64,000 nucleotides of DNA from an uncultured bacterium (lineage in GTDB: Bacteria; Babelota; Babeliae; Babelales; Vermiphilaceae), in assembly GCA_963695335.1 (NCBI GenBank), contig OY968764.1, positions 512,001 to 576,000 of the forward strand, written 5' to 3'. Below are positions 1 to 64,000 of the stretch, piece by piece. A program made the translations under genes and the position numbers. How positions within the stretch are numbered: the first letter of the stretch is position 1; every line of letters starts with the position of its first letter. The notes below the pieces were generated by a model. That model was not told the DNA's origin, ran no database searches, and worked only from the letters and a program-made list of their open reading frames with translations.

Positions 1-75
1 AGTCATTTTTTCATTTGAGGCATCTTCATAACGATAATGTCCACTAGTAGAAATAGTTAATTTAATAAATTCCAT
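1..75 (-). CDS. Putative immunity protein, 5' part only (MEFIKLTISTSGHYRYEDASNEKMT...)
   Basis: ATG at 75-73 directly abuts the toxin TAA (78-76); frame is open to the window edge; position is typical of a cognate immunity gene. Confidence 0.55.
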   Translation of the reverse strand, partial: MEFIKLTISTSGHYRYEDASNEKMT

Positions 76-803
76 TTAAATCCTTGCTTCTACGATAGGA
101 TAGGCTGTTGTGATTTGACCATTTTTGGTTATATACATTTCAATTTCTATGCCTTCGCTTGTAAAACCGCTAATTATATATTTTCCACCAGATTCTTTTT
201 TGGCAATCGCTCCACTTTTTATAAAGTCGTCATATGCTTCACCTATTTTGCGAACTACTTCTTCACGTGACCAATGTTGAGGAAAAAACGTTTTATTGGG
301 TATTCGTGAACCGTCTATCACTAAATCCGTAAGATAACATCCATTTTTTTCAATGCCTTTTTCTATAAATTGAACGGCACCACTATTTTTTACAGCACCC
401 TTTAAATCATGGTGAAATCCTCCGATTCCCGACACTCTTCCTTTTTTAGACCATCCTAAACCTTCTAGAGTAAAAATATGCTCATATGGTAATTGGACTT
501 TTTGATTTTTACACTCAGCAAAACCATATCTATGGTTACCAAAGACGTTTTTTAATGAATCTAATTCTTTTTTAAAGTTACCCAAGACATTAATTTTTTC
601 ACTTTCTAGCAACGTTTTACTGCTATTGATGATAGCTTTTACACTGCCACTCTTATTCATATTGTGCATAGCATCAGACATTTTTATTGTAATGCCTTCG
701 GCTGTCACTAAAATAGGATTGTCAGCCAGATGCGTATCAAAGCCTTTTTTGAATGTACGTGCTACAGCAGTAGTGGATTTGCCAAGTTTTTCTAATACAT
801 CTA

Positions 804-1781
804 ACGTGAGTTCGATCTAAGAAAATTTTAAAAAAAAATTCATTACGATATCCTTTTAAAAACAATCAAACTTAAAAAAGGGTATTGTAATGAATTTGAC
901 TACTATTTTCTACCATTGTGATGAATTTTGCAAATTTTTTGAAAAAGAGTTTCCAATCCGTGTTCTTTCTGATGGGAAAAATATTAGAAAAAGGAATGGA
1001 TCTTTAAAGCTTAGTGAAACTATGACGATTGTCATTTATTATCAGCAATCTGGCTATAAAACATTCAAGGATTATTACACAAAAAGTGATGAATTAAAAT
1101 CAGCGTTCCCTGGTCTTACAAGCTATAATCGTTTTGTAGAATTACAACAAAAAATTACAATGCCTTTAGCTATTTTTACAAAATTATATGCGCTTGGAAA
1201 ATGTGATGGCAATTCATACATTGACAGTTTTTCACTGTCTGTAAGTCATCAAAAAAGAATATCTTCTCATAAAACCTTTAAAGGATTAGCCGCTCGAGGA
1301 AAAACAAGTGTGGGTTGGTTTTACGGATTCAAAGTTCATGTAATTATCAATGGTTGGGGAGAAATTATTGATTTTTGTATCACCTCAGGAAATGTTGTTG
1401 ATAATAATACAAAAGTTATTGAAAAAATAACTGAAAAAATTCATGGAAAAGTTTATGGAGATAAAGGCTATTTGCTTAATTCAGAACTGTTTCAAAAGCT
1501 TTACTCTAAAGGCATTCATATTGTTACAAAAATTCGAAATAATATGAAAAATAAGCTTATGGATGTTAAAGATAAAATCATGTTAAAAAAACGTGGAATC
1601 ATTGAGTCTGTTGGAGCAATTCTTAAGGAGGATCTTAATATTGAACATTCACGATATCGTAGTCCAAGATCATTGATTATAAATGTATTTGCAGCTTTAG
1701 CTTCTTACGGATTTCGAAAAAAAAAGCCATCAATATACAAAAAAAGCTTTTTTCTATTGACGGCTTAGATCGAACTCACGT
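804..1781 (+). mobile_element. IS982-family insertion sequence
   Basis: Perfect 18-bp terminal inverted repeats acgtgagttcgatctaag (804-821) / cttagatcgaactcacgt (1764-1781); 8-bp target duplication tacatcta (796-803, 1782-1789). Confidence 0.93.
890..1768 (+). CDS. IS982-family DDE transposase
   Basis: Motifs SYNRFVEL, IDS, GWFYGFKVH, GDKGY, KRGIIESV, EHSRYRS. Confidence 0.92.
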   Translation: MNLTTIFYHCDEFCKFFEKEFPIRVLSDGKNIRKRNGSLKLSETMTIVIYYQQSGYKTFKDYYTKSDELKSAFPGLTSYNRFVELQQKITMPLAIFTKLYALGKCDGNSYIDSFSLSVSHQKRISSHKTFKGLAARGKTSVGWFYGFKVHVIINGWGEIIDFCITSGNVVDNNTKVIEKITEKIHGKVYGDKGYLLNSELFQKLYSKGIHIVTKIRNNMKNKLMDVKDKIMLKKRGIIESVGAILKEDLNIEHSRYRSPRSLIINVFAALASYGFRKKKPSIYKKSFFLLTA

Positions 1782-3033
1782 TACATCTATCTCTTTAAGA
1801 AAATTATAAGCGGCGCCAAGGCCTTCGCAGACCATAACATCCGCCATGAATTGGCCTATAAAAACAGCGTATTGATCACCGGTCACGTCTTGTAGCGGTT
1901 CCATTATTTCGCAGAAAACATCAATGCGTTGCTGATATTCTTCTGGAGATAAATATAATTTTCCAACGGTAAGGTCTGATGTAAAATGAGCGGTATTTAT
2001 TATCAGTTCAGTGAGTGTGTATGTTGTAGTGATGCCATTGTGCATTACAGCAATAGGATCATTCCATAGAGCAGCGCCTCCTTTTTTTAAAAGTGATCTG
2101 AGGTCGCAGGCAAGATGTCCCATGTTAGAAACTTGCGTAACTGGATTAAGTCCTTTGAAAAAAGCGCCAAATCCTTTCAATAATAGTTCCGATGATCGTT
2201 GTAATACTGGATGTGTGCCGCTCAAAATAGCATGTGCTAGTTGTTGCATGTCACCCAATGTACGACTAACCATTGAGAAATTAAAGATGAATGTAGGGTG
2301 ATCTTTTGCTGTTCTGATAGCATCTATGGAGTTATAAACGTGTAATTCTATTTTGAGCAAATTGCTGAAGTTACAAAGACGTGCATTACCAAATATATGT
2401 TGCGCAAGATCATTCATTTCATTGGCTACTGACTCATAACTATTATTATTCTCAAGAATTTTTACAGCAGCTTGATTCACATCAATAGCCATAAAAGATT
2501 CAGCAAGTTTTATATGATCCGTTCGTGCTTCATATGTTTTATGAGCAAGTCCAACAATGTTTTTGCCAAATGATTTTTTAATGTATTCTTTTTGTGCGGT
2601 GGGGGCAGTGAGATAACGTTCTTCAAAAACTTTATTTACTTGTTTATCAAGACGAACCAGTTCTGCGTGAGCAATTGGTAAATCTTTATGCTTTATGTTG
2701 TCGATAATTGCTCGCATAGTGTTTGCAGTGCGGGATTGTTTTTCTGGTGCAGCAATATAATCAGCTCGAGATACATAACAGTTTTGCGCAGCACTTAAAA
2801 CATCAAAACCGTAGTGATCAACAGTCCATTGTGTAATTTGATCGTTGTTGGTCAGATTTTTTTCTTGCGCTTGATTATGTATTTGTGTTTCAAGATTTAC
2901 CATTTCTGTAATAGCTCTTTCAAGTGACGGAGCACGCCGAATGGCAGCAAGTATCATAGTAATTGGATCATGCAAAGCTTTTTCTGTTATTGCAAGACAA
3001 GCATTAGCAGTAAAATCATATTTTTTATTGTTA

Positions 3034-3883
3034 GGTTCTGTTGAGTTTTTGAAAAGATAAGTTTTGAAGTATGATAACACCGAAAAAGCAAAAACCAAAT
3101 CACTAAAACGGTGCTATCATGAAAAAAGAGTATATCAGCGAAATGGCCTGGAGCAAAATTTTTAATTTTTTAAAACAGCAAAAAAACATTTATATAAAAG
3201 AAGAAAAGGACTGTAAAAAGTTTATAGAAGGGACATTTTGGATGGCAAGAACAGGAGCACAATGGAGAGAGTTGCCGGAAAAATATGGAAATTGGAATAG
3301 TGTGTTCAGCAGATTTAATGCTTGGTCAAAAAAACATATTTGGGAAAAATTACTCAGTTTTTGTGCAGAGGATCCCGATATGGAATATGTAATGATTGAT
3401 GCCACGATAGTCCGCGCACATGCCTGTTCTGCTGGATATGATCAATTTAAAAATGAAGGACTGGGAAGAAGTAAAGGTGGTTTTACAAGTAAGATACATG
3501 CAACAGTAGATGCTTTAGGCAATCCTTTAAGATTTGTTATTACTCCTGGTCAGCGTAATGATATTACTCAGGCTGATATTTTATTAAAAGATATTTCTGA
3601 ATCATATGTAATAGCGGATAAAGGATATGATTCCACTGAATTACGTTCGAAATTAATAGAAAAAAATTGTGTTCCCGTTATTCCTCCAAGATCCAATCGT
3701 AAAGAACAATATCAATATGATGAACATCTATATAAAGAGAGACATGCGATTGAATGCTTGTTTTCAAAGATAAAACACTTTAGAAGAGTGTTTGCTCGTT
3801 TTGATAAATCGGCACGAAATTTTTTATCTTTTCTTTCTTTTGTGGGAACTTGCATATGGTTACGATGAAAACTCAACAGAACC
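3034..3883 (+). mobile_element. IS5-family insertion sequence (TA target)
   Basis: 16-bp inverted repeats ggttctgttgagtttt (3034-3049) / aaaactcaacagaacc (3868-3883), flanked by duplicated TA. Confidence 0.9.
3119..3868 (+). CDS. IS5-family transposase
   Basis: RTGAQWRELP, IDATIVRAH, GRSKGGFTSKIH, ADKGYD, YKERHAIECLFSKIKHFRR. Confidence 0.93.
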   Translation: MKKEYISEMAWSKIFNFLKQQKNIYIKEEKDCKKFIEGTFWMARTGAQWRELPEKYGNWNSVFSRFNAWSKKHIWEKLLSFCAEDPDMEYVMIDATIVRAHACSAGYDQFKNEGLGRSKGGFTSKIHATVDALGNPLRFVITPGQRNDITQADILLKDISESYVIADKGYDSTELRSKLIEKNCVPVIPPRSNRKEQYQYDEHLYKERHAIECLFSKIKHFRRVFARFDKSARNFLSFLSFVGTCIWLR

Positions 3884-5030
3884 TAGTAACGATGTCAAAA
3901 CATATATTTTTGCGTTGATTATAAAGAGTAGCAATATCACCTTTTTGTTGTAATAAAATGCATTTTTCTTTGTAATGTTGAATGGATTGTTGTTCTTGTT
4001 CAGTGGCATAGACAGCAATATAATCTTGACGAGAAAAAAGATCTTGTTCGGCGATCCTTATTATATCCTCTCCGATAATGGAATGTATAAATCTTTCTTC
4101 CATATAGTTGTAAAACAAGGGCACTAAAAATTGATATTCACGGTCATACGGGAATAAAGCGTGTAATGTATTAAGAGCTGCATAGGCAGTGCTCGGATCA
4201 GCATAAAGAATCTGCTCGAGTAATTGTGTTATTTCTCCAGATATTGATTTGTCGATAAAAATTATCTCTTTTGGAACAAATTTAAAATTTTTTCTCCCAA
4301 CAACATCTTTAGTGCGGCATTCTAAGGTGTTTTTTTTAAGGAGTTGTAATTGTTTTTGAACAGTAGGGAGTTTTAATGCAGTAATAATATCATTACTATT
4401 ATTAATTTTAAAATTAACAGTTATTGGACTTATAGCAGCAGAAGATATTTTTTTGTTATGTATTTGTCGGTTATATTCTCTTGCTATTTTGTCTAGTTTA
4501 GTTATTTCTAGATTGCTGAAATTTGTAGATTTGTTTTGTGCTATTTGATTTTCATATATTTCTTGTTTTCGTGTATCGTTAAGTTGATCTTCTGAAAACT
4601 TTTTTTTCCAATCATCATCATACGAAGATGTTGTTGAATTGGAGTTGTTATTATCTTGAGAAGGTGACTCTACAGATGTTGATTTTGCATCATCACGATA
4701 TACGTAGACATCTTCTCTCACTTCCACTTCGAGTGTCTCTTTATTTATACAAACCCCAGTATATGTATCATAATTGTCATGATTAGTAACAGACAATGCA
4801 TGAGTATGAGTAGTTTTATCACATGTATGTCCATTGGAAGACGAATTGCCAAGATCAAATGACTGGCGTCCAGTAGATGTAGTAGATTCGCTTGTTGAAG
4901 TAAATCCAGCATCCTCAACGTTCCAATCATTAAAGCCTACAATAGTAATTTTAGCATATGTTGTAGAGCATATAAGTAATGTAATGATTGCATGCGATAT
5001 GTGTTTTTTTATTGGTAATATCATAATTGT

Positions 5031-6386
5031 TTAGTGTGTTTTAAGGAGTGCATGAGAATATTGTATTAAAAATTTTGATTCTTTTATAAAGATAAGCACA
5101 TTTACTGCAACAGAAAGAGGTACGCCCCATTTCTTTATTTTTTCATATATTTTTTCTGTCATATTTTCTTGTAATACTTCTGCTTCATCGTGTAATTGAT
5201 TAAGCGCTTGCTGAAAGTGAGTGCGAGTTAACACAATAGGGACTTCAGTTTTGACACTGTCTTGTCCTGAATAGTAAAACATTTTTGCACTATCAATAAT
5301 CAGTTGCACATCGCGTAAAGAGCAATTTTGTATGTGCTGTAACATGTGAGTGATAAATTCATCAGTTACTGAATCATCAAGTGTGACTGATTGGTCATGC
5401 GTGATGCTATTGATAAAAGTTTGAATTTTTTGATTGTTATTAAGCAGTGGCATTTTAATAATTTTTCCAGAAAATCGGCTTTTTATTTCTGGTGGCAATT
5501 TAGTGACATCGTTTGCTGTGCCAATAATAATAATGTTAGGGTTTTCTTTTTCAATTTTATCTAAAGCAAGCCAAAATGCGGCAGCACTTTGGGAGTCATC
5601 TGATTGGCTATTGGTATGATGTTCAAACAATTTATGCAGTTCATCAATGATAATTACCTTGGGTAATCTATTTTGAGTATGTTCTTGTAGGCATTTTTCT
5701 ATATTATTAGATGTTTGATTTCTAAAATGGCCGAGTAATGAGGTTGCAGGAATAAATACTACTGGGTAGTTAAGCATATGTGCTATTGCGTATGCCAGTG
5801 TTGTTTTTCCTGTTCCTGGTTGCCCTACCAAAATAAATCGATGAAAAGAGGGTACAAGATCTATTTTGTGCGATGCATTTTTATTATGTTGAGATGATTG
5901 CAAATAAGTGAAAATTCCTTTTAATAAAGCAGGTGCATTATCTATTGAAGATTCTAAAAGCCATTGTGGTATTTTTATTGGTAGTGGTTCTATTGAATGA
6001 GGTTGTTTTGAATTTTGAGTTGAGAGCTGTTCTTGCTCCAGTGGTTTTGCTTTTTCAAAAAAATCTGGATAGCGGTCTTTAAGAATAGCATAACCTTCTG
6101 GTCCAGTGCCAATGTAAGTAAATGTTAATATAACTTTTCCTTCGATAGCCATTTTATCTTGTAATACTACATTTCTTTCGACGTGTCTTTTTTCTGGTCG
6201 GGATTGTTCTGTCTGTGTAATAACTGGAATTTCATCTTTGTATAAAGGCTTCAATGGAGGTAAATCATTTATAGATTTTTGAGAATCATTTTTGTTTGAA
6301 ATGGCAGGTTTTTTTAATGACTTAGGTTTACTGAATAATAAAGAACTTGAAGCAATAATAAGTGTTATAAATATAAATTTTTTCAT
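5031..6386 (-). CDS. AAA+ ATPase with N-terminal signal peptide
   Basis: Walker A GQPGTGKT, Walker B IIIDE, sensor GTAN, SRF arginine finger; start MKKFIF at 6386 overlaps the upstream stop (ATGA). Confidence 0.85.
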   Translation of the reverse strand: MKKFIFITLIIASSSLLFSKPKSLKKPAISNKNDSQKSINDLPPLKPLYKDEIPVITQTEQSRPEKRHVERNVVLQDKMAIEGKVILTFTYIGTGPEGYAILKDRYPDFFEKAKPLEQEQLSTQNSKQPHSIEPLPIKIPQWLLESSIDNAPALLKGIFTYLQSSQHNKNASHKIDLVPSFHRFILVGQPGTGKTTLAYAIAHMLNYPVVFIPATSLLGHFRNQTSNNIEKCLQEHTQNRLPKVIIIDELHKLFEHHTNSQSDDSQSAAAFWLALDKIEKENPNIIIIGTANDVTKLPPEIKSRFSGKIIKMPLLNNNQKIQTFINSITHDQSVTLDDSVTDEFITHMLQHIQNCSLRDVQLIIDSAKMFYYSGQDSVKTEVPIVLTRTHFQQALNQLHDEAEVLQENMTEKIYEKIKKWGVPLSVAVNVLIFIKESKFLIQYSHALLKTH

Positions 6387-7738
6387 TGTTTTGTCTTTCT
6401 TTGCCAAGGCCATTTTTTTCTTTCTTCTTCAGCTTCTTTTTCAATGATAGTTTCTTTTTCACGAGTTTTTTTCATCATGTCATTATAAAGTTTTTTTTGT
6501 TCATCTGAGATAAGAGAATATTCTTTTTTGATACCATCTTTATAATGGGTATAATGTAAGTTAAGACCACTTTTTACATCGTTACCTGTATATACATCGC
6601 TGTTTGGGTTTGCGGATGCTTGTATTATTTGTTGTTGAACAAAATGTATTTGTTGCATGTCCATATTTTCTTTGTGATGACGGTTTTGTCGTTCTTCATC
6701 AGTTTCTTCTTCAAGATTGTAATTTGACTCCATTTTTTGTCTTAGGTATTGATCGGTTGCATAAGTGATAGCAGCTTGTTTAATAATTAAAGGTGAGGAT
6801 GGGGTTGTTTGATTTATTTTGCTTGTTCTGCATATTACTTTTGAGATATTTTCTAAATCACGCCCAGAAGAATCTCCCATTTTTTCTACTTCTTGAATCA
6901 GAAAGTCATCAGTTACTTCTTTATCGAGCATGGTATGTGGGTTTGTTAAATAATCACGAAGAAATTGCATTTTAATTGTGGAATCGGTCATGAGTGGGAA
7001 TTTTATGCAATCAGGAAGAATTCTATTTTTGTATGGTTTGGGTAGTTTGTTGATACGATTCATAGTTCCAATAAAAAAGAAATCTTTGTTGCCACTTTGT
7101 TGATCAAGAAACATCCATAATGCTTTTGATGTTGCATCTGTATCATGATGTTTACTTTCACTGTTTTCTAGCAATAGATTGAGCTCATCAATAATCAAAA
7201 TGGTTGGTTTTTTTGAAGCTTTAATCGCATCAAGCTCTCTTTCAAGTCGCATAGCTGTGTGATTACGCTGTTCTCCGAGTAGAGAAGTACTTGATATAAT
7301 TTTATATTCCCAACCATGTTCAATCATTTTGTGTGCAATAGCTTTAGCCATTGTTGTTTTACCTGAACCAGGTTCGCCAACAAATATTGCTGATCGGTAA
7401 TCTTCATTAAGAGGGAAAAAAGTAGGGTTTTGTAAATGGTTAACAATGAACCGCGCTTCTTTTGGAGAAGATTTGAATACTAAGCTCATTTTTTTCATAT
7501 CGAGCTCAGTAAAAGCAAGTGATTGTGTAGCGGACAGAGTTGTTTCTTGTTGTTGCGGGTAATGGTGATGATGGTGTTGATGATAATGATTATGTTGTTG
7601 CGCGCTAAGAGCATTGTGGATTAGTTCTAATATATCTGATTCGTCGAATGGTTTTATAGGAGGAGGAGAATTGTCTACTGCTAATGAACTGTTAAAAAGA
7701 CACAATGATAGGAAAATAATTCCATAGTTATATGGCAT
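6383..7738 (-). CDS. AAA+ ATPase with N-terminal signal peptide and His-rich tract
   Basis: GEPGSGKT, LIIDE, GTMN; GGAG RBS before MPYNYG at 7738; paralog of the downstream ATPase. Confidence 0.85.
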   Translation of the reverse strand: MPYNYGIIFLSLCLFNSSLAVDNSPPPIKPFDESDILELIHNALSAQQHNHYHQHHHHHYPQQQETTLSATQSLAFTELDMKKMSLVFKSSPKEARFIVNHLQNPTFFPLNEDYRSAIFVGEPGSGKTTMAKAIAHKMIEHGWEYKIISSTSLLGEQRNHTAMRLERELDAIKASKKPTILIIDELNLLLENSESKHHDTDATSKALWMFLDQQSGNKDFFFIGTMNRINKLPKPYKNRILPDCIKFPLMTDSTIKMQFLRDYLTNPHTMLDKEVTDDFLIQEVEKMGDSSGRDLENISKVICRTSKINQTTPSSPLIIKQAAITYATDQYLRQKMESNYNLEEETDEERQNRHHKENMDMQQIHFVQQQIIQASANPNSDVYTGNDVKSGLNLHYTHYKDGIKKEYSLISDEQKKLYNDMMKKTREKETIIEKEAEEERKKWPWQRKTKQ

Positions 7739-7922
7739 GTGGTTACTCCGAAAAAAAACATTATGAAACACTGTTGTTTTTTCATTGTAATGAATTTTTT
7801 GTAATAAACAAATTTTTTATAAAATGTTGGTTGATGAGAGTGATTGTTCAGATAGGATTTATCGGCAACTTCAAAATGGTGAAGCAATAACATAGTTAAT
7901 TATATTGTGTTGAAATAAAAAA

Positions 7923-7953
7923 ATCTCTTTTTATGGTAATTCATAAAGAGGGA
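7923..7953. terminator. Hairpin (putative terminator) at the end of rarA
   Basis: atctctttttatg-gtaatt-cataaagagggat with T/A tails; near-identical copy at 10959-10990. Confidence 0.55.
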
Positions 7954-9095
7954 TTTTTTAAATATTTTTTACCTTTAATCTTTTCAGGTAATAAATCATC
8001 CGTTGTATATTTTTGGTAATTTTTCCCATACCCCAACTCTTTCATTAATGGCGTAGGTGCATTGCGGATATTCATAGGAATAGGTAAATTACCAAACTGT
8101 TTAACATCAGAAGTTGCGGCAAGATATGCATAATATGAAGATCTATCTTTTTGAGCTTGAGATAAATAACAAACACCGTGAGCTAAATTAATGGCACATT
8201 CTGGATAGCCGATAATTTCCACTGCTCTGAAAACATTATTTGCTATTGTTAACGCATAAGGATCTGCTAATCCAATATCTTCTGAAGCAAAGATAACCAT
8301 ACGTCTTGCGATAAATTTAGGATCTTCTCCCGCTTCTATCATTCGTGTTAAATAATATAATGCTGCATCAGGCTGGCTAGCACGCATTGATTTTATAAAA
8401 GCAGAGATAGTATTGTAATGTTCCTCTGCTTTTTTATCATAGCGTAAAAAACTGTTCTGTATTGTATTTTGAAGATTTTCTAGGGTAATTTTTTTATAGA
8501 GTGCGTACGTGTTTTCAATGACGTTTAATGCTTGGCGCGCATCACCATTTGCCATTGAAGTAATCCAATCTGAAGCCTCTTCATTTATTGCAATATCTGT
8601 TCGTTGAATAATCTGTTTCATGTCATCAGCAGATAATTCTTTTAAGACAAAAACGCGACATCGTGAAAGAAGCGCTGGTATAACTTCAAAGCTGGGATTC
8701 TCTGTTGTTGCGCCAATAAGAATCAATTCTCCTGATTCAACATATGGTAATAAAAAATCTTGTTGTGCTTTAGTAAACCGATGTATTTCATCCAAAAACA
8801 GTACTTTTATACTAGTATCGTTTTTTTTGATAATTTGCTTAATATCATCTTTTCCAGCCGATACAGCTGAAAATTCATAAAAAGAGGCTTGGATAGCGTT
8901 GGCATATATTCGGGCCAATGTGGTTTTTCCAACACCTGGAGGACCCCATAAAATAAAGCTAAAAATATGTTGTTTTTCAATAGCTATGCGTAAAGGTTTT
9001 TCTGGACCAACTAAATGGTGTTGGCCAATAAATTCATCCAAAGATAAGGGTCTGATTTTTGTAGCCAAAGGCTCATGAAAGTGATTTTTTGCCAT
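7941..9095 (-). CDS. rarA: Replication-associated recombination protein A (RarA/MgsA)
   Basis: PLAx[52 protein letters not shown] before 9095. Confidence 0.95.
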
Positions 9096-9259
9096 GATAA
9101 TTCTCCTATAATTAATAATATAGATATTGACAAAAATGTCAATATCATTAATTACAGAATGAATTAATATATAGATTGGTCGGCATATTATCAAATTGTC
9201 CAGGAAGCACCTGGACAAGTACAAATTTTATCGAGCAACGAAGATTAAGCAGTTAATTA

Positions 9260-10138
9260 TTATTCATTGTTATATGTAACAGGAAATCGTTTTTCTACAA
9301 AGGCTGTCATGCCTGTTTTTTGATCTTTACGAGCGAATGTAGCATTGAAAAGATTGCGTTCAATTTTTAAACCTGAAGAAAGAGGGGCTTCAAACGCTTG
9401 ATGTATCGCTTCGATAACATCCATGCAGGCAGGAAGAGAATATGATGCTATTTCATGTGCTATTTTTAATGCTTCTTCTTATAACATATCATCTGGCACA
9501 ATGTAGCTTACAAGTCCTGCTTTTTCAGCTTCTTGCGCGTCCATTTTTCGACCAGTTAAGCAATAATACATTGCTTTTCCTTTTCCTATAGAACGAGGTA
9601 AAAACTGAGTTCCTCCTCCTCCAGGGATGGTTGCTAATGTAATTTCGGGTTGAGAAAACTGAGCATTTTGGCTAGCAATAATAAAATTACAATGTTGAGC
9701 AAGTTCACATCCGCCACCTAAGGCTTGGCCTGCAACAGCAGCAAAAATTGGTTTGCGAAAATTACGTATTGTTTCCCATCCTGTTGAAAGGAAATTACGA
9801 TTATATGCATCCATATAATTTTTGTTGTGCATTTCTTTTATATTGGCTCCAGCAGAGAAAAATTTTTGAGAGCCTGTTAGAATCACGCAATGAATTTCTT
9901 TATCTTTTTCACATTGCTTTAAGATGAAATCTAAATTTTGCATAACGTCTTCGCTCAGCGCATTAACGGGAGGGTTATTGAGTTTGATCATGCCCACTTT
10001 ATTAATTTTATTGAAAAGGAGAAATTTATATTTTGTTGATGCGAGCATAGCTTTGATAGAAATGGTGGTTGATGCCAAATTTAATAGAGTTACAATGGTA
10101 ATGATATGTAATTTTGTAATCTTGGATAACATACTCAA
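9260..10138 (-). pseudogene. Enoyl-CoA hydratase/crotonase with in-frame nonsense codon
   Basis: FSAGANIKE, ALGGGCELA, PEITLATIPGGGGTQ; after TAA at 9481-9479 the same frame continues EEALKIAHEIA...GMTAFVEKR to a stop at 9260. Confidence 0.85.
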
Positions 10139-10360
10139 GCTCCTTTATTTTGATTTTTTTTGATCGATGATAGTGTAGCAGAAGGGGAAGGGGATTGTTA
10201 TATGAAAAACTTGATTGGTTCGCAATTTTGCTGCGAATTTCTATTGTGAAATATTATAAAATTATAAGAATGTTTATAAAACCATTGTTTTTTACCCCCC
10301 CCATCTGATATTGTTATAATTGAAATAAATATTGTTAGTTTTCAAAAAAGGGGTGTTTTT

Positions 10361-10867
10361 ATGAAGAAGTTATGTTTATTGTCGGGGATGATGGCATTTA
10401 GCTTGGTTGTTAACGCGGATATTACTAATAATCAAGGAAATCTCAAAACCCCAGGGAATATTACAGAAGAAGAACGTCAGAAAATAGAACAAGTTCAATG
10501 GGGTAAAATTACACGTCAAGAAGAACTTGCTCGTCCAGCAACTTATAAAATGCTTGATTCGTTAATTAGGCCGCTATCTGTATCAGGCCTCAGAGAAGAA
10601 GAGGTGGTTGACTGGACAACTGTTTTTGCAATTCTTGATTCAATGCGAGGAGTTATTGATGTTAACGAATACTGTACTCCGCTTCGCAATACATTGCTTG
10701 GATTGGCAGCAGAAGAGGAAAATATACCAGTGATAAGGATATTATGTGAAAAATATAATGCCAATCCTTATCGAGCATGTTATCAGGGAGCTCCATCTCC
10801 ATTAGATCAAAAGGTACCCAATGCTAGAGTGCGTGATGTGTTACGTTACTATGCTAGGAATTTTTAA
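10361..10867 (+). CDS. Secreted hypothetical protein with ankyrin-like repeat
   Basis: Signal peptide; TLLGLAAEEENIPVIRILCEKYNANP. Confidence 0.6.
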   Translation: MKKLCLLSGMMAFSLVVNADITNNQGNLKTPGNITEEERQKIEQVQWGKITRQEELARPATYKMLDSLIRPLSVSGLREEEVVDWTTVFAILDSMRGVIDVNEYCTPLRNTLLGLAAEEENIPVIRILCEKYNANPYRACYQGAPSPLDQKVPNARVRDVLRYYARNF

Positions 10868-10958
10868 ATAAAAAAGATTTTGGTAAATATATAAGAAGAG
10901 TTGTTTTTTTAACAAGATGTAGTTTGAAAAAAAATTAAGATAAAGTATTGTTAGTAGG

Positions 10959-10990
10959 ATCCCTTTTTATGGTAATTCATAAAGAGGGAT
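10959..10990. terminator. Hairpin (putative terminator), copy of 7923-7953
   Basis: atccctttttatg-gtaatt-cataaagagggat followed by a T tract. Confidence 0.6.
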
Positions 10991-11438
10991 CTTTTTGTTT
11001 TTAAACTAATGCTTTGATAATTTTTAAAATCTTAAACTTTTTTAAAATTTTGTAGAGTATGATGATAATTCTTTGGAGAAGAATCAAAAGTTCCCAGAAA
11101 TCTATTTTTGTATCTTGTTGATTATGTTTATCATTTTCGCAGCATGATATGTTGAATTCACGTGTAGAATGTACCATTGTTTTCCTATTTCAAAAAGTGG
11201 TTAGTTGAATAAAAGAAAGTAATTACCATCGATGTTTTTATGTACGCACTGTTTATGTTTCCTTATCTTTTTGATTGTATTAATTTTACTATTATTATTT
11301 CTTCTGTTTCTACAAACTGTTTTCTGGTATCATAGCAAATTATTATCAACTGTAAAGAAGAGGTTTTGTTATATAAAGTAAAAATAATTTTTTTGATTTG
11401 TTACACTAATGTAATATTCATTTTTTTTAAGGAGCATC

Positions 11439-11669
11439 ATGGCTGCAGTTAATTATAATCATATCGTTGGTTTATTTTGTATCATTATTGGTATTGTGGT
11501 AATAGCGGTTGCACTGGGAGATTTATTGGTTCGTGTTTTGGTTGCGCTTGCAGCGTTATCGTTAATTAATTACGGGTTACGTTTGCGTGGGTTGCCACCA
11601 TTACAGTTGTTATTACCATTGCTTGCAAGTCGTAGTGGTAGAGGACGTTGGTTTAATCAGTGGAGATAA
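11439..11669 (+). CDS. Small membrane protein
   Basis: AAGGAG RBS; two hydrophobic helices. Confidence 0.65.
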   Translation: MAAVNYNHIVGLFCIIIGIVVIAVALGDLLVRVLVALAALSLINYGLRLRGLPPLQLLLPLLASRSGRGRWFNQWR

Positions 11670-11673
11670 ATAC

Positions 11674-12459
11674 ATGAGTGATATCATTGTTTTGTACGCA
11701 GGGCATTGCCTGCGTATTTTTATATTGTTGATTGGTGGGATACCTTGTGTTTTTTGGATGAGTAAAATATTGGCTGCATTGTGTGCTAAACACTTTTCTC
11801 AACATGCTGGTGTTTTGGTTGGTAGAGTTATTTTTTATGGTGGGTTGTTGTTGGTGTTCGTAACGCTATTGCAAGAATTAGGTTTTAATGTTGTTGCATT
11901 GCTGGGAGCTGCAGGGGTTCTTGGTGTTGCGATAGGTTTTGCATCGCAGACAGCCGTTTCTAATATTATTAGCGGCTTTTTTTTATTGCTTGAACGTCCA
12001 TTTTCTGTTGGTGACATTATCAAATGTGGTGATGTGTATGGATATGTTGAATCAATAGATTTACTTTCTGTGCATGTGCGTACATCCGATAATAAATTGG
12101 TGCGTTTACCCAATGAGATTGCGCTTAAACAATCACTCAGTAATCTCACCTATTATCCAATAAAAAGAATAGATTGTATTGTATCAATGCCATACAGTGT
12201 TGATGTTGAAGATGCAAAAAAGCAGATACAAACTGTTGTTGCGCATAATGCTTTATTTTTAAAAGATCCTGCAGCGGTTGTGATGGTGAATAAATTAGCA
12301 ATGCATGATTTTGATACTGAGATTAAAATCTTTTTGATGGTACGTGTATGGGTTGCAACGGAAAATTTTTTATCAGCACCAGCTGTTCTGATGCAGCAAT
12401 TAAAAAATCAATTTGATACAGAGGATGTTGTTATAACAGTTGTACAAAGTAATAATTAG
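11674..12459 (+). CDS. mscS: Small-conductance mechanosensitive channel (MscS family)
   Basis: GVAIGFASQTAVSNIISG, ERPFSVGD, RLPN. Confidence 0.9.
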   Translation: MSDIIVLYAGHCLRIFILLIGGIPCVFWMSKILAALCAKHFSQHAGVLVGRVIFYGGLLLVFVTLLQELGFNVVALLGAAGVLGVAIGFASQTAVSNIISGFFLLLERPFSVGDIIKCGDVYGYVESIDLLSVHVRTSDNKLVRLPNEIALKQSLSNLTYYPIKRIDCIVSMPYSVDVEDAKKQIQTVVAHNALFLKDPAAVVMVNKLAMHDFDTEIKIFLMVRVWVATENFLSAPAVLMQQLKNQFDTEDVVITVVQSNN

Positions 12460-12547
12460 CTATAGCCAATGTATTGCAATTTTTTTATGCAATGTGTTTG
12501 AATACTATTCATATTACTATTTTATCCCAAAAACAGGAGTGATGACA

Positions 12548-13281
12548 ATGGCAGAAAAAAAAGTCATGTATTAGAAGCGGTTGGTTTTGCTTTTAAAGAA
12601 TTGATTGAACATGTGCGTCTTTTTGTGATGGTACTTTTATCTGGAATGGTAAGTATTCTCATAGTTGGTGGGTTACTTGCATTACTCAACAAAAGTTTTA
12701 TTCAAGCTCTTTTTTCTTCACAAGCATTGCAAGACTATCAAGCATGTGTTGGTTATGAGTGTGCAGCAGTTGCATACAAATCAGGTGCAACTTTGATGAG
12801 TATGGTATCGGCTAATCTGTTTTCAGTACTTATTTCAGCAGTAGTGATTATGCTTTTTTTTGTTGGTCTTGATTTAGGATTCAAAAAAATTGCACTTAAT
12901 ATCCACGATCGTCATGAAAGTTCTGTAAAAGATCTTTTTGCTTCTTTCAGCTTAGCACCTAAAGCACTTGTTGGGTGGGTATTATACGCATTAATGGTAT
13001 GGATTGGTTGGATCTTTTTTGTATTACCAGGATTTATTGCATTATTACGTTTTGCATTTTTCCCTTATTTTATAGTTGATAAACATGCTGGTCCTATTCA
13101 TGCACTCAAAATGAGTTGGGCAATGACCAAAGATCATGTATGGGATATATTTGCACTTTGGGTAGTCATTAAAATTATAGCATATCTTGGCTTTGCAAGT
13201 GGTATTGGTATTGCTCTTATTTGGCCAATATCAACACTTGCGTATGCATCATATTATCGTCAGTTTGTTGCAAAAAAATAA
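12548..13281 (+). CDS. Integral membrane protein (DUF975/GPDPase membrane-domain-like); apparent frameshift in an A8 run near the 5' end
   Basis: Hydrophobic ORF 12601-13281 with PYFIVDK..ALKMSW; RBS AGGAG plus ATG at 12548 is one base out of frame. Confidence 0.6.
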
Positions 13282-13287
13282 TTTTTT

Positions 13288-15246
13288 TTACAGACGTCGC
13301 CTGAATTTTTTTTCAATTTCATGCAATGATAACAGCCATCCGGTTGGCCTTCCATGTGGGCAGGAAAATCGGTTGGCTGTTTTTTCTAGATCACGTAACA
13401 GTTGTTCCATTTTTTCTTGTGTGAGCGTATCACCTGCTTTGACTGCAGCTTTGCATGCCATTTGTGCTTGTAGTTTATTGTTCACCATTTTTTTGAGTTC
13501 TTGTTGATCAAGCGTGCTGCTCTCTGTAATCCATACAACTGCTGTTTTAATAATATCATCAAGTGATTGATCTTTAAGATGCACCGGGAGTGATTCTATT
13601 TTTAATTGATTACTTGCGCACTGTTCAATAATAATGCCGTTATCAGTAAAAATATCCAAATGTGGTGTTATGATTGCAATATCTTGTGGTGATAATGTGA
13701 TGATATGAGGGAACAGTAATTGCACCGTTGCAACTTCTGTAAAACGTTGTGAAAACAGTTCGTATAAAATACGTTCGTGTGCTGCGTGTTGATCTACTAA
13801 AAAAAGGCCATCTTCTTTTTCTACAAGAATGTATGTTGTGTTGTATTGGCCGATGAGGCGGTAGGCGGTTGTTGGTTTTGGGGTGGTTGTGCTATACAAA
13901 GAAGTATTAATTTCATTTATTTCGAGCGCTCGAAGATATCCTTTTGCCCCAATTTCCACTCCGTTCCAATCGGGATCCCCATCGGAAGGAACTGAAGATG
14001 GGGTTAAACGAGCGCGGGAAGTTGCAGATGAAGATGGATGTAAAATATTTTCTTTTTCGTTCATATGGTTCGACAAGCTCACCACGAACGGTAGAGAATT
14101 TTCTACAGCATTAAGCATTTCATTAGATGTATTTAGTCCGTTCGCATTGAGCCTGTCGAAATGAGCGAACGGTGTATCAAAATCAAAAGACCTTAATTCT
14201 TGTGGCCTTGCAGAATACTGCTCAGCAGATTTAAATGTAATATCCCTTTTGAGGTGCTGAGATAAATTCTGTTCAAGTGTATTTTTAACAGCTTGTTGCA
14301 ACGCTTGCTCAATGCGCCGCGGGTGCAAAAATTTTACTTCTTCTTTGCGTGGATGAATATTAATATCAACTTCATGGGGTGCAACTGTAATATGAATCAC
14401 TGCAGCAGGATAGCGGCCAGCAGGAATAACATTTGCATATCCTTTAACAAATGCATTACTCAGATGTTGATTTTTAACCCAACGTTTATTAACAAACAAG
14501 TAAATACTACTTCTATCATAGCGATAATATTGATGATCAGAGATGATACCTGAGATTGTAAAATCTTTTTCTGTTGTATGCAGTTCTAAAAGATGGGTGT
14601 TTGCTTCCCAAATTTGGAGAGTGCGATTTTTCAAATCGTTTGTTATAGGAAAATTAAAAACTTGTTTACCCTCAGAAAACAGTAAAAAATGAATGTGAGG
14701 ATAATCAAAACAAAATGCATTAAACAGCAATTGAATTGCGCGCCATTCCGTTTGTGTTGTTTTTAAAAATTTTTTACGTGCAGGAACATTATAAAATAAA
14801 TTATTAATACTCAAATCAGTTCCGGTTGCACATGCAACAGAAGTTGTTTCTATAATGTTGCCGGCATCAACAACAACTTTGGTCCCTTCAAGAGATTGTT
14901 CTTCTTTGGTGATGAGTATTATCTGGCTCACGGATGCAATACTTGCAAGTGCTTCTCCGCGAAAACCAAATGTATCAATTGTTTCCAATTGACTTACGTG
15001 CGTAATTTTACTTGTTGCATGACGATCAAAACAGAGTTGTGCATCAATTGTATCCATGCCGCAGCCGTTATCAACAATACGAATTAATTGTTTGCCGGCA
15101 TCTTCAACGTATATTGCTATGCGCGTTGCTCCAGCATCAATCGCATTTTCAACCAATTCTTTAATAATATTTGCAGGACGTTCAACTACCTCTCCGGCTG
15201 CAATTTTCTGTGCTTCATGTGGTGGGAGTTGTTTGATTTTTGCCAT
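13288..15246 (-). CDS. mutL: DNA mismatch repair protein MutL with repeat-derived linker insertion
   Basis: IAAGEVVERP, KELVENAIDAG, GFRGEAL, DQHAAHER, ACKAA, CPHGRP. Confidence 0.97.
   Translation of the reverse strand: MAKIKQLPPHEAQKIAAGEVVERPANIIKELVENAIDAGATRIAIYVEDAGKQLIRIVDNGCGMDTIDAQLCFDRHATSKITHVSQLETIDTFGFRGEALASIASVSQIILITKEEQSLEGTKVVVDAGNIIETTSVACATGTDLSINNLFYNVPARKKFLKTTQTEWRAIQLLFNAFCFDYPHIHFLLFSEGKQVFNFPITNDLKNRTLQIWEANTHLLELHTTEKDFTISGIISDHQYYRYDRSSIYLFVNKRWVKNQHLSNAFVKGYANVIPAGRYPAAVIHITVAPHEVDINIHPRKEEVKFLHPRRIEQALQQAVKNTLEQNLSQHLKRDITFKSAEQYSARPQELRSFDFDTPFAHFDRLNANGLNTSNEMLNAVENSLPFVVSLSNHMNEKENILHPSSSATSRARLTPSSVPSDGDPDWNGVEIGAKGYLRALEINEINTSLYSTTTPKPTTAYRLIGQYNTTYILVEKEDGLFLVDQHAAHERILYELFSQRFTEVATVQLLFPHIITLSPQDIAIITPHLDIFTDNGIIIEQCASNQLKIESLPVHLKDQSLDDIIKTAVVWITESSTLDQQELKKMVNNKLQAQMACKAAVKAGDTLTQEKMEQLLRDLEKTANRFSCPHGRPTGWLLSLHEIEKKFRRRL
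13921..14020. repeat. Palindromic repeat type B inside mutL
   Basis: ccttttgccccaatttccactccgttccaatcgggatccccatcggaaggaactgaagatggggt; homologs at 29731-29796 and 19259-19300 (inverted). Confidence 0.8.
14058..14172. repeat. REP-like inverted dimer (type A) inside mutL
   Basis: tggttcgacaagctcaccacgaacgg (14066-14091) and ccgttcgcattgagcctgtcgaaatg (14138-14163). Confidence 0.85.
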
Positions 15247-15332
15247 GGTAGTAGAATTTTTTTCTAAAAATAAGTAATTAAATAACTGTTTTTTCAGTAT
15301 ATCATGTATTGCCAAGAACAGTACAAAATAAA

Positions 15333-15368
15333 AATATCCTCTGATGCAAAATTGTTTCAGAGGATATT
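15333..15368. terminator. Putative terminator hairpin
   Basis: aatatcctctga / tcagaggatatt inverted repeat just after the 15372 gene stop. Confidence 0.55.
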
Positions 15369-15371
15369 GAA

Positions 15372-16259
15372 CTATTTTTTATCATTTTGTGCAAAAACAA
15401 GTGCTTTGCAATATGTACCGAGTGCTAACATTGTGCCTCCTGGATGTAAACAGATTGAGGAAAGAGGTTTTTTCTTATAGAAGCGGTCTACGCCATTGAA
15501 TTGATCTATAGTAACAGGGATTTTTGTGTCAGTTATTTTTTTGCTATATTCGTTATAGATCTGAATTGTGTCTCCTGGTGTTTCTACAGTTACAATTTCA
15601 TTGTTATCATTGATCACAACAGATGAAATATAACGATTATCGCGCTTAAAGCAGAAACGTTTTACTTTTTCTTTTGTTCTCATATCAAATAGGCGCACTT
15701 TATTGAGAGAAGCGGTAATTATTGTTGTATCATGTGTATTAAAACATACTGAGATAGGTTGATCTTGGTGGTGAATGCTGAAAAGTCTTTTGTCTTCAAC
15801 GAGATCAAATAAACGTACTGTATGGTCTGCTGCTACAGCTAATTTATTGCCATAACGATTAAATTTAACAGCAGATACTATATCTTTATTTTCAAAAGAA
15901 CATGTTTCATTTGGGACAAATTCAGAAAATTTTATGTTGTTTGGTTTAGCAACATTGGTGACACGTGCCATTGTGTCATCAGATCCAGTAGCAACCAGAT
16001 TGTGATGCATGGAAATTGCTCGAGTGATTTGATTATGATTATCAAAAGATTGGGATTCTTTATGTGTGTCGAATTTAAACAGATGTGATTTAAAGTCGCC
16101 AGAAGTTGTAGCTAAGATATTACCATTGTCTAACAGATCGACGGCACGAACTTGACCTACTTGCTCGAACGTTCTTATAATCTCCCATTCATTTTTTTCC
16201 ATGCAATTGAGTGATGCGGCAGCAACAAGAGGGAACAATAATATACGCATGTGGTTCAT
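15372..16259 (-). CDS. Secreted WD40-repeat protein
   Basis: Signal peptide; ATGSDDTMARV, VRLFDL, VRLFDM repeats. Confidence 0.8.
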   Translation of the reverse strand: MNHMRILLFPLVAAASLNCMEKNEWEIIRTFEQVGQVRAVDLLDNGNILATTSGDFKSHLFKFDTHKESQSFDNHNQITRAISMHHNLVATGSDDTMARVTNVAKPNNIKFSEFVPNETCSFENKDIVSAVKFNRYGNKLAVAADHTVRLFDLVEDKRLFSIHHQDQPISVCFNTHDTTIITASLNKVRLFDMRTKEKVKRFCFKRDNRYISSVVINDNNEIVTVETPGDTIQIYNEYSKKITDTKIPVTIDQFNGVDRFYKKKPLSSICLHPGGTMLALGTYCKALVFAQNDKK

Positions 16260-16339
16260 GAGAATCCTTTTTTATGAAATAGATTTTTTAAGATCTCATA
16301 TTGTGTAGCATATATTGCTGTAATAAACAACAGGATAGC

Positions 16340-16819
16340 TTACTTTTTCACCGGGCAACTGGCGTTTAGTTTTATTGTGATGAATTTATCTTTTGGACAT
16401 GGCTGTTCTTTTGATGATCTACGAACTCTTGCTTGTTCAAAGTTTTGATTTGACTGAGCAAAGTCTTGAGCAAGTTGTTTCTTTACAGGACGTTGGATAT
16501 GTGCTTGCTGAGCCAGTGCAGCTTCAAGTTTTGCCATATTTTCTTGTTCTTGTTTTATTTCTATTGCTTTATACCGAGCACTTACTTCCCTGTCGTATTT
16601 TTCCCATGCTTCTGGGTTTGCTTTTCTTGCCTCTGCTTCGTGCCGAGCAGCTGTTTGTTCTCTTGTTTCTTTGTTTTTTTTTATAGTTCTTTCTTCTTGA
16701 TACATTGCTTTAAGTTCATGTGGATAATGATATAATTCTCGACCAAATCCAAACATACCAAACGCATTGCAAGAAACAGTGAGTATACTTGTATAAAAAA
16801 TATATTTCATGATATTCAT
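16340..16819 (-). CDS. Secreted hypothetical coiled-coil protein
   Basis: Signal-like N-terminus, charged helical body. Confidence 0.6.
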   Translation of the reverse strand: MNIMKYIFYTSILTVSCNAFGMFGFGRELYHYPHELKAMYQEERTIKKNKETREQTAARHEAEARKANPEAWEKYDREVSARYKAIEIKQEQENMAKLEAALAQQAHIQRPVKKQLAQDFAQSNQNFEQARVRRSSKEQPCPKDKFITIKLNASCPVKK

Positions 16820-16976
16820 ATAAATTGCCTTTTCTAAAAAAATGTAGCCTTGTGATAACAATTTACTACAAACTGAAATGGTTGGCAAATATATAGTATT
16901 CATTTGAAAGGAATTTCAGATAGGTTAAGCTGATACAAGAAAAATAAGATTTTTTATTCATTGAATATGAGAAGAT

Positions 16977-18371
16977 ATGAAAAATGTAACCATTATTCTT
17001 TTTGGTGCAACGGGAGATCTGAGTAAGCGTAAGATTTTACCAGCGTTGTACCAATTGTTTGTTAAAAATAAGTTAGAAAAGGTGATTATTGTAGGAGCTG
17101 CTTTTGATGATGTAACTTCTGATCAGATGATTGATGCAGCAAAACCATTTGTTCAAGATAAAGATGAAACAATTTGGAGTGGGTTGCGCGCGATAAGTTA
17201 TTATAAAAAAATTGATTTTACCAAACCAGCTGATTTTGAATCATTGCGTGCTTTTGTTCAAGAATGTGAACTAAAGCATAAAATGGTGCCAAGTCGTCTT
17301 TTTTACGCAGCAACAGCGGCTGATTTTTTTTGTCCTATTACGCATAACAGTGCTGAAGTTGGTTTGTTGCAGAGAAAGAATACGCATGATCAAGTTTGGC
17401 ATAGAATTGTGTATGAAAAACCATTTGGCCATGATCTGCAGTCAGCGCACACAATTAATGAATGTATTAAAAACTGTATAGATGAATCACAAGTCTATCG
17501 TATTGATCATTATCTGACTAAAGAAGTTGTCAGCAATATTGCCATGATCCGTTTCACCAACTGTGTACTGGAGCCACTGTGGTCAAACAGATACATTGAT
17601 CAAGTACAAATTGTTTTGAGTGAAAGTGTGGGGCTTGAAGGGCGTGGTATCTATTATGATGCGTATGGTGCATTGCGTGATGTGGTTCAAAATCACATGC
17701 TTGAGCTGCTTGCATTAATATGTATGGAATCTCCAGAAAAACTGACCGGAGATTATATTCGTGCAGAGCGTGTAAAAGTGTTAGAAAAAGTAAAATTTAT
17801 TGATGGTATTTTAGGACAATATGATGGTTACACAGATGAACCACATGTTAAAAAAGATTCACATACTGATACCTATGCATCATTAAAACTTGCGATTGAT
17901 ACACCACGTTGGGTTGGTGTTCCTTTCTATTTAAAAACTGGTAAATGTCTGGATAAAAAAGAAACTATTATTCATATTAAATTTAAACAAGTTGATTGTT
18001 TATTAATGCGTGGATGCCCAACAGATTCCAATTGGTTGACCATACAAATAGCTCCTGAAGCAACCTTTGTATTAACATTGAATGTTAAAAAACCTAATAC
18101 CGCTGATACAATGATGCCGGTGGGTATGGAGTTTTGCCATTCATGTCTTTTTGGAGTGCAAACGCCAGAAGCATATGAGGTATTGCTTGATGAAGTTGCA
18201 CGCGGCGAACAATCAATTTCTGTACGATTTGATGAGATTGAACATGCATGGAAACTCATTGACGTTATCGAACAGCAAAAATTACCGCTGTTTACCTATG
18301 AAAAGAAATCAAAAGGTCCGCAAGAAGAACAACAGTTTACACAAAAGCATGGAATGAGGTGGAGATCATGA
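16977..18371 (+). CDS. zwf: Glucose-6-phosphate 1-dehydrogenase
   Basis: GATGDLS, EKPFGHDL, RIDHYLTKE, RDVVQNH. Confidence 0.97.
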   Translation: MKNVTIILFGATGDLSKRKILPALYQLFVKNKLEKVIIVGAAFDDVTSDQMIDAAKPFVQDKDETIWSGLRAISYYKKIDFTKPADFESLRAFVQECELKHKMVPSRLFYAATAADFFCPITHNSAEVGLLQRKNTHDQVWHRIVYEKPFGHDLQSAHTINECIKNCIDESQVYRIDHYLTKEVVSNIAMIRFTNCVLEPLWSNRYIDQVQIVLSESVGLEGRGIYYDAYGALRDVVQNHMLELLALICMESPEKLTGDYIRAERVKVLEKVKFIDGILGQYDGYTDEPHVKKDSHTDTYASLKLAIDTPRWVGVPFYLKTGKCLDKKETIIHIKFKQVDCLLMRGCPTDSNWLTIQIAPEATFVLTLNVKKPNTADTMMPVGMEFCHSCLFGVQTPEAYEVLLDEVARGEQSISVRFDEIEHAWKLIDVIEQQKLPLFTYEKKSKGPQEEQQFTQKHGMRWRS

Positions 18372-19303
18372 ATATCGCAATGATAGGGCTTGGTAGAATG
18401 GGTGAATCTCTTGCGTATCGTGCAACACAAGCAGGATTTACCGTATTTGGTTTTGATGTGAGTGCTGATAGTTGCGCAGTTGCAGCACAAGATGGTGTGC
18501 AGATTGTTGCAAGCATTACTGATTTTAAAGATAAAGATATTCATGTTTTTTGGCTTATGGTGCCGCAAGGAGAACTTGTTGATAAAGTGATTGCTCAATT
18601 GCGTTCTATTCTTGCATCAGGTGACATTATTATTGATGGCGGCAATAGCAAATTCAGTGATTCTATGCGCCGTGCACAAGAGCTTGCATTGCAAGATGTT
18701 TATTTTATAGATTGTGGAACATCGGGTGGAATTCATGGGCGTGAACATGGATTTTGTTTGATGGTTGGTGGTGACAAAAAAGCATACGAGACTATTGAAC
18801 CTCTTTGTAAAGCTGTTGCAGCGCCAGGTGGATATGCATATGTTGGCCCTTCTGGAGCAGGGCACTATGTTAAGATGGTACATAACGGCATTGAGTATGG
18901 ACTGTTGCAAGCGTATGCTGAAGGATTTCATGTACTCAAAAGTGGGCAATTTAAAGATGTTTCTTTAGATTTAGAAAAAATCGCAACATTGTGGAGCCAT
19001 GGTTCGGTAATTCGTTCTTGGATTTTAGAACTTGTTGAAGACATTATGAAAGAAGATCCAAGTTTAAATGATATTAAAGGTAATGTTGCTTCTACTGGAA
19101 TGGGCAAGTGGACTGTTGAAGAGGCTCATGCAACACATATTCCCGTATCAGTTATTGAAGAATCATTACGCGTACGTGAATGGTCAGAAAAAACTGGCGG
19201 TAATTATGCAACGAAAATTGTTGCTATGTTACGTAACAAATTTGGTGGGCATGCGGTTACCTCATCTTCAGTTCCTTCCGATGGGGGCTCCAAATTGGAG
19301 TAA
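18368..19303 (+). CDS. gnd: 6-phosphogluconate dehydrogenase, decarboxylating (short type)
   Basis: GLGRMG, DGGNS, DCGTSGG, KMVHNGIEYG, FGGH; ATGA overlap with zwf. Confidence 0.95.
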   Translation: MNIAMIGLGRMGESLAYRATQAGFTVFGFDVSADSCAVAAQDGVQIVASITDFKDKDIHVFWLMVPQGELVDKVIAQLRSILASGDIIIDGGNSKFSDSMRRAQELALQDVYFIDCGTSGGIHGREHGFCLMVGGDKKAYETIEPLCKAVAAPGGYAYVGPSGAGHYVKMVHNGIEYGLLQAYAEGFHVLKSGQFKDVSLDLEKIATLWSHGSVIRSWILELVEDIMKEDPSLNDIKGNVASTGMGKWTVEEAHATHIPVSVIEESLRVREWSEKTGGNYATKIVAMLRNKFGGHAVTSSSVPSDGGSKLE

Positions 19304-19322
19304 GATAAGTTTGATTATTACC

Positions 19323-19462
19323 CCGCTCGTCCTGAGTGTTTTACGTAGTGAAACGTAGTAAAATGTATCGAAGGATGCGATATAAGAAAGATTTAGATTA
19401 TTATTTTTTTCGCATACCCTTCGATACATTTTTGCTTTCGCAAAAACACTCAGGGCGAGCGG
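19323..19462. repeat. REP-like inverted dimer (type A, long loops)
   Basis: ccgctcgtcctgagtgttttacgtagtgaaacgtagtaaaatgtatcgaaggat ... ccttcgatacatttttgctttcgcaaaaacactcagggcgagcgg. Confidence 0.9.
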
Positions 19463-19498
19463 GAAGAGGCAATAATTGTAAAAATAAAAAGGAAAATA

Positions 19499-20128
19499 AT
19501 GAACGTAATTGATATTAGTTGGCCAATCAGCAAAGCAACAACCGGATACAAAGATAGATCAATTGTTGGTATTGATGAAATAAAAAATTTTAATCGTGAT
19601 GGTGCACGTGAAACAGCGTTGCACGTGAGTTCTCACACGGGCACGCATGTTGATGCACCGTCACATTTTTTAAGAGATGGTAAAACAATTGATGAAATGC
19701 ACTTAGACCGTTTAATTGGTGATTGTGTTGTTCTTGATATGACAACATGCGCAGAACGCATTACGCGTGATTGTCTGATTGCGCATGATAATGATATTGT
19801 TGAAGGTGGCATTGTATTGTTTCGTACATCAAACAGTGATTTGAATCCAACGGATAAGTTCAGCCCGCACTTTGTGTATCTTGAAGCAAGTGGGGCAATT
19901 TATTTAGCTGAAAAAAAAGTAAAAGCTGTTGGCATTGATTATCTTGGTATTGAGCATAGTCAACCTGGTCATCCAACGCATGAAAATTTGATGCATGCAG
20001 ATGTAGCCATTATTGAAGGGTTACGTTTGGGGCATGTTGCTGCTGGTAAATATCTGTTTGTATGTTTGCCGCTGAATGTGATTGGCACCGAAGCTGCGCC
20101 TGCGCGTGCAATTCTTATGGCTAAGTAA
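19499..20128 (+). CDS. Cyclase family / kynurenine formamidase-like metal hydrolase
   Basis: HTGTHVDAPSH, VGIDYL, IIEGL, APARAI. Confidence 0.9.
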   Translation: MNVIDISWPISKATTGYKDRSIVGIDEIKNFNRDGARETALHVSSHTGTHVDAPSHFLRDGKTIDEMHLDRLIGDCVVLDMTTCAERITRDCLIAHDNDIVEGGIVLFRTSNSDLNPTDKFSPHFVYLEASGAIYLAEKKVKAVGIDYLGIEHSQPGHPTHENLMHADVAIIEGLRLGHVAAGKYLFVCLPLNVIGTEAAPARAILMAK

Positions 20129-20148
20129 TAGATGTATAAAAAAAGCCT

Positions 20149-21021
20149 CTAAAATCTAGAGGCTCTTTTTTTCCGTGATAATTTTTCTTTTTGTTTCATA
20201 AGTGCGTACATAGTTATCATTTCTTCACAATGTTTTTTGTGATTGATAATTTTTTTGTGACCGAAAACGCATCTATTTTGTATTCCAATACGAGCATTAT
20301 GAATATTTATTGATGCAGCGTGTATATCTGCTTCTCTTTCCTGTATTGAGGTTAATTCAGGTTTATGGGATCGGTCATACGATGAATTACATAATGATAC
20401 CATACTTTGTATAGAAGAATGTTCTAATAAAATATGCTGTAATTCATGATGATATGTAAAATTTTGCGAATCATTTGAATGTTTGGATAACTCATTATAG
20501 ATTCTTATTCTTGGTTTTACAACGCAATGATCATAAAAATAGGATCCACTTTTTGCACTAGCGAGTAACCCAGACTGTTCTGAAGATGTTATATATTCTA
20601 AATCTATATTGTTTGGATGGATCTGCATTTCTGACATGGCGTCTGTTAGCTGTTGATACATAGATGAAGGGATATTGGGATCATGATTTTTATGAGAATA
20701 AGAGTTTTTACGTAACTCTTGTTTGACGAAAGCTCTTTTTTTATCAATTTCTTGCTGTAAAGAGTCGTATGGTTTATTTGTAAGAGACGCGAGTTCTGTG
20801 AGTCCCTCTTTATAGACATTATTTTTTAAGACATTTATTTCACGGTCTACAGAAGTTATTGTGGTTAACTGTTTAATTCTTGCACTTTCCTTATCTTCTT
20901 GTGATTTGTTTACGTTTTTAACAGCTGGCTTAAGTAGAGAGGTAAGCATAGCCATGTTTGATGAGAAAACAAAAAAGAAAGGTATGATAAGAGCGTTTAA
21001 ATAATATTTATTTTGAGTCAT
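20149..21021 (-). CDS. Secreted zincin-like (HExxH) protein
   Basis: HHELQH followed by EREAD; signal-like N-terminus. Confidence 0.7.
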   Translation of the reverse strand: MTQNKYYLNALIIPFFFVFSSNMAMLTSLLKPAVKNVNKSQEDKESARIKQLTTITSVDREINVLKNNVYKEGLTELASLTNKPYDSLQQEIDKKRAFVKQELRKNSYSHKNHDPNIPSSMYQQLTDAMSEMQIHPNNIDLEYITSSEQSGLLASAKSGSYFYDHCVVKPRIRIYNELSKHSNDSQNFTYHHELQHILLEHSSIQSMVSLCNSSYDRSHKPELTSIQEREADIHAASINIHNARIGIQNRCVFGHKKIINHKKHCEEMITMYALMKQKEKLSRKKRASRF

Positions 21022-21095
21022 TTGAAATTTCTCCAGATACAATAATTCTATGTTTTTAGCCTATCATATCTATATAAAATGTCAAATAGAAATCT

Positions 21096-21638
21096 TTAGC
21101 CCCAAGTTTGCTTACTCTGCAGCAATTCTACAATCTGTTCACCAAATTGCTGCGCGCCAGATGGGTCAGTTGCGGTGATAACATTAGATTCCACAACTAC
21201 TTTTTCTTCTGGAAGGTAAACAACGCCATTTTCTGCGAATATAGCATTCAATAAACCATCATCATTCCATCCGGTTGCATATTTGTCCCTCAGTACACCA
21301 GATTTGGCGAGTATGCGGGTTGCAATGCAAATTGCCCCAATTGGTTTGTGTTGCAGCGCAGCTTCCTGCAGAATTTTATAACTGGTGTTGTTATCCAGAT
21401 GTTCGAGCGTTCCAGGTCCACCAATAAAAAAGATTCCTTGATAGTCATTCACTCTTATCTGACTGAGGGTGATATCAACGTGAACTTTTGATCCATCTTT
21501 TGCAATTGCTTTATCAGATACATCACTTGCGGTAACAACGGTAAAACCAGCATCGGTGAGCATTTTTTTTGTTACGCCATATTCAATCTGTTGAAACCCT
21601 TTTGATGCAATGACAAGTAATACAGTTATTTCATTCAT
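21096..21638 (-). CDS. DJ-1/PfpI family protein
   Basis: GFQQIE, FIGGPG, GAICIA, VITATDP. Confidence 0.9.
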   Translation of the reverse strand: MNEITVLLVIASKGFQQIEYGVTKKMLTDAGFTVVTASDVSDKAIAKDGSKVHVDITLSQIRVNDYQGIFFIGGPGTLEHLDNNTSYKILQEAALQHKPIGAICIATRILAKSGVLRDKYATGWNDDGLLNAIFAENGVVYLPEEKVVVESNVITATDPSGAQQFGEQIVELLQSKQTWG

Positions 21639-21654
21639 GAATATTTCCTTTTTT

Positions 21655-22614
21655 TTATGATGAAAATGTTTGAGCATCAATGATTCCATTAACGCATAAA
21701 GTTTTATATGTCGCATCATAATAAGATACAGGTTTATTTGGTGATGGTTCAATAGAAAGTCTGCATGTTGGGTCATTACTGAGTTGTTTTTTGTATGAAA
21801 TAGATTTGATAGTGCCATTATTGGCAAGTATTGTTTTTTTGAGCATAACATATGATCGCCATGCAAAGGGTGGAATTCTTCCTTGCCATGCAGGGATATA
21901 CAGATTTTTAATATACATTTTTGTTGCAAGAAATTGAATGGCATCAAGAATGCGTTTATTAAATTTGCATATTACCAAATGATCAATCTGCATGGATCCT
22001 GTTTGTTTTATAATTTCAGGCATTAATGTGTAAGAGATGAAGGCTTCATAATTAGGGCGTGATGATATATAACCAGGATCAATCATAGTAAGTGTATTGT
22101 GATGATTAATGAGCGTAACATTCCCTTTGTTGCATGCAATAGTTGTTATTGGATTGTGTGAGTAAGGAAATAGTTTAAGTGCACCGCATGTGATAACAAT
22201 GAGTAATGCAAGTGATACGGTACGAGTTTTAAGCGTACTGATTTTTTTACTATGCACAATAGCCAATGCAATCAAAGGAAGGGATAAGAGAATTATCACT
22301 GGAGGTTTGCAAAAACCAATTAACCATGCACGCTGTTCCAGATTAAGACACGCAAGCCATATTGTTGTGATATGCTCTAAGCACCAAATAAAGAATGTGT
22401 TGGGTATATATAAAAGTTCTAAGAAAAAAATAAGTGATGATACTAATAAAAAACAGGTTAAAAATGGACCAAAAAGTAATGTGCTGATGGGGGTTAATAA
22501 AGAGATAGGTAATCCCCAACCGATTAAAAAAGGCAGAGAAATGAATGATATAAATAGTTGGAGTTGAATACTTTTAAGGAATGATTGGTACCATTGTGCG
22601 ATTTTTTTCATCAT
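21655..22614 (-). CDS. ComEC-like membrane protein (C-terminal membrane part plus degenerate metallo-beta-lactamase region)
   Basis: Multi-TM N-half (LPISLLTPISTLLFGP), then MIDPG and IDHLVI. Confidence 0.5.
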   Translation of the reverse strand: MMKKIAQWYQSFLKSIQLQLFISFISLPFLIGWGLPISLLTPISTLLFGPFLTCFLLVSSLIFFLELLYIPNTFFIWCLEHITTIWLACLNLEQRAWLIGFCKPPVIILLSLPLIALAIVHSKKISTLKTRTVSLALLIVITCGALKLFPYSHNPITTIACNKGNVTLINHHNTLTMIDPGYISSRPNYEAFISYTLMPEIIKQTGSMQIDHLVICKFNKRILDAIQFLATKMYIKNLYIPAWQGRIPPFAWRSYVMLKKTILANNGTIKSISYKKQLSNDPTCRLSIEPSPNKPVSYYDATYKTLCVNGIIDAQTFSS

Positions 22615-22710
22615 AATTATTGACTAGTATATCATATATTGATTTTAAAAACAGGAGTGCATTAGTATGACAATAAGATGAATAAAATTGTATAAAAAAA
22701 AGGGGGCATT

Positions 22711-22929
22711 ATGAAACTTTTTCATAATAATGGACATGATCATTCTGAGCAAAATAATGAGCGCCATTGGTCAAAAAAAATGAGACAATATTGGCGTAGG
22801 TTGTATAGATCAGATAAATGCACCAGTATGTCTCATGGCAGTTATGATATTATAAGATGTATGTCATGGGCACGAGGTGAAAATTGGCGTCGTACTCATC
22901 CAAAAAGTTTGAATAAGCATCATAAATAG
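22711..22929 (+). CDS. Small basic His/Arg/Trp-rich hypothetical protein
   Basis: G-rich RBS upstream; no recognisable domain. Confidence 0.4.
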   Translation: MKLFHNNGHDHSEQNNERHWSKKMRQYWRRLYRSDKCTSMSHGSYDIIRCMSWARGENWRRTHPKSLNKHHK

Positions 22930-23017
22930 TAGTATCAATATTAACTTGATGTTTTAAAGCTGCCCTATAAGCTGTTAAATATTGAGCAATTGATATGTAA
23001 TGGTAGAAGGATATCTT

Positions 23018-23329
23018 ATGAAACATCATTTTTTTTGTTTATTATTGATTTCTTCTTTTTTTATCTACGCTATGCAACCTGAAAAGCATACTGTAACGAA
23101 AAGTCAGGTTGTATATAGTTTCGTTAATTTTAATAATCATATGAGGCAGTATTATCCGCATGCATTTGATACAAAAAAGTTCGGGTGGTTCATAGATGAC
23201 ATCAGGGCAATGAAAATGCATGAATTTGAAAATAATAAGGAAGAGTTACTGAATAAGTTACTATTTTTAAACAGTTGTGTTGATCAAAATACATATATTT
23301 TTGATATGAAGAAGTGTTTTAATTTTTAA
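23018..23329 (+). CDS. Secreted hypothetical protein
   Basis: AAGGA RBS, signal peptide ending YA-MQPE. Confidence 0.6.
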   Translation: MKHHFFCLLLISSFFIYAMQPEKHTVTKSQVVYSFVNFNNHMRQYYPHAFDTKKFGWFIDDIRAMKMHEFENNKEELLNKLLFLNSCVDQNTYIFDMKKCFNF

Positions 23330-23341
23330 TAAAAGTAAGCA

Positions 23342-25213
23342 ATGAAGCAATTACAGAGTCTTATCGAATTTATAGAATATAAAGCGTACTTGTTGCGTTG
23401 TTGGTCAGTAAAGTTACCTGCACAAGCAGGGTCAGGTCATACAACATCGTGTTTATCCGCAGCAGACATTGTTGCGGTACTTTTTTTTTATGCCATGCGT
23501 TATGATCCTTACAATTATAATAATCCTGATAATGATCGTTTTATTTTATCAAAAGGTCACGCAGCACCTTTGTTATATGCAGCGTGGTGTGAATTAGGTT
23601 TAGTTTCTGATAAAGAAATGCTTTCTTACAGAAAATTTGGTTCATCGTTAGAAGGGCACCCAACACGGCGCTTTAAATACGCAGAAACAGCAACAGGTTC
23701 ATTAGGAATTGGATTATCTGTTGGTGTGGGTGAGGCGCTCTGCGCTAAACTTGATAAACGTGATTTTCGTACCTATGTTTTGATGGGTGATAGTGAATCA
23801 TCAGAAGGTAGTGTGTGGGAAGCTGTGCAACTAGCAGAGCATTATAAACTTGATAATTTGATTGCATTTGTTGATGTTAATAATCTTGGTCAGAGCACGG
23901 AAACAATGCTTGATTATAAGATTAAACAATATGTTGAACGTTTTTCTGCATTTGGTTGGCATGTTTTTAGTGTTGACGGTCACAATGTACAAAGTTTAAT
24001 GGAAGTTATTGATCAAGCGCATACTGTTGTTGGCAAACCAGTGATGATTATTGCAAAAACGGTTAAAGGGTATGGCATTGATTTTGCTGCAGGATTGCAA
24101 GGGTTTCATGGTAAAGCGTTTACGCAAGATAAAGAAAAACAAGCTCTTGATGATTTAAAGAAAAATTTCCCGCAAGCTGCACACTATAACAATAATTATG
24201 ATTGGCAACCAAAACATCCACAACCAGACGCATTGGCATACAGCGGTGCTACAACAATTGTGATTATGGAAAAACCTGAATATAAAAAAGGTGAGATGAT
24301 TGCAACGCGCAAAGCATACGGCACAGCGCTTGCATTGCTTGGTGATATTTGTGACGCTGTGGTGAGCCTTGATGCAGAAGTGAAAAATTCAACGTATGCA
24401 GAAATTTTTGAAGCTGTGCATCCTGAAAGATTTTTCCAATGCTTTATTGCTGAACAAAATATGGTAGGAATGGGAGTCGGTTTTGATTGTCGTGGTAGAA
24501 TTCCATTTATTTCTACGTTCAGTTCATTTTTTTCCCGTGCACATGATCAAATCAGAATGGCTGCAATTGGTAATGCAGCTTTGCGTTTGGTTGGTTCACA
24601 TTGTGGAGTATCAATTGGGCAAGATGGGCCATCGCAAATGGGATTAGAAGATATTGCGATTATGCGTTGTTTGCCTGAATCTGTTGTGTTATATCCGTGC
24701 GATGCAGTCAGTACACATAAACTTGTTGAACAAATGGCTCGCTACAGTGGCGGCATCAGTTATTTGCGTACAACGCGCATGGAAACTCCTGTGTTATATG
24801 ATAACGATGAACAGTTTCCCATTGGTGGTTGCAAAGTGCTGCGTAAATCTGACAAAGATGTTGCATGTATTGTAGGGGCTGGAGTGACACTGCATGAAGC
24901 CCTTAAGGCGTATGATTTTTTAGTTAAACAAAACATTTTTGTCTCCGTCATTGATCTGTATTCAATTAAGCCGCTCGATGCGGCTACGCTTCTTTCTGTT
25001 GCGCATCAATCTGGTAATATTATTATTACGGTGGAAGATCATTATCCTGAAGGTGGTATTGGTGAGGCCGTGATGAGTGCATTATGCAATGAAAATATTA
25101 CAATTCATGCTCTTGCGGTATATCATTTACCCCGCTCGGGTTCGCCTGCGGAGTTGTTGGCTTTTGAAAATATTGATGCAGCTGCGATTGTTAAGACTGT
25201 ACAAAGAATATAA
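23342..25213 (+). CDS. tkt: Transketolase
   Basis: GSGH, LSKGHAAP, EGHP, TGSLG, GDSESSEG, IAEQNM, GQDGPSQM. Confidence 0.95.
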   Translation: MKQLQSLIEFIEYKAYLLRCWSVKLPAQAGSGHTTSCLSAADIVAVLFFYAMRYDPYNYNNPDNDRFILSKGHAAPLLYAAWCELGLVSDKEMLSYRKFGSSLEGHPTRRFKYAETATGSLGIGLSVGVGEALCAKLDKRDFRTYVLMGDSESSEGSVWEAVQLAEHYKLDNLIAFVDVNNLGQSTETMLDYKIKQYVERFSAFGWHVFSVDGHNVQSLMEVIDQAHTVVGKPVMIIAKTVKGYGIDFAAGLQGFHGKAFTQDKEKQALDDLKKNFPQAAHYNNNYDWQPKHPQPDALAYSGATTIVIMEKPEYKKGEMIATRKAYGTALALLGDICDAVVSLDAEVKNSTYAEIFEAVHPERFFQCFIAEQNMVGMGVGFDCRGRIPFISTFSSFFSRAHDQIRMAAIGNAALRLVGSHCGVSIGQDGPSQMGLEDIAIMRCLPESVVLYPCDAVSTHKLVEQMARYSGGISYLRTTRMETPVLYDNDEQFPIGGCKVLRKSDKDVACIVGAGVTLHEALKAYDFLVKQNIFVSVIDLYSIKPLDAATLLSVAHQSGNIIITVEDHYPEGGIGEAVMSALCNENITIHALAVYHLPRSGSPAELLAFENIDAAAIVKTVQRI

Positions 25214-25236
25214 ATAGGAACGTGTGGGGTAAAAGT

Positions 25237-25392
25237 ATGTGTGATGTTGTTATAGATTCAATTAACGAACATCTTTATACAGTAAAAATTCCCAATAAAA
25301 AAACATTAAAAGCTATTGCGAATATTGAGGCTGGCAAAGATTTAGTTAAGACAGAAGGCATAGAAGACCTTTTGAAAAAACTTGGTCTTTAA
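25237..25392 (+). CDS. 51-aa RelB/DinJ antitoxin C-terminal-like peptide (not in ORF track)
   Basis: Manual translation MCDVVIDSINEHLYTVKIPNKKTLKAIANIEAGKDLVKTEGIEDLLKKLGL. Confidence 0.55.
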   Translation: MCDVVIDSINEHLYTVKIPNKKTLKAIANIEAGKDLVKTEGIEDLLKKLGL

Positions 25393-25434
25393 TATGTTAG
25401 TGCCTATTTATGAGAAACGTTTTTTGAAAGAAGT

Positions 25435-26391
25435 TCAAAGTTTGTTTTTTAACTTATGTAGCTCATCGATTTCTACTAATTGTGCATAATGTTTTAAAAA
25501 GAGATGATTTGGATAATAGCTTGTATTCCGTTTATTTCTCATTATTGCTGCCCATGCAGCATCTTTGTGTAGAATTTCCGCTTGTCTTTCATGAATAGTG
25601 TCTAACTTTTTAAAATATTTGCTATGTATAATATCTTCCTTCTGTGCTGCGGTAAGATATTTTATTTCCATAGCTAAGATATTGTAACTCTCATGGTGTT
25701 GTGAAGCAAGATGCGCCAGCTCATGTCCAAATGTAGCAAGTTGTTCGTTATAAGACATTTCGCAAAATTGAGGATAAAGAGTTATGGCGGGATGATGAAC
25801 AATATCATTTTTGTTTATGATTAATGTATCGTTTTCACATTGGTAATTTACCGCTAATCCTGATGCAGCAGCAACATGACCGTGAGGGCTTGGAGAATGG
25901 GATAATTTTAATTCCACTGCTGTGGGATGAATGTTCATCTGTTTGCAAAGAGCTACAATTTCCGTTGATGTTGATTCTAAAGTATCACATTGTTTTTCAT
26001 GAGGTTGCGATAAATATTGTTTTTGAAAGTCTCTATATTGGCTGATGATTGAATTAATTATGTGTTGATCTTTATCGGTAATATTGAAATCTTTGTAAAT
26101 TGCATTAACAGTGTTTATTTCATCACGTTTTATATTTTCTGTAATCTGATTAAGGCGACAATCAATTTTATTTAAAACTATCTTTTTTTTGCCGGTAAGT
26201 TGAGTAAGTTTTGCGATAGTATGTGATATCAATTGTGCCGTTTTATTAACTGCGTATACACCAGCATTGTAAATTGCTGGTTTTTCAATTGATTTGTATA
26301 GTTTTTCCTGAGCTGTATCAGCTATGTTGCATGCTGAAGAAAATACAAGAGTGAGAGAGATAAAAGTCTGTATTGTAATAATTTTTTTCAT
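25435..26391 (-). CDS. Secreted zincin-like (HExxH) protein, paralog
   Basis: GHELAH, HERQAE, YYPNHLFLKHY. Confidence 0.75.
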   Translation of the reverse strand: MKKIITIQTFISLTLVFSSACNIADTAQEKLYKSIEKPAIYNAGVYAVNKTAQLISHTIAKLTQLTGKKKIVLNKIDCRLNQITENIKRDEINTVNAIYKDFNITDKDQHIINSIISQYRDFQKQYLSQPHEKQCDTLESTSTEIVALCKQMNIHPTAVELKLSHSPSPHGHVAAASGLAVNYQCENDTLIINKNDIVHHPAITLYPQFCEMSYNEQLATFGHELAHLASQHHESYNILAMEIKYLTAAQKEDIIHSKYFKKLDTIHERQAEILHKDAAWAAIMRNKRNTSYYPNHLFLKHYAQLVEIDELHKLKNKL

Positions 26392-26401
26392 GTGGTACCC
26401 A

Positions 26402-27478
26402 TTATTCTTTATTGCTCAAGAGCACGTCTTTATTAGTATTCGGACGTACTTGAGAAACTGCTGGTTTTTTGACGAATAAATGCGGCAGCGGTTGTTGCCA
26501 AAATTTTGATATTTTGATTTGAGGCATTGCTGTAGGACGAGGATTTTGTTTAGCCTGCTCCAAATAGGCAATCATTTTATGTGTTTCGTCAATTTCGCTT
26601 AATTGCAAGTAATGTTCACCATATAACATATTTGGATAATATTCATTAGATCGACTTGCCCTCATTATTGAAGCGCACTCTGCATCTCTGAGAGATGGAA
26701 AAACTTCTGCTTGACGTTCATGGGTTTGGCGAAGTTGCTGATAACTTTGTGATTTAGTAAGAGTGTTGTTTTTTGTATTTATAAAGGATGATATAACATT
26801 TTGGGTTATGCTATGACCATTTATTATATGTTCAGCTTCATGGATTGTAATAGCTTTTATTTGAGGATCATTGATGCTTTTTGGATGAAATGTAATTTGA
26901 GCTGGTTTTATTATTCGAAAGAAGGTTTTTCCTGAAAATGTTGTTGTATTCATTGAAACACTTTCACCTGAGGCTACAGCATTATATGGAAAATCATTGC
27001 TTTGGACTATATTTATGCTTTCAATGGTCATGCCATTTTGTGCCAATTGTTTTTTAATTATATCAATAGGTTCTGCAAGTTGAGGATCGTGAATTACATT
27101 CGTGTTTGGTTGACGTAAGAAATTTGTGTGAGCGTAATGATATTCTTTTAGTTTGTTGTTGGCTTCTTTTATCTGTTCATCATTAAGACCATTTTTTTTA
27201 AAAATCGTATTAATTTGATTTTGTTCTGTTTCGCGAAGATTTTGTTCCATTTTTTTGAGTTTGTTTTGATGCGCTTGTATAAATTTATCCGGGTGTGTTG
27301 ATTGGATTGGTTTTTGTATTACTTGTTTTACACCAAGTGCTATATCAATTGTTTTTGTGGTGAAGGGATAAGATATTGCATCTTTAATATGTTGCATCAA
27401 TGATGGTGGTTCCATGGTATGGAGGGCAAAAGGAAGAATGAGAGTAAAAATCGCTGGAAATATGATTGTTTTTTTCAT
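26402..27478 (-). CDS. Secreted zincin-like (HExxH) protein, paralog
   Basis: IHEAEH, HERQAE, YYPNMLYGEHY. Confidence 0.75.
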   Translation of the reverse strand: MKKTIIFPAIFTLILPFALHTMEPPSLMQHIKDAISYPFTTKTIDIALGVKQVIQKPIQSTHPDKFIQAHQNKLKKMEQNLRETEQNQINTIFKKNGLNDEQIKEANNKLKEYHYAHTNFLRQPNTNVIHDPQLAEPIDIIKKQLAQNGMTIESINIVQSNDFPYNAVASGESVSMNTTTFSGKTFFRIIKPAQITFHPKSINDPQIKAITIHEAEHIINGHSITQNVISSFINTKNNTLTKSQSYQQLRQTHERQAEVFPSLRDAECASIMRASRSNEYYPNMLYGEHYLQLSEIDETHKMIAYLEQAKQNPRPTAMPQIKISKFWQQPLPHLFVKKPAVSQVRPNTNKDVLLSNKE

Positions 27479-27614
27479 TTTTATACCTTTTTATTATAAA
27501 TTCTGTGAGTAATTACAGTCTATTGAATGTTATCATAATGATACACTATATATTACAGGTTGTAAAAAGGTATGGTGATGTGACGATCTGGACGTGATTT
27601 TGTCTTATTTGGTC

Positions 27615-28628
27615 TTATAGGGGGTAAAAATTGCTATTTTCAAGCCATCCGCGAACTTTCCAGAGCATATTAATATAGGCCAAATGGTAGAAATGCTCTT
27701 CATAAAGATGATCAGGATAATACATTCTTGCACGTTTTGTTTTTAAACATTGAGCTATCTTTGGATCTTTGATGGCGGCGAGTATTTCTGCTTGCGCTTC
27801 ATGAATTTGTGCAAGTGTATGATATTCAGGGGTTTGTTTGAACTCGCTGTTTTTAATATTGTAATAATGACTCAGATATGCACTCAGAATAGATGTTGTT
27901 AAAGTATGGTTTTGAATGACGTGTTCTATTTCATGTGCACAGGTACTCATAATATTAATTTGAGATGTTTCAGTGAGCATGCAGGGGAATATTTCAATTT
28001 TTGCAGGTTTATGAGTGTATGAAATAAAATTTTGTTCTGATTGATTTGAAGTGAAAATTGTTATTCCGCTGACTGCTTGCGCTATGGTCATTGGATTTTC
28101 ATCAATTATCTTTTGGTCGGTTACCATCTTTATATGAATACTGTGTGGATTAATTCCATTGTGTTGCAACAGAGTAATGAGTGTTTCAAGAATATGAGCA
28201 GGAACATTTTGATCATGAATTACATCTGGATTTTTTTTGGTTAAATGTTTTGTGTAAATGGTTTTCATGCGATGCACGTCAGCTATATATTTTTGCCATA
28301 TTTCATTACTGACGTTGTATTTTGCTTTGATTGCAAGAAGTGCTTTTTGTTCTACTGCAAGAAGTTCTGTTCCAAATGCTTCAAGCTGTTTTTGAATTGA
28401 ATCGATTTTGTCAGCTTTATTATTGGTATTGGTATAACAAAGATCTAAAATGCCAAGTTTTTGGATGTATTCATCAATATATGCACAATTTTTAATGTAA
28501 TCTACCCCAGTGCCCGTGTTGAATTTCATAAGGCATGGAGGCATTTGTATTGGGGATAATCTGCAGGTTTGCAGCGCAAAAAGCAAGGCGATTGCCCTGA
28601 ATAAGATATGTATATTATTGTTTTTCAT
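27615..28628 (-). CDS. Secreted zincin-like (HExxH) protein, paralog
   Basis: AHEIEH, HEAQAE, YYPDHLYEEHF. Confidence 0.75.
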   Translation of the reverse strand: MKNNNIHILFRAIALLFALQTCRLSPIQMPPCLMKFNTGTGVDYIKNCAYIDEYIQKLGILDLCYTNTNNKADKIDSIQKQLEAFGTELLAVEQKALLAIKAKYNVSNEIWQKYIADVHRMKTIYTKHLTKKNPDVIHDQNVPAHILETLITLLQHNGINPHSIHIKMVTDQKIIDENPMTIAQAVSGITIFTSNQSEQNFISYTHKPAKIEIFPCMLTETSQINIMSTCAHEIEHVIQNHTLTTSILSAYLSHYYNIKNSEFKQTPEYHTLAQIHEAQAEILAAIKDPKIAQCLKTKRARMYYPDHLYEEHFYHLAYINMLWKVRGWLENSNFYPL

Positions 28629-28679
28629 ATATATAAGCATACCAAATATATACAATTTGTCGATTTGCGCATTGGATGG

Positions 28680-29642
28680 TTATTTGTTATATACGCACAG
28701 CAACTTGTGCTTAGAGATAGTGTTATTTGCCAGAGTTTCTTCATGCCAAGAATCGAGTTTTTGTAAAATAGTAGGTAGAAGAGCAACAAATTTTGTGCTT
28801 GAAAACTTAGTATGGGAGATAGGAAGGTCATTTATTTTAACTTTAGCCTGGGTAAGATGGCTATAGGTTGGAAAGACACGGCTAGAAAAAGGCATCAGTG
28901 TGTAATGATATTTATGATGTTTATGAGGGCATTCATACTTGGTACAGAGTCGTCTCAATTGTGGTGCTATAATTTGCACCAGATCAAAGCTTGAATAAAG
29001 TGAATAGACATGATTGAACATAGGTGTGCAAATCAAGTGCTTTGTTCTTTCTTGTACTGGACATGCAAGGAGTATGAGTGATTTAATAGTTGGGTGATGA
29101 GCTTGCTCTTCGGAGCCTTGGCGAAGTAGGGGTTTTATTTTTGCCATACTGAGTGCAACGTTGCCGCCGTGGCTGTGAGCGATGATTCTAATAATTGGTT
29201 TTTTCCCATATTTTTTTTCATAAGCTTCACTCAAACTTATGATCTCTTTATGTAACACTTCAGCAGCTTTTTCTCTTTCTTGCTGTTTTAATTTTCCCGA
29301 CCAACCAAAAACATAAAATTCTTCAAGAGGAAAATGCTCTGGATCATGGTTTGCAATAGTTTCAGCAATTTCACGGAAGTGATGCTTTTCAGGAAATGCA
29401 TTGATGTGAAGCATGCATGCCTGTTCACCAAAGATTTTGTGATATGAAGGGGTGTAAATGATGAGTGTACCGTGTACCCAGATGGTAATAGGAGGAGATT
29501 CATGAGTTTCTGTGATGTTATGTGCTGGAGGTATGTCAATGTGGAGTTTTTGTCGATCAACATGTCTGCGATGAATACATCCTGGTAAAGATATGAGTAA
29601 GAAAAGAAGTAACTGACATCGAATAGGATTGTGTTTTCCCAT
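28680..29642 (-). CDS. Alpha/beta hydrolase (possible lipoprotein)
   Basis: WVHGT, FGWSG, AHSHGG nucleophile elbow; LPGC lipobox-like. Confidence 0.8.
   Translation of the reverse strand: MGKHNPIRCQLLLFLLISLPGCIHRRHVDRQKLHIDIPPAHNITETHESPPITIWVHGTLIIYTPSYHKIFGEQACMLHINAFPEKHHFREIAETIANHDPEHFPLEEFYVFGWSGKLKQQEREKAAEVLHKEIISLSEAYEKKYGKKPIIRIIAHSHGGNVALSMAKIKPLLRQGSEEQAHHPTIKSLILLACPVQERTKHLICTPMFNHVYSLYSSFDLVQIIAPQLRRLCTKYECPHKHHKYHYTLMPFSSRVFPTYSHLTQAKVKINDLPISHTKFSSTKFVALLPTILQKLDSWHEETLANNTISKHKLLCVYNK
29101..29132. repeat. Palindromic repeat type C inside hydrolase gene
   Basis: cttgctcttcggagccttggcgaagtaggg; near-identical to intergenic 48552-48577. Confidence 0.75.
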
Positions 29643-29683
29643 TATATACCTTGTTATACCCTAAGTCATGAAAAAATACTTTT

Positions 29684-29816
29684 CGCGCTCGTCCTGAGCC
29701 TGTCGAAGGATATCTTTTAGTGCGCTTTAATCCTTTTGCCCCAATTTTCACTTCGTTTCAATCGGGGTCCCCATCAAGAGAATTCGAAGATGGGGTGAGC
29801 TGATGAGCGCACTAAA
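29684..29816. repeat. Composite repeat: type A arm plus type B element
   Basis: cgcgctcgtcctgagcctgtcgaaggata followed by ccttttgccccaattttcacttcgtttcaatcggggtccccatc...gaagatggggt. Confidence 0.85.
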
Positions 29817-29871
29817 ATACTTTGGTATCAATTATTGTTTAGGTATATGAAAAAAAAGGTAGGGATGTCAA

Positions 29872-30789
29872 TTATAGTTCAATAATAATGTCGTGATCTT
29901 TGTGAGAAGAGCAGTTACCGCCATTATCAAAGATTGTATCGAGTTGATTGATGATGGCAGGGAGTTGACGTACAAATGGAAGCAAGCCAAATTCAACGTG
30001 GAACAGTCCACGACTTCTTTTAATATAATTGACTGTGTTAAGAGCTTTAATAAGGCCCTTGAGTGCAAATTTATCTATTGCATGATCATCAGCGTTCCAT
30101 AGTGGATATTTTTTCCAACGAATCAAAGCTTGTGCCATTTTTGGATGGGCATCAAAATGACGTGCAGAAAGGAGCGGGCGTGTAATTTTTTGTTTGCGAT
30201 GATGCAAACCTTGTGGATCGGCAATTTGAATCATATCAGTGTGCGAGTGTAGTGAATAAATACGTTCAAAAATATTTGAACTGATTAAGTGATTGGTGTG
30301 ATTTTGAACAGGGCAGGCGAGTAATACAGCTTTTGCTATTTTGAGTTCAAAACCGTCAGGATCAATAATTTCTGCCAAATGGAGAATGACGTTGCCACCA
30401 TGGCTATGAGAAATAAGAATAATTTCTGGGGTACAGCCGTATATTTCTAGGTAAGTGACTACCAATTCCTTGAGAGCACAAAAAAGATCCTGAGCAGCAA
30501 TTTTACGCGCATTCAGATCAAGATTACCTGACCAGCCAAAAGTATAAAAATGCTCAGTGTTAAAATGTGCTGGATCAGCAATTGCAAGAGCTTGAGCACG
30601 TAAAGATGGATAATGGTACGTATCTGGCTGACTGAATTTATGTAACCCTTTGGTATCATCAGAAAGAAGGAGGGTTATATTTTTGGTCATTTTTGCAAGA
30701 AAAGGAGGCAAATCTGGCTTTGTACCATGAACCCATACGGTAACAATAGGAGCTTTAGGAGGTTCCGGTGGTGGTGGTGTAAAGAACAT
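29872..30789 (-). CDS. Alpha/beta hydrolase, paralog of 28680-29642
   Basis: WVHGT, FGWSG, SHSHGG, LLACPVQ. Confidence 0.8.
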   Translation of the reverse strand: MFFTPPPPEPPKAPIVTVWVHGTKPDLPPFLAKMTKNITLLLSDDTKGLHKFSQPDTYHYPSLRAQALAIADPAHFNTEHFYTFGWSGNLDLNARKIAAQDLFCALKELVVTYLEIYGCTPEIILISHSHGGNVILHLAEIIDPDGFELKIAKAVLLACPVQNHTNHLISSNIFERIYSLHSHTDMIQIADPQGLHHRKQKITRPLLSARHFDAHPKMAQALIRWKKYPLWNADDHAIDKFALKGLIKALNTVNYIKRSRGLFHVEFGLLPFVRQLPAIINQLDTIFDNGGNCSSHKDHDIIIEL

Positions 30790-30870
30790 AATTTTTCCTC
30801 TTATAAAAAATAAAGACAAAATTATTATAGCATAATTTTGTCTTTTGGTAAAAAAACTTAAAGTTAAAGG

Positions 30871-31566
30871 TTATTTATTGTGCTCTTTAATGACGGCTGC
30901 AATATAAGGACAGTCTGTATAATATTCTTCAGGATTACCATAAACAGGATGATTTTCATCTGTGAGTATGTCAGACGTCAAATGGCCAATAAGTTCTGCT
31001 TTTTGCGTTTCAGAATTTTTGTTGATAAAAAAACTGTTCCCATAACCACTTGTATGATAATTATAACCTGATTCGTATCTTTTTTGTTGATTTGGGAATC
31101 TGGAGCTAATGTAGATTTTGTCAGCTTTATAAGATTTAGTCTTGATTGTAATAGTATCGCCAAATTTGATTCTGGAACCTTTACCAATAATTATATGGAT
31201 CAGTGAATTTTGAATACCATGAATATAGAGAGCAACGAGTGCAGCATTACCCGCATCATTCATGCCAAGACGTTTGTGTTCAGGCTCTCCATTTTTATTA
31301 AAATTTGGTGAGAACCGTATGCCTTGGTTAGGATGGATAGTTTTTGTTGAATCATCTGATTTGTAATCGTTCTTGTTGCTGATTTTTGTTTTATCAGAGA
31401 TATCAATACGTGTAGAAAAGTTGGCATCTTTTGGTAATTTATTAATGATCGTGATATGTCGTTTTTGCGGAGTATCAAGGTTGCGATTTCTTATTTCTAT
31501 TTCTTGTTCCATTGCACAAGATAGTGTAGGAATAATAGTGCTGAGTGCGAGAGCATAATATTTCAT
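30871..31566 (-). CDS. Secreted hypothetical protein
   Basis: Signal peptide ending SCA-MEQE; shares IG...KFGD.(I/V).I with 32464-32958. Confidence 0.65.
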   Translation of the reverse strand: MKYYALALSTIIPTLSCAMEQEIEIRNRNLDTPQKRHITIINKLPKDANFSTRIDISDKTKISNKNDYKSDDSTKTIHPNQGIRFSPNFNKNGEPEHKRLGMNDAGNAALVALYIHGIQNSLIHIIIGKGSRIKFGDTITIKTKSYKADKIYISSRFPNQQKRYESGYNYHTSGYGNSFFINKNSETQKAELIGHLTSDILTDENHPVYGNPEEYYTDCPYIAAVIKEHNK

Positions 31567-31579
31567 CAAAATCCTTTTT

Positions 31580-32443
31580 TTAGTGATTATTATGTATGAT
31601 CCATTCATTAATAACGGCAATTGTATTTTGAGCTATGTCTTTTTCCGATTGTGTTCCATCAACAGTAATAAGCTTAACATGTTTTGCGGGAATTGTTCCA
31701 AATTCAGCTGGATCAAGCTTAGTGAGGTTGAATTTTTTTGCAGATTGAGTCAAAAGAGTTTTTCTTGGGCTTTCGAGACTGCTAAAATAGGCTTGTTGAG
31801 CTTGTGGACAAAAATCTTTTTTAAAGTTTTCACTGTCCTGGTATTGTTCATATATCTCTTCAAAGCCAGCAGCAACTTTTTCTAAGAATGATTTTTTTTC
31901 AAAAGCAGACACAGCTTCGTTGCGTTGCTGAATACGTTTTAGTGCTGTTTTAATAGGAATTTTTACAAAAACAGTCAGATCTGGTTGTCTGTTGTTCATA
32001 GCCCATGCATTGATCAATTTAATCTTATCTTTATCAAGACCTCTTCCATATCCTTGATAAGCCAACGATGAATCAGCAAGACGATCGGAGATAATAAGAT
32101 AATTTTGTTTAAGAAGTGGTTCTATTATTTTGGAAAAATGTTCTGCACGATCAGCAGCAAAAAGAAGAAATTCAGTTTTTGAATCAAGGGGTGTTGCTTG
32201 AGTTTGTACTATTTCACGTATTTTTTTTCCAACTTCCGTGTCGCCAGGTTCTTTTGTTAATTTTACATGACTGTATTTTTGTTGTAATGCGTTATAAAGG
32301 TGATTAGCAAGCGTTGATTTTCCTGAGCCATCGATCCCTTCTATGGCGATAAGAATTCCACGGGTGAGTTGCATTTTTTCAGGTTCCATTGCATGAGAAA
32401 GTATAGATAGCGCCAGAGTTGCTGAGATTATCATATATTTCAT
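31580..32443 (-). CDS. tmk: Thymidylate kinase with signal-peptide-like N-terminus and ~50-aa insert
   Basis: IEGIDGSGKST, TKEPG, LLFAADRAEH, ISDR, SSLAYQGYGRG. Confidence 0.93.
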   Translation of the reverse strand: MKYMIISATLALSILSHAMEPEKMQLTRGILIAIEGIDGSGKSTLANHLYNALQQKYSHVKLTKEPGDTEVGKKIREIVQTQATPLDSKTEFLLFAADRAEHFSKIIEPLLKQNYLIISDRLADSSLAYQGYGRGLDKDKIKLINAWAMNNRQPDLTVFVKIPIKTALKRIQQRNEAVSAFEKKSFLEKVAAGFEEIYEQYQDSENFKKDFCPQAQQAYFSSLESPRKTLLTQSAKKFNLTKLDPAEFGTIPAKHVKLITVDGTQSEKDIAQNTIAVINEWIIHNNH

Positions 32444-32463
32444 AATTGATCCTAGAAAGTACT

Positions 32464-32958
32464 TTATTTTAATGTATTTCTTCTTACAACTTTTAATGTT
32501 CTTGAAAGTCTTTTGGGCTGTTCAGCGTTATGGGATGAAATTCTTAATGTGTTATCATCATAGGTAATGTCAACTATGTCGCCAAATTTTGTTTCTGAAA
32601 TACCTCCAATGACAAGTTTTTTGTGTTGACAGTTTTTCTCTTCTGGGCGTGTTGTATAGATATCAACAATAGCTCCTCTTTTGGAATGCTCTTCTTTAAG
32701 ACAGAATGGTTCAGTATATGGGGAGAAAGTGAATTCTACTTTTTTGTGTAAAGGCATGTGAGAACGTATGCCGTCTTTATCTAAGTCTCCTATTGCCATC
32801 CACAATGCGAAGTTGCTGTTATTGATTAATGTGACAGAAGGTTTTCCTTCAGCCGCATCTTTTATACGACCGAGCATTTCTTTGTAATATGAATCCATTC
32901 CAATGATTGAGTGTGTTGATGTTGCGATGAGACTTGTAAGGAACATAAGATATTTCAT
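32464..32958 (-). CDS. Secreted hypothetical protein, paralog of 30871-31566
   Basis: Signal peptide; shared KFGD motif. Confidence 0.6.
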   Translation of the reverse strand: MKYLMFLTSLIATSTHSIIGMDSYYKEMLGRIKDAAEGKPSVTLINNSNFALWMAIGDLDKDGIRSHMPLHKKVEFTFSPYTEPFCLKEEHSKRGAIVDIYTTRPEEKNCQHKKLVIGGISETKFGDIVDITYDDNTLRISSHNAEQPKRLSRTLKVVRRNTLK

Positions 32959-33043
32959 AGAAAATCCCTGTATAAAAATTGTGTATGTAAAAATAGTAAT
33001 AAATACCTAATTACACACGTATTGTACAGGGATATTTTATATT

Positions 33044-33430
33044 TTACAAATTTCGTAACATGTTTCGTGTGATAATAATTTCAGTAATTTCTTGAGTAAT
33101 ATCTTCACCCAATTCATTGAGATATTCTTGTAGTGCTGTTTCACTGTTGAGATCAATGTTTCTGTGCGCAAATTTTTCCACAATAATAGTCATAAGGCCG
33201 TGAATCATATTTGCTATTGATAGCCCAACATTATGATGATTATGAGGATCTTGCACAATGGTGCAGACACCACCCATAACTTGCGCAACATTAGAGACAA
33301 TTGCTTGTTTTTGTTCTTGTGATAAAGCTGGGCGTGGTGTTTTTGGTGGCTTTTCTTTTTTTGGTCTTTTGGCAATGATTGGTGTTGCGATGAGAGTGAG
33401 AATGAGAAAGGTTTTGAGGGCTCGCTTCAT
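33044..33430 (-). CDS. Secreted hypothetical protein
   Basis: AGGAG RBS, signal peptide. Confidence 0.65.
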   Translation of the reverse strand: MKRALKTFLILTLIATPIIAKRPKKEKPPKTPRPALSQEQKQAIVSNVAQVMGGVCTIVQDPHNHHNVGLSIANMIHGLMTIIVEKFAHRNIDLNSETALQEYLNELGEDITQEITEIIITRNMLRNL

Positions 33431-33583
33431 AAACTTCTCCTGTGTTTTTGCTCATCATAAAAATGAGTGCAGGAGAAGTTCAATAATTTAGATATATAAT
33501 GAATTACTGCCACAGCTTGTGGCAGTAATTTGTAAGTTAAGAAAAAGCTTGTATTCTAAAGATATTTTTTGAATAAACTTAAA

Positions 33584-33982
33584 CTATTTTTCAACCGAAC
33601 AGATTAAGATTTCGCCGATAACTTTTTTAGATTCACTTTCTTCAATAATAATTGCTTGCCGTTCTATGGGATGTCGTTTGATAGTGAAAAATGTTGATGG
33701 TTTTTCTATTGGGAGTTGTACTATGCTAGAAGGCCAACCGTTAGGAAATACGAGAGTTTGATTTGATTTTTCGTTTTCGTGTATCAAGAAAGTTTTTGTT
33801 TTTTCCTTTTTTACATAAGGATAAGGTGATTTGTCTGTAAGCAGATTTGGATTAGGTACGTTAAGGAAAGCTTTACAGAAAAGCTCATTTTTTATAGTTA
33901 CTTTGTAAAATGGTTCGCTAGCACTGAGTATGCATGATGATAAAACTGTTGCGATTAAAAATTGTGTTTTTGTGGAGATCAT
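33584..33982 (-). CDS. Secreted hypothetical protein
   Basis: Start MISTKT with AGGA RBS; the longer ORF-track start runs through a REP. Confidence 0.6.
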   Translation of the reverse strand: MISTKTQFLIATVLSSCILSASEPFYKVTIKNELFCKAFLNVPNPNLLTDKSPYPYVKKEKTKTFLIHENEKSNQTLVFPNGWPSSIVQLPIEKPSTFFTIKRHPIERQAIIIEESESKKVIGEILICSVEK

Positions 33983-34028
33983 ATTTTTCCTAAAGATGAG
34001 GTTAATACTATCACCTAGTTTTATTTTC

Positions 34029-34199
34029 CCGCGCTCGTCCTGAGCTTGTCGAAGGATATCCTTGAGCGCATTTTTATAGTGATAATAAAATATAATAAAC
34101 TTTGTATTGCTAAGCAATGATTAAAAGGAAAACATTTTTGACTAAAAAAGAATAAGCGCGCTCAAAAGATACCCTTCGACAGGCTCAGGGCGAGCGCGG
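34029..34199. repeat. REP-like inverted dimer (type A, short loops)
   Basis: ccgcgctcgtcctgagcttgtcgaaggata ... acccttcgacaggctcagggcgagcgcgg. Confidence 0.9.
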
Positions 34200-34259
34200 A
34201 AAGATCGAAAATAATTTGTGCCACCGTTTGTGGCAGTTTTATAAACTTAGAAAAAATGG

Positions 34260-35546
34260 TTATTTTTTATAGACATGAACAAATTGTACATGCAGAGGCG
34301 TTGCTTTTTGGACTTGGAATAAAAATCCACGATACATAACTTCTTCATCTTTTTGTGGAATATGCTGCAACAATTCAGTTAAGAATCCCGCAAGAGAAAC
34401 GGCACCTTCAGAAACAAAAGCAATTCCTAAGAAATTACTTAAATTTTCGAGTGTAATTGTTGCATCCACAAGCCATTCACCTTCTCCCATTGGCATAATT
34501 TTACCGATGGTTGATTCATGCTCATCGCTGATTTCTCCAACAATCTCTTCAATAAGGTCTTCAAGAGTTACAAGACCGGTGAGTTGATTTTCTTCATTCA
34601 TTACCATAGCAATATGCAGTTGTTTTTCTCTGAATTTGCCTAACAGTTCAATAACAGGCATTGTTTCTGGAACAAACATAATAGGACGAATAATTTCACG
34701 CAGTTTTTTCTGTTCACCTTTGGAAAGCATAAAGAAAAGATCTTTTTGGTGAACCATGCCAATGATGTTACTGAAATCATTTTCATATACAGGAATTCGT
34801 GTATATGCATGTTTGCTAAAGAATTCGCAGACCGTTGTTATAGGTGTATTAACTTCCAGTGAGATAATTTTTTCACTTGGTCGCATCACTTCTTTAACAG
34901 GAATGTTGCCAAGTTGGAAAACGTTTTGGAGCATTTCCCGTTTTTCTAGTTCAAGCATCCCTTTTTCGTGGATGTAGTTAATCAAAAACTGAATTTCTCG
35001 TTCAGAAGCAATCCATTGAGAAGAGTTTTCAATTGCCTCTTTTCCACCCATTCTATACATAACGTAGTCAGAAAATTTTACGATGCTGATAACAAATGGA
35101 TAGAGCGTAAAATAAATGCAATTGATAAGCCAAAGTACAGATTTAAATGCTTGATCACTGCGGATACGAGCAAAGCTTTTTGGTAAAATTTCCCCAAAAA
35201 TAACAATACCCAAAGAAGCAAAAGTAATGCCGACGGTAAAACCAAAACCACCTGAAAAACCAAGATGCGTAAAGATAGTACTCATGATAAATGTTGCAAG
35301 GGATGCTGCAGTAACATCAATAAAGCTGTTTGCTACAAGAATAGTAATAAGAACACGTTGCGGTGTTCTTTCTAAGGTTTGCAATAATGGAAGATATTGC
35401 GTTGTTGTTTGAGAAAGCTCTTTAAGCCTAAAAAGACGCAAAGCTGTTATGCTTGTTTCCAAGAAGGAAAGCGTTGCACGGAACATGAGTGCAATGCACA
35501 GACAAATAAAAGGTGTAACAAGGTCACTAAGCTGGTAAGGTTCCAT
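34260..35546 (-). CDS. CNNM/hemolysin-family (DUF21-CBS-CorC) membrane protein
   Basis: SFLETS, FGEILPK, YTRIPVY, VTLEDLIEEIVGEI. Confidence 0.92.
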   Translation of the reverse strand: MEPYQLSDLVTPFICLCIALMFRATLSFLETSITALRLFRLKELSQTTTQYLPLLQTLERTPQRVLITILVANSFIDVTAASLATFIMSTIFTHLGFSGGFGFTVGITFASLGIVIFGEILPKSFARIRSDQAFKSVLWLINCIYFTLYPFVISIVKFSDYVMYRMGGKEAIENSSQWIASEREIQFLINYIHEKGMLELEKREMLQNVFQLGNIPVKEVMRPSEKIISLEVNTPITTVCEFFSKHAYTRIPVYENDFSNIIGMVHQKDLFFMLSKGEQKKLREIIRPIMFVPETMPVIELLGKFREKQLHIAMVMNEENQLTGLVTLEDLIEEIVGEISDEHESTIGKIMPMGEGEWLVDATITLENLSNFLGIAFVSEGAVSLAGFLTELLQHIPQKDEEVMYRGFLFQVQKATPLHVQFVHVYKK

Positions 35547-35569
35547 AATATAACAACTCTTTCTTTATA

Positions 35570-37511
35570 TTAATCTTCGTCTATCTCTTCACTATCATCA
35601 AACGATACATCATCATCTTGAGCATCGTCTTCATCGCCATCATTAAAGTTTTCTTTATCATCCAATTCTTTCTCGAAAAACGCAAGGAGTCTCTTGCTTC
35701 GGGAAGGATGACGCAGTTTTCGTAAGGCTTTTACTTCAATTTGTCTGATACGTTCACGCGTTACTGAGAAATCTTTACCAACTTCTTCGAGTGTATGTTC
35801 TGATGCAACATCAATACCAAAACGCATTTTGAGGACTTTTTCTTCACGTGGAGTTAATGTTTTAAGAACTTCGCGGACACGGTCTTTAAGATCTGAGTTT
35901 GCAACAGTGTCAGCTGGTGAAGACTCTTTTTCATTTTCGATAAAGTCTTTAATGTATGCATCTTCACTATCGCCAACAGGTGTTTCAAGCGAGATTGGTT
36001 CTTTGGAAATCTTGATGATATTTTTAATCTTTTTCTCATCAAGATTAAGTTCTTTTGCTAATTCAGCGTATGAAGGTTCGCGACCATTTTCTTGAATAAA
36101 TGTTCGTTTGATTTTATTAATTTTATTGAGCGTTTCTACCATGTGCACAGGAACACGGATGGTACGTGATTGGTCAGCAATTGCACGAGTAATCGCTTGA
36201 CGGATCCACCAGGTAGCATAGGTGGAAAATTTATAACCACGTTCAAATTCAAACTTTTCAACCGCTTTCATCAATCCAATATTACCTTCTTGAATAAGAT
36301 CTAAGAAAGTGTAAACCACGATTGACGTATTTTTTAGCAATATTAACCACAAGACGTAAGTTTGCTTTGGCAAGATTGTCTTTTGCTATTTTATCTTGTT
36401 TTTGACCAAGAATAAGCTGGTTGTAATAATTTAAAATAAGATGCTTTGGTAGACCAATTTCCACTTCAAGCTTTTTAAGTGTTTTTGTTGCCGCACGCAT
36501 TGTTGATTCAAGCTCTTCCTTTTCAACTTTTTGTTCTGGTGTTAATGAAGGAAGATCTGTGTATCCTTTTAATTGAGCGGTACTTTCTTGCGCGGTAATC
36601 TCTTTTTCATGGAACTTAGCAATATATTTTTCGATTCTTTTACAAAACTTTTTGATCAGCTTGTTAGAAAATCGTATGGTGCGGATTGTTTCACCAATTT
36701 TTTCTTTATTGCTTTTCACCGCATCAAGCATCTCTTTTTTCTTTTTAGGATCAGCAAGTTGACTGCGGTAGGAGTGATAAATTTTTTCTTCGTTATCAAT
36801 TAAGTCGCTGACTTCATGAATCGTTTTAAGTAGCGCTTTTTTTTCTTCTTCAACTTTTGGAATGTTTTCTTCATCAAATTCAGAAAATTGAATAAAGTCT
36901 TTTAAGTTAAGAATATTTTTTTCAAGTTTTTCCCCCATCTGAACAAGTTCTTTGTGAAGGAATGGGAAATGAGAAATAGCTTCAATGCTGTTGTTTTTAC
37001 TTTGAGAGATCTGATCAGCAATTGTAGTTTCTGTTTTTTTATTTAATAGAGGTATTTTCCCAATGTCACGCAAGTAAGATTTAACGCTATCAGCAACAGA
37101 AGATTCAGTATCACGCTTAATGGTGCCTTCTTCTTCCTCTTCTTCTTCGTCTTCTTCCTCTTCTTCTTCAAATTCTCCAGATTCGATGCCGAAGGTGTCG
37201 ATTTTTGATTTAAGTTTAAGGCGAGAAGGTTCAATCTCTTCGAATTCATCTTTCTTAAGATCTTCAGTTTCCATCTCTTCTTGTGTGATAAGTTCAACGT
37301 TTTCTTTCTCAAGAATACGCAAAATATCAGTAACTTCCGCATCTGTTACGTTGTTTTTATCACTAAATGCAATCAGTTCTTCATAACTCAATAAACCACT
37401 GAGTTTGCATTTCTCAATAAATTCTTCAATGATTTCTTTGTGTAAATCAATGTTAGTCGTTGTTTTTTTGACTGTTTTTTTAGGAGCAGCAGCAGGTTTA
37501 GTTTTGGTCAT
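35570..37511 (-). CDS. rpoD: Primary sigma factor RpoD, split by a +1 frameshift near 36300
   Basis: Region 1.2 [11 protein letters not shown] and [13 protein letters not shown] in one frame; [39 protein letters not shown] in the next; follows dnaG. Confidence 0.93.
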
Positions 37512-37541
37512 TGTTATTCCCCACCTATTTACTTATATGTG

Positions 37542-39332
37542 TTAGAGATTATCTGAATGCGGTGCTGAAATGAGTTTATTTTGTAACTCCATTAAATCAC
37601 GCAATATCAGTGATATTTTATCTGCATTGCCTTCTTGTTTTGCTCGTGCTAGCTGTAGTTTGATGTCTCGTACGATTATTTTCCACTGTTGCTTTTGTAA
37701 TTGCTCAAGAAGCTTATCAAATGCAGTGCCATCTACGATTTCATTATTTTCAAGGAGTAATTTGCTAATATACTGTTTTTCGTATTCATTCAGTGTATCA
37801 AAAAAAAGACTAAAGGTAACCTTTTCAGTTTTTTCTTGGTTTTCCTTTAGCTTAATCAGAATATCTTTGAGGGGTGATGGGAGGTATTTTATCAGACGAA
37901 CCCTTATTTCCTCCTGCAACAGTTCCATATTGTTCATTATAGCACAAAAGATACGTTTTTCTAGCAAGGAGATAGTCTCTTCTCGCTCGTCCTGCGTGTC
38001 CGAAGAAGCCTTGCCTGCGCTTTGAAGCCTTGGCGAAAGAGGGGCGGAGTCGGAATCAGTTCTTCGCTCCAGCTCCTCCTTGAGCGATTCAAAGGGGATA
38101 TCAAAGGTCTTGGCAGCTTTTTGGAGTAAAATATCTTTTTTGAGTGGATCAGAGATAGCAGCAATCACTTCCAGAAATGATCGTGTTATTTGGATTTTTT
38201 GATTGAGTGGTTTACTGATAAAGTTTTGCCCGAGTGAATCAATAAAGAAGAAAAAGATATCTTGTGCGTTATTGATCAGATTTTGCATGTCCCCATTTTT
38301 GGCAAAGAATGATGCAGGATCATCTCCGTTGGGAAGTTGTAGAACTTTCAGTTCCAGGTTAACCTGCCAGCACAGTTCAGTAAGTCGTAAAACTGCTTGT
38401 TTGCCTGCTGCATCACCATCATAAACTATGTATATATGCTCTGCGTACCGCGCAAGTTGTTTAAGGTGTTCAATGGTACAGGCGGTGCCTAAAGTTGCAA
38501 CAGTATTCGGGATGCCTTGTTGAGTCATTGCCATGCAATCGGTATAACCTTCTACAAGAAAGATTTTTCCTGTTTCTTGAATGCTTTTTTTTGCTTTATC
38601 AAGATTAAAAAGTAACGAGCCTTTGATAAAATATTCATTTTCACGAGAGTTGTAATATTTTGGACGAGTATCATGATCTTTAAAAATACGTCCACCAAAT
38701 CCACAATGCCGGCCGAGTAAATCTTTAATGGGGAAAATAAGGCGTTCTTCAAAAGGGGAGTAGAGTGTTGTGCGGCCTTCAGCCAAAATGTGCGCATCAA
38801 TCAGATCGCGGGGTAATATTGATTGCTGTTTCATTGCATAGAGCAAATCGCTGATGCTTGCATTGCCACTTGGGAAATAACCCAGGGTAAAATAATTAAA
38901 ACTGTCTTGCCCAAAGCCGCGCTTGTTGAAATACGCTTGCGCTGATGGATTTTTGAGTAGTTGTTCATGGCACCAGAGCGCGACTGCTTTGCAGATGGCA
39001 AAATAATGATTTTTTTCCTCAGTATGCTTTTCTGAAAGCTCAAAAGAGATGTTTTGTGGCAGTTCAATACTATATTTTTCTGCCAACAGTTTTGCGGCAT
39101 CTTTTTGTGAGCAGTTTTCAATCTTTGCGATAAATGATATCGCATCGCCAGAAATGTGGCATCCAAAGCAGTAAAAGATATCTTTGTCTGGGCTTACGGT
39201 GAATGATGCAGTTTTTTCATGATGAAAAGGGCAGGTGCCTTTGTGGTATCCACCAGCTCGTCTGAGGGTCACGTATTCACTGACAACATCGAGGATTGCG
39301 ACACGGGCTTTGATGAAGGTAAATAAATTCAT
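37542..39332 (-). CDS. dnaG: DNA primase
   Basis: CPFHHEKT, FYCFGC, PKYYNS, VEGYTD, YDGDAAG, DPAS. Confidence 0.97.
   Translation of the reverse strand: MNLFTFIKARVAILDVVSEYVTLRRAGGYHKGTCPFHHEKTASFTVSPDKDIFYCFGCHISGDAISFIAKIENCSQKDAAKLLAEKYSIELPQNISFELSEKHTEEKNHYFAICKAVALWCHEQLLKNPSAQAYFNKRGFGQDSFNYFTLGYFPSGNASISDLLYAMKQQSILPRDLIDAHILAEGRTTLYSPFEERLIFPIKDLLGRHCGFGGRIFKDHDTRPKYYNSRENEYFIKGSLLFNLDKAKKSIQETGKIFLVEGYTDCMAMTQQGIPNTVATLGTACTIEHLKQLARYAEHIYIVYDGDAAGKQAVLRLTELCWQVNLELKVLQLPNGDDPASFFAKNGDMQNLINNAQDIFFFFIDSLGQNFISKPLNQKIQITRSFLEVIAAISDPLKKDILLQKAAKTFDIPFESLKEELERRTDSDSAPLSPRLQSAGKASSDTQDEREETISLLEKRIFCAIMNNMELLQEEIRVRLIKYLPSPLKDILIKLKENQEKTEKVTFSLFFDTLNEYEKQYISKLLLENNEIVDGTAFDKLLEQLQKQQWKIIVRDIKLQLARAKQEGNADKISLILRDLMELQNKLISAPHSDNL
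37984..38045. repeat. Degenerate type A end plus type C repeat inside dnaG
   Basis: cgctcgtcctg (37984-37994) and gaagccttggcgaaagaggg in a locally GC-rich patch. Confidence 0.65.
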
Positions 39333-39409
39333 ATTTTTTGCTTAATCTATAATGATTTGTGTTAATTATTAGTGTAGCGAGTCGTTAATGATAAGCAATA
39401 AACATTTTT

Positions 39410-40099
39410 TTATCTTTTCAACATTTCAAGAAATATCTGCGTAATTATTGTTCTAATATCATCAGGCAAAACAGTGTTATCAACAGGATAATTTTTGAGC
39501 AGCCAATGCAGCAAAGTAGTTCTCTCTTTTGCATCATCTTGATACACAACGTTAAAAGGAACTGGTACGTGAAAACATTTATTATACAAAGTAATCAACG
39601 CATATTTGCCATAGCAATCAAAAGAGAGAGATGATGGATTGTTTTTTATCGTAAAATCAATCGAATCATCGTCTATTTTTGTAATGATGTTTTCTTTTTT
39701 TATTGTGGTAAAAGTATCGTTTTTTTTGGTTTCTAGATATTTGATGAATATTTGTTTATCAGGCTTATCTTCCCTACAGCTATTTTCTAATATTATTGCG
39801 ATATATGCACTATTTGGATGGAATGCCATATTGATGATTCTATTTTGTTCTGAGAAATGAATGGCACTAAGACATTCCCAGACATCCTCACTTATTTTTT
39901 TAACTTTTTTGTTCGGACTCACATCAACAATACTACAACCACTTTCACCGTTTATAACAGCATGATTATTTGTTAAAAAGAATGCTTGGCGTGGATTTTT
40001 TATAGCAGTAATTTCTTGCAGATTTGGTTTTTCTTTTTCCATCGCCAAGCATGGGAGTGCAATGGAAAGTGTGATTAATAGGTGTAGATTGTGTTTCAT
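39410..40099 (-). CDS. Secreted WD40-like protein, internally deleted paralog of 40107-41342
   Basis: Near-identical N-terminus (EITAIKNPRQAFFL) and C-terminus (FLEMLKR). Confidence 0.7.
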   Translation of the reverse strand: MKHNLHLLITLSIALPCLAMEKEKPNLQEITAIKNPRQAFFLTNNHAVINGESGCSIVDVSPNKKVKKISEDVWECLSAIHFSEQNRIINMAFHPNSAYIAIILENSCREDKPDKQIFIKYLETKKNDTFTTIKKENIITKIDDDSIDFTIKNNPSSLSFDCYGKYALITLYNKCFHVPVPFNVVYQDDAKERTTLLHWLLKNYPVDNTVLPDDIRTIITQIFLEMLKR

Positions 40100-40106
40100 A
40101 TGTTCG

Positions 40107-41342
40107 TTATCTTTTTAACATTTCAAGAAACGTCTGCGTAATTTTCCGTGTAACATCATTTGGCAAAATCTGATGATTTTTGAGTAGCCAATAGAGAAAA
40201 ATTCTTTCTTGTTCATCAGTCCTGCATCTAATACCAACAGGAACGGGTATAAGTAAACATCTGTTTTCTGAGATGATCATGAGATTTTTGAGATCAGGTG
40301 AGAAAGATATGGAATAATTCGCTGGTTTATCTTCTTTTTTATCTTCTGTTGTTGTAAACCATGAAAGCATATTTGTAAGCGAGAATTGAGTGTTATTAGA
40401 ATTATTGGTATTAAGAGTATTATCTGTTTCGGGTAATAAAGTACTGATTATTATGTCTTCGTTTTTAACATCCCAATAGTATACATTTTTTACACCTTCT
40501 TTATCAGATAAGGCTGCTATGATTGAATCTTTTGGATGAAATGTAATTGCTTGAGTAGTTATTTTATTATCTTTGCTTGCCAAGTATTCTCGCTTGTTGG
40601 TCTTCATATCTATGATAAAGAAAACTTCTGGATTATAACATGCAAGTAGAGATCCATCAGAGTTGAATTCGCCGTTTGTATTTTTTCCATTAAAAGAGAA
40701 ATAATTTTGATCGGGGTATCGTTCAAGAAGTACATCGTTTGTGTCTATATATGTTATCTTTCCACTATTGCTATGTATCAGATATACACGTTCTTTTTGT
40801 GTTGGATGACATATAATATTTTTTACAATTGCGCTTTCATTAATCTTTTCTTCATAAGCAATAATGCTATCTATTATGGTTTCATCTATAGGTGGTTCAT
40901 AACAATTTTTATTATGAATAAAGCGTTGTATAAGATATTTATCATCTTTTTTATATGATAAAAAAATAAGGTCCGAGTGATTAAAAACAGCAGAGGTTAT
41001 GTTTGGCATACGTGATTCAAAAGAATCACATCTGAGGGCTCCAGTATATCCATCATATATATAAAAACTGTTGCTGTGAGCAAGTGCAAAGACAGATTTA
41101 TCAGGATGTATTGCAAGATACGCATTGCTGGAATTGCTTATTCTTTTAACTTCTTGACCCGTACCCACATCAACAATACTACAACCATTTTCTCCATTAA
41201 TAACAGCGCGATTGTTTGCTAAAAAAAATGCTTGGCGTGGATTTTTTATTGCAGTAATTTCGTGCAGGTTTGATTTTTCTTGTTCCATTGCCAAGCATGG
41301 TAGTGCAATAATGAGTGTAGAGAGGGTCACATGATGTTTCAC
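40107..41342 (-). CDS. Secreted WD40-like beta-propeller protein
   Basis: Signal peptide; AIHPD, FNSDG, TFHPK, SFSPD repeats. Confidence 0.75.
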   Translation of the reverse strand: MKHHVTLSTLIIALPCLAMEQEKSNLHEITAIKNPRQAFFLANNRAVINGENGCSIVDVGTGQEVKRISNSSNAYLAIHPDKSVFALAHSNSFYIYDGYTGALRCDSFESRMPNITSAVFNHSDLIFLSYKKDDKYLIQRFIHNKNCYEPPIDETIIDSIIAYEEKINESAIVKNIICHPTQKERVYLIHSNSGKITYIDTNDVLLERYPDQNYFSFNGKNTNGEFNSDGSLLACYNPEVFFIIDMKTNKREYLASKDNKITTQAITFHPKDSIIAALSDKEGVKNVYYWDVKNEDIIISTLLPETDNTLNTNNSNNTQFSLTNMLSWFTTTEDKKEDKPANYSISFSPDLKNLMIISENRCLLIPVPVGIRCRTDEQERIFLYWLLKNHQILPNDVTRKITQTFLEMLKR

Positions 41343-41350
41343 AGAAAGTC

Positions 41351-42409
41351 CTATTTTTTACGTGCCGTTTGTATGATACGAGTTTTGACCCTAGTATATT
41401 CATTACAATAATTTTCATCAATATCTATTAATCGTTGTAATTCATCATTTGCTAATATCCATGGGTTGAGGCCTCTGAATTTGCCAATCAATGGTGTTGT
41501 TGCGCCTGGTATTTCATTAATTGGTTCATAATTGACAATGGTTTTCAAGCAATTACAGATGATTGCATCATCACTCAACCAGAGTTTATCCCACACAATT
41601 GGATCAGTAGAAAAATGAATGTCATCACTGGTCAGCAGACCAATATCGAGTGCTCTGCGTAATGCTCGCGCTGTCCAGGTGTATACAAAATCATTTGCAT
41701 TGCTACTCCACACCAATTCTGTGCTGCGCAGTGATGCCAGGGCTAATTTTTTTGCACTTTCTGCGTTGGTGAAATACCAATTGCCGTCAGCAAAATGTAT
41801 ATCATTCAAAATAGCAGTAACATCGTCAGGGGTGAGGGCGCCCGTTAATAAAGCTTCTTGTAAGTTATAGTCTAAGCGATCTGCACAAATATTGGGTAAA
41901 TCTTGTTCGAGCATGCAGTGAGCTCCACTTTTGTGTAGCACGGCATCAAGAGAAAGGTTATGACGTTGTAGCAATTCATCAACTTTGTACTGTTGTAAAA
42001 ACCATTCATGAATATCATCTTGGTATGAGCTGTGTAAGTTTGTGTGATTAAAAAGAACGTCAGCTACGTGAGAAAACACGGTGTGAGAAGCATCGTGCAA
42101 CAATCCTGCAATCTGTTCTTCGAGTGTTGCGCCATACATTCTGAGTAGTGCCCATACACCAACACAATGTTCGTATCGAGTATATTCTTTGTTTTGTTTT
42201 ATTATATAATCCAATGTTCCGTGTTGTCTGATACTTTTTATCCGTTGCACAACAGGGCTATTGAACAGTTCAATAAGGACCGGTTCGGTGATAGTAACAT
42301 CCCCATAAGAGGTGCTGACGGTGAGTGATTGTAGTTGTTCTGAGCCAAAACATGCTGTTGCAACTGCAAAATATGTGATGAGTACAAGATATGATAGATT
42401 GTGTTTCAT
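41351..42409 (-). CDS. HD-domain phosphohydrolase with signal peptide
   Basis: RIKSIRQ, TRYEHCVG, GLLHDASHTVFSH, ADRLDY. Confidence 0.88.
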   Translation of the reverse strand: MKHNLSYLVLITYFAVATACFGSEQLQSLTVSTSYGDVTITEPVLIELFNSPVVQRIKSIRQHGTLDYIIKQNKEYTRYEHCVGVWALLRMYGATLEEQIAGLLHDASHTVFSHVADVLFNHTNLHSSYQDDIHEWFLQQYKVDELLQRHNLSLDAVLHKSGAHCMLEQDLPNICADRLDYNLQEALLTGALTPDDVTAILNDIHFADGNWYFTNAESAKKLALASLRSTELVWSSNANDFVYTWTARALRRALDIGLLTSDDIHFSTDPIVWDKLWLSDDAIICNCLKTIVNYEPINEIPGATTPLIGKFRGLNPWILANDELQRLIDIDENYCNEYTRVKTRIIQTARKK

Positions 42410-42423
42410 GATGGCTCCTATGG

Positions 42424-43692
42424 TTATTGACGTTTATACAATTCCAGAAGAAGGTTTCCAATCAAATAAGTAACATCCTGCGGTATTTCAATAGCATCAC
42501 ATTGGCTAGTATAGTTTTTTATTAAAAACAAATGATAGGAAAATATGTTTTTAATTGTATCTTTGTCCATTACTTTAAAAGGAACGGGAAGAATAACACA
42601 TTCATCTTTCAGTGCGATAATGACTTTTGTTTTATCGGGAGAAAAAGAAAAATCATATGTTTCTGATGGGGGCAATTGTGGGCTTACATGAATAAGTTCT
42701 TTTGTGTCTATATTCCAGTAAGATAATAGAGTATGAGATCCTGTAATCTTTCGCTCAAGTCCCACTTCCTTATCCCACACAATTAGTTTTGATGATATTG
42801 CCAAAATTGAGTTTGAATAAAACACTGTTTTTTTAAACTCTTCATGTAATATTCGATCGTTATAATATTTTGTTGTAAGCTTTTTACATTGATTGATATT
42901 TTGTGAGTTGACTATATAAATATTGCTATGGTAATGATCTCCCTGCGCTATATAAGATCCATTCGGGTTATATTCACAAAAATCTTTGTAGTAACGACCA
43001 AAATTATGGGAAGCACGGGTTTGAGGTAAAAATTCATCAGAATGATTTGTGGGATGATAGGTTGCACCATTTGGATGGACTATGCATATTTCATGTTGCG
43101 TTGGGTTAATGGCGATAATCGGAGTGCGTCCATTATAACCAAAGGAAGAGCTGTCATCCTGATTAGTTATATAATTATATTTTGTTATCTTGTGGTTCAT
43201 TGGAATATTGTAATTTTTACCCTCTGTATAATTTTTAAAATTAGCACGCATTAAAAATATGGTTGTATCATGAGGATCAAATTGTATGCTGGCAATTCTA
43301 TCATAAGGTTGTTCGCAATTGGGTAGAGAACCTTCTACTTTTTTGTTCCAGATATAATCATTTTTTTCTATGTCATAGATATTGATTATATTGTCATAAA
43401 AAAGAGCGAACAGTTTTTGATTGGGATGTATAGCAATTTTTTGATTGCCGATATTACTTATTTTTTTAATGTCTGTGTTTGTTTTTGGATCAACAATGCT
43501 GCATCCATCTTCACCAACAATAACCACATGGTTGTTGGCTAGATATTGCGCATATTTGGGATTTTGTATGCAGGTTATTTCTGCAAGAATGTTTGGTTTT
43601 GTTTCTTTTGGTTTTTCCAACTCCATTGCAAGGGACGTGTTTGCTGTAATGTAAAGATAAGTTATAAGAAAAATGTGAAGTGAATGTTTCAT
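42424..43692 (-). CDS. Secreted WD40-like beta-propeller protein, paralog
   Basis: EITCIQNP, GCSIVD, AIHPN, SFSPDK, PVPF. Confidence 0.75.
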   Translation of the reverse strand: MKHSLHIFLITYLYITANTSLAMELEKPKETKPNILAEITCIQNPKYAQYLANNHVVIVGEDGCSIVDPKTNTDIKKISNIGNQKIAIHPNQKLFALFYDNIINIYDIEKNDYIWNKKVEGSLPNCEQPYDRIASIQFDPHDTTIFLMRANFKNYTEGKNYNIPMNHKITKYNYITNQDDSSSFGYNGRTPIIAINPTQHEICIVHPNGATYHPTNHSDEFLPQTRASHNFGRYYKDFCEYNPNGSYIAQGDHYHSNIYIVNSQNINQCKKLTTKYYNDRILHEEFKKTVFYSNSILAISSKLIVWDKEVGLERKITGSHTLLSYWNIDTKELIHVSPQLPPSETYDFSFSPDKTKVIIALKDECVILPVPFKVMDKDTIKNIFSYHLFLIKNYTSQCDAIEIPQDVTYLIGNLLLELYKRQ

Positions 43693-43740
43693 GATATCCT
43701 TTATTTAGTCATTGATGCTGCATAAAGGATATCATTATTT

Positions 43741-44181
43741 TTATTTTTTTATATTGTCTTGTTCTATCACTTCAGCTGGAACGGGAAAAGTAAAATATGT
43801 ATCATCAAGAGCGATGATTACTTTTGGTTTGTTCTGTTTTTTAGTAAAAAAAGCGAAATTTAACTTTGAAGTTGTAGTATGATTTTCCGGTAATTCAAAT
43901 GATGAGCTTGCATATATGTGATGCGTTTTGGTGTCTGAATAATATAACTTAATACTGTTTTTTGCAGGTTTATATTTTAGTGTTGCTACAATTGAGTCAG
44001 AATAGTGGTGTTCAGCCGTTATAGAATATATTCTGCTTATTTTGCTTGGAATAATAGTCCAGTCATCAGATAGGTATTGAGCTTGTTGAGAACGTGTTAA
44101 AGAGATTGGTTTCATAGCGATACAAGATAATGTTGTTATGAGTAGGATAGGGGTGATAAAAAACAGGTTGGTTTTCTTCAT
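43741..44181 (-). CDS. Short or truncated member of the same secreted family
   Basis: AQYL, KVIIAL, FPVP shared with 42424-43692. Confidence 0.55.
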   Translation of the reverse strand: MKKTNLFFITPILLITTLSCIAMKPISLTRSQQAQYLSDDWTIIPSKISRIYSITAEHHYSDSIVATLKYKPAKNSIKLYYSDTKTHHIYASSSFELPENHTTTSKLNFAFFTKKQNKPKVIIALDDTYFTFPVPAEVIEQDNIKK

Positions 44182-44224
44182 ACTATACTTTCGTTTATGA
44201 CTTTATCATTATAACGGTCAAAGC

Positions 44225-45004
44225 TTAGCACTTACAACGTGCGTTTGTAAGTATGTACTGAAAAACAATGAGCGCAGCAATGATACAGAGCGCTACAACT
44301 TGATGAAATGATAAATATTCGCTAATCATAATTCGGTCTGCTCGCCAAAAATCAACACAAAAACGTTCAACGGCAGCGAGTGTCAAATACGTTGTAAACA
44401 GTTGCCCACTTTTTGTGCAGATGCGCTGTGCAACAAAATACATAAAAAGAAAAATACAAAAAAGAATAGCAGAGCTATACAGTTGTGTTGGATGAATTGG
44501 TGTATTACATGTTGCTAATGTATTTGGATTGGTATATATCACCGCAAAAATGCTGTGTGTTGTAACGCCGTAACAACATCCGGCTAGAAAGCACCCCAAG
44601 CGGGCAATAGATTGGCACAGTGGTGCGTAAATAGAAACAAGATCAAAAACTGGAAGTATGGCCACATTAATTTTTTTGAGATAAAAAGGTACGGTTACGA
44701 TAATACCAATAATACTGCCAAGAATAGAAAATCCGCCTTGCCATAGCGCGAACCAATCATACCAATGTGGATACAAAACTGGCTCTGATATCACTTCTAG
44801 TAATCGTCCACCAACACATCCAGCGATGACCGCGACGATGATGATATCAAGGTATTTATCTTCTAGGTGCAGCTGTTTGAATCTTTTATCGCGGCGAATT
44901 GCGATCACGGTGGTGATAATACCAAGGGCTATGAAAAGGCCGTAGTATTGGATGCCGAAAGGGCCGTGGATATGTAGCAGTTCTGGTGAAAAGTTTAATT
45001 TCAT
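44225..45004 (-). CDS. lgt: Prolipoprotein diacylglyceryl transferase
   Basis: YYG, GGRL, GGFS, RLGCFLAGCCYG, HPTQLY. Confidence 0.93.
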   Translation of the reverse strand: MKLNFSPELLHIHGPFGIQYYGLFIALGIITTVIAIRRDKRFKQLHLEDKYLDIIIVAVIAGCVGGRLLEVISEPVLYPHWYDWFALWQGGFSILGSIIGIIVTVPFYLKKINVAILPVFDLVSIYAPLCQSIARLGCFLAGCCYGVTTHSIFAVIYTNPNTLATCNTPIHPTQLYSSAILFCIFLFMYFVAQRICTKSGQLFTTYLTLAAVERFCVDFWRADRIMISEYLSFHQVVALCIIAALIVFQYILTNARCKC

Positions 45005-45026
45005 GAGGGTCTATTGCAGTTTTTCT

Positions 45027-45166
45027 CCGCTCGCCCTGAGTGTTTTTGTCTTCAAAAATGTATCGAAGGGTTTGAGCGGCAAATTAATGATTTTAAATCT
45101 TTTTTATATTGCACCCTTCGATATATTTTACTACGTTTCACTTCGTAAAACACTCAGGGCGAGCGG
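45027..45166. repeat. REP-like inverted dimer (type A)
   Basis: ccgctcgccctgagtgtttttgtcttcaaaaatgtatcgaagggt ... acccttcgatatattttactacgtttcacttcgtaaaacactcagggcgagcgg. Confidence 0.9.
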
Positions 45167-45199
45167 GTTGGGGGTATTGATTTTTTTTATTTGGATAGA

Positions 45200-45619
45200 T
45201 TATGACGCTACTGCAGTCCCATTATCAATTATTATTTTATTATCATTATCCCATGAAAATGTAATATTCGCTTGTGTTGCATCATCATTAAGTTTATACG
45301 CCACTGTTTTTGATCCTGCACGTTTACCATTCACAAATGAATAATCAAAGGTTACATTAACAGTTTTTGTTTCTGAAGGAATTTGCAGCGTTGCACCTTG
45401 CGCAATTTCAGTGTTGTTTACAGAAACTTTGAATGAATCAGGATTATATTTACCAGTCCAATGTTTGTACGTGAGCATATCGGGTTTAATATTGTTAGAG
45501 ATGGTGATAGAAGAGGGAGCAGTTGCTGGCTCTGTTGGAGCAGGTAGCTCTGATGAAGTTTCTGTTGTATTAATAGTGAATGGTACAAAAGCAATTAAAA
45601 ATAAGCATGCGAGCATCAT
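45200..45619 (-). CDS. Secreted hypothetical protein
   Basis: Signal peptide, beta-rich body. Confidence 0.65.
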   Translation of the reverse strand: MMLACLFLIAFVPFTINTTETSSELPAPTEPATAPSSITISNNIKPDMLTYKHWTGKYNPDSFKVSVNNTEIAQGATLQIPSETKTVNVTFDYSFVNGKRAGSKTVAYKLNDDATQANITFSWDNDNKIIIDNGTAVAS

Positions 45620-45658
45620 GGCGCACTTCCTTTTTTTTAAAAATGTATTGATGAGTAG

Positions 45659-47509
45659 TTAGACTATCATTTTTTCATTTTTTAATGATTTTGTAAAATC
45701 GAAAATGCGGAATATGAGTAATGAGATTGCTGCAGGAGTCATTCCAGGGATCAATGCAGCATGTGCAATGCTTTGTGGTTTGTGCTTTGTCAGCTTTTGT
45801 TGCAACTCTTTTGAAAGTCCTGGTATTTGTGCATAATCAAACTCTACAGGAATCATTAATGTTTTGAACGTAGCACTTTTTTTGATCTCTTGTTTTTCAC
45901 GCGTAATGTATGGCTCGTAGCGCAGTTCTGCGTGAACTATGTGCAATGCACGTTCAGATAAATTATTTATATTGCATTGCAGTAAGTACTCAGCTAATTT
46001 ACTTTTATCAGATTCATCTTGACCAAACGTACGCAACAGTTCCGTGCTACTTTTTTCCGCACGTAGTTGTGCAAGCGTGTCTTCAACAGATTTTTTTTCA
46101 GCTAAGAAATCGTTGTGTAGTTGTTCATCAATCATACCAAGTTCATATGCGCGTGGCGTCAGACGTAAAAATGCATTATCTTGACGCAATAGTAATCTGC
46201 GTTCAGCACGAGACGTGAACATGCGATACGGTTCATCAACACTCATACTCACTAGATCATCAATCATCACACCGATATAACTTTCTGCGCGATCCAAAAT
46301 AAATGGTGCTTTGCCTGCAACTTTTTGATGCGCATTAATACCAGCAACAATCCCTTGTCCTGCTGCTTCTTCGTACCCAGTGGTGCCATTAATTTGCCCT
46401 GCCAAAAAGAGGCCTGGAACTGTGATAACTTCTAACGTTGAGTGTAATTGATTTGGATATACAAAATCGTATTCAACAGCGTAGCCAGCTTTGGTGATAA
46501 TAGCGTTTTCAAAACCGGTAATGGTGCGAATGTATTGCTCTTGAACATCAAGTGGTAATGATGTGGAAATACCGTTCGGGTAAATTTCATCAGAATCAGC
46601 GCCTTCTGGTTCCACAAACACGTGATGTGAGTCTTTTGATGCAAATCTGTGTATTTTGTCTTCAATAGAAGGGCAGTAGCGTGGCCCAATGCTGGAGATG
46701 TTGCCATTATACATTGCTGAACGGTGTAAATTGTTTTTAATCACCGCATGGGTGTTTTCATTGGTGCGAGTAATATAGCATGCGTGTGAGCTGTGTACTT
46801 TGTGAGGATAGAATTCAAAAAGATAGTTAAGATTATCTGGTTCTTGGTATTCCATTTTTGAAAAATCTAAGCTTGATGCAAGTAAGCGTGGAGGGGTTCC
46901 GGTTTTTAAGCGCCCAAGCTTTAAACCAGCGCGTTTTAAAAATTGTGATATGCCAGTCACTGCCTTTTCATCGCGTCTTCCTGCTGAAAAATTCTTTTCG
47001 CCGATGTGGCAAAGGCCATTTAAGAATGTTCCGGTTGTTAGAATAACAGCAGAAGTGCTGTATATTTTTTCCTGCTCATCTTCCATTGCTTTGATTGCAG
47101 ACACCATGTTGTCTGCGTTTAGTATAATATCTTCTACCGTGCCACCAATAATGGTGAGATTTGGCATTTTTTGCAGTTCTTTTTGACTCAAACTGCTGTA
47201 CGCAAATTTATCTATCTGCAGACGTAACCCTTGCACAGCAGCACCTTTTTTGGTGTTAAGCATGCGTGCTTGCAAGTATGTTGTGGTGCACAGACGTGGC
47301 ATAAGGCCACCGAGTGCGCTGATATCATACACAATATGACCTTTGCCAACACCGCCTATGGCAGGGTTACAGGGCATCAGGCCAATTTTATTGGGGTCAA
47401 GGGTGATGAGTGCTGTTTTTGATCCAAGTTTTGCTGCGGCATGAGCGGCTTCTATGCCTGCATGCCCGCCGCCTACAACAACTACGTCGAAATGAGTTAA
47501 TTTATTCAT
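45659..47509 (-). CDS. mnmG: tRNA uridine-5-carboxymethylaminomethyl modification enzyme MnmG
   Basis: GGGHAGIEAA, MPCNPAIGG, KTGTPPR, GPRYCPSIEDK, GQINGTTGYEEAA. Confidence 0.98.
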   Translation of the reverse strand: MNKLTHFDVVVVGGGHAGIEAAHAAAKLGSKTALITLDPNKIGLMPCNPAIGGVGKGHIVYDISALGGLMPRLCTTTYLQARMLNTKKGAAVQGLRLQIDKFAYSSLSQKELQKMPNLTIIGGTVEDIILNADNMVSAIKAMEDEQEKIYSTSAVILTTGTFLNGLCHIGEKNFSAGRRDEKAVTGISQFLKRAGLKLGRLKTGTPPRLLASSLDFSKMEYQEPDNLNYLFEFYPHKVHSSHACYITRTNENTHAVIKNNLHRSAMYNGNISSIGPRYCPSIEDKIHRFASKDSHHVFVEPEGADSDEIYPNGISTSLPLDVQEQYIRTITGFENAIITKAGYAVEYDFVYPNQLHSTLEVITVPGLFLAGQINGTTGYEEAAGQGIVAGINAHQKVAGKAPFILDRAESYIGVMIDDLVSMSVDEPYRMFTSRAERRLLLRQDNAFLRLTPRAYELGMIDEQLHNDFLAEKKSVEDTLAQLRAEKSSTELLRTFGQDESDKSKLAEYLLQCNINNLSERALHIVHAELRYEPYITREKQEIKKSATFKTLMIPVEFDYAQIPGLSKELQQKLTKHKPQSIAHAALIPGMTPAAISLLIFRIFDFTKSLKNEKMIV

Positions 47510-47545
47510 GGTATTCGTGATAAAAAAGTGTGTTTTTTTCTTCTC

Positions 47546-47665
47546 CCGCTCGCCCTGAGTGTTTTACGTAGCGTTAGCGCAGTAAAATGTATCGAAGGGT
47601 TTATCTTATCTGTTTTCCGCATCCTTCGATACATTTTTGAAGACAAAAACACTCAGGACGAGCGG
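47546..47665. repeat. REP-like inverted dimer (type A)
   Basis: ccgctcgccctgagtgttttacgtagcgttagcgcagtaaaatgtatcgaagggt ... atccttcgatacatttttgaagacaaaaacactcaggacgagcgg. Confidence 0.9.
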
Positions 47666-47716
47666 AAAATACAGCACAAGCTGGAGAAGTTTAAATGATT
47701 TCATGTCAAAATAAAT

Positions 47717-47741
47717 GAGGTGCGTTTTTACAACGCACCTC
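47717..47741. terminator. Putative terminator hairpin
   Basis: gaggtgcgtt-tttac-aacgcacctc. Confidence 0.55.
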
Positions 47742-47790
47742 TTATACATTTCATTGTACTTAATTATGTTTTTTTAGGCAAGAAACCTGT

Positions 47791-48393
47791 TTAGCGGCAG
47801 TTTAGACGAGTTGTTAAACCAGCAAAGAGTATCCAATCAGGTTTAGCACTCCACTCAGTTTTCTTTTTCTGAATCAACTGAGTTAAGATGTCAATTTTTT
47901 TAACAAGGTGTTTATGATCTGCATGGTGAGCTTTAACACGTAATGCTTTAAGCTTTGCAATCATCTCACCAAATATTTTCTCAGTATTAAATTCACGTTT
48001 AATTTCCACAGAGAAATCCGCAGCATATGTAGCGGGTTTACCGTTATATTTTTTGAAAATGTTACACAAAACGTTAAAGTGTTGTGCCACATAATCCATA
48101 AGTTCATCAATTTCTACTGAGATATCGTCATTGTGGCTACGCGTTACTGTTTCAATTTTTCGTTGGAAATCGCGTAATATGGAATCTAATTCTTCCACAA
48201 ACGTGTTATAGGGAGTTTTGTTGCTTGAGTTAAAAAAGCCTGCGAGGTTTTTTTCTGTGGGAATAAACACGTTTATAATGTTATCGATATTTGTAATATG
48301 ATGGTTAGCAAACAAAGATGTAGACGCCATCACCATGAACATTATAACCGCTACCTTACTCAAAATCGCTTTTTTCATTGTATTGTTTTTCAT
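47791..48393 (-). CDS. Secreted helical hypothetical protein
   Basis: Signal peptide (..TSLFA), GAGGGA RBS. Confidence 0.7.
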   Translation of the reverse strand: MKNNTMKKAILSKVAVIMFMVMASTSLFANHHITNIDNIINVFIPTEKNLAGFFNSSNKTPYNTFVEELDSILRDFQRKIETVTRSHNDDISVEIDELMDYVAQHFNVLCNIFKKYNGKPATYAADFSVEIKREFNTEKIFGEMIAKLKALRVKAHHADHKHLVKKIDILTQLIQKKKTEWSAKPDWILFAGLTTRLNCR

Positions 48394-48551
48394 AATAAGT
48401 CCCTCTCAATTTGGGAAAATGATGTTTCTGGCCATATTTCTGATCACACTAACAGTTTACCTGGTTATAGTTCTGCCGTCAAAGGCACCCCAAAAAGCTT
48501 GAATTAATCGCTATTTTCATTATTCTAACTCTTAATTATTCAAAACCCCTG

Positions 48552-48577
48552 CCCTTCGTAGCCTTGGCGAAGTAGGG
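48552..48577. repeat. Palindromic repeat type C (intergenic)
   Basis: cccttcgtagccttggcgaagtaggg. Confidence 0.7.
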
Positions 48578-48600
48578 CCAAAATAACCTAGTATAAGCGT

Positions 48601-49665
48601 ATGATATACCATTTATCGTTTTATTTAAAGCAGTATTGGCCGTTTTTCAATGTTCTGCACTATGTAAGTGTGCGTGCAGTGGCCTCTTTGCTCAGTTCTT
48701 TAGCCACTTTTTTGATGTTTGGACCATTTTTTATGGCGATTTCACGTCGCTTTTTCCGTTCTAAGGCCAGAGAATTCACGCCAGAGGCTCATAAAAAGAA
48801 AGATAGCATGCCAACTATGGGTGGGGTGTTTATTTTAGCCATTATGCTTTTAAACACGCTTCTGTGGTGCGATTTAAGCAATACAAAGGTCTGGATATTC
48901 CTGTTTTGTACCCTGGGGTTTGGAATGGTTGGTTTTTGGGATGATTGGAGCAAGATTTCGAGCGATAGGGGCATTTCTGCTTTGACAAAATTGCAATTTC
49001 AGGTTTTTATAGCAACAATTTCAGCCTTTCTTCTTGTTTTTTGGGGTTCTTGTGGTACCCAGGTAGTTTTTCCGTTTTTTAAGCATCTGAGTCCAAATTT
49101 GGGTCTTTTTTTTATCCCTTGGATTGTTTTTATTATTATAGGTTGTAGCAACGCAGTCAATCTGACCGATGGGCTTGATGGTCTTGCGATTGGGTCATTG
49201 CTGCCCAATTTTACTATATTTTCCCTTATTTGTTACTTGGCGGGCCATTTTGGGCTTGCATTATATTTGAATATTCCCTTTGCAGGCACATCTGAAATAG
49301 CTATTATTGGAGCCATTTTGATAGGTTCTTCTTTAGGTTTTTTGTGGTACAATACATATCCAGCGCAAATTTTTATGGGAGATGTGGGATCGCTGGCTTT
49401 GGGGGCAGGGCTTTCTTTAATGGCGATTATGGCAAAGCAGGAGCTTTTATTACCTATTGCTGGCGGACTTTTTGTGGTAGAAACAATCTCTGTGATACTC
49501 CAAGTGCTTTCTGTGCGGTATTTGGGAAAAAGAATGTTTAAGATGGCTCCTATTCATCATCACTTTGAACTGCTTGGGTGGCCAGAATCACGCATCACTA
49601 CCCGTTTTGGCATTATCTCTTTGGTATTATGCCTGCTGACGCTTATTACACTAAAATTGCGATAA
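48601..49665 (+). CDS. mraY: Phospho-N-acetylmuramoyl-pentapeptide transferase
   Basis: PTMGG, NAVNLTDGLDGLA, FMGDVGS, MAPIHHHFE. Confidence 0.97.
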   Translation: MIYHLSFYLKQYWPFFNVLHYVSVRAVASLLSSLATFLMFGPFFMAISRRFFRSKAREFTPEAHKKKDSMPTMGGVFILAIMLLNTLLWCDLSNTKVWIFLFCTLGFGMVGFWDDWSKISSDRGISALTKLQFQVFIATISAFLLVFWGSCGTQVVFPFFKHLSPNLGLFFIPWIVFIIIGCSNAVNLTDGLDGLAIGSLLPNFTIFSLICYLAGHFGLALYLNIPFAGTSEIAIIGAILIGSSLGFLWYNTYPAQIFMGDVGSLALGAGLSLMAIMAKQELLLPIAGGLFVVETISVILQVLSVRYLGKRMFKMAPIHHHFELLGWPESRITTRFGIISLVLCLLTLITLKLR

Positions 49666-49694
49666 ATTATATTCAAACAATAAAAGGATCATTG

Positions 49695-50303
49695 ATGATT
49701 ACATCTCGTGTGGTACTACTTGCGGTATTATTGGGTAATTGTGTGGTTGTGAGTATGGAAAGTGTACAGAAGCAAGAGATAAGTGTACAGAATGTATTAG
49801 ATACCATAATAGAGTCTCAGTTTCAACGTAAGTTGAGCGATACGGCTTTAGTTGAATTATATCTTTATACTGGTGGCAATATCAATGCGAAAGGAACTAT
49901 ATTTGTCAGTTCAGGTTGGCAAGATATAAAAGGAGCAAATTTACTTATGGTATCTGTATTTTATGATCGTCCAAAGTTGATGAAATTTTTAATTGGTAAA
50001 TATGCGAGATTAGATTGCAAAAATGAATTTGGTGATACGGCATTAATTATGGCAGCAATGACCGGGCGTGCAGCTTTGGTAAGGATTTTATTGGATGCTG
50101 GTGCAGACAAAAATATACGCAATAACGGTGGTAGGACGGCATTAGATGAAGCATATAATTCTCCATGGCGCTATAATTCTTTTTATAATAATAAGGATCG
50201 TAAAATTTATAATTTTCCAATAATGATTAGACTTCTTGAGCATCCTAATCAAAAGAAGGTTCAATATTACAAGCAAATTGATAATATTAAAAATCATTCT
50301 TAA
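49695..50303 (+). CDS. Secreted ankyrin-repeat protein
   Basis: GDTALIMAA, LLDAGAD, GRTALD. Confidence 0.85.
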   Translation: MITSRVVLLAVLLGNCVVVSMESVQKQEISVQNVLDTIIESQFQRKLSDTALVELYLYTGGNINAKGTIFVSSGWQDIKGANLLMVSVFYDRPKLMKFLIGKYARLDCKNEFGDTALIMAAMTGRAALVRILLDAGADKNIRNNGGRTALDEAYNSPWRYNSFYNNKDRKIYNFPIMIRLLEHPNQKKVQYYKQIDNIKNHS

Positions 50304-50430
50304 TTCATATATTGAGCTATTAAAGTGCCAAAATGTGTAATATACATGTTTTGGCATTATTTTTTTTGTGATATGCTTATTGCCGTTTATGATATAAAAA
50401 TTGCGATAAATCAATACAATAACAAAAAGG

Positions 50431-51600
50431 ATGATGCATATGTTGTATGCTTTGTTGATGGCAATGATGGTGAGTAGCGGTGTAGTGTTTGGCATGGAAA
50501 AAGAAAAAGAAAGTAGGCAAGTATTGATTGCAAGGCTTGGCGATCAGCCCAATGGAATTTGGGCCGGAGAATATCAAAAGCAGGGTTGGACCATTGAGCA
50601 AGCATTGGAAGATCATAGAACAGAGAATCCATCATTTTATGAGCTTTCTGTCCGAACGGATTATGAGCTTACATCTATTATAGAAAACGCAAGTAGTATG
50701 TTCGAGAGCATTGCTCCAAAAATGAGAGAGTTAGCATGCAAAGATAAATATTGGAAAAAACTTTTAGATAAGGCATATAATACAGAACCTTTGTTGTATA
50801 AGATTAATCGTAGTTTAACGAATTATGCAAAGTATAAAAATGGTTTTGATATGTCTGTGCGCAATGAAGGTCTCTATATTTATTTGGAGATAGCCGCAGC
50901 GCTTTTGGGTACTCCAGGAGCAATTGAATTTGGAAGAGGGTATATTCAACAAGATTCTGCAAAAACAAGATTGAAAAATTTTGTGTTTGGGGTTGTAGAA
51001 TACGGAGATAGTCGACCACATTCTTGTGAAATGATGCTCTCATGGCCGGATGAAGATTTGGATGTGGTGAGAGCTGCTTTAGATATGGGGCTTGAGCCTG
51101 ATATGGTGAGTAATGCTCATGGTTGGACTTCTGAGGGCGTGCCTCTTTTAATAGTTGCTGCAAAGGCTAATAAAGTAAAGGTGGTTGAACTATTGCTTGA
51201 TCGTGGAGCTGATAAAGAAACTAAATACGCGTTTGAAACAGAATATACTCATGATTCTTATGGAAAGGTGCCAAAGTATGTTCGAAGTTATACAGCTTTG
51301 CACGCAGCAGTAGAACGTAAATGCCAAGCTGTGATTGATTTGTTGATAGAGCGAAAAGCTGATATTAACGCTGTTGATAATTTTGGCAGAACTCCGTTGA
51401 TAGTGGCTGCAAAAGATGGATATATGGAAACGGTGGAAAAATTACTTGCGGCTGGCGCTGATAAATCTATAAAAGATGCATTTGATAAATATGCGATCGA
51501 TTATGCAGCAGAAGGCTTACAGAATGAAAAGTTATCAGTTGAAAAACGAGCTGCATATGAGAAAATAACGTATATGTCTTTGTTAAAAGATGTGAAATAG
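50431..51600 (+). CDS. Secreted ankyrin-repeat protein
   Basis: PLLIVAA, TALHAAV, GRTPLIVAA. Confidence 0.88.
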   Translation: MMHMLYALLMAMMVSSGVVFGMEKEKESRQVLIARLGDQPNGIWAGEYQKQGWTIEQALEDHRTENPSFYELSVRTDYELTSIIENASSMFESIAPKMRELACKDKYWKKLLDKAYNTEPLLYKINRSLTNYAKYKNGFDMSVRNEGLYIYLEIAAALLGTPGAIEFGRGYIQQDSAKTRLKNFVFGVVEYGDSRPHSCEMMLSWPDEDLDVVRAALDMGLEPDMVSNAHGWTSEGVPLLIVAAKANKVKVVELLLDRGADKETKYAFETEYTHDSYGKVPKYVRSYTALHAAVERKCQAVIDLLIERKADINAVDNFGRTPLIVAAKDGYMETVEKLLAAGADKSIKDAFDKYAIDYAAEGLQNEKLSVEKRAAYEKITYMSLLKDVK

Positions 51601-51622
51601 AAAATAAATTTTTAAATGTGCA

Positions 51623-51660
51623 AAGAGCCTCAAGGTTTTTACTTCGGGGCTCTTCTTTTT
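51623..51660. terminator. Terminator between convergent genes
   Basis: aagagcctc...ggggctctt followed by a T tract. Confidence 0.6.
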
Positions 51661-51669
51661 ATTAAAAGT

Positions 51670-52047
51670 TTACTTTTTTTCGAAAGAACCATTTTGTTTC
51701 AGAGCTTCAATTGCTTGAGGGTGTTCTTGTAAAATCGCTCTAACCATTGCTTCTTTTTTGGTTTGCATAAACTGATGAGCAAATTTTTTTTGTATTTCTT
51801 CGCTAAAATCCATTTGTGAGCTGTAACTGAGTAATGCAAAGTCGAGAAGCACAGTAACTTCACCTGGAACTACGTTTCTGTTGCCAAGCATTTTATCAAT
51901 GTTTGATTTTTCAACAAAATGAGGGATCCCCACTTCAAGTAATCGTTTTTTGAGTTCTTCATGTGAAGCAAGCGTTACAGTGGTATCCATAGCATAGAGG
52001 CCGTTGAGTGTGCTGAGGAGAACTAAAACAGATGTTATTTTGATCAT
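51670..52047 (-). CDS. Secreted hypothetical protein
   Basis: Signal peptide ending LYA-MDT, AAGGA RBS. Confidence 0.6.
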   Translation of the reverse strand: MIKITSVLVLLSTLNGLYAMDTTVTLASHEELKKRLLEVGIPHFVEKSNIDKMLGNRNVVPGEVTVLLDFALLSYSSQMDFSEEIQKKFAHQFMQTKKEAMVRAILQEHPQAIEALKQNGSFEKK

Positions 52048-52049
52048 TA

Positions 52050-53348
52050 CTAATCCTTTTTTTGTTGGTTTGATATTCCAAACATAATAGTACCGAGTGC
52101 TATTATTCCACAAAATATATAGAGTGGTAGTGGATTATTGGTTTTCCACATTGCAACAAGAGATGCACTCATTAAAATTGCGCAGTTAATGAATCCTAAA
52201 ATTGGTAAAGTTATTGCATGACCTTTTTTATACAACGTTGCACAAAGACCCGCAATACTCATAGCATAGGTCATTGTTGTTCCAAACGCACTCAGTTGCT
52301 GAAATGTTGTTTGTGCATCGAGTATGAATAGATATGTGAGCATAATTGCGCCTTGGGCAACTACACAGATGAATGGAATATCAAAGCGGTTGTGTTGCAT
52401 AATAGTTGCAGGAGCAATGGTGTGGTGTTGTTCAGCAAGCGTGTATAGATTCCATATATTGGCGTAAATAATACCAAATGCTGCGCTGAGAGCAGAAACG
52501 GCAATAGAAAGATGGATAAAATGTCCAAGAAAATTTCTGAAATGGTTGCTGATGTTAAATTTGCTGATCAGTAACGGGAATGCGCCGCTATAATTGGATG
52601 TTTGTGCAAGATCTGCGCCCAATATTGCATAAAAAAATCCTTGATACAGCATATAAATAATAATCACAATACCGTAAGAAATTAAAATTGAACGTGGGCC
52701 ATCAACTTCAGGGTTTTTAAGATTACGGCTAATTGCGCATGCAACTTCAAAACCAAGCAGTGCGTGGAGTACCAAAGGAATTGCTGATGGAATGCCTTCC
52801 CACAGTTGATTGATGGGAGTTAAATTATCATTGTTGAGCAGTAAAAATCCTGATGCTATGACCAAGAATAGTGGGAATGTTTTTAAGATCATTAACCACC
52901 CTTGAATTCTACTGCCTGTTCTGACATTAAGCATGTTGAGTGCTAATAAGATTGATAACACTGCTATGTCAAAAATCAGTGGGCTCACACATGTGAGTGC
53001 CGGAAATGTTTTTTGCATGAGTAGGGTGAAAATATGAATCGCTAAAGTTCCTGAAGAGAGTTTTGCAAAAAAATAACACCAAGTACTCAAAAAACCCACG
53101 AGTGGATGAATTGATGTGCTACAAAATGCATAAAATCCGCCACTTGGATACAGCTGTAACAGTTTTACAAAAGATAAAATGAGTGGGAACAGGAGTAGGC
53201 CAACAATGATGTAGCATAATCCGCCGAGTAAGCCTGCACGTTTTGCAAGTTCTGTTGTGTTAATAAAAACGCCGGTGCCGATGATGATGTTGAGGTTGAT
53301 GATCACGGCTGACCATAATGAGAGATGGTTGTTTGTTGTTGTCGACAT
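52050..53348 (-). CDS. APC-family amino acid permease
   Basis: IIGTGVF, SGGFY, GFE; ~12 TM segments. Confidence 0.88.
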   Translation of the reverse strand: MSTTTNNHLSLWSAVIINLNIIIGTGVFINTTELAKRAGLLGGLCYIIVGLLLFPLILSFVKLLQLYPSGGFYAFCSTSIHPLVGFLSTWCYFFAKLSSGTLAIHIFTLLMQKTFPALTCVSPLIFDIAVLSILLALNMLNVRTGSRIQGWLMILKTFPLFLVIASGFLLLNNDNLTPINQLWEGIPSAIPLVLHALLGFEVACAISRNLKNPEVDGPRSILISYGIVIIIYMLYQGFFYAILGADLAQTSNYSGAFPLLISKFNISNHFRNFLGHFIHLSIAVSALSAAFGIIYANIWNLYTLAEQHHTIAPATIMQHNRFDIPFICVVAQGAIMLTYLFILDAQTTFQQLSAFGTTMTYAMSIAGLCATLYKKGHAITLPILGFINCAILMSASLVAMWKTNNPLPLYIFCGIIALGTIMFGISNQQKKD

Positions 53349-53383
53349 GTAATTCCTATATTTATTGCGTAGTAGCTTCCCCT

Positions 53384-54027
53384 CCGCTCGCCCTGATCCT
53401 TAGATACACCACTCGCGTGGCACTCAGGATGAGCGGAAGAGACGTTTCTATTGCTTACTCCGCTCGCCCTGAGTGTTCTTCGTAGCTTTAGCGAAGAAGA
53501 ATGTATCGAAGGGTGCGGAGTTAATTAAAATTTTTCTTTGCTAATAATGAAAGTTTATTAAAGTTTTCTTCAATTAAAGCTTCTTTTTTTTGTCTATTCC
53601 ATTTTTTTATCTGGCGTTCAGCATTAAATGCTTCATCTCGTGATCCAAAAGATTGTATGAATACAACTTCAATTGGTAATCGTTTAGAAGTATAACATTT
53701 ATATTCATTTGAGTTATGTTCGGCTATTCGTTTTTCAATATTATCAGTATGTCCAACATAATAAGATGCGTCATTACATTTCAGAATATAAACGTAGAAA
53801 TCATTCATTTACGACTTTCTGTGTTTCCGCACCCTTCGATACGTTTTTTGAAGACAAAAAACACTCAGGGCGAGCGGGTTTGCCGCTTTATTTTTCTTTT
53901 TTTTTGTTGATCCTGAATGCTTTGTCTTGCAAATGTATCAAATGATTAGAATGTTTTTTTACCTACTCCGCTCGCCCTGAGTGTTTTACGTAGCGTTAGC
54001 GTAGTAAAATGTATCGAAGGGTGCGAA
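53384..54027. mobile_element. Candidate REPtron-like locus: GIY-YIG gene bracketed by REP arms
   Basis: Type A arms at 53384-53436 (collapsed pair), 53460-53519, 53827-53877 and 53968-54024 around the nuclease. Confidence 0.65.
53521..53808 (-). CDS. Stand-alone GIY-YIG nuclease (UPF0213/YhbQ-like)
   Basis: YVYILKC-DASYYVGHT-R-EHN, AERQIKKWNRQKKEALI. Confidence 0.92.
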   Translation of the reverse strand: MNDFYVYILKCNDASYYVGHTDNIEKRIAEHNSNEYKCYTSKRLPIEVVFIQSFGSRDEAFNAERQIKKWNRQKKEALIEENFNKLSLLAKKNFN

Positions 54028-54040
54028 CGGAAGATTTTTA

Positions 54041-54790
54041 TTATTGTTGCTGTGCAGCCAAATAAAGCGCGATAGATCCCGCAACAGCTGCATTTAAACT
54101 TTCAAAGTTTCCTGGCATAGGAATTGTAATTTTCTCATCACATTGTTCTACCCACTCTTGTGGAATGCCATGGCTTTCACTGCCAACAACAATAAGTGCT
54201 TCTTGTAAGTTAACCCTGTTAGGATCTTTTCCTTCTGATGGCATAAGTGCATACAAAGGAATATCGTTTTTATTGAGTATGAGTTCTTGCCAGTTGAGGC
54301 GGAAGATGGAAATATTGGCAATAGCGCCCGCAGTTGCTTGAATAACTTTTGGATTCCATGGATCAACCGTTTCCACACATACAACTGTTTTTTGATTCAT
54401 TGCAGCAGCAGTTCTGATTAATGTCCCCATGTTGCCAGGATCAGTAACACGCGCAAGAACAACACCAGAACCTAAAGTAGTAAGTGAGGGATTTTGAGGA
54501 ATTTTAAATGTTGCAAGTAATCCGCTTGGCGATTGTGCGGTGCTTATTTTATCCATAATTTCTGGTGATACAACAATAATTTTTTTATCATCAACAAGTT
54601 GTTGTGCATCGTATAAAAATTCATCAACCGTGAATAAAGTTATTGGTTGATGACCGGCCTTAATGATAGTAGAAATGGTACGGAAACCTTCTGCGATAAA
54701 TTCTTGTAATTCTGCACGGTGTTTTGCGATGTGCAAGGTAACAACGTGTTTGATGATTGGATTAGCGGGAGAAATTATACTTTTTATCAT
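54041..54790 (-). CDS. TrmH/SpoU-family RNA methyltransferase
   Basis: DPGNMGTLIRTA, VGSESHG, IPM, ESLNAAVAG. Confidence 0.93.
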   Translation of the reverse strand: MIKSIISPANPIIKHVVTLHIAKHRAELQEFIAEGFRTISTIIKAGHQPITLFTVDEFLYDAQQLVDDKKIIVVSPEIMDKISTAQSPSGLLATFKIPQNPSLTTLGSGVVLARVTDPGNMGTLIRTAAAMNQKTVVCVETVDPWNPKVIQATAGAIANISIFRLNWQELILNKNDIPLYALMPSEGKDPNRVNLQEALIVVGSESHGIPQEWVEQCDEKITIPMPGNFESLNAAVAGSIALYLAAQQQ

Positions 54791-54807
54791 AATATCTTTT
54801 TAAAGAG

Positions 54808-54891
54808 TTCGTATGTTTCGACAAGCTCAACACGAACGGGATTAAAATTACTTATTCCGTTCGCCCTGAGCCCTGTCGAAGGGTACGAACG
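54808..54891. repeat. REP-like inverted dimer (type A, short loops)
   Basis: tgtttcgacaagctcaacacgaacgg ... ccgttcgccctgagccctgtcgaagggt. Confidence 0.88.
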
Positions 54892-54900
54892 TATTTATTA

Positions 54901-56031
54901 TTAAATCTCATCATTTAGAATCTTATTTCTATAGTCTGCCATCAACTGCACCATAAAATGAAGATTGTGGATGGTTGCAAGTGTGTATGCACTTAATTCA
55001 GCTGCTTTGAATAAGTGATGAATGTATGCACGTGTGTAATGTTGGCACGTGTAGCAGGTGCATGTTTCATCAATGGGGCGGAAAGCAGTTTTGTTTTCTG
55101 CATTACCAATTTTAACAGGTCCCTTGGTGGTGAAAAAAAGCCCATGACGTGCACAGCGTGTTGGGTGTGAACTATCAAACGTATCAATGCCAAGTTTTAC
55201 GCATGGTTCAATGGATGCTAAATCACCAATGCCGAGCAGATGATTTGGTTTATCGTCAGGTAATAATGGCATAACATAGGTGAGCATATCAATCATCTCT
55301 TCTCTGTTTTTCCCCATGCTCCCACCAATTGCATGACCATCAAAAGGGAGTTTGGTCAATACATCACAACTTTCTTTGCGCAGTTCTTTGTTGATTCCAC
55401 CATGAATAACGGAATACATTGCTTGGTTTTGTTTATTGGCCAAGTGGGCATCAAGAGACCGTTTTTCCCAACGATGCGTGCGTTGCAGTGAACTGATTAG
55501 CTTGCGTTGATCAATGTGATAGGGAGGAAGTTCATCAAAAGGAATAATAATATCAGCACCAAGATCTTTTTGTGCAGCGATAGATGTTTCTGGTGTGAGT
55601 AATATCTGTTTGCCATCGCGGTATGATCGGAACAGTACACCCTCTTCAGATGTTTTGAGGACTAAGTTGTCACCTTTTTTCTGCCCACGGCTTTTCAGTT
55701 CGTCTTTAACGGTGCCATATGCAAGACTGAACACCTGAAAACCACCAGAATCTGTGATGATGGGCATGTTGCGATTCATAAAACTGTGCAATCCACCAGC
55801 TTGTTTAATGATTTCTGTGCCTGGTTGGAGCATAAGGTGATATGTATTACAGAACATAAGTTGTAAACCGATTTCAGAAACCAAGTTTGCATCAACAGAT
55901 TTAATTGCTGCGTTGGTACCTACACCTACAAAGTTTGGCGTATCAATAATGCCGTGTGGTGTGTGGATTTGGCCTACTCTGGCACGGGATTTTTTTGATT
56001 GATGAATCAGTTTAAAGGTAAAATATGACAT
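54901..56031 (-). CDS. tgt: tRNA-guanine transglycosylase
   Basis: TPHG, CNTYHL, TDSGGFQVFSL, HLLGIG, CTCYTC, TIHNL. Confidence 0.96.
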   Translation of the reverse strand: MSYFTFKLIHQSKKSRARVGQIHTPHGIIDTPNFVGVGTNAAIKSVDANLVSEIGLQLMFCNTYHLMLQPGTEIIKQAGGLHSFMNRNMPIITDSGGFQVFSLAYGTVKDELKSRGQKKGDNLVLKTSEEGVLFRSYRDGKQILLTPETSIAAQKDLGADIIIPFDELPPYHIDQRKLISSLQRTHRWEKRSLDAHLANKQNQAMYSVIHGGINKELRKESCDVLTKLPFDGHAIGGSMGKNREEMIDMLTYVMPLLPDDKPNHLLGIGDLASIEPCVKLGIDTFDSSHPTRCARHGLFFTTKGPVKIGNAENKTAFRPIDETCTCYTCQHYTRAYIHHLFKAAELSAYTLATIHNLHFMVQLMADYRNKILNDEI

Positions 56032-56126
56032 ACTATTTTTTTCGCTCAAATGTGAGCAGTTTAAGGATTATTTGTTGTTAGTATAACAAAAAAACAATGT
56101 TGCTGCTTGATTATTTCTCATAAGAA

Positions 56127-56849
56127 TCAGAGATTTGAACTGGAATCAGCTTCAGTCGCAGTGTTACTATAATTTGATGTTGCACTGTAGGGTATATATG
56201 TTACTCTGTGCCATTGTAATTCTTTGCCTAATTCATCGATGCATCTCAGGCAAGGCCGTTCTGCGCCTATGAGATGTTTAGTGAGACCACAATGCTTTTT
56301 GTTGAAAATGATATCATTATATTTTGTTCTGATAGCTTGAGTCATTACTCTCACACATTCTTGATATCGCATTGTAGTGTCGTAGCTATTTCCTGGGGTA
56401 TCGAGTAGTCTTGCCGCAAAATCTAAAGGAGTTTCTAAAATGGGGTTTTCTGCAAAAGTTGCTCCCAAGTCATGACATGGAACCAAATCGACATTGGCAT
56501 TTGTGAGAGTACATAGTGCTATGTAATTTTTTTCTTGTATTGCATAATGTAATAAGCTGAGGTTTTTGTGATAACGATTTGGGTTAAATGTATGATCAAG
56601 ACATAGCTCTAAACAGTTTGTATTGTTAAAGAGTATACAAGTTTTAAGCATTTGATACTGTAGATTTGGATGGATACTGTTTACATCATGTTTTTTTAAA
56701 AATTTTCTTAATTTTTTATAATTACGATCAGCCCTAAACGCAAGCAGTTGTTTAAGCCCTTCCTCTTGGCCTTCTGGCTCCATGCAAAAGGTGCTACTGG
56801 TCATCATTGCTATCGTTGCACAAATAATTGTAAAAATTTTGTTGTTCAT
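56127..56849 (-). CDS. Secreted ankyrin-like protein
   Basis: SLLHYAI, ETPLDFAA; paralog of 56855-57514. Confidence 0.75.
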   Translation of the reverse strand: MNNKIFTIICATIAMMTSSTFCMEPEGQEEGLKQLLAFRADRNYKKLRKFLKKHDVNSIHPNLQYQMLKTCILFNNTNCLELCLDHTFNPNRYHKNLSLLHYAIQEKNYIALCTLTNANVDLVPCHDLGATFAENPILETPLDFAARLLDTPGNSYDTTMRYQECVRVMTQAIRTKYNDIIFNKKHCGLTKHLIGAERPCLRCIDELGKELQWHRVTYIPYSATSNYSNTATEADSSSNL

Positions 56850-56854
56850 AGGTA

Positions 56855-57514
56855 TTAAATCTGTAGTTGCGAATCTATGATAACTTTTTCAAGATCCGCC
56901 TTTGTTATGCAAGGATTCAATAAACCATAACATTGTAATTGCCAGCTTAATTCTTCTCTGCACTTTTCACATGGACCTGATTTTAGGATGTGTTTGGTGA
57001 GCCCACAATGTTTGTTATATATCGCAAGTTGGTTGTATTTTCTACTAATGACTTTAGCCATTGCATTGGTGCAATCTTCGCATTGTAAATTGGCTGCATA
57101 ATCGAGAGGAGTTTCTTCCTGTTCGTTAAGTGGAGTTAAATCAGGATTATACCTTGATAATATAGTAATAGCCTTAGGTTTATGATGTTTAATAGCGCAA
57201 TGCAATAGACTTAATTTTTTGTGATAGCGATTTGGATTGAATTTGTATTCAAGACAGAGAGTTAGTCGTTCCATATCATTTTCTTTTATGCAGGTTTTGA
57301 GTATATCATATTGGAACTCAGGTGAAATGGCATTGTATTCGATGCCATTTGTTGTTGTAATGTGACTTTCTAAAAGAAGTTTTAAGTTTTTATGAGGATC
57401 TTTTGCCTTGGCAGTGTATTTTGTAAGAGCAGTTCGATTATTCTGCTCCATGCAAAAATTATAATTGCTAGCGATCATTAATAGAGAAATAATTATAATT
57501 CTTCTTTGTTTCAT
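56855..57514 (-). CDS. Secreted ankyrin-like protein
   Basis: SLLHCAI, ETPLDYAA. Confidence 0.75.
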   Translation of the reverse strand: MKQRRIIIISLLMIASNYNFCMEQNNRTALTKYTAKAKDPHKNLKLLLESHITTTNGIEYNAISPEFQYDILKTCIKENDMERLTLCLEYKFNPNRYHKKLSLLHCAIKHHKPKAITILSRYNPDLTPLNEQEETPLDYAANLQCEDCTNAMAKVISRKYNQLAIYNKHCGLTKHILKSGPCEKCREELSWQLQCYGLLNPCITKADLEKVIIDSQLQI

Positions 57515-57533
57515 ATGATTGTATTTTTCAAAA

Positions 57534-58205
57534 TTAGTGTGAACTTGTTATTTTATATATTTTTCGTGATAAACCAACAAACGGCGTGGCAATAAAGATA
57601 CTTGCTAATTTAACCATATAGCTGATAATAATAACTTCCCAAATATTATCAATAATGCCGTAAAGCCCCAAAAAGCTGAATAAAACGGTATCCAAGAGTT
57701 GGCAAATAACAATAGAGGCATAATTACGGAAAATAATATATCTTTGATGAAGTATTTTTTTTAAAAATCCATAAAGGTAGTAGTCTGCCATTTGGGCAAT
57801 CAGATAGACAGAAAATGATGCGATAACAATGCGGGGCATAAGACCCAGCAGTGGCATAAAATGGAGGTGCATTGTATCGGCCGTATGGGGGATATAAACA
57901 AGATGGATTTGTGATACAATGGCATAAAAAAGGAGGAGGAAGAAGTTAATCCAGATGGTTTTTTTTGCAATTTCTTTACCAAAATATTCTTGGAGTAGGT
58001 TGAGGCCAATAGTTGCTCCCACGGTAAAGGCATCAGCGCAAGTGGCCGTCAGGCCAAAGAGCATGATCTGTTTAACCACAAAAAGGTTGGCTAGTATGCA
58101 GCAAGAACAGACAAAAGCGACCAAAGCGCTGCATCCCAAAGCCAGAGATCCTAATGCGAATAGAGCGATAACGACGGTGTGAACGATAAAAATAAGTTCA
58201 TTCAT
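57534..58205 (-). CDS. yhhQ: Queuosine precursor transporter (YhhQ/VUT family)
   Basis: ANLFVVK, EYFGK, PRIVIAS, QLLDTVLF; close to tgt. Confidence 0.85.
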   Translation of the reverse strand: MNELIFIVHTVVIALFALGSLALGCSALVAFVCSCCILANLFVVKQIMLFGLTATCADAFTVGATIGLNLLQEYFGKEIAKKTIWINFFLLLFYAIVSQIHLVYIPHTADTMHLHFMPLLGLMPRIVIASFSVYLIAQMADYYLYGFLKKILHQRYIIFRNYASIVICQLLDTVLFSFLGLYGIIDNIWEVIIISYMVKLASIFIATPFVGLSRKIYKITSSH

Positions 58206-58331
58206 AGGGTGAGTTCTTAAGTTTTTTGATTTTTTATGGTATAGTATAAATAAATAATAGTATATATCAATTAAGAAATAGATTGTAGTAATTAGTAAAT
58301 TTGAAACAAATAATCTGACGGGGGATATATT

Positions 58332-58892
58332 GTGTTTATAAAGAAAATGAGCCTATTTTGTGCCATGATAGCTGTGTATCATTGTTCTATGTACGCAACA
58401 GATGTTACAGCTGTAAGGTTGCATAACGATACGTATGATATTAGAAAATGTATACTAGAACGCGTTCACAGCGATCTTAAGAAGGCAAAAAGGTTCGGCA
58501 AGGGCGCGGCTCACTTTTTTTCAGGCATTAGTCATTATGCCTTCGATGCGATTCCTTTTGAGTTTTTTGCTGATAATAGGTTTATAGAAGCTGCTTTTAA
58601 ACGTCTTGAAGAAGGTGCTGACTATATTCAAGAAACAAAAGAGACTTTTAAAAGAAATTATATGGGTAGCAAAAAAAAGCTTAACCAGAGTCAGTTGGCA
58701 GAATTTTTATATAATCGTGTGGTTGACCGTGTAACTATCACGGATGATCAAAAAGCATTGTTAAGAAGAGAGCCAATTAAAATGGATGAATTTGTGAGAA
58801 GAGGTATTGTTAAAAGAGAAGAGTATATGTATTATACTCTTTTAAATTTTGTGGTGAGATATTACTTAGAGCATGAACTAAAGCATAAGTAA
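58332..58892 (+). CDS. Secreted hypothetical protein
   Basis: Signal peptide; paralog of next gene (AKR.GK, YAFD.IP..FF). Confidence 0.7.
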   Translation: MFIKKMSLFCAMIAVYHCSMYATDVTAVRLHNDTYDIRKCILERVHSDLKKAKRFGKGAAHFFSGISHYAFDAIPFEFFADNRFIEAAFKRLEEGADYIQETKETFKRNYMGSKKKLNQSQLAEFLYNRVVDRVTITDDQKALLRREPIKMDEFVRRGIVKREEYMYYTLLNFVVRYYLEHELKHK

Positions 58893-58915
58893 TTTTATAT
58901 TTTCTGGGGGGAATT

Positions 58916-59512
58916 ATGTTTAAATTGAGCAATATGTTAGTTGTTTTGATTGTTGGAATAACATTTTTTGGGGTTAGTGTTCAATCATGTCAAAGGCAGG
59001 ATCTAGAAAAATATTTGCAAAAAGCCGGAGAAGATATTAAGTCGGCAAAAAGGTATGGTAAAAGTATAGCAACATCTTCAGGTCTAAGATGGTTTGGATA
59101 CGAACCTGTAACAGAATATGCATTTGATTCAATTCCTCATAAATTCTTTGAAAATCCAGAACTGATTCCGTTTGATCAGCTAGAAGAAGCAAAAGCTGTT
59201 GAATATAAGCAGGAAGCGACAATGTTGTTTAAACAAAAAATAGGTGATAATACCGAAATTAACAACAGTAAGTTTGCAAAGTTTTTTCATCGTTTTGCAG
59301 TTAATAAAATGAGTCTTACAAAAGCTGAGAAAAAAATATTAAAAAAGAATCCAATAAAATTGGAAGAGAGTGTGAGAGAAAGTAAAGAAGATGGATCTGA
59401 AGCAGTAATAAAAGTAGATATGGATGAGTATAGATTGTATGTTCTTTTGAATTACGTTATCAAATGTGATTTAGAAAAAGAATTTGAAGAGTTACGCAAG
59501 CGTAAGTCATAA
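58916..59512 (+). CDS. Secreted hypothetical protein, paralog
   Basis: AKRYGK, YAFDSIPHKFF, LLNYVI. Confidence 0.7.
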   Translation: MFKLSNMLVVLIVGITFFGVSVQSCQRQDLEKYLQKAGEDIKSAKRYGKSIATSSGLRWFGYEPVTEYAFDSIPHKFFENPELIPFDQLEEAKAVEYKQEATMLFKQKIGDNTEINNSKFAKFFHRFAVNKMSLTKAEKKILKKNPIKLEESVRESKEDGSEAVIKVDMDEYRLYVLLNYVIKCDLEKEFEELRKRKS

Positions 59513-59521
59513 GTTAAAAAC

Positions 59522-60502
59522 TTATTGTAATAGTGGGTATTTCTTAAACCCAATTAACTGACATTCCGGTTGCGGTAGAATATTAAAAGTATCAAGCACC
59601 AATTGTTGCATTTGCTGAGCAAGTGTAATAATATCGGTGCTTGTTGCGTTTCCAAGGTTTACAATCATGTTAGCATGTTGTGGAGAAACAATGGCATCAC
59701 CGCAGCGCAAGGTTCCTTTAATCCCAATTTTATCAAGATAATAGGCTACAAATATTATTTTTTTAGCATCAATTTCCAGCATAACTTCTTCAGAAAAAAA
59801 GTTTCTAAAAAAACTGCCGCAGGTGCGTACTTGTGGATAGCGATGTGCGCGGTGACGAATAATTTCTGTTTTTCTTCCTTTGGCAAATGCTGTTTCTTCA
59901 GCAGTTGCTTGTTTTAATTTGAAGGTAGCATTAACCAAAAAGTAATCTTTTTTGTGCAGTTGTGAGTCGTTGTACCCAAAGTTAAACCATTGCGCATCTA
60001 CTGTTTGCAATTCACCAGTTTTTTTATTGATCACTTGCGCTGATACCAAAAAGTTAGCAAGTAAAAAATTAAAGTAGTGCAAGTTAATATACACTGATCC
60101 GCCAACCGTTCCTGGTATTCCACTGAACTCTTCGAGGCCAATTAAGTTATTATCAAGGCAGTAATCAATAAGATTTGGCATGGTAACGCCGGCATCGGCA
60201 GTGATAAGAGCCGAGCTCTCATCGTTAAAGGTAGTTTTAATAGTAATTAATGTTGGGCGAATAACAAGGCCATCAAAACCATCATCACTAATGAGTATAT
60301 TTGCACCTTGCCCCAGCATAAAAATAGGTAGATCGTGTGTGGCTGCATAGATGATTGCTTCTTGGAACTGTTCAGTTGTTGTTGGTTCGCAATAAAAGCG
60401 TGCAGGGCCACCGGTTTTAAACCAGTTTTTATCAGCCAATGGGACATTAGTCTGAATGAGTAAATTGTGATGAGTTTTTGCGTGAACAGTTGTGTTTTGC
60501 AT
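59522..60502 (-). CDS. murB: UDP-N-acetylenolpyruvoylglucosamine reductase
   Basis: TGGPA, GQGANILISD, GIPGTVGG, GSFFRN, HANMIVN. Confidence 0.95.
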   Translation of the reverse strand: MQNTTVHAKTHHNLLIQTNVPLADKNWFKTGGPARFYCEPTTTEQFQEAIIYAATHDLPIFMLGQGANILISDDGFDGLVIRPTLITIKTTFNDESSALITADAGVTMPNLIDYCLDNNLIGLEEFSGIPGTVGGSVYINLHYFNFLLANFLVSAQVINKKTGELQTVDAQWFNFGYNDSQLHKKDYFLVNATFKLKQATAEETAFAKGRKTEIIRHRAHRYPQVRTCGSFFRNFFSEEVMLEIDAKKIIFVAYYLDKIGIKGTLRCGDAIVSPQHANMIVNLGNATSTDIITLAQQMQQLVLDTFNILPQPECQLIGFKKYPLLQ

Positions 60503-60507
60503 ATTAT

Positions 60508-61449
60508 TTATTGATCCATTGAACAAGCATTATGAGATTGATTTGCTTCAAAGCGAGCAAAATGGGGACGTACATTAACTTTATTTTCTGTAATGAGTGT
60601 TTGGCAGTTTTGGCTGCATGCTTCATTATATGTTTGTACGCAGTCAGTGCAGCTAATAAAGTGTTTGTTGCACATTGCATTGAGGCAATTGTAATAATCA
60701 TCGCACGGTTGTGTGCAGATGGAACAAGAGCCAAGAACATCTTCATTAATACGTACTGCAACGCGTCCATCAAAAACATAATTTTTTCCGCGGAAGAACC
60801 CATCTGGGTATTGTTCTGTGTAGCGAACAATGCCGCCTTCAATCTGATAGACTTTTTTGGCTACATTCTTTTCATTAAGGTACGCGGTTGCGCGTTCGCA
60901 GCGGATGCCACCGGTGCAATACATCAGAACTTGTTTGTCTTTGAAAGTATCAAGATTTTCATCAAGATATTGTGGCAGATCTCTAAAATTTTCGATATTA
61001 GGAGTTATTGCGTCTGTAAACTTACCAATTGCCCATTCATAATCGTTACGGGTGTCTAAGACAATAAGGTCATCTGGTTTATTGGTGAGTAGCTCATGAG
61101 TTTCTTGTGGAGAGAGGTGTTGACCGCCATTGCGCGGGGTAAGTTGATCGTAAGGGATACCAAGAGCAACTGCCTCATCGCGGACTTTTACGCTTAAGCG
61201 TGGGAAGCATTCTGGTCCACCATCGCTTTTTTTAAAATCGATACCGCCAAAAAGTTCATGCGATAACATGTTTTGTATGTATTCATCAAGATTTTCTGAC
61301 GATCCACCAAGGGTACCATTGATGCCTTCATGACTGATGAGGATTCTGCCTTTAAGACCAAGGTTTTCGCAGATTTCGCGTTGCCATTTCATGATCTGTT
61401 TTGGGTATTCTATGGAGATGTATTTATAAAAAAGGATTATTTTGTTCAT
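60508..61449 (-). CDS. trhO: Rhodanese-domain tRNA uridine(34) hydroxylase (TrhO/UPF0176)
   Basis: LFYKY, EGINGT, DTRNDYE, YCTGGIRCE, YVFDGR. Confidence 0.92.
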   Translation of the reverse strand: MNKIILFYKYISIEYPKQIMKWQREICENLGLKGRILISHEGINGTLGGSSENLDEYIQNMLSHELFGGIDFKKSDGGPECFPRLSVKVRDEAVALGIPYDQLTPRNGGQHLSPQETHELLTNKPDDLIVLDTRNDYEWAIGKFTDAITPNIENFRDLPQYLDENLDTFKDKQVLMYCTGGIRCERATAYLNEKNVAKKVYQIEGGIVRYTEQYPDGFFRGKNYVFDGRVAVRINEDVLGSCSICTQPCDDYYNCLNAMCNKHFISCTDCVQTYNEACSQNCQTLITENKVNVRPHFARFEANQSHNACSMDQ

Positions 61450-61537
61450 GTATTTGTCCCGATAAGTGAATTTATTAATTTTTAGTATATCACACAATAT
61501 TTTTTAAATTAAGGGGAAGGCGTTAGCTTTTGTTGAT

Positions 61538-61586
61538 CCGCTCGCCCTGAGTGTTTTTGTCTTCAAAAATGTATCGAAGGGTGCGG
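61538..61586. repeat. Single REP-like arm (type A)
   Basis: ccgctcgccctgagtgtttttgtcttcaaaaatgtatcgaagggt, identical core to 45027-45071. Confidence 0.9.
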
Positions 61587-61594
61587 ATTTTTAA

Positions 61595-61865
61595 GAAAAA
61601 GAAAACCCCCAACTTGGACCCTCCTACGCATAAAGCTACGGAGAACACGGCCGTTGGGGACCTCAGAAAAACTTTCACTCCGTTACGGTTGATTACGTGG
61701 ATGGTTCTTGCCAACCCTCCACACCTCGGGCACAAACGTTCCTTTTGATCCCTTATTGGGTTAAAAACCCTGCCGCCGATACCAAACTTCGCGTTGCTCA
61801 GCTGTGTTATCGGGGAGCCCATGTCGCTCAGAAGCGCCAGGACTCCGGTTTAACCCAACATGTAC
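61595..61865 (-). ncRNA. Candidate structured non-coding RNA, family not identified
   Basis: GC-rich intergenic stretch with several nested stems, TATAAT at 61878-61873 upstream, terminal hairpin plus U tract. Confidence 0.6.
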
Positions 61866-62425
61866 TCATTTAATTATACGTTCGTTAATAACCTGTGCAT
61901 TAGCCAAGCTATATTATTGATGACATTATGTGGCACAGTTGATGGAGCACTTTGTTGGTCTTTGTGTATAAAATACAAGAGATATATAGTGATTGGTTTG
62001 TAATATTCCATCAAGAACTTTCTATACAATTCACCATCAGAGCATTTTTTAAAGTAAAAATTAACACATTCATAGCTTTGGGGATTTTTTTTAAGATAGT
62101 TAAAAACGGTTGTTATTGCGATGAGTACAGCATTGCTTCGTGGAAAGCCAACATCTGCACTCAGTGTGGGAAAGTCTATATTTTTTGTACAATCTAAGGT
62201 TGCTCCTAAGGTGAGGCATTGTTTATAACAAAAAATTAAATCTTTTGAAGCTTCTTCAATTGCCTGATCGCTCGTAAATTCTCCATTTTGGTAATAGCCT
62301 TTTTTGTGTTTGCATGCTCTGCGTACTTTGTATATGGGATGGTTTTGCGGTCCTATGATGCGTGGTTCTTCAACACGCATAAAAATACTTTTTTCCTTGT
62401 CAGTAGTATATCGTGTGGTGTTTAT

Positions 62426-62990
62426 TTAATTGAGCAGAAAACCCTGGCTTTTCAAAGCCAGGGATGAATGCGAGTCAAAATGGAGGCGATGGAGCAATGC
62501 AGTTATAGTAATTGCGAAGAGCCGGCTCTTTAGGCATACTAAAAAACATGGGTAAATATTGGTGTGGATCTCAAACAAAGCACAGACTTATGTATCATTT
62601 AGTATGGATTCCAAAATATAGAAAGAGAGTATTAAAAGGAGAGATAGCAGAAAGAATAAAAGATCTATTGTATGAATGCGCAGATTTGCAAAGATGGAAA
62701 ATAGAAGAGCTAAACATTCAATTAGATCATGTTCATATGTTAGTTCAAATGAATCCAGATGTAAGCGTGAGCAGGATGGTACAATTGTTTAAAGGAATGA
62801 CCAGTAAAGTTGTGCGCGAAGAATTTCCAGAATTAAAAGAGTTTTTGTGGGGTAAAAGTTTTTGGTCAGATGGGTATTTTGCAGAAACAAGTGGTCAGGT
62901 AAACGAAGATCGCATACGAGAATACATCCGAAATCAGTAGAATATATCCTAAAAAGCGAAGCGGGGGCTTTTAAGCCCCCTGTTTTTCAC
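62426..62990 (+). mobile_element. IS200/IS605-family element carrying tnpA only
   Basis: Inserted 3' of TTTAT, ends in TCAC, no target duplication; subterminal hairpins 62442-62463 and 62963-62980. Confidence 0.9.
62548..62940 (+). CDS. tnpA: IS200/IS605 HUH (Y1) transposase
   Basis: YHLVWIPKYR, DHVHML, FKG, FWSDGYF, YIRNQ. Confidence 0.95.
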   Translation: MGKYWCGSQTKHRLMYHLVWIPKYRKRVLKGEIAERIKDLLYECADLQRWKIEELNIQLDHVHMLVQMNPDVSVSRMVQLFKGMTSKVVREEFPELKEFLWGKSFWSDGYFAETSGQVNEDRIREYIRNQ

Positions 62991-63334
62991 TTGATGGCAA
63001 GGTGGATACGTGTCTTCACCTGGATATGAATGATATGTATCATCATCTGAAGCACTGTCGTGAGTTATATTTTTTTTCCAAACAGCTTTGCCGTAATATG
63101 GTTGGCAACATATGTCACCTATGTTTTGAGGAGTGTCATATCCTGATAACATTCTTTGTTGATGGCTACCAATCACTATGATACTTTGTTTTTTTACAAA
63201 GTATGGAAATCCTTTGATGAGATTAATTTCTGTCTCATTGTATGTAAAACTTAAACAATTTGTCGCTTCGTATTCTTTTTCCATTCCATGAAGCACCGCA
63301 GCAAAAAGAGATGTGAAAAGTAAAAGTTGCTTTG

Positions 63335-64000
63335 TCATGAATGTTCCTGTTCTCTAATCTCACAAATTCCACTCATCAACCGAGCTATATAATCGATCAG
63401 TTCCTTTGGTAAACTTGAAATATTCTGCCCAGCATCTTTATGTATCCAATATAAAAGATATATAACACTAATGGGTTTGTAATATTTCATTAACAATTTT
63501 TTATACAACCCAAACTCAGACCGTTTTTTAACAAAAAGATTAATACTTTCATATTGATTTGGATTGTCTTGAAGAAAATTAAAAACAGCTTGTATTGCAA
63601 TGGGTGCAGCTTTATCCCTAGGAAAACCAACATCAGCACCAAGTGTAGGAAATGCTATATTTTTATTCTTTTTTTCATTGAATTGAAAATATTTTAAACC
63701 TTGAGTTAAGGCGTTGGTATAGCATAAGGGTAAATCTTTTGAAGCTTCTGTGATTGCTTGATCGCCTTTGAAGCATAAATTATAATACATATCTTCTCTG
63801 TTGGGTACAGGTCTGTGAACGTTATATACAAAAGTATTCAAGCATTCAGCTGGTATAGTAAAATTGACCATTTCCTCTGGCTTATCAGGAACGACGATCG
63901 CATATCTCTGAGCGCGAGTGGAGTTACTAATACATGGTTCTTCAATGGTTATGATAAATGGTTTGTATTTTTGCGAATTTTTCCACGTTTGTTTATCAAT
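63335..64000 (-). CDS. Macro-domain-like protein, paralog; 5' end beyond window
   Basis: Frame open to 64000; EASKDL..CY, NIAFPTLGADVGFPR..AAPIA. Confidence 0.75.
   Translation of the reverse strand: MDKQTWKNSQKYKPFIITIEEPCISNSTRAQRYAIVVPDKPEEMVNFTIPAECLNTFVYNVHRPVPNREDMYYNLCFKGDQAITEASKDLPLCYTNALTQGLKYFQFNEKKNKNIAFPTLGADVGFPRDKAAPIAIQAVFNFLQDNPNQYESINLFVKKRSEFGLYKKLLMKYYKPISVIYLLYWIHKDAGQNISSLPKELIDYIARLMSGICEIREQEHS

What the first reader, a model, noticed from the sequence alone, without database searches (positions are those of the whole stretch)
61595..61865. Unidentified ~270-nt structured RNA with its own promoter and terminator
On the minus strand: TATAAT (61878-61873); outer stem uuggguuaaa/uuuaacccaa (61858-61849, 61765-61756) enclosing ggagucc/gggcucc (G-U pair favours this strand) and ccgaua/uaucgg; then gugga..gguu-ggcaag-aacc.uccac and ccguaacgg; final ccccaac/guugggg hairpin (with a type C repeat in its loop) and a U tract. 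GC is well above background. I do not see tRNA, tmRNA, RNase P or SRP signatures; a divergent 6S or an orphan motif RNA remains possible.
Basis: partly seen in the sequence, partly recalled or inferred. Interest (0 to 1): 0.7.

Follow-up and report, generated by a model that had tools for sequence, protein, structure and literature searches.

The report
Knotted single-stranded-DNA repeat arm, Babeliales
The folded 270-base stretch is real but is not a one-off RNA gene: it is one arm of an undescribed repeat, usually found in back-to-back pairs in Babeliales bacteria, whose conserved core appears to fold as single-stranded DNA into a pseudoknot containing a triple helix.

Summary
The stems are real and covary, but the element is multi-copy. 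There are 12 arms in this genome (8 in head-to-head pairs), and it occurs in 36 of 80 genomes of the family and 42 of 150 sampled across the order, at 0 or up to 24 copies. Filled and empty sites differ between close relatives.

It has (i) a hairpin capped by a GNA triloop (140 of 162 arms), (ii) an H-type pseudoknot (95 of 122, against 17 shuffled), and (iii) a loop that mirrors the purine strand of the second stem, giving at least 4 antiparallel G·G-C, A·A-T or T·A-T layers in 87 of 100 arms. Features (i) and (iii) are typical of folded DNA, not RNA.

The family has no promoter enrichment (25 of 174, against 20 shuffled). The terminator-like hairpin is in only 56 of 176 arms. No neighbouring gene is conserved and there is no Rfam match. 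No mobilising enzyme was found, and transcription could not be tested.

Best reading: the lone arm of a non-autonomous, REPIN-like doublet that acts as structured ssDNA. It is closest to E. coli intrastrand-triplex repeats and, in behaviour, to TwoAYGGAY doublets.

The parts
61594..61865 (-). One complete arm of the repeat (5' domain + core + genus-specific 3' modules); no head-to-head partner at this site in this genome
61756..61858 (-). 5' domain ('A1' type): outer stem 61858-61849/61765-61756 closing two hairpins (61846-61814; 61813-61776). Exchangeable module; other arms carry different long stems here
61733..61747 (-). Core hairpin P3 capped by a GNA triloop (61741-61739, closing pair 61742/61738)
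61709..61732 (-). Pseudoknot helix: 61732-61729 pairs with 61712-61709 in the loop of P4 (H-type)
61699..61727 (-). Predicted class I intrastrand purine-motif triplex: third strand 61727-61724, turn 61723-61721, purine strand 61720-61717, pyrimidine strand 61702-61699. The pair 61717/61702 is mismatched in this copy
61697..61722 (-). Core stem P4 (second stem of the pseudoknot)
61671..61690 (-). Optional hairpin P5 with an internal GTA/GAA motif and a GNA tip; one basal pair is broken in this copy relative to its closest paralogue
61607..61659 (-).
61619..61650 (-).
61873..61885 (-). 7-nt end of a REP-like unit of the kind found in doublet spacers (61885-61879), plus the TATAAT that overlaps the stop codon of ORF 61874-62380
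61537..61587 (-). Adjacent copy of a different, high-copy REP-like repeat (about 65 BLAST hits in the genome), the type that flanks the small GIY-YIG gene at 53521-53808; not part of the arm

Best explanation
The feature is one arm of a non-autonomous dispersed element whose unit is a head-to-head, heterodimeric doublet of about 550-800 bp, so that each DNA strand carries one arm reading outward.

Shown: the family, the secondary structure and pseudoknot (by covariation), the doublet organisation, and presence/absence between relatives.

More speculative: this knot, facing outward at both ends of the doublet, is the site recognised by an unidentified trans-acting ssDNA nuclease or ligase, and/or it stalls an incoming polymerase at the element's edge. 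Either would let the doublet be copied into AT-rich intergenic DNA without a target duplication. Arms then exchange modules by recombination and collect other short repeats and insertion sequences in their loops. This copy is a lone, slightly decayed arm. Its terminal hairpin may incidentally end transcription of the upstream gene.
For: Copy number and spread: 12 arms in G000, 8 of them in four head-to-head pairs; 36 of 80 family genomes; 42 of 150 genomes in 10 of 18 families with the refined model. Doublets: of 177 distinct arms, 112 have a head-to-head partner within 1 kb, 53 have none, 12 are undecidable, and 1 has a convergent partner (the sample is enriched for pairs because some loci were fetched for that reason). 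51 of 57 doublets have dissimilar 5' domains. Filled and empty sites: a 797-bp doublet in G076 sits at a point that is empty in G000, with no evident target duplication, and several other sites differ likewise. Core structure: 95.0% of 1651 cells paired, 16 of 17 pairs with two-sided changes, slid controls 32-55%. Pseudoknot: 95 of 122 against 17 +/- 3.6, 15 different 4-mers. DNA-type signatures: a GNA triloop with a Watson-Crick closing pair in 140 of 162 P3 hairpins, with four closing-pair types, whereas the host's own 16S+23S carry 20 GNRA/UNCG tetraloops and 2 GNA triloops. At least 4 purine-motif layers in 87 of 100 arms (mean 4.39; controls 3.27 +/- 0.08 and 3.12 +/- 0.08). Opposite a duplex A the third strand is A or T in 105 of 109 cases; opposite G it is G in 322 of 374. 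About 4% of paired core cells are G-T (65 of about 1570, counted). Folding z is -3.89 as DNA against -3.05 as RNA for 30 arms, with no such shift in 20 structural-RNA control windows (p 0.014). No promoter enrichment, and A-rich tails.
Against: No mobilising enzyme was found. Y1 transposases are in 10 of 36 element-positive and 16 of 44 element-negative genomes. No RT or DUF559 was found in 5 high-copy genomes, and IS110 only in G000. The Y2 and Rep_1 searches were blank, but their controls were blank too. There are no arms in 20 GIY-YIG loci. Among the 75 ORFs upstream of lone arms, the only mobile-element or DNA-cutting family found is the window's own IS200 gene. Several sites are shared within the genus, so many copies are old and may be immobile. 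Most triloops close with G-C rather than the C-G pair that gives the most stable DNA mini-hairpin (PMC13037366). Pseudoknots and long irregular stems are usual in RNA. PMC7583470 says the evidence on purine-motif triplexes with an RNA third strand goes both ways. The triplex register was chosen per sequence, with G·G counts as tie-break, and the sequences are related, so the p-values overstate. Nine of 100 arms show only 2 layers. A loose triplex+knot pattern alone does not beat a shuffled genome (66 against 60 hits). Nothing was measured in vitro.
Confidence: 0.65

Rival explanations
1. A selfish or orphan multi-copy structured RNA, like extended TwoAYGGAY: the arms are transcribed (by read-through or non-sigma-70 promoters) and fold as RNA, possibly titrating a protein.
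For: H-type pseudoknot, branched 5' domain and conserved G-U pairs on one strand. TwoAYGGAY elements show the same variable copy number, divergent doublets and a 3' pseudoknot and are treated as RNAs (bioRxiv 10.64898/2026.09.22.753630, section 8 read). 99 of 162 P3 tips contain GGA. Lone-pair triloops exist in RNA (recalled; search listing only).
Against: No promoter enrichment against a working positive control, and A-rich tails. Loop census is the opposite of the host rRNA's. The triplex is purine-motif with T·A-T substitutions. No CsrA in 5 element-rich genomes while controls ring. No RF01731 match (the control in 118 was blank). No RT in 5 genomes.
Confidence: 0.2
2. A host-maintained chromosomal ssDNA signal (priming, replication-restart or polymerase-pausing site) that spreads only by recombination and needs no dedicated enzyme.
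For: GNA mini-hairpins occur at phage and plasmid priming sites (PMC13037366, passages read). One arm per strand would serve both directions. No cognate enzyme was found. Structure stays conserved at old orthologous sites.
Against: Not found in 44 of 80 family genomes, including a 95%-complete member of the same genus. Precise filled/empty sites. The four lone arms in G000 lie 3 on the leading-strand and 1 on the lagging-strand template, so there is no clear replication bias.
Confidence: 0.1
3. A cis-regulatory RNA (riboswitch or attenuator) for the downstream rhodanese-domain gene, with the terminal hairpin as expression platform.
For: In this copy the arm is co-directional with, and upstream of, the gene at 60508-61449, and ends in a hairpin plus T tract.
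Against: The next gene downstream of an arm is convergent in 111 cases and co-directional in 51. There is no common gene function. 7 of 9 other genus members lack an arm in the 800 bp upstream of this gene. The possible alternative pairing with the terminal hairpin shows no covariation on inspection.
Confidence: 0.03

Closest known systems
E. coli intrastrand triplex repeat (TM_ECO; PIT/BoxC) - PMC4666352, passages and section 18 read
   Same: Intergenic, tens of copies per genome, purine-motif intrastrand triplex with G·G-C and A·A-T/T·A-T triads, heterodimeric inverted pairs (5 pairs among 23 copies), no link to gene function or to a mobile-element gene.
   Different: TM_ECO is a 37-nt class II triplex (pyrimidine-purine-third strand). 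This is class I order (third strand-purine-pyrimidine), only 4-6 layers, embedded in a covarying H-type pseudoknot, next to a GNA hairpin and a 60-110-nt 5' domain. No sequence comparison with TM_ECO was run.
REPINs/BIMEs with RAYT (TnpA-REP) - PMC3116915, PMC3733652, PMC6006769, passages read
   Same: Non-coding inverted doublets in intergenic space, singlets as remnants, frequent position between convergent genes, targets for insertion sequences.
   Different: Arms are 170-270 nt rather than 20-65 nt, have no GTAG/CGTC foot, are heterodimeric with a pseudoknot and triplex, and show no linked or co-occurring Y1 enzyme.
Extended TwoAYGGAY (Rfam RF01731) - bioRxiv 10.64898/2026.09.22.753630, section 8 and passages read
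   Same: Variable copy number, divergent doublets of similar spacing, long basal stem, 3' pseudoknot, association with REP-like repeats, unknown mobility mechanism.
   Different: No RF01731 match, no twin AYGGAY loops, no CsrA in the hosts tested. I could not obtain a true TwoAYGGAY locus for direct comparison of the 3' knot, and the preprint's supplements are closed.
Ssn (small GIY-YIG ssDNA nucleases) and their SRM hairpin repeats - PMC11893778, parts 1-2 and passages read
   Same: The host carries small GIY-YIG genes flanked by inverted hairpin repeats; such repeats sit beside and inside the arms and share GTA/GAA and GNA-tip building blocks with them.
   Different: The arms themselves were not found in 20 GIY-YIG loci, and four element-positive genomes have only one GIY-YIG match.

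Membership tests
Any Rfam family (incl. tmRNA, RNase P, SRP) | Covariance-model match at gathering score | tested here: not met
   0 hits in the window; only chance hits with E 1.6-6.7 locally; the true tmRNA, RNase P and SRP lie elsewhere
6S RNA | RF00013 match; single-copy long hairpin with central bubble | tested here: not met
   No RF00013 match anywhere in G000 at E<=1; the element is multi-copy, branched and knotted
Independent small-RNA gene | Own promoter upstream | tested here: not met
   25 of 174 against 20.2 shuffled; control 15 of 22 against 5.3; none at this copy
Independent small-RNA gene | Discrete transcript | not testable with these tools
   No RNA holder was listed
Riboswitch / cis-regulatory leader | Consistently 5' of co-directional, functionally related genes | tested here: not met
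   111 convergent against 51 co-directional; unrelated neighbours
Intrastrand purine-motif triplex repeat (class I) | Third strand mirrors the purine strand with G·G, A·A or T·A, followed by a Watson-Crick pyrimidine strand | tested here: met
   At least 4 layers in 87 of 100 arms; specificity table
Intrastrand purine-motif triplex repeat (class I) | Stem of 6 or more triads (ITxF search rule, PMC4666352) | tested here: not met
   6 layers in 10 of 100 arms; 4 in this copy
Intrastrand purine-motif triplex repeat (class I) | Physical triplex formation | not testable with these tools
   Needs DMS/N7 footprinting, CD or NMR
REPIN | Inverted doublets over-represented in intergenic DNA; presence/absence polymorphism | tested here: met
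   8 of 12 arms in G000; 112 of 177 overall; filled and empty sites
REPIN | Short hairpin with 5' GTAG/GTGG (or CGTC) foot | tested here: not met
   Not seen on inspection of alignments and upstream sequences
REPIN | Cognate RAYT gene flanked by the repeat | tested here: not met
   1 arm near a truncated IS200-type fragment in 32 transposase loci; no co-occurrence
TwoAYGGAY | Two AYGGAY-capped hairpins / RF01731 match | tested here: not met
   (blank control); 5' domains inspected
TwoAYGGAY | Homology of the 3' pseudoknot to the extended model | tested here: inconclusive
   No true TwoAYGGAY locus obtained
Ssn-related motif (SRM) | Flanks a small GIY-YIG gene | tested here: not met
   0 hits in the 20 best GIY-YIG loci out of several hundred matches; only those 20 were examined
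Retro-element RNA (retron, group II, DGR) | Linked or co-occurring reverse transcriptase | tested here: not met
   0 of 5 high-copy genomes, controls ring

The most novel reading that the evidence does not exclude
The core is a natural, evolutionarily conserved tertiary fold of single-stranded DNA: an H-type pseudoknot stabilised by a reverse-Hoogsteen purine triplex, plus a GNA mini-hairpin. It defines the ends of a new kind of mobile doublet that either uses an undescribed ssDNA-processing enzyme or moves itself by stalling polymerases or by DNA catalysis. It may be the DNA-level explanation for the wider class of orphan 'structured RNA' divergent doublets.
Probability: 0.35. Interest if true: 0.88.

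Novelty: new variant of a known kind. Interest (0 to 1): 0.68.

Why it matters
Covariation cannot normally tell structured RNA from structured ssDNA; PMC5737381 says so in passages read. This family offers three sequence-level discriminators that point to DNA: covarying GNA triloops, an antiparallel purine triplex with A/T interchange, and the absence of promoters. It gives a short (~65-nt) core that can be synthesised and probed as DNA and as RNA. If confirmed it is a rare natural DNA pseudoknot-triplex with comparative support. It also offers a way to re-examine orphan multi-copy 'RNA motifs' that occur as divergent doublets, and a lead to an unknown ssDNA-handling enzyme in a phylum of protist parasites.

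Tried and rejected
Rfam, window and local and on 8 homologous loci: nothing but chance hits.

Expression: no RNA holder was listed; no reads were laid.

Plasmid and phage BLAST: only 21-33-nt chance hits or none. Viral-contig patterns: 20 loci, none with the full core, nearly all inside ORFs.

Another phylum: 150 genomes plus G176. One weak hit lay inside a coding gene; the three real arms are on one 2.6-kb contig of G176 that looks mis-binned. So the element was not found outside the order in the genomes searched.

Partner enzyme: Y1, GIY-YIG (60, 61, 73), Y2 and Rep_1 (82, 83; uninformative because controls were blank), RT (84), IS110 (85), DUF559 (86), CsrA (127). Also Pfam on the ORFs upstream of lone arms (80), long doublet spacers (73), and all 65-450-aa G000 ORFs flanked by inverted repeats (129). 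None is tied to the arms. I considered a rolling-circle nick-site resemblance at the 5' junction (recalled motif) and dropped it because that junction varies between arm types.

TwoAYGGAY comparison: the motif scan returned 41 loci; none of the 40 scanned against Rfam matched it, and none of the 41 matched the core model.

Model R2 was built with a mis-registered structure string and never used; R1 and R3 were used. A model-free triplex+knot pattern scan was non-specific. The replication-strand test had only four lone arms.

Literature: searches listed no description of this family. The supplement of PMC5737381 could not be read, bioRxiv supplements are closed, and the Semerad and Maher paper was not held (seen only as a citation), so an entry in such supplements cannot be excluded. 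Look-ups of earlier findings by place and sequence were empty.

Full report
OBSERVATION. The gap lies between a 168-aa ORF (61874-62380, a paralogue of the weak Macro-domain ORF at 63335-63871) and a UPF0176/rhodanese gene (60508-61449). Rfam has no match. tmRNA, RNase P and SRP lie elsewhere in the genome. A 6S gene was not found. On its own the stretch folds only modestly as RNA (z -1.43) and better as DNA (z -2.99; slightly different ends).

IT IS A REPEAT. BLAST showed partial copies throughout the genome and its relatives. A covariance model of the conserved core (R1) finds 12 arms in this genome and matches in 36 of 80 genomes of the family, at 1-24 copies or none. The refined model R3 matches 42 of 150 sampled genomes in 10 of 18 families of the order. 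A record carrying the same element is titled Candidatus Babeliales; the small genome and gene content fit that lineage (inference). The 18 metagenome hits all lie in similar intergenic contexts. It was not found in plasmids, phages, viral contigs or 150 genomes of another phylum.

ORGANISATION. Arms come head to head. In G000, 8 of 12 are in four such pairs. Among 177 distinct arms collected, 112 have a divergent partner within 1 kb, 53 have none, 12 could not be judged, and one has a convergent partner (the collection is enriched for pairs). Partners are usually unlike each other (51 of 57). Doublets are present or absent between close relatives: a 797-bp doublet in G076 sits just after a terminator, at a point that is empty in G000, with no evident target duplication, and several other sites differ likewise. 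At the present site G076 has a full doublet built of different modules, G072 keeps only a fused terminal hairpin, and G000 has one arm preceded by 7 nt of a spacer-type repeat. This copy is therefore best read as a remnant or a replaced arm (inference). It differs from its closest paralogue by a mismatch in P4, a broken pair in P5 and a 32-nt insert. Neighbouring genes are unrelated across genera. The next gene downstream is convergent in 111 cases and co-directional in 51.

ANATOMY. Each arm has a variable long 5' stem, a conserved core, an A-rich tail (54% A, 16% T) and, mainly in this genus, two further hairpins. In the core, 95.0% of 1651 cells are paired and 16 of 17 pairs change on both sides, while slid controls give 32-55% (the alignment was fitted to the two stems but not to the pseudoknot or the triloop pair). 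The four bases after hairpin P3 pair with the loop of P4: an exact complement in 95 of 122 parsed arms against 17 +/- 3.6 on shuffling, with 15 different 4-mers. Many of the 27 failures carry wobble pairs, insertions or parsing errors. This is an H-type pseudoknot.

DNA OR RNA. (1) P3 ends in G-N-A closed by a Watson-Crick pair that varies among G-C, A-T, T-A and C-G: 59 of 61 in the unbulged class, 140 of 162 overall. GNA triloops at stems of 4 or more pairs occur at 3.85 per kb in arms against 0.83-0.90 on the other strand or shuffled. The host rRNAs instead carry 13 GNRA and 7 UNCG tetraloops and 2 GNA triloops. GNA-capped mini-hairpins with a sheared G-A pair are unusually stable as DNA, and an RNA mini-hairpin counterpart is far less stable (PMC13037366, passages read; its best cases close with C-G, which is a minority here).

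It mirrors the purine strand of P4 around a turn of 2-5 nt. There are at least 4 layers obeying G·G, A·A or T·A in 87 of 100 arms (mean 4.39; swap control 3.27 +/- 0.08, shuffle control 3.12 +/- 0.08). With a relaxed register, the base opposite A is A or T in 105 of 109 cases and the base opposite G is G in 322 of 374. That is the class I purine-motif intrastrand triplex of PMC4666352. RNA pseudoknots commonly use the pyrimidine motif, and purine-motif triplexes with RNA third strands are disputed (PMC7583470, passages read). Caveats: the register is chosen per sequence, the sequences are kin, and the loose pattern alone is not rarer than chance genome-wide.

(3) There is no sigma-70 enrichment upstream of arms (25 of 174 against 20.2) while 15 of 22 stable-RNA leaders score against 5.3. 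(4) G-T pairs are about 4% of core pairs, and DNA parameters improve the z-score of arms but not of structural-RNA windows (weak). Transcription could not be tested.

MECHANISM. Shown: family, fold (by covariation), doublets, polymorphic sites. Inferred: folding as ssDNA, one arm per strand, with the knotted core facing outward. Not shown: what copies it. Y1 transposases do not co-occur (10 of 36 positive against 16 of 44 negative genomes), and the one arm beside a Y1 hit adjoins a truncated IS200-type fragment. RT, IS110, DUF559 and CsrA do not fit; the Y2 and Rep_1 tests were uninformative. Small GIY-YIG genes flanked by inverted hairpin repeats are common in these genomes and match the Ssn/SRM system (PMC11893778). 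That accounts for the neighbouring repeats but, in the 20 loci examined, not for the arms. My preferred model is trans-mobilisation of the doublet by an unidentified ssDNA enzyme, or polymerase stalling at the knots followed by template switching. It is a hypothesis.

COMPARISON AND NOVELTY. It works like a REPIN and like the E. coli triplex repeat, which also forms heterodimeric inverted pairs (PMC4666352, section 18 read). It behaves like extended TwoAYGGAY doublets (bioRxiv 10.64898/2026.09.22.753630, section 8 read). It fails a defining feature of each (see the membership table). My ten literature searches listed no description of this family; unseen supplements (PMC5737381; the bioRxiv preprint) could bear on that. 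Other papers seen as passages only: PMC6006769, PMC3733652, PMC3116915, PMC6561590, PMC8632094. Earlier notes of this scan report similar doublets in other phyla; these are unchecked leads, and they suggest a broad class, which lowers the novelty of the doublet behaviour but not of the DNA-type knot.

VERDICT. A real feature but not an orphan RNA gene; a new variant of structured intergenic repeat with an apparent DNA pseudoknot-triplex core. Interest 0.68.

Noticed in passing
window 53521-53808 (-), flanks about 53446-54026; also L184, L194, L196, L199, L200, L201: Small single-domain GIY-YIG gene between inverted hairpin repeats that occur about 65 times in the genome. Many Babeliales genomes carry several such genes with long, near-perfect inverted flanks. 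They resemble the Ssn/SRM system, but the repeats are not NTS-like by eye.
   Followed up: partly
G000:C1:895128 upstream; L191: The short type C palindrome, found inserted into arms, lies directly upstream of a second kind of small GIY-YIG gene, suggesting its own nuclease partner.
   Followed up: partly
G000:C1:1188.5-1190.1 kb (L035); L059 (twice); L028; L165: A transposase element (IS4-like by recalled signature, not tested against a library) has inserted into the P4 hairpin of arms at several independent positions, and a short non-autonomous form lies in one doublet spacer.
   Followed up: partly
L164 1262-2935; L166 1198-2412: Head-to-head arms bracket single passenger genes: a PP2C phosphatase in G074 and an unknown, probably secreted protein in G063.
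   Followed up: no
L170, L171, L084 (G002): Near-identical arms repeated in tandem with a period of about 229 bp beside a divergent partner, suggesting recent local amplification.
   Followed up: no
window 62512-62940 (+): IS200-type tnpA, three copies with equal scores in the genome, between two paralogous Macro-like ORFs; no link to the arm found.
   Followed up: partly
G000 whole genome: No 6S RNA was found with RF00013 at E<=1 and no CsrA, although the genome is a single contig, 94% complete.
   Followed up: no
L059 / G176:C173: A 2.6-kb contig in a genome titled Puia sp. carries three arms and is 88-92% identical to G000 over long stretches; probably mis-binned.
   Followed up: partly
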